Shown: positions 1-20,000, counted from the stretch's first letter. The stretch is 20,000 nt of DNA from Reclinomonas americana ATCC 50394 (GCA_048213135.1 PS015034.1:130320-150319), one strand, 5' to 3'. Made by a program: numbers and translations. Notes: a model not told the origin generated them from the letters alone.

Positions 1-2141
1 GTCGGTGAGGATGTGTGGAACATGTACAATGAGGCGTTTGACTGGCTGCCACTTGCGTGCACGTGCGTACCGCCTCGCCACTCTGTTGTTGCTGCTGTTG
101 CCAACTGATGTGCAACACACAGAATCGAGCAAAAGATTTTGTGCATCCACGGCGGCATTGGCGGCTCGATTCATCATCTGGGCCAACTGCAAAACATCAA
201 GAAACCAATAGAGGTGCCAGAGGACATTGAGTGCGAACAAGATCGGATCATCATCGATGCGCTGTGGAGCGACCCGACGGAACACGATCGCGTGCATGGT
301 GTACATCCGAACCTGCGTGGTGACAACATTGTGGCCTACGGCCCCGACCGCGTCAAGCAATTCTGTCGCGACAACGGGTTGGACCTCATCTTGCGTGCGC
401 ACGAATGTGTGGATGGCGGATACGAGTTCTTTGCCGACGGTCACTTGATCACCATTTTCTCGGCTACCAATTACTGCGGCAGGTGTGTGAGGCGTGCGGG
501 TGGCAAGTCGGTGGCATGTTGCTCATCTAATGCCCTTTTTCGCAGATACGAAAACAACGGTGCGATTGCCGAGATCACACTGGAGGGACGTGGTCAGGCC
601 ATCAAGGTCCGACAGAAGGTAATCAGCGCCAAGTCCGCCGAGGAGGCGGCCAGAAGGTGGAATGCAACGCAGTTCAGGCCGCCAACGCCACCGCGTGGGC
701 ACGGCAAGAGGAGTCCTCGCGACGAGGTTGACGACGAGGTCTACGAGAAGAGGGTGTGTATAGTTTGTGTGTGTGATCGACTGTCGTTTCTGCTGTCAAT
801 GCTCACAGTGCATCTTGTGGTCAGTTACCCAAGGTGTCTGCATTGTCGCTGGACGAGTCACCACCGTCGCCACCAAAGCGACAGGGAAGCACCGCTCCGT
901 TGCGGAATCGCTTCTCCAATCAGGGTGGTGCGAATGGCGCGGGTGGCAGCGGAGCGCTCGTGGGCGGCAGTGGTGTGGCGCAGAGGTACTGCACTGTCCC
1001 CCGCGCATGTTGTTGATTGTGTCGCCGTTGCTCATGTGACGCCCACCCCCACAGTTCACCTGGGATGATGCACCAGAGCGAGCGCATGACGACCATGCTG
1101 TCGCGTGGCGGAGGTGTCGGACCGTCGTCTCCTGCCCCTGTACCCAATGTCAAGTACGCCGGCGAGTATTTCCCGCCCGAGGTGGAGCAGTTCTTGCGAG
1201 TATCCGAGGTGTCGGCCGAGCGCATTGGCCATGTTGCGTGCATGGTAGACAGAGGGAGGGGGAGGAAGGGAGAGAGAGAAGAAGGGAGGAGGGAGGGAGG
1301 GAAAGAGAGAGAGAGATAAGAAAGAGGTATGAGTATGTGTAAGAGAGAGGCAGCGTGCGGGGGGCAGTGGGGTTGTGTGTCGGTGCCCCATCGCTCACGC
1401 ATTCTCCACAGGCGCGAGAGCTGTACGACGTCGCGCTGCGGGACGAGCCGGTTGCTGTGCGGGAACAGGGTCTCAATGAGGCACAGTTCACCAATCTGTT
1501 GGTGGAGTTGGGCGCCAATCGTCACTACTGCCGTCAGGTTTGTCGGATGGCATCGTTCGGAGGGAGAGATGTTTTGTCGCTCATATGAACTGTGTTGGTG
1601 CTCCAGTACTTCAAGGCGTTTGGTGGCATAACAACAGGTCGCGTCAATTTCGCGCAAATGGTGGCTGGCCTGGTGGTGCGTGCTGTGCATTCCTCTCTGA
1701 AGCCAGGCGTGGGGGAGTTCGTTTCNNNNNNNNNNNNNNNNNNNNTCACCTTGGTGTTGTGTTTGTGAACAGGCCATGGATCCCAACACGCCACACGCGG
1801 TGGACGACATCACGGGTGAGACGCGTCTGCGATACATCTTTGCCGTGTACGACCTGAATGAGGACGGCACGCTGGAGCACGACGAGTTGATCCACATGAT
1901 ACGACACATTCGACGAGGGCGCAACGAGGAGACGAGCACGCAGACGGTGGAGAACGACGTCGCCGAGTACATTGCCAGTCTGCGAAAGCAGACCGGTACT
2001 GCCAAGTCCTCGTTTACGATGCAAGAGTTTTGCGACGCTGTCAAGGCACTAACTTCCGTGGCACGTCCACTCTCTTCCGACTGCCACGAGCGCCGTTTTG
2101 ACGCACGCGCCGTGAGTGGTCGGGAGCTTGTATTTGAGTAA
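1..2141 (+). CDS. PPP-family Ser/Thr protein phosphatase, PPKL/BSU1-like catalytic domain (5' part outside window), followed by a low-complexity linker and a C-terminal EF-hand module
   Basis: Inferred exons: 1-62, 123-482, 546-753, 825-985, 1055-1232 (or 1208), 1412-1537, 1607-1675, 1773-2101/2141; all GT-AG and phase-compatible. Spliced protein has FDWLPLACTIEQKILCIHGGIG, ALWSDP, RG..YGPDRV, LILRAHE, FSATNYCG and a RPPTPPRG tail like BSU1/PPKL, then RLRYIFAVYDLNEDGTLEHDEL (canonical EF-hand loop). The exact 3' end is uncertain. Confidence 0.9.
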
Positions 2142-2198
2142 TCTCTCCTTTGTGTTGCCTCGTCGAGTGCATCTGTTCGCTCATCTCTCGTATATACA

Positions 2199-2222
2199 TG
2201 TGTGTGTGTGTGTGTGTGTGTG
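2199..2222 (+). repeat. (TG)n microsatellite
   Basis: Uninterrupted TG dinucleotide run between the convergent 3' ends of genes 1 and 2. Confidence 0.9.
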
Positions 2223-2344
2223 TTATGTTTTGCAACGAAAAAGAATGAAGTTCGGATTGTGGTGGTACAATGTGCACGGACGACAGACAGAAGGAGGAGG
2301 CAAGAGCAGGGGGAGAGACGGGCGAGGGAGCGAAAGAGGATTGA

Positions 2345-3653
2345 TTATTCGGCAGCGGCCTCTCCATCGGCAGCGGGTGCNNNNNNNNNNNNNNNNNNNN
2401 NNNNNNNNNNNNNNNNNNNNNNNNNNNNNNNNNNNNNNNNNNNNNNNNNNNNNNNNNNNNNNNNNNNNNNNNNNNNNNNNNNNNTTCCGCCTCCGCTGCT
2501 GGTGCTGATTCCTCCTCTGCTGCTGCTGGTGCTGCAGCAGCCTCCTCCGCTGGTGGCTCGGGCTCTGCAGCCGGCGCAGCCTCAGGCTCTGGAGCTGCCG
2601 CTGCTGCCTCCTCTGCAGGCGGCTGTTCGGCGGCCGGAGCCTCCTCGGCAGGCGCCTCTGCTGCTGGTGGCGCCGGAGCCTCACTGGCGGCCGGAGCCGG
2701 CTCATCGACAGCAACCGGCGCCTCTGCACCGGAGCCAGAGCCGCCCTCGTGCTCCTCTTCGTCAGCAGCAGCAGATGCAGCAGCTGCCGGTGGCGCGGGT
2801 GTACTCACAGGGTGCGACACTGGTGCAGCCGCCACATGCGCCTCACCTTGCCCCTCGCCTCGCCACGGTTGCGAATACGGCTCACCCTGCATGCACCACG
2901 GCCGCCAATGAGCAACGCCGGGGGATCACACACACTCTGCACAGAGAGATGCATCGCACCTTCTCCACGGCTTTCCGCGCCGCCACAAAGTTCTCAAACA
3001 GCTGCTGCAGCACCGGCGTGATGATGCCGTCGACTTGATCCACCAGGCGACCGCCCTGTGTCGGTTGCGAGTGAGAGAGGGATAGAGGAGAGGAGGAGGA
3101 AGAGAGACAAGTGGCACTCACCCAGTAGAAGAGAAAGAGGGGCTTGGAGTGCCCTATCCGCTCCGTCAGCATCGTGACCAACTCACGCTCCACCGGCCTC
3201 AACCCGCCCTCCACCTTGGACGCCGTCTCCACCGCCGTCTCACAGGCGATCTGTGCATGTTGAGCAACGAGACAGCTCACAGAGAGACACAGAGAGATAG
3301 ACACACCTTCAGCATACGAAAGTTGATCGATTGGCAGTCGGACTTGGTGTACCAGGCACGGAACGACGGCGCAATCACCTTGCTCGACCCTTTCATGCAT
3401 GAATGAACGAAAATCAGCATTCATCTCACTCTCACTCTCACGCATATGCTTGCACACTGACCTGCCCACTGCGTGTACACCTCCAACAGAGTCACTGCAT
3501 TGCCATCGTCGGCATCGGCACGCAGGCGGTCGCACAGAGGCAGCAAAGAGTCGCACTCAACATGCACCTGTGTGAGAGACGGATTGTGAGAGAAGGACAC
3601 AGAGAGAGAAAGAGACGGAGACAACGCACCTCGACATCCTTCTTTGGTGGCAT
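2345..3653 (-). CDS. Thioredoxin-fold protein (NME8/TXNDC3 or dynein light chain LC3/LC5-type Trx domain) lacking the CxxC cysteines, with an Ala/Glu/Pro-rich tail
   Basis: ATG at 3653 (MPPKKDVE) and 5 GT-AG introns. Spliced: TLLEVYTQWAGSSKVIAPSF...SKPLFLFYWGGRLVDQVDGIITPVLQQLF, matching the Trx pattern including the cis-Pro P-x-F-x-F segment. The tail runs through the gap at 2381-2484 and ends APAADGEAAAE-TAA at 2345. Confidence 0.7.
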
Positions 3654-3787
3654 CTTCTTGTTTGAGGGAGGAGGAAGCACGCAGTCAACAAGCAGAACGA
3701 ACTGTCCCTTGGTGTCGTAAACGCGCGCGAGCGGAATGGCGGGAATGCATTGTACCTACATATTTTGTCGCGTTTTTGCCACGCACG
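3654..3787. promoter_or_regulatory. Very short bidirectional promoter/5'UTR region with an E2F-like site
   Basis: Only 134 nt separate the divergent ATGs at 3653 (-) and 3788 (+). It contains TGGCGGGAAT at 3737-3746. Confidence 0.5.
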
Positions 3788-5882
3788 ATGTCTCTCTCAC
3801 CATCGCTCCTCGACAAGCGTCGCATCACGGTTCGTCTCCTCTCTCTGTTCTTTGCAGCGTCTCACTTTGCCTGTCTGCATTCTTGTGTGTTGTGCGTGTG
3901 TTTTTCCTAATGTCACGAGCGACTCTCTCACGCGCGCGCACTCACCGCCCACGCACGCACGCACGCACCACAGGTCATCTACCGCCAGCAGGCGCAGACT
4001 GTCAGCTGGTACCCCGATGCCAGCCCCGCTGGTATGCACTGCGCTTTGCCGATTCTATAAGTGTGTCGCGCGGTAAGATGGTGCCATGTCGACTCACCAC
4101 GAGCCCTCTCTCTTGCGTTTTGCGTTTGCGTGCAGAGATTGAGCGCCTGGTTCGTCAGGTGTTTGACATCCCCGCGCACCACTCGATCCTCCTGCGCGAT
4201 CTCGATGGAGACGCGGTCGTGGTGTCGCCCAACGTTTCGTGCCCATCGCATTCTTCCGTGCGCGCGTGTGTGTGTGTGCGACGCATCATGCTTGTTCTTC
4301 TCACAGCTGCCGAGCAACCGCACCTTCTCGCTCACCGTGGACGATACCTATCTGCGCCCGTCGTCGCCTTGTTGCGTCTGCGTCTGCATTGGTGTCTCAG
4401 GGGTGTCGCTGACGTGTGCATGCATTGCAGATCGCTCGACCACGCTGAGCGCCAGCTACTCGTCGCCATCGCGCACGTCGCCGTTCCGCTCGTCGTCGCC
4501 GGTCCTGTCCCGCTCGGCCGCCTCGCCGTTCCGCTCCTCGTCGCCGCTGCGCTGTTGCGTCTTTCGTTTTTCTCTACTGCTTCTTNNNNNNNNNNNNNNN
4601 NNNNNNNNNNNNNNNNNNNNNNNNNNNNNNNNNNNNNNNNNNNNNNNNNNNNNNNNNNNNNNNNNNNNNNNNNNNNNNNNNNNNNNNNNNNNNNNNNNNN
4701 NNNNNNNNNNNNNNNNNNNNNNNNNNNNNNNNNNNNNNNNNNNNNNNNNNNNNNNNNNNNNNNNNNNNNNNNNNNNNNNNNNNNNNNNNNNNNNNNNNNN
4801 NNNNNNNNNNNNNNNNNNNNNNNNNNNNNNNNNNNNNNNNNNNNNNNNNNNNNNNNNNNNNNNNNNNNNNNNNNNNNNNNNNNNNNNNNNNNNNNNNNNN
4901 NNNNNNNNNNNNNNNNNNNNNNNNNNNNNNNNNNNNNNNNNNNNNNNNNNNNNNNNNNNNNNNNNNNNNNNNNNNNNNNNNNNNNNNNNNNNNNNNNNNN
5001 NNNNNNNNNNNNNNNNNNNNNNNNNNNNNNNNNNNNNNNNNNNNNNNNNNNNNNNNNNNNNNNNNNNNNNNNNNNNNNNNNNNNNNNNNNNNNNNNNNNN
5101 NNNNNNGTATCTCTCTCTATCCGTGTCGCCGACAGTGCACCACAGCGGCCTCGCCGCGACTGTCTCCGCACCTGACAAGTTTTGTGTGTGTGTTTGCCTC
5201 TTATAACTCCCCTCTCCACCGCGTGGTGGTGCTGACCGACCCTTTTTCCGCACAGCGAGCCCGCGTTTTGCTGGCGGTGCCTCGTCGTCGTCGTCGGTTT
5301 TCGCCTCGTCGGGCCGTTCGCTGTCGCCGTCGCGCGCGGCGTCGTCGGCGCTGGCCAAGGAGTCGCTGGACCGCATCGACAAGCTGCGCAACTTTGAGAA
5401 GCACGTGCGTGAGCTGCAGGACAACAAGTTCCGCGAGTATTTCACCCTGTCGCCGGTGACGGGCGATTACATCTGGGCCAAGGATGTGACCTCGGGCGAG
5501 TTCATGAGCGCCATCTCCACCGATCTGTACTGGAATGCNNNNNNNNNNNNNNNNNNNNGGGAGCGTGCGGCCTGCTGTCGACTCGTCGGCGGGATGAGGT
5601 CGATCGCATCCTCAACGGTGCGCTGTCGGCGTACATGGATGCGGTCCGCGAGCTCGGACGTCGTGGCAACTTTGATTTGGTGGTGTCGATGGAGGCCGGC
5701 TTTGCACGCGAGGCGCTGCGGGCTGCCTACACCGAGACCATCAACGTCATCCAGCAGATCATCCACGAGAAGATCAAGGAGGCCGAGATCTACACTCGGT
5801 GAGTTTAGCGGACGCGCGCCGTGCCGGAGAGGGTGGAGTGGAACTGACGAGGGGCTTCTGCGTGCGCAGTGACGCATACTAA
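3788..5882 (+). CDS. Hypothetical protein: ubiquitin/PB1-like N-terminal domain, Ser/Pro/Arg-rich linker, predicted helical C-terminal domain
   Basis: ATG at 3788. Spliced N-terminus MSLSPSLLDKRRITVIYRQQAQTVSWYPDASPAEIERLVRQVFDIPAHHSILLRDLDGDAVVVSPNLPSNRTFSLTV has a beta-grasp-like pattern. SP-rich repeats occur on both sides of the 4586-5105 gap. C-terminal exons encode SLDRIDKLRNFEKHVRELQDNKFREYF...IIHEKIKEAEIYTR; a final intron at 5799-5869 gives ...YTRDAY-TAA (5882). Continuity across the gaps is assumed. Confidence 0.65.
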
Positions 5883-6216
5883 GGAACGACGATGGATTGC
5901 ACACTGCAGCGTGGGTACAGGGGGAGAGAGGAGAGTGATGAGAGCATTCCAGTGTACTTCTTTTGAGTAACGTCGATCAGCTGGGCACCTGTCCATGAAC
6001 ACAAGACATTAGGAGAGGAGGAACAGCGTGGCCGTTCTTTTGGTTCCAAGTGGGGGGTTTGGCGTTCAGAAAACGCCGTGGGAGAAAAAGAGAGAGAAGA
6101 GGACAGGAGATGCAAGGCAGGCCATAATGAGATAAGAGCCATGCCTGCCTCCCGCCCACTCCACAGCAGAAGTGGACCCGCGCGACACATTGGCACACGC
6201 CGGCCCACAACCACCA

Positions 6217-6254
6217 CCACCAAGTTACCGCCGGGAGCGGCGGCAACCTGGTGG
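6217..6254 (-). other. 17-bp stem / 4-nt loop hairpin in the H2A 3'UTR
   Basis: mRNA sense: CCACCAGGUUGCCGCCG-CUCC-CGGCGGUAACUUGGUGG, with 15 Watson-Crick and 2 G-U pairs. Confidence 0.7.
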
Positions 6255-6286
6255 ATTTGTTGCAGCAGAGGTGCAGGTGGAGGAGC

Positions 6287-6807
6287 TTACTGCTCGCCCT
6301 CGCCCTTGCCCTTCTTCTTGGGCAGCAGCGAGCCGTGGATGTGCGGAATGACACCACCCTGGGCAATGGTGACGTTCTTCAGCAGCTTGTTGAGCTCCTC
6401 GTCGTTGCGGACGGCCAGCTGGATGTGGCGCGGCACAATGCGCGACTTCTTGTTGTCGCGAGCGGCGTTGCCGGCGAGCTCGAGAATCTCAGCCGCCAGG
6501 TACTCCAGCACGGCGGCCAGGTACACGGGGGCGCCAGCGCCAATGCGCTCGGCGTAGTTGCCCGACTTGAGGAAACGAGCCAGACGACCCACAGGGAACT
6601 GCAGGCCGGCACGAGCAGAGCGCGAGATGGCCTGGAGAGAGAGAGAGAGAAGTGTTGTCAGCAACACTGTGCGCACACAAGACAACCACCACCATCGCCA
6701 CCATCGCCACACACACAAACCTTCGACTTGCTCTTGTTGCCGCCAATGATCTTGGCACCCTCCTCCACCACAGCCTTCATGGTCTTGGTCGCACGCACAG
6801 ACGCCAT
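6287..6807 (-). CDS. H2A: Histone H2A (143 aa, two exons)
   Basis: Exon 1 is 6807-6721, intron 6720-6632 (GTTTGT...GCTGAC...CCAG), exon 2 is 6631-6287 (TAA). Clear H2A core: [78 protein letters not shown]. Confidence 0.98.
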
Positions 6808-7414
6808 TTTGTTGATTGAGTTTTTCTTTGCTCACAAGCAGGTACTTGAAGAAGAATATGGGAAACACCGGGTTTCACATGCCGTCGAGCGGGAGTGCGA
6901 CGCCGCCGAAGACCACCCTCTTGGGTCGTTCGAAATGATCTCCATTGGCGGGAATCGCCGGCCGACCGATCGGAGTGGTGGGCTGCGCGGCGATGACCCG
7001 GGCTGTGGATGGCGCGACGATTAACGAGAATCATGATCATGCACTTGCGTCTGTGCGTGGGCCTTGGCGCTCCTTTCACAAATGGCAGTTGTGCCATCAG
7101 CAGTTGGTCCGCGTGCCTGCGCGGGAAAAAACCGGCCAATTCGCACGTTTTCTCCTCCGACGGCGCACTGCGATGCGCTGCTCTCCACCGGCACATGTGG
7201 TGAAGGTGGAGGTGGTGACGGGTGGTGACAGTGGCCGCCACGATGCGCACGCCATGCCCACACCGGAGCTAAAGATTCCAAGTCGACATCGACCGGCGAA
7301 TATGCGGCAAATTCGCACATTTTGCTGATTGCTTGCGTGGAGCGTGCGTAGTGCAATCGTGACTTGGCCTCTCGTCTTTTTGCCCCATACACACACCCGA
7401 CACGCACAAGAGAC
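6808..7414. promoter_or_regulatory. Bidirectional H2A/akirin promoter with E2F-like sites and CCAAT boxes
   Basis: ATTGG (6944-6948) overlaps TTGGCGGGAA (6945-6954). GCGCGGGAAA (7119-7128) lies next to CCAAT (7136-7140). Confidence 0.5.
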
Positions 7415-8374
7415 ATGTTGAAAGTGCAAAAGCGCCACTTCTCCATGATGGAGACGGAGGAGGCAAGCGCATCCCCGTTTGGCACCAGTGGCACCAGTGC
7501 CGCCGCCGCCGCCGCAGCCGCCGCCTCTGCCTCCTCTGCCTCCTCGTCCTCTCTCCACATTGGTGGCATGAGCGGCGGGTTGAGAAAGCAACACAATCCA
7601 CTGATGGGTGGCCTCTCGCGGCCGTTCGATGCCGATCCGCGGCCACTCAAGCGCCCCCACCTCGACTCAGCCTCGTCTTCCTCATCCTCTTCCTCCTCCT
7701 CATCGTCATCATCATCGTCAACAGCGCCAACAGCAACAACGGCAGCAGCAACGGCCGCCAAGAAGCTTCGTCGCCGCGGTGGCCGCCGATCGACCGACGC
7801 CACCATGGACAACGACGATGAGGACTACGGGGAGGAGGAGGACGAGGAGCTGGAGGAGGAGGAGGACGCAAGCAGCGGATTCCATCAACATCATCATCAC
7901 CGCCATCACAATCATCACCATGTGTCGACACAGCCGAGCATTCGTTTCGCGCTCTCACACGTGCTCTTGTGTGTGTGTCTCTCTCTGTTGCTCACGCGCG
8001 CGTGTGTGTGTGCACAGAGTGCAAGAACTGTGGTGCGTCGGTTGTACTTGATCCGGCGAGTCCCGCCGCGTCATTGCACTCGTCAGTGTCGTCATTATCA
8101 GTGGTCTCGGCTGCCGCACGTGCGTCCTCCCTCTCCTTGTCACACACACACACACGTGCGCGCTATGTGTTTTGCTGACTTGTTGTGCAGACTCGGTGGG
8201 AGGCGGATCGTCGTCGTCTGGTCGTGAGTTGCGCTACACGGAGGAGGAGCATGAGCGGCTGAAGCGAGCGGCTGTGGAGCGCGCTGTCATGGAGCGGGAG
8301 CAGGCGTTGCGCGAGGAGTTCCAGCGTGCGTCGCAGGAGCAGTTCTTTGCATTCCAGCGATTCCATGAGGTTTT

Positions 8375-8413
<39 letters not shown>

Positions 8414-8598
8414 CACACGAGTGCAATCGCCGTTCGTGTTTTGTACTCACTCTATCTCTCTCTTCTCGTAGGACTTTGTGGCGCAGCAGTTCCGCCGTCG
8501 GTGAGTTGTGGGCACGCGTTGTTGTGCATTTTGCTGCAGTGTGCCAACTCACGCCTCTCGTTTCTGCATTCCGCAGCGAGTGCTCTTACATTACGTAA
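7415..8598 (+). CDS. akirin: Akirin-like nuclear protein
   Basis: Inferred exons: 7415-7943, 8018-8119, 8191-8369, 8472-8500, 8577-8598. The C-terminus ERAVMEREQALREEFQRASQEQFFAFQRFHEDFVAQQFRRRECSYIT* parallels the akirin C-terminus (ERE..LREEY...EQY..FVKF..D.I......SYVS). It also has an N-terminal KR motif, an NLS-like PLKRPHL and a low-complexity middle region. Confidence 0.75.
8378..8411 (+). repeat. (CA)n microsatellite within akirin intron 3
   Basis: About 17 uninterrupted CA units. Confidence 0.9.
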
Positions 8599-9449
8599 GG
8601 CGCACTGATTAATATTCGTCACGCAGCGGCAGTCACTGCTGCTGCCGCCATCGTCGTCGTCGTTACCTCACAAGAATAAGTATTCTTTCACTCCCTCCCT
8701 TCTTGCATGTATGTGTGCGCGCACATTCATCGCTCTTCCNNNNNNNNNNNNNNNNNNNNNNNNNNNNNNNNNNNNNNNNNNNNNNNNNNNNNNNNNNNNN
8801 NNNNNNNNNNNNNNNNNNNNNNNNNNNNNNNNNNNNNNNNNNNNNNNNNNNNNNNNNNNNNNNNNNNNNNNNNNNNNNNNNNNNNNNNNNNNNNNNNNNN
8901 NNNNNNNNNNNNNNNNNNNNNNNNNNNNNNNNNNNNNNNNNNNNNNNNNNNNNNNNNNNNNNNNNNNNNNNNNNNNNNNNNNNNNNNNNNNNNNNNNNNN
9001 NNNNNNNNNNNNNNNNNNNNNNNNNNNNNNNNNNNNNNNNNNNNNNNNNNNNNNNNNNNNNNNNNNNNNNNNNNNNNNNNNNNNNNNNNNNNNNNNNNNN
9101 NNNNNNNNNNNNNNNNNNNNNNNNNNNNNNNNNNNNNNNNNNNNNNNNNNNNNNNNNNNNNNNNNNNNNNNNNNNNNNNNNNNNNNNNNNNNNNNNNNNN
9201 NNNNNNNNNNNNNNNNNNNNNNNNNNNNNNNNNNNNNNNNNNNNNNNNNNNNNNNNNNNNNNNNTCTCGCTTCCTGTGTGTTTAAAGAGAAACCCAGCTC
9301 CTTCCCCTCCCTCTTGCTCTCGGGCAGGACCGTTGTGTTGTGTAAATGACCTTCGCTGGTGTCGTTCAGATTGATAATGGTACACTTGGACATTTTTCAC
9401 AACAAAAAAAGACACAGCTCTCTCTCTCTCTCGCTGCGCTCCCAGTCTA

Positions 9450-12303
9450 TTACTTGCACATGCATTCGCTCGGCGTCGGTGTGACGACGGACGGCGGATT
9501 CTTCGGTCGTCGGCTGAGCAGCTTGGCCAGGTACCAGCGTCGGTCAAAGCTGTCGTACACCTGGCTGAAGTTGCCGAGGCTGACGAGCGGGGTATGGGTG
9601 GCGCGTGCGGTGCGCTCGGCGTCCCGCTTCACCACCGCGAGTGTGCGATCGACCACCGCCGCCACGGTCGGCAAATCGACCAGCGTAATGATTCCGTCGC
9701 CAAACTCTTCCGCGAGGTGCACAAACAGTGGCCACGTAGAAACTGTGCATGCATTCGGGGTGTCAACAGCAGGCNNNNNNNNNNNNNNNNNNNNGGTGCA
9801 TTCGACAGCATCACGCAATGCCAACCGTGTTGAAAGGCACACGTGAGGGCCTCGACAAAGAGTGGCCGCGTACTCCGCTCGCTCTCCAAACACTCCAGCA
9901 GGCACGTGAGCAGGGCAGTGAGGCAATTGGACTCAACGACTACGCGCTCCATGTCCGCATTCGACGACACTGTGCCGGTAGGGGTGCGACAGTGAGCGCA
10001 AGGTGTGCGTGTGTGTGCGGGAGTGCAAGCGTACGCAACTCGCTCGGCAAATGACATGAACATGTCGCAAACAATCAAAGGCAATGTGCATGTCGTCGGG
10101 CTCGCTGGCAATCGTCTGCAGCCGTCTCATCACATTCTGCACCAGGTGCGGGAACTTGGGCGCCAGTGCACTGCAAAACGAAAGTGGCTTGTCCACTGTC
10201 GAACACACACACACACATGTACTGCCAGTGAGACGACGATACGCACTCACTCGTGTCGTGAGATGGACGCAACGCAGGAGGCACATCAGATTGACACTCT
10301 GCGGGGCCAAGTCGTCGCACACTCGAATGCAGATGGTCTCGCTCAACAGCGGTGAACTCCACACCACCGAGTTGATGAGGTCCAGTGCAACGGCATTGAC
10401 CTGACCGTGCAGCTCGAGAACACTTCGAGTCACCGCACCTCGATATCCCGCTGCGCGTTTCATCTCCCCGTGGTGAGCGACACGCATGGTGCGCGGGAAA
10501 CAATTGAAGGGTTACGCACGAGGGACGAGAAGCATGCACAGAGCTGACTCCAGCAAACTGTGCTGGCAGGCCCAGCTGAGGAAGCGCTCCACCTGTCGAG
10601 CCTTGTACCGGGCGTTGCGTGTTGGCGACGATGGTCGATTGGACGGACAGTTGGTGCAGCAGAAGCTGTCGCACATGCCCGCAAGCTCCGGCGCCTGCAG
10701 CCACATTGACGAGAATTGTGGCCAGTCTGCAAGGGGAACGAGAGGAAGTGAGCGGTTTTCCATAGAATAATGCATCTGACGGGGACGACGCACGTGACGC
10801 GCTCAGCGTCTGCACATCATACAACCAATAAGAACGCGACATTAGGGTGAAAAAAGGTCACAAGAGCAGCACTCGGGTCACCTTGAGCACGTTGAACGCT
10901 TGCATCCGTGCAGATGAACTACTGGCCTCGATCACCGTGCTGATCATGGCGTCGATGAGCACCGCGGTGACTTCTGGTTTGCAAATGCGACTCTGCAGTA
11001 CGCCGTCGAGGCCGCTGTCGACTGTGCACAACCGCAAAAATGTGTGAGCAACGAGTGCGATGGCATGCGCAAAGCACTGCGTGTGCGCGCAACTTTCGGG
11101 CACCAAGTACACCAAGTCCACCATGTTTGTCAGCTCCGGCAACAATTCGTTTCCGTCGTCGACCTTCTGCAACACTCGCCACAGGATGAACTGGTGCATT
11201 TGTCGGCACTCGGCGTACACGGTACGTGCAACTAAAAAACATGGAGAGTTAGTTTTTCGTATGTGTGTGGCGCTCCCACAGGTGCACGCAACAAATTGGA
11301 CTGTCGACCGCCAGCGCAAACACGGCCGCCTCTCGCAGCTCCTCGTCGTCGGCAATCTTCGCAGCAACCAGTTCTACAGACGCTGCATCTTGCACGGTGC
11401 CCGCTGCGCCCGAGACGCGTGCGCATTCAGCAAGTAGCAGGTGCAAGCACGGCAGCGCAGATTCACTCACCAGTGACCATAACAAGGGCGCAGGCGTGTG
11501 CTCGAAGCGACTTTTCATTTCCGCGTGTCGCATAGCATTGCAGAATCGACAGCGGTATTGTGCGATCGGCCCAAAACATGTGGTGTACCGTGCAGCCAGC
11601 TGCATGTCGGGAGGTGAGCAACTGCAAATCAAACAGTCGCTCCGCCCGCCACCTCTGCACGCACCATCGTAGAGGGCCGACATGAGCGCCACGCGCAGTG
11701 ACGCAGGCCACACAGTGAGCTCGGGATCGTCGGTGGTGGGCGAGATCAGCACCTCGACAATGAATTCGACAAGGTCGGCAAGCGGATCCGGGTCGTCCTC
11801 GTCGGCGGCAAAGTGTTGTATGTAGTAGGCCAGCAACGTGAGGGCCAATGCACAGCGCACCACCGGCACTTCGCCCGGATCATACAACAATTCCTCCCAC
11901 TCGTCCACCGCGTCACTGCAGCATGGGAGTGAGTAGAGACGATGAATCACAAAAAAAAAAAACACACAAGTGAAAGAAGCCACTCAACGGTGACAATGAG
12001 CCGCTGAGATTCAGCGACTGGAGACGCGGCGGCAACCGGTCGGACTCCAGCGCCTCCAGGCTCGGGCAGTCCGTGACCGACAGCGTCTGCAGACCGGGCG
12101 GCAATCCGACCGGGAAGGTGGTGATCGGTTGCAGCGAGAGCACCAACGTGCTCAGCGCCGTCGGCAAGTTCTCAATTGTGCGCGCCAATGCCTCATCGCT
12201 GAGGTGGCACTGATGCAACTCGACGTAGCGCAGCGTCGGCGCCAGTCCACTGGGAATGCCGGCTCCCCCCAGCTCCACACGCCGTATTGTCAACCGCGTG
12301 AGA
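9450..12303 (-). CDS. Leucine-rich-repeat protein with a long predicted helical (ARM/HEAT-like) C-terminal region; 5' end lies at or beyond the gap
   Basis: LRR units LTRLTI, LAPTLRYVELHQC, LPTALSTLVLS, LPPGLQTLSVTDC, LPPRLQSLNLS (12303-11989). About 10 further phase-compatible GT-AG-joined exons of amphipathic helical sequence end ...SECMCK-TAA at 9450. Confidence 0.7.
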
Positions 12304-12355
12304 NNNNNNNNNNNNNNNNNNNNGGGAGAGAGAGAGAGAGGGACGAGCAACGTAC

Positions 12356-12424
12356 CGCGCCAGCAAAGAGCAGCTGAACGATGACGAGTGTGACGATGAC
12401 CAGCACCATGCGTGTTGAAGCCAT
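12356..12424 (-). CDS. First exon encoding a 23-aa hydrophobic segment (signal peptide or first TM helix); parent gene uncertain
   Basis: ATG at 12424 gives MASTRMVLVIVTLVIVQLLFAGA, followed by a GCG|GTACGT donor and an intron running into the 20-N gap. Confidence 0.5.
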
Positions 12425-13397
12425 GTTGCAAGACGGGTGTGTGAGTGCGAGCACACACACATACACACACTTGCAGAGTCTGCAGGAGTCGATGGGAGAG
12501 CGATCGCTCGGTGTCGAAAAGAGAGCTGGAAAGAAAGAGATTCGGGACGCTCGCCGGGAAGTTGGATCGTTTCTGCAGTCCACCACGCCCGCGGAGCCCA
12601 ACATAGACGTACAGTATGTCTGCTGTGCAGCAGTGCCGGCGTCGTAACTGCAAGCATGGATCGTGATCGTCCGCGGCCGGATTCTTCTTCGTGTACAGAC
12701 TTGCTCGCGTCCGCTGGCGTCGTGTCTTCGTTGTATGTGATAGTGTGGAGGGATCACAGCGGGAGGTTGCAGCAAGGGAGAGCGCTGCGCTCGCGCGCGA
12801 CGTCGAAGTCTTGATCAATGCATGCACAATCGCACTTTGACGTCGACATGCGTGCATCTGCTTCACGAAGTCAGCAGGCAGTCTAGGGCCCAACCTGCGC
12901 CTCCTTCCATGCGTGTGCACAACAACATGTGAACGACGAACAAGAAACTGCGCAACAGCATGCGCAAGTCATGACCATGGCCATTTCCGATCAGTTTTTC
13001 ACAGTTTCTTCTCGCTCACTCACACCACAACACGTCCCTCATCACAGCACACACGCGCGCACACACGCAAACGAAGAGAGTGTGGCGAAAAGAGCAAAAA
13101 AAGTCCTGTTTGTCTAACTCTTCTTGAATCCTTCTTTGTTCGTGTGTGCACACGCACGCGCGCTGTGTGTGCGTGCGAGAGCGAGAGAGAGAGAGAGTAC
13201 GTTCACGCGTGTGTGTGTGAGGTGCAAGAATACGNNNNNNNNNNNNNNNNNNNNNNNNNNNNNNNNNNNNNNNNNNNNNNNNNNNNNNNNNNNNNNNNNN
13301 NNNNNNNNNNNNNNNNNNNNNNNNNNNNNNNNNNNNNNNNNNNNNNNNNNNNNNNNNNNNNNNNNNNNNNNNNNNNNNNNNNNNNNNNNNNNNNNNN

Positions 13398-14389
13398 AGT
13401 CACCGTTGACATTTCGACTGCATCTCCTCCTCTCCTAGTCCTGCCGCTCCCATGTCCATTCACCGCTTCCTCGCCGTCACTATCACCATCACCGTCAATC
13501 TCTTGCAGCAGCACGGCTCCTCCGTCTTTCGACGACGTGTCGCTGGAGGGCGGCGACACCTGCGCGACCCTGGTGGCCACCGAAGTCACAAACAGTCCAC
13601 ACAAGATGAGCACGCCGCCAACAATCTGCAGCATGCCGATTGTGGTGCCCAGCACCAACACAGAGAATGCGGCCACGGCTAGTGGCTGCAGCGGCATGAA
13701 AGCAGCGACAGTGGTGGCCGGCACTTGCTTCGCGGCCCACATGTTGGCCCCAAACGTCACCACCGTGCCAAACACAATCACATACGCCAGCGACAGCAAC
13801 GCTGTGCGGTCAAAGCCTGTGGTCCAAAAGGCGGCACCGTCGGTGGCGGCCGGGTAGATCGAGGCCAGCAGCGTGAAGAAGAAGCAACCGACAAACAGCA
13901 ATCCCGTCACCAGCAAGGGCGAACCCGTCATTGGTAGTAGCTTGGCGCGCTGATAAGTGACAAGGGTGTGAGTGGGAGTGAGTGTGTGATAGGGAGAGCA
14001 CAGAGATCGACCGCAACTTGCAGAATGAACAGAACGGAGATGCACGAGCACTGGAGACAGAGAAGAATGTTGGAGAGCAGGGGGTGGCTCGCGTCGGCCG
14101 TCGCCGACGCACTGGAGGAGAACACTACGACAAGGACGGCGCCAGTGACCGAGAGCACCACACCCGCCAGTTTGGTCCACGACAGACGCTCCACACGAAC
14201 GACCAGCGAGAACAGATAGGTGAAGACGGGAATCGTCGGCTGCCACAGTGCCGCGTTGAACGCCGTGCCCACCGACACAGCGATGGTGAAGCCCACGTTG
14301 TTAGCAAAGAGAAGGAAGCCACCGACAGCGTACAGTGCGAGCCATCGCAGGCGAGAGACTCGGATCGTCGATGCGGTTGATGATGATGA
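13398..14389 (-). CDS. EamA/DMT (drug/metabolite transporter) family protein, WAT1/UMAMIT-like; both ends in gaps
   Basis: Multiple TM helices with typical motifs: GTAFNAALWQPTIPVFTYLFSLVVRVERLSWTKLAGVVLSVTGA, LAYVIVFGTVVTF, WAAKQVPATTVAAFMPLQPL, QIVGGVLILCGL. One intron at 14017-13950. Confidence 0.9.
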
Positions 14390-14809
14390 NNNNNNNNNNN
14401 NNNNNNNNNNNNNNNNNNNNNNNNNNNNNNNNNNNNNNNNNNNNNNNNNNNNNNNNNNNNNNNNNNNNNNNNNNNNNNNNNNNNNNNNNNNNNNNNNNNN
14501 NNNNNNNNNNNNNNNNNNNNNNNNNNNNNNNNNNNNNNNNNNNNNNNNNNNNNNNNNNNNNNNNNNNNNNNNNNNNNNNNNNNNNNNNNNNNNNNNNNNN
14601 NNNNNNNNNNNNNNNNNNNNNNNNNNNNNNNNNNNNNNNNNNNNNNNNNNNNNNNNNNNNNNNNNNNNNNNNNNNNNNNNNNNNNNNNNNNNNNNNNNNN
14701 NNNNNNNNNNNNNNNNNNNNNNNNNNNNNNNNNGGCAGCAAGGAGGGTGTGCCATGAGATGTATAAACGCGAAAATCTAATTGTTGTTTTATTATGGTGG
14801 AGGCTGTGA

Positions 14810-17800
14810 TTAGGCCCAAACCATCGTGTCGGTGACAAAGTGAATAACATTCGTAAAGTAGCTGAAGGCGAAGAATCGCTCAATGAGCGGGAACACGATG
14901 AGCAGCTTCAGCGGTTCGTTGATGAAAATGTCCTCGGCCAGGCTGTGCAGGAAGGAGACACGCACGCGGTTAGTGACAACAACACACACACAAACGATGT
15001 TCGCCACCACGAGTTGAGACGCAACGCGACAAAGGTCGATCCGAATACGACCTGATCGCTGGTGGTCTCTCGCAGCTGACCAATCGTCAGGATGGTCATG
15101 TATGACAAGAACGCACCAACGCCCCACGACAGGGCGTACATCCAGTACACGGTGGTATATGGCAGCGAATACTGCTCGAGCCAGCGCTTGAAGCGATTCC
15201 ACAGACCTATACAAGCGCACGTGCGGTGAGTTGGACCACGCACGAGACACACAAAGCAGTCGTTATGAAAACGACGTACCTCGCTCTCCGCGCGGGGCGT
15301 ATCCACTGTCGAGTGCCACCTTTGGGTCGGTGACAAATTTCTCGTTCATGTACACGTGACGCTTGGTGCGCAAGTACGTTGCGGGGGCGTCGTAGACCAC
15401 CAGCTGATGGCAGTCGCGGAAGCAGTTGTGCGAGAGCGACAGTGCGTACAACGGCTGTCGCACGCGGGAGAGATGAGTGGCACGCAGAACACGACGCAGT
15501 CATAAAGAGTGCACACCGGTGGAGCCTTGGCTGTGCGCGTGTCATCCTCGGCCTCGCGCGCCTCATCATCCTCGCCACCGGCCAAGTCCACCATGGTCTC
15601 CAGGCGGCTAAAGGTGTCGGACGGAGGCTTCTCGGTACACAGTTTCACACCAGACGAGGCGCCTTCGATGAACAGGCCAACCAACGACAGCACCATCACC
15701 GGTCGCTCTGTGGACGGCAGCGATGCACTCTTGTCGTCGGGTGTGTCGATCTGTGCCCTCCGACAACATGTGATCAGTGAAAAGAGTGTGCGCGCGGAGG
15801 CGATGTTCGGCGTGTCGTACCTCGCGGTGCGCCAGCGTCACGTGGACGCCAGGGGGGGTGGGAATCACCAGCTCCTCAACGTCTTTGGTGGTGGCCTGTC
15901 CGCCAAACATGCGAATGTTAGTGCGCTACGCATATCGAAACTCGTACACAGGCCACACCGCCTTTGCCATACTCACCAAGCCCTGCTCCACTTCGCGCTG
16001 CACGGCGCGCAAGTTGCGATCTCCACCACTCATGAATTTCAGCGGGCACACAATCTGCACCGATCACGTCGTCAGACAGCTATTTGCTCAGTCAACGATG
16101 CAATTGCTACGCAACAGCCTCGTGGCGCTTCTCGGAGCGCACTGTCAGCCGGCCAGTGTAGGTGCGAATGTTTGGAGGAATCTGCAGCGGCCGGTAAAAT
16201 CCTGGGCGCAGCACAATGGTCGACGGCAGCAACCCGTGCGGAGCAGATGCCATTAGTTCCTGCACACCGGTAGCGTGAAGATGTCAGAAACAGAATGAAG
16301 CAACGCATATGGCAGAGAAGAAGCATCGCACCGCAAATGTTGGCTCCTTGTTGCTGTCGTCCGCCTCCTGCTTGGCGACGTTGTGTTCGTTGTCGTCCTC
16401 GTCTGGCGCCAGATCCGGTCGTACATACGCCACGTGCGAGCTGTCCAACACACCGCCGACCACTGGCGCGACCTTGTTGGCGCGCTGCTTGCTCATGACG
16501 GCTGTGCAGCGTGGATTTGCAAATCAGTACGGGCGAGGACACTGACAATAATGAAGAGAGCGTGCGTACCGACGGCGCCCTCAGAAGCTCGACGGGTCGA
16601 CACGGCGACTGCGAGATGGGAAGCGGGGGTGTCAGAAGACGTCTGACAACGCAAAACCATGTTTGTGAGGAGAATCGCTGTGTACCAATGGCTGCCTGTT
16701 CATACGACTCGTCCAAGTCCTCGGCCTGACCGCCGTCAGAGAAGACGTCCACATCGACGCCAGCCTCGTCCTCGACTACGGCTCCGTCGTGCACCACGAA
16801 ACCAGGCAACGCCGCACCCGGCGCCTGTGCACAGCAACGATCGCCAAGGTGAGTGTCACAAATACTTGGAGGTGAAGAAAACTTGCAGCGCACCTCTGGT
16901 GAGCCGACCATGAAGATTTCCTACATGACACAGAGGTCAGTGTCACAAACACGAACTCAGAATGGCGTAGCACGCAAGCGAGCGAGCGTACCCTCGCTGT
17001 CAGTGCCACACTGCGGCGGCGGGCTCCACCCTCAACCACGATGCACGGCGGCGGCGGCATTTCGTCAGCAAGCAAGTCGCCACTTCCATCTGCACATTGC
17101 AGACACGTTGTAAGTATTCTCCTCCTCACCAGACAATGCGAGAGAAACCGACGAAACTCTGACCGGCACCACGCTGCGCAAATAGATGAAGCAGTGCAAT
17201 ATCAAGGTGTCAGCTGTGCGTGCAGTGGAGAAACACACATAGCACACACAGAGTCGAACCTCAAACGGTGGCGGCAGCGGATTGGGTGAGTGCATCGAAG
17301 CAGATCTGGCCACTGCGTGCACAAGAGACAATGGTTGAGAAACCAATGCCGTGCAGACAGCACTACTTGCTTCCAATGCATCGCAACTGATTGCACCGAG
17401 TCGCTGTCATGCAGACGGCAACATGGAATTCAATCGTAAGCAACAGGATGATCACAACTACAAGAGCAGTGATGACGACGCAACGTTAGCGGGAACTGCA
17501 AAAGGCTCGTCTGTGTCACGAAAAGAGAGAGCACTTCCGAGTTAGCATGACGACAAAGTGCAGGATAAAAGCGACACCGCGTACCACCAGAAGCGGGTGG
17601 CAGAGCAGCCACGTTTTCTACGGTGAAAAAGACAATAACGTGTGAGGAAGCCATGATCAAACAGGCAAGGCTGCTCGCTCTTGTTGCACTCACGGGAAGC
17701 GTTGATTCCGACCACTGCGCCTGTGGTCCAAGCACCCTGTCGCAGATAAATGTACGTCAGGACACGAGGATCCGACAATGGAAATCTTCACACTGAGCGC

Positions 17801-20000
17801 GGTGGAAAGACCTTGTTGGCGGACGCACTGGCTTGGAGTGGCTTGTACTCGGCTGCGTGTGGCACACTTGATGTTCAGTGCATCATGTGCGTCGCGATGC
17901 GCACTCACGACCGCCGTACTCACCGGGGGCAATCGACTCGGTCAGCTTCGCATACAGCATCTTGATGCGTTGTGCTTCACCGTGCTCCAGCCACGTGTCA
18001 CGCAGTGGAACGCGAGGCGTGAGACGGAATGGGATGCTGATGAGGAAGGCCGCAGGAATGATCATCAAGCCTGGCAAAAAGAGGGTTGGTGATGCGCATG
18101 CCACATGTGCAAGGCTTGCGGCAAATAAAAAACACTCAACCAACGACGAGGCCAATCCACAAGTCTTGCACAATCGACGTGGCCACGCTCACTTGCATCT
18201 GATTGACAAGCACGGCGTGCATGTACAGCACACCAATCGTGGCCAACCAAAGCACCTGCAAAGTGAAGAATGAGAAACCATTGACACAAAGTCTTCACCA
18301 TGTGACACGCAACAGTGAGTCGCTGTGTGCGACGGTAGCGTTCCCAAGGTCCGGCAGTCACCACCGACACCCACGTGTGCTGCGTGGCCAGTCGCTGCGC
18401 CATGCGAGTGCCCATTTTGAAGACACTCTGTCGTCGCCGATTCAACTCAATGACCTTGGAGACAACAGCTGCAAGCGATCGCAGTGAGTGAGAATGAGAA
18501 GGGCCTGTGCGATTCGAGAGGAATACACGTGTCGGGCAAACCTTTGAACTTGGCCAGCGCCTCGACGTGCCGTCGCAGCTTCTCCTCCAGCACACTGCCT
18601 TCTGTGGCCAGCTCACTCGCTGCCTCAGTGGCCTCATCCTCAGTCATGGTGGGGCACGAACTGATGGTGGAGGCCATGAGGCCGCGGTTCGGACGCAGCG
18701 CCGATTCGGTGAGTGCCTGTCCGGGTGAGCGCAAAAAGTTGCCTTGCCGTTCGGCAGGCACCGAGAGTGACGATGGAAGCTCCAGTCGCGGTTGCTGTGA
18801 GGAGCGGTGAGCTGATGCGGCCACCTTCTTTATGGCAGTCTGTGTGCTCTCACTTACCGAGAATGGCAGATTGGCAGCGAGAAGCTGTGATCCGGCGCGG
18901 TCAAACTGCACGCCCAAACGCACACATTATCACTAGGAAGACTACTGACAGCACGTGAAACTCGAAATGCACGCAACGGATGCCGACAGAATTCTGCCGA
19001 GTACCAACTTGGGTGGTGGCTGCACGTGTTTCTCCTTCAGTCAACAAGAGGACAGACAGACAGACAGACAGCAAGCAAGCTGGGTTGACGCACCTCGGCA
19101 ACCTCAGTCGACACCATGCTGCTCGACTCGGACGACAGACTGTCCGAATGGGCCGTGCCAAGCGAGTCGGTCGGGGTGGAGCATCCGGCCGAGAACGACT
19201 GCGATCGCTGCCGGCGCGGGCCGCGGCGAGGCGGAGTCATTCTCGACGCCGAATCGGCGTTTGACGACTGCTGCGTGAACGACTGACGTGGCGCGTAAGC
19301 ACACTAGGTGTGACAGAGTAGTGTGTGCAAGAACTGGTGATCTCACCGGTGATGCAAATGGTCTGTCGCCATCAAGTATGGTGGGAACCACCGTATTCGA
19401 TCGCGTGTGTGGCAGATCAGGCGACACTCGCGACAGCGCACGACTGAGTGACAATCGAGCGGCTCGGTCAGTCACCAGCGAAAGAAACGATGAAATAGGG
19501 GGACGCATCGCGATGCACTCACCCCAACGCTCGCGGAAGCGCAGCAGTGGGCAAGTCGGCAGAGACGTTGCGACGGTGACGAGATCGGTCGCGATCGGGA
19601 GACAAGGCGTGCCCGCGGTGCTTGGGTGCCATGCGCGAGGAGGCGCGCGGACGCACAGGAACCGATGCATATTGCGGCTGCTGCTGCTGCTGTTGCTGTT
19701 GCTGCGCTTGTGGGTCGACAACCGCTTGGTCTGGCCTGGAGGCTATCGCCAATGTAGAGCCCTTGGCCAGGAATTGCGAGGCATCCCTGCGCGTGCGGGG
19801 CGTGAGACACAACGCCGCCTCTCCTATGTAAGAGTGGGCGAACGAGCGACGAACCTGGCAAGGAAGCCCTCTGGCAGCAGCTGAACCGCCGGTGCATTGC
19901 ACGCCGTACGTCGTGCCAACACCTCCTTCACCAGGTCCGCAAAACGGAAAATACCGCGGAACATCGGCAATTCGACCTCAGTCTGCACGTACGTGTCAAA
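14810..20000 (-). CDS. Large polycystin-1 (PKD1/REJ family)-like membrane protein, 5' part outside window, ending without the 6-TM channel domain
   Basis: About 28 phase-compatible GT-AG introns link an open frame from 20000 to TAA at 14810. It contains HTWVSVV....ERYRRTQRLTVLW (cf. PKD1-family HxWxS....FTRVQRxxC), then DLWIGLVVGLMIIPAAFLISIPFR, a long hydrophilic loop, and a TM pair ending STFVALAEDIFINEPLKLL (cf. PKD1-family ...FI.QP.K). Poly-Q occurs near 19677-19705. Some internal junctions have alternatives. Confidence 0.65.

Follow-up and report, generated by a model that had tools for sequence, protein, structure and literature searches.

About one third of the introns in the window (the whole 20-kb stretch of DNA analysed here) start with GTT..GT and follow an exon without a final G. 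We consider it probable (at roughly 0.6) that these extra-T sites are real donors, that is, the actual 5' splice sites of GT-AG (major-type) introns, and that they are read by U1-type pairing shifted by one base. Their use as donors is argued from reading frames, recurrence of the motif and homology.

Modelling all eight genes of the window by coordinates yielded 63 GT-AG introns, across which the reading frames are continuous. The median intron length was 71 nt, and each kb of coding sequence held about 9 introns. In gene H a single frame of more than 1,060 codons ran through 28 introns, 8 of them extra-T. The motif was not masked from the modeller when a choice was made among alternative GTs. 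A motif-blind parser, in which only GT and AG were demanded of introns, recovered eight extra-T introns exactly (donors at 1233, 4234, 4371, 10273, 11093, 14017, 15025 and 18140). One candidate intron (986-1054, donor GTACTGC) was discarded, as the region is a spacer between two tandem genes.

The 63 donors comprised 40 ordinary ones with G at +5, 20 extra-T donors in which T stands at +3 and the G lies at +6 but not at +5, and three others with neither G. This is the bimodality between G at +5 and G at +6 that a preliminary description of the same DNA had named as a test, here applied to the window. That description had put the class at about a quarter of introns, while the count was 20 of 63 donors (32%). 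The letters and strands of the 15 sites it quoted were all verified, as was a base other than G at -1 in 14 of them (the exception being 18140), and its account of 4234, 7944 and 5179 matched the sequence; two members of the class, 11093 (GTTGCGC) and 17157 (GTTTCGT), had been missed. The twenty sites, named in the text by the first base of the intron, are as follows.

1233-1411, plus strand: phase-0 intron of 179 nt in the second of the tandem phosphatase genes; donor GTTGCGT after T; frame continuous, in-phase alternatives only non-consensus GTs.
4234-4306, plus strand: intron of 73 nt, in frame; donor GTTTCGT after C; the sole ordinary in-phase alternative (4258) would leave an intron of 49 nt and add an extension that is non-coding-like (-3.9 bits).
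4371-4430, plus strand: intron of 60 nt; donor GTTGCGT after T; no in-phase alternative GT whatever; recovered by the motif-blind parser.
4554-4560, plus strand: donor heptamer GTTGCGT after T, at which the open frame stops; the acceptor falls in the assembly gap 4586-5106, as the preliminary description had cautioned, and the intron cannot be closed.
5179-5255, plus strand: intron of 77 nt; donor GTTTTGT after A; ambiguous, with an ordinary in-phase GTGTGTT at 5188 (68 nt) and an upstream exon that borders a gap.
7944-8017, plus strand: intron of 74 nt; donor GTTTCGC after C; no alternative within 160 nt.
9970-10039, minus strand: intron of 70 nt; donor GTTGCGT after A; doubtful, with an upstream in-phase GTTTGCG at 10072 (103 nt) and 33 intervening nt scored as non-coding-like (-8.9 bits); 10039 has the better splice signals and 10072 the better codon usage.
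10196-10273, minus strand: intron of 78 nt; donor GTTGCGT after C; ambiguous, with an in-phase GTGCGTA at 10246 (51 nt, below any other intron) and a non-coding-like intervening segment (-5.9 bits); the motif-blind parser picked 10273.
11022-11093, minus strand: intron of 72 nt, in frame; donor GTTGCGC after A; the only alternative gives a 204-nt intron.
11232-11292, minus strand: intron of 61 nt; donor GTTGCGT after T; no other GT is in phase but the non-consensus GTCCAAT at 11301.
11916-11988, minus strand: intron of 73 nt; donor GTTGAGT after C; ambiguous, with alternatives at 11967 (GTGTGTT, 52 nt), 11994 and 12036, the last disfavoured by the upstream leucine-rich repeat pattern.
13950-14017, minus strand: intron of 68 nt in an EamA/DMT transporter gene; donor GTTGCGG after A; compared with a homologue profile.
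14943-15025, minus strand: intron of 83 nt; donor GTTGCGT after C; ambiguous, with in-phase GTTTGTG at 14995 (53 nt) and GTGTGTG at 14989 (47 nt); the motif-blind parser picked 15025.
16055-16115, minus strand: intron of 61 nt; donor GTTGCGT after T; in-frame stop two codons after the donor; the alternative GTGCGCT at 16142 would remove a coding-like segment (+4.2 bits).
17090-17157, minus strand: intron of 68 nt after a 16-nt microexon; donor GTTTCGT after A; needs model A of region 17484-17090; ambiguous, given an ordinary in-phase GT nearby.
17313-17387, minus strand: intron of 75 nt after a 16-nt microexon; donor GTTGCGA after A; model A only.
17404-17484, minus strand: intron of 81 nt in model A (reaching to 17313 in model B); donor GTTGCGT after C, common to both models.
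18071-18140, minus strand: intron of 70 nt; donor GTTGAGT after G (the sole exception); recovered by the motif-blind parser; the only alternative would remove 31 coding-like codons (+12.3 bits).
18256-18313, minus strand: intron of 58 nt; donor GTTGCGT after T; alternatives all non-consensus.
18906-18977, minus strand: intron of 72 nt; donor GTTGCGT after C; no other GT is in phase but the non-consensus GTACTCG at 19004.

Both models of region 17484-17090 keep the frame. Model A has introns of 81, 75, 86 and 68 nt, model B has introns of 172 and 40 nt and lacks 17387, and the intron lengths favour model A.

The extra-T donors differed from the others on the exon side of the junction as well as within the intron. 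T was present at +3 and G at +6 in all 20, and T at +7 in 16. The last exon base was G in only 1/20, compared with 37/43 ordinary and other donors (p = 5e-10) and 34/40 ordinary donors alone, so the association with a base other than G at -1 that had been put forward as a test was found in the window. The composition at -1 (A6 C7 T6 G1) resembled that at -2 of ordinary donors (A17 C12 T7 G4). The core GCGT was matched more closely by extra-T donors (mean 3.45 of 4 positions, vs 2.80 for ordinary donors, p = 0.002), and among ordinary donors without G at -1 the match also rose, to 3.50 (n = 6, p = 0.014). The median intron length was 72 nt for the extra-T class and 71 nt for ordinary introns. 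The acceptor is defined in 19 extra-T introns, and all of these ran from GT to AG, with CAG as the acceptor in 18 (35/39 in ordinary introns). A branch-like CTNAY was found by motif match in 13/19 extra-T introns, at a median of 19 nt from the 3' end, and in 33/39 ordinary introns, at a median of 22 nt. Extra-T introns thus have the GT/AG ends of the major type and, by motif match, a branch-like motif as in other introns.

An extra-T donor may be regarded as the local seven-letter motif G|GTNNGT (at its best G|GTGCGT) in which the second G is swapped for T. U1 or its equivalent would most likely keep its usual frame over those seven letters. The first G of the intron would then fill the slot that normally belongs to the last G of the exon, T at +3 would fill the slot of T at +2, and cleavage would still take place before the single GU available, which is one base upstream of the point that is normal for the pairing frame. 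The stronger GCGT core of extra-T donors fits compensation for a mismatch in such an arrangement.

A dedicated variant U1 with a 5' end fully complementary to GUUGCGU, acting beside ordinary U1, would pair without any mismatch and would not require the spliceosome to be flexible in general. Humans do have variant U1 genes (PMC3561869 and PMC10870369), and a second exact guide would fit a class as sharply bimodal and uniform as this one, with exact GTTGCGT in 11/20 members and GTTG(C/A)G in 16/20. We nevertheless think this explanation unlikely: a stronger core would be needless with a perfectly matching guide, the GTTT members (4234, 5179, 7944 and 17157) would mismatch it anyway, and a search of the window for snRNA genes with Rfam at the gathering score gave no matches.

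Less probable still is that the same donors are paired in an otherwise canonical register with one U (+2 or +3) bulged, like the human 'bulge +2/+3'. A run of two Us makes a one-U bulge easy while G+1 and U+2 stay paired, and PMC4856993 describes the register with bulge +3 (or +2) as validated in humans. However, this register retains the -1 pair, so G would be expected at -1 at least as often as in ordinary donors (34/40), and any base could bulge at +3, yet the extra base was T in all 20 donors. Judged indirectly, by these sequence statistics, canonical pairing on both sides of the bulge, including -1, was not found. The depletion of G at -1, the likeness of -1 to the ordinary -2 and the constant T favour the shifted frame over the bulge. 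As random false sites also show a base other than G at -1, the -1 statistic separates the two only if the sites are real.

The exact heptamer was more abundant than expected, and only in sense orientation. GTTGCGT occurred 12 times in the whole window (4.88 expected), a count of at least 12 being reached in 1 of 200 shuffles. On genic sense strands 11 copies were counted and 2.98 expected (Markov, P = 2.7e-4). Genic antisense strands carried one copy and 1.36 were expected, so no enrichment was seen there; this twelfth copy lies at 10614 on the plus strand, antisense to gene F. All 11 sense copies coincided with frame-checked donors, in agreement with the earlier statement that every sense-strand GTTGCGT falls at a plausible donor position. 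Independent position frequencies, the null model put forward at that stage, predicted 0.25 GTTGCGT donors in the window. The hexamer GTTG(C/A)G by itself was not enriched (41 vs 33 expected) and is present in exons too, and two of the four sense copies of GTTGAGT are not donors.

These counts bear on a further explanation, which we hold to be about as improbable as the bulge, namely that many GTT sites are unused, with nearby ordinary GTs as the donors and GTTGCGT as an intron-proximal enhancer or decoy, or as a by-product of codon usage or composition. Ordinary in-phase GTs lie near 5179, 10039, 10273, 11988, 15025, 16115 and 17157, and at 5179, 10273, 11988, 15025 and 17157 we count them as points against our own reading; so are the codon usage that prefers 10072 to 10039 and the dependence of 17387 and 17157 on 16-nt microexons. 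GTTGAGT and GTTTCGT are found within exons as well, and donor use is here deduced from the sequence. But the heptamer stands exactly at a frame boundary in 11/11 sense copies with no antisense enrichment, and for twelve of the 20 extra-T donors no ordinary GT in phase would yield an intron of at least 56 nt, 4371 having no in-phase GT of any kind as an alternative. Alternatives elsewhere would give atypical introns (47-53 nt or 88-103 nt) compared with a range centred on 71 nt. The caution expressed earlier about in-phase alternatives at 1233, 10273, 11988 and 18313 was understated, since ten further sites have them (10039, 15025, 16115, 11292, 18977, 14017, 4234, 5179, 17387 and 17157), though these alternatives are mostly poor donors. 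The GT at +6, which had been named as one example of a possible real donor, was rejected by frame in 9/10 cases.

Homologue spacing gives modest backing to 1233 and 14017 over their alternatives. Among 17 alignments of homologues spanning the junction, 1233 was better than 1245 in 13, tied in 4 and worse in none, and it was better than 1209 in 16; sequence identity near 1233 is weak in these alignments. The proteins nearest to the window phosphatase are from dinoflagellates and Amoebophrya, with up to 61% identity. Named matches to the phosphatase exon came from dinoflagellates, Amoebophrya and other alveolates, and the collection searched contained no protein that is identical or close to it. 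In metagenomes the exon was found at 80 loci, uninterrupted at all of them, with a best identity of 60% and no close relative. Homologues of the EamA/DMT transporter were collected by a word search (1 protein) and a full HMMER search (267, all weak), and 30 were used in the profile, which gave 208.3 bits for 14017, 202.5 for 14011 and 192.4 for 14035, a lead of 5.8 bits over the best alternative. A homologue search with a gene H exon for the junction test gave no candidate, and ten exons of genes F, G and H matched nothing in Pfam at the curated cut-off.

It is very improbable that errors of assembly or sequencing created the extra T by inserting one base behind the GT of real GTGCGT or GTGAGT donors: the assembly is a gapped draft in the window (9 N runs, 1,737 N) and intronic indels leave reading frames intact, so that frames cannot exclude such errors, but no frameshift interrupts the reading of about 3,500 codons, which indicates that indel errors are rare, and errors would not hit the same splice-signal position 20 times or track the base before the intron.

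The earlier reading of these sites as a major donor class that implies register flexibility or variant U1/U6 snRNAs was supported in part: within the window they are distinct, abundant and behave as 5' splice sites. As a tentative extrapolation, held with more reserve than the reading of the window itself, about one intron in three of this alveolate-like protist could be recognised one base off-register throughout the genome, which would make it the first organism with the shifted register as a major constitutive class. If so, recognition of the class might depend on a U1 variant or on a U1-poor system like that suspected in Amoebophrya.

An abundant version of a register known as rare in humans would be new. 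A literature search in the full text of articles found no lineage-wide shifted-donor class, and a full-text search for the bare heptamer GTTGCGT gave primers and unrelated matches only. To our knowledge, studies of how the cleavage site is chosen when U1 pairing and GU conflict are limited to a handful of human sites and to minigenes. If the class extends through the genome, thousands of natural shifted sites would form a large data set on which positions offset a mismatch, the stronger core and indifferent -1 of extra-T donors being already on display in the window, and would reveal whether U1, U6 or U5 co-evolved with them. Gene-prediction software trained on GTNNGT would overlook or misplace roughly one donor in three, and microexons with them.

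Among known systems, minor-type (U12) introns have a long conserved donor and, not far from the 3' end, a conserved branch box. The extra-T class is like them in being a second, sequence-distinct donor class beside the main one. In an inspection of every intron's donor 9-mer and final 50 nt, however, none of the 20 had a long minor-type donor or a conserved branch box near the 3' end, and their 3' ends were indistinguishable from the others. A family derived from introners or transposons was likewise rejected: an all-against-all comparison of 61 introns gave 99 matches, none longer than 19 nt and all of them dinucleotide-repeat tracts (88 pure, 11 compound).

Dinoflagellate relatives depart from standard donor recognition across whole lineages, with GC and GA donors in Symbiodiniaceae and, in Amoebophrya A25 and A120, non-canonical introns and no detectable U1 (PMC7789003); 5' splice-site recognition has thus become looser in this part of the tree. 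Since no U1 was detected in those Amoebophrya strains, a U1-based account may not apply here. Amoebophrya ceratii AT5, with a GC content of 55.9%, was considered as a source of the DNA, but its reported median intron of 184 nt and roughly 3.4 introns per gene are a poor match for the window. Unlike in those lineages, every modelled intron of the window is GT-AG, and it is the internal consensus that is offset by one base, with the terminal dinucleotides unchanged.

The closest likeness is with human donors. Human shifted-register sites are a tiny part of the noncanonical ones, a few dozen. Shifted U1 pairing in humans is an established register (Roca and Krainer 2009, described in Tan et al. 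2016, PMC4856993), and the noncanonical registers together account for 1.5-5% of 201,541 sites in the figures given in PMC4856993. The bulge +2/+3 register (Roca et al. 2012; Figure 1C legend, PMC4856993) is similar to the donors described here in having a surplus U right after GU and the remaining consensus one base further in, but it retains the -1 pair, whereas G at -1 is found here in 1/20. At human shifted sites pairing is predicted to be better when all pairs move by one position, and cleavage stays at GU. The extra-T donors show the features of that Roca-Krainer type: GU followed by U at +3, the consensus G/U moved to +6/+7, and no preference for G at -1, which behaves like -2. They differ from the human shifted sites in their core, which is GCGT here, and in frequency, the human sites being rare while 20/63 donors of the window belong to the class.

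Two classes of donor site account for nearly all modelled introns of the window, which is eukaryotic, dense in genes and of extreme intron density (G+C 57% outside nine N runs). The N runs are 20-525 nt each, and several lie within introns or exons of modelled genes. Eight gene regions were modelled by reading all frames and then setting each intron by numeric coordinates.

Gene regions modelled in the window
1-2138, forward strand: two tandem EF-hand/PPP phosphatase genes (region A)
3653-2486, reverse strand: small gene B, 5 introns
3788-5881, forward strand: gene C
6807-6290, reverse strand: histone H2A gene, 1 intron (6632-6720)
7415-8599, forward strand: gene E
12424-9450, reverse strand: gene F, with leucine-rich repeats
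14389-13398, reverse strand: gene G, EamA/DMT transporter
20000-14809, reverse strand: gene H

All modelled introns have GT-AG borders and no spliced frame contains a stop. Gene H runs for more than 1,060 codons in one frame and has 28 introns of ~57-86 nt (~9 introns per kb of coding sequence); no Pfam match at the curated cut-off was found among its exons tested, and no word-sharing homologue for the one exon searched. Rfam gave no matches within the window. The histone has a canonical-type H2A core with an unusual lysine-rich N-terminal extension of ~29 residues.

Region A is two tandem phosphatase genes, not one. Its catalytic part (1 to ~650) matches the C-terminal end of all 12 top homologues, and the part from the ATG at 1065 matches the EF-hand region at their N-terminus; a spacer of just ~48 nt separates the genes (stop 1014-1016, start 1065). 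For the phosphatase exon the search gave no identical protein; its best matches, at no more than 61% identity, belong to dinoflagellates, Amoebophrya and other alveolates. An intron modelled at 986-1054, with an odd donor, was dropped, as the homologues place this region in the spacer. A CAG at 1052-1054 and a branch-like motif lie in the spacer and might represent a trans-splice acceptor of a polycistronic array.

Among the 63 donors modelled, 40 carry G at +5 (GTNNG, followed in most by T; "ordinary"), 20 have T at +3, a base other than G at +5 and G at +6 (GTTNNG; "extra-T") and three show neither pattern. The split is bimodal, as none of the 40 ordinary donors carries G at +6. T at +3 was found in 21 of the 23 donors lacking G at +5 but in only 6 of the 40 with it (p = 2e-9), and independent positions predict 0.25 GTTGCGT donors in the window where 11 were observed. 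Six gene regions (A, C, E, F, G and H) contain extra-T donors; the five introns of gene B and the single intron of the histone gene have none. The preliminary description had proposed an abundant 5' splice-site class shifted by one base and used where the exon does not end in G. Within the window sequence both the T+3/G+6 mode and the link to the last exon base (-1) are real: G stands at -1 in 1 of 20 extra-T donors versus 37 of 43 others (34/40 ordinary plus the three unclassed; p = 5e-10), and the depletion persists in the 12 strongest extra-T sites alone (p = 1e-6). The unclassed donors all have an exon-final G, preceded by A in two of the three, which suggests that they may lean on exon-side pairing.

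Donors with G at neither +5 nor +6
8370-8471, forward strand: GTTTTTC
10810-10881, reverse strand: GTGACCC
16609-16685, reverse strand: GTACACA

All 15 sites of the preliminary description match as quoted, and 11093 (GTTGCGC) and 17157 (GTTTCGT) were added. GTTGCGT occurs 12 times in the window against 4.88 expected, a count reached in 1 of 200 shuffles. On the genic sense strand there are 11 copies against 2.98 expected under a first-order model (P = 2.7e-4), compared with 1 antisense copy (1.36 expected). Every sense copy found had been said to fall at a plausible donor position, and in the frame-checked models all 11 are donors. The hexamer GTTG(C/A)G was not enriched (41 vs 33) and is also present inside exons, so the letters by themselves do not make a donor.

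Reading-frame continuity across all genes demands donors in precisely the phases of the extra-T sites. Eight extra-T donors were recovered exactly by a parser informed of nothing but GT, AG, codon usage and a loose score for acceptors. When every in-phase GT leaving the frame open was listed as an alternative, 12 sites had no ordinary alternative that would yield an intron reaching 56 nt, the minimum length otherwise seen, without loss of coding-like sequence.

Extra-T sites with no such alternative
1233, 4234, 4371, 7944, 11093, 11292, 14017, 16115, 17484, 18140, 18313, 18977

At five others (5179, 10273, 11988, 15025, 17157) a plausible ordinary GT lies close by. Upstream of 10039, 33 nt look non-coding (-8.9 bits), which favours a donor at 10072 and makes 10039 doubtful. 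The GT within the heptamer itself, at +6, was impossible as a donor in 9 of 10 cases.

Comparison with homologues checked two of the extra-T junctions independently. The junction at 1233 is spanned by 17 of 45 aligned homologues, with the alignment ungapped through it; donor 1233 scored higher than 1245 in 13 of these, tied in 4 and was never worse, and scored higher than 1209 in 16. Identity is low around 1233, so this comparison tests spacing. Against a profile of 30 transporter homologues, donor 14017 gave 208.3 bits versus 202.5 and 192.4 for two in-phase alternatives. The same homologue approach confirmed the ordinary junctions 1538/1606 and 1676/1772.

The region 17484-17090 of gene H keeps its frame under two models. 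One has four introns of 68-86 nt, of which three start at extra-T donors, and two microexons of 16 nt; the other has two introns, of 172 nt and 40 nt. Intron lengths favour the former. Exons this short do occur in the window, as another 16-nt microexon in gene F indicates. Each of the three has a full set of donor, branch-like and acceptor signals around it.

Microexons of 16 nt
10794-10809, reverse strand: gene F
17388-17403, reverse strand: gene H, needed by the microexon model
17158-17173, reverse strand: gene H, needed by the microexon model

Introns 4371-4430, 11022-11093 and 18906-18977 have lengths divisible by three. The last contains in-frame stops; the first two have none in the upstream frame, so their retention would not break it.

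The extra-T donors most likely work through a shifted U1-type register, judging from the statistics of their sequences. As seven-letter strings, ordinary donors read G|GTNNGT and extra-T donors |GTTNNGT, which differs from the ordinary string in having T for G as its second letter and the cut one base leftward. The cut would fall before the sole GU available; the first G of the intron would pair in the slot normal for the last G of the exon, and U at +3 in the usual slot of U at +2. The same geometry characterises the shifted U1 register, which has been described at rare sites in human genes (PMC4856993). A dedicated U1 variant may instead read these donors, or a U1-independent route may recognise them; no U1 was detected in two Amoebophrya genomes (PMC7789003). 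Reading through a bulged U is argued against on three counts: the -1 base of extra-T donors (A6 C7 T6 G1) resembles the ordinary -2 (A17 C12 T7 G4), all 20 have T as the surplus base, and the match to the local optimum GCGT is stronger (3.45/4 vs 2.80/4 in ordinary donors, p = 0.002). Such a closer match is expected under the shifted register if one internal mismatch must be offset, and ordinary donors without G at -1 compensate likewise (3.50; n=6, p = 0.014).

A minor-type intron class is excluded, since lengths and 3' signals are alike in the two classes and imply the same machinery: extra-T and ordinary introns have medians of 72 and 71 nt, CAG acceptors in 18/19 and 35/39, and a CTNAY motif in 13/19 and 33/39. 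Nor are the introns copies of a mobile element, as no sequence sharing between them was found beyond dinucleotide repeats. Introns are rich in microsatellites, (GT)n/(CA)n and (GA)n/(CT)n, which explain all inter-intron similarity. Taking the sequence evidence together, we put at roughly 60% the probability that most extra-T sites genuinely act as donors and are read in a shifted frame.

Human shifted-register sites are far fewer than those of all noncanonical registers combined. A literature search covering the main texts of a limited library found no lineage with such sites as a major class. In human cells the existence of both registers, shifted and bulged, is established, and all noncanonical registers together make up ~1.5-5% of sites (PMC4856993). 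The kind of site proposed here is thus a known one; its abundance, if confirmed by RNA, would be new.
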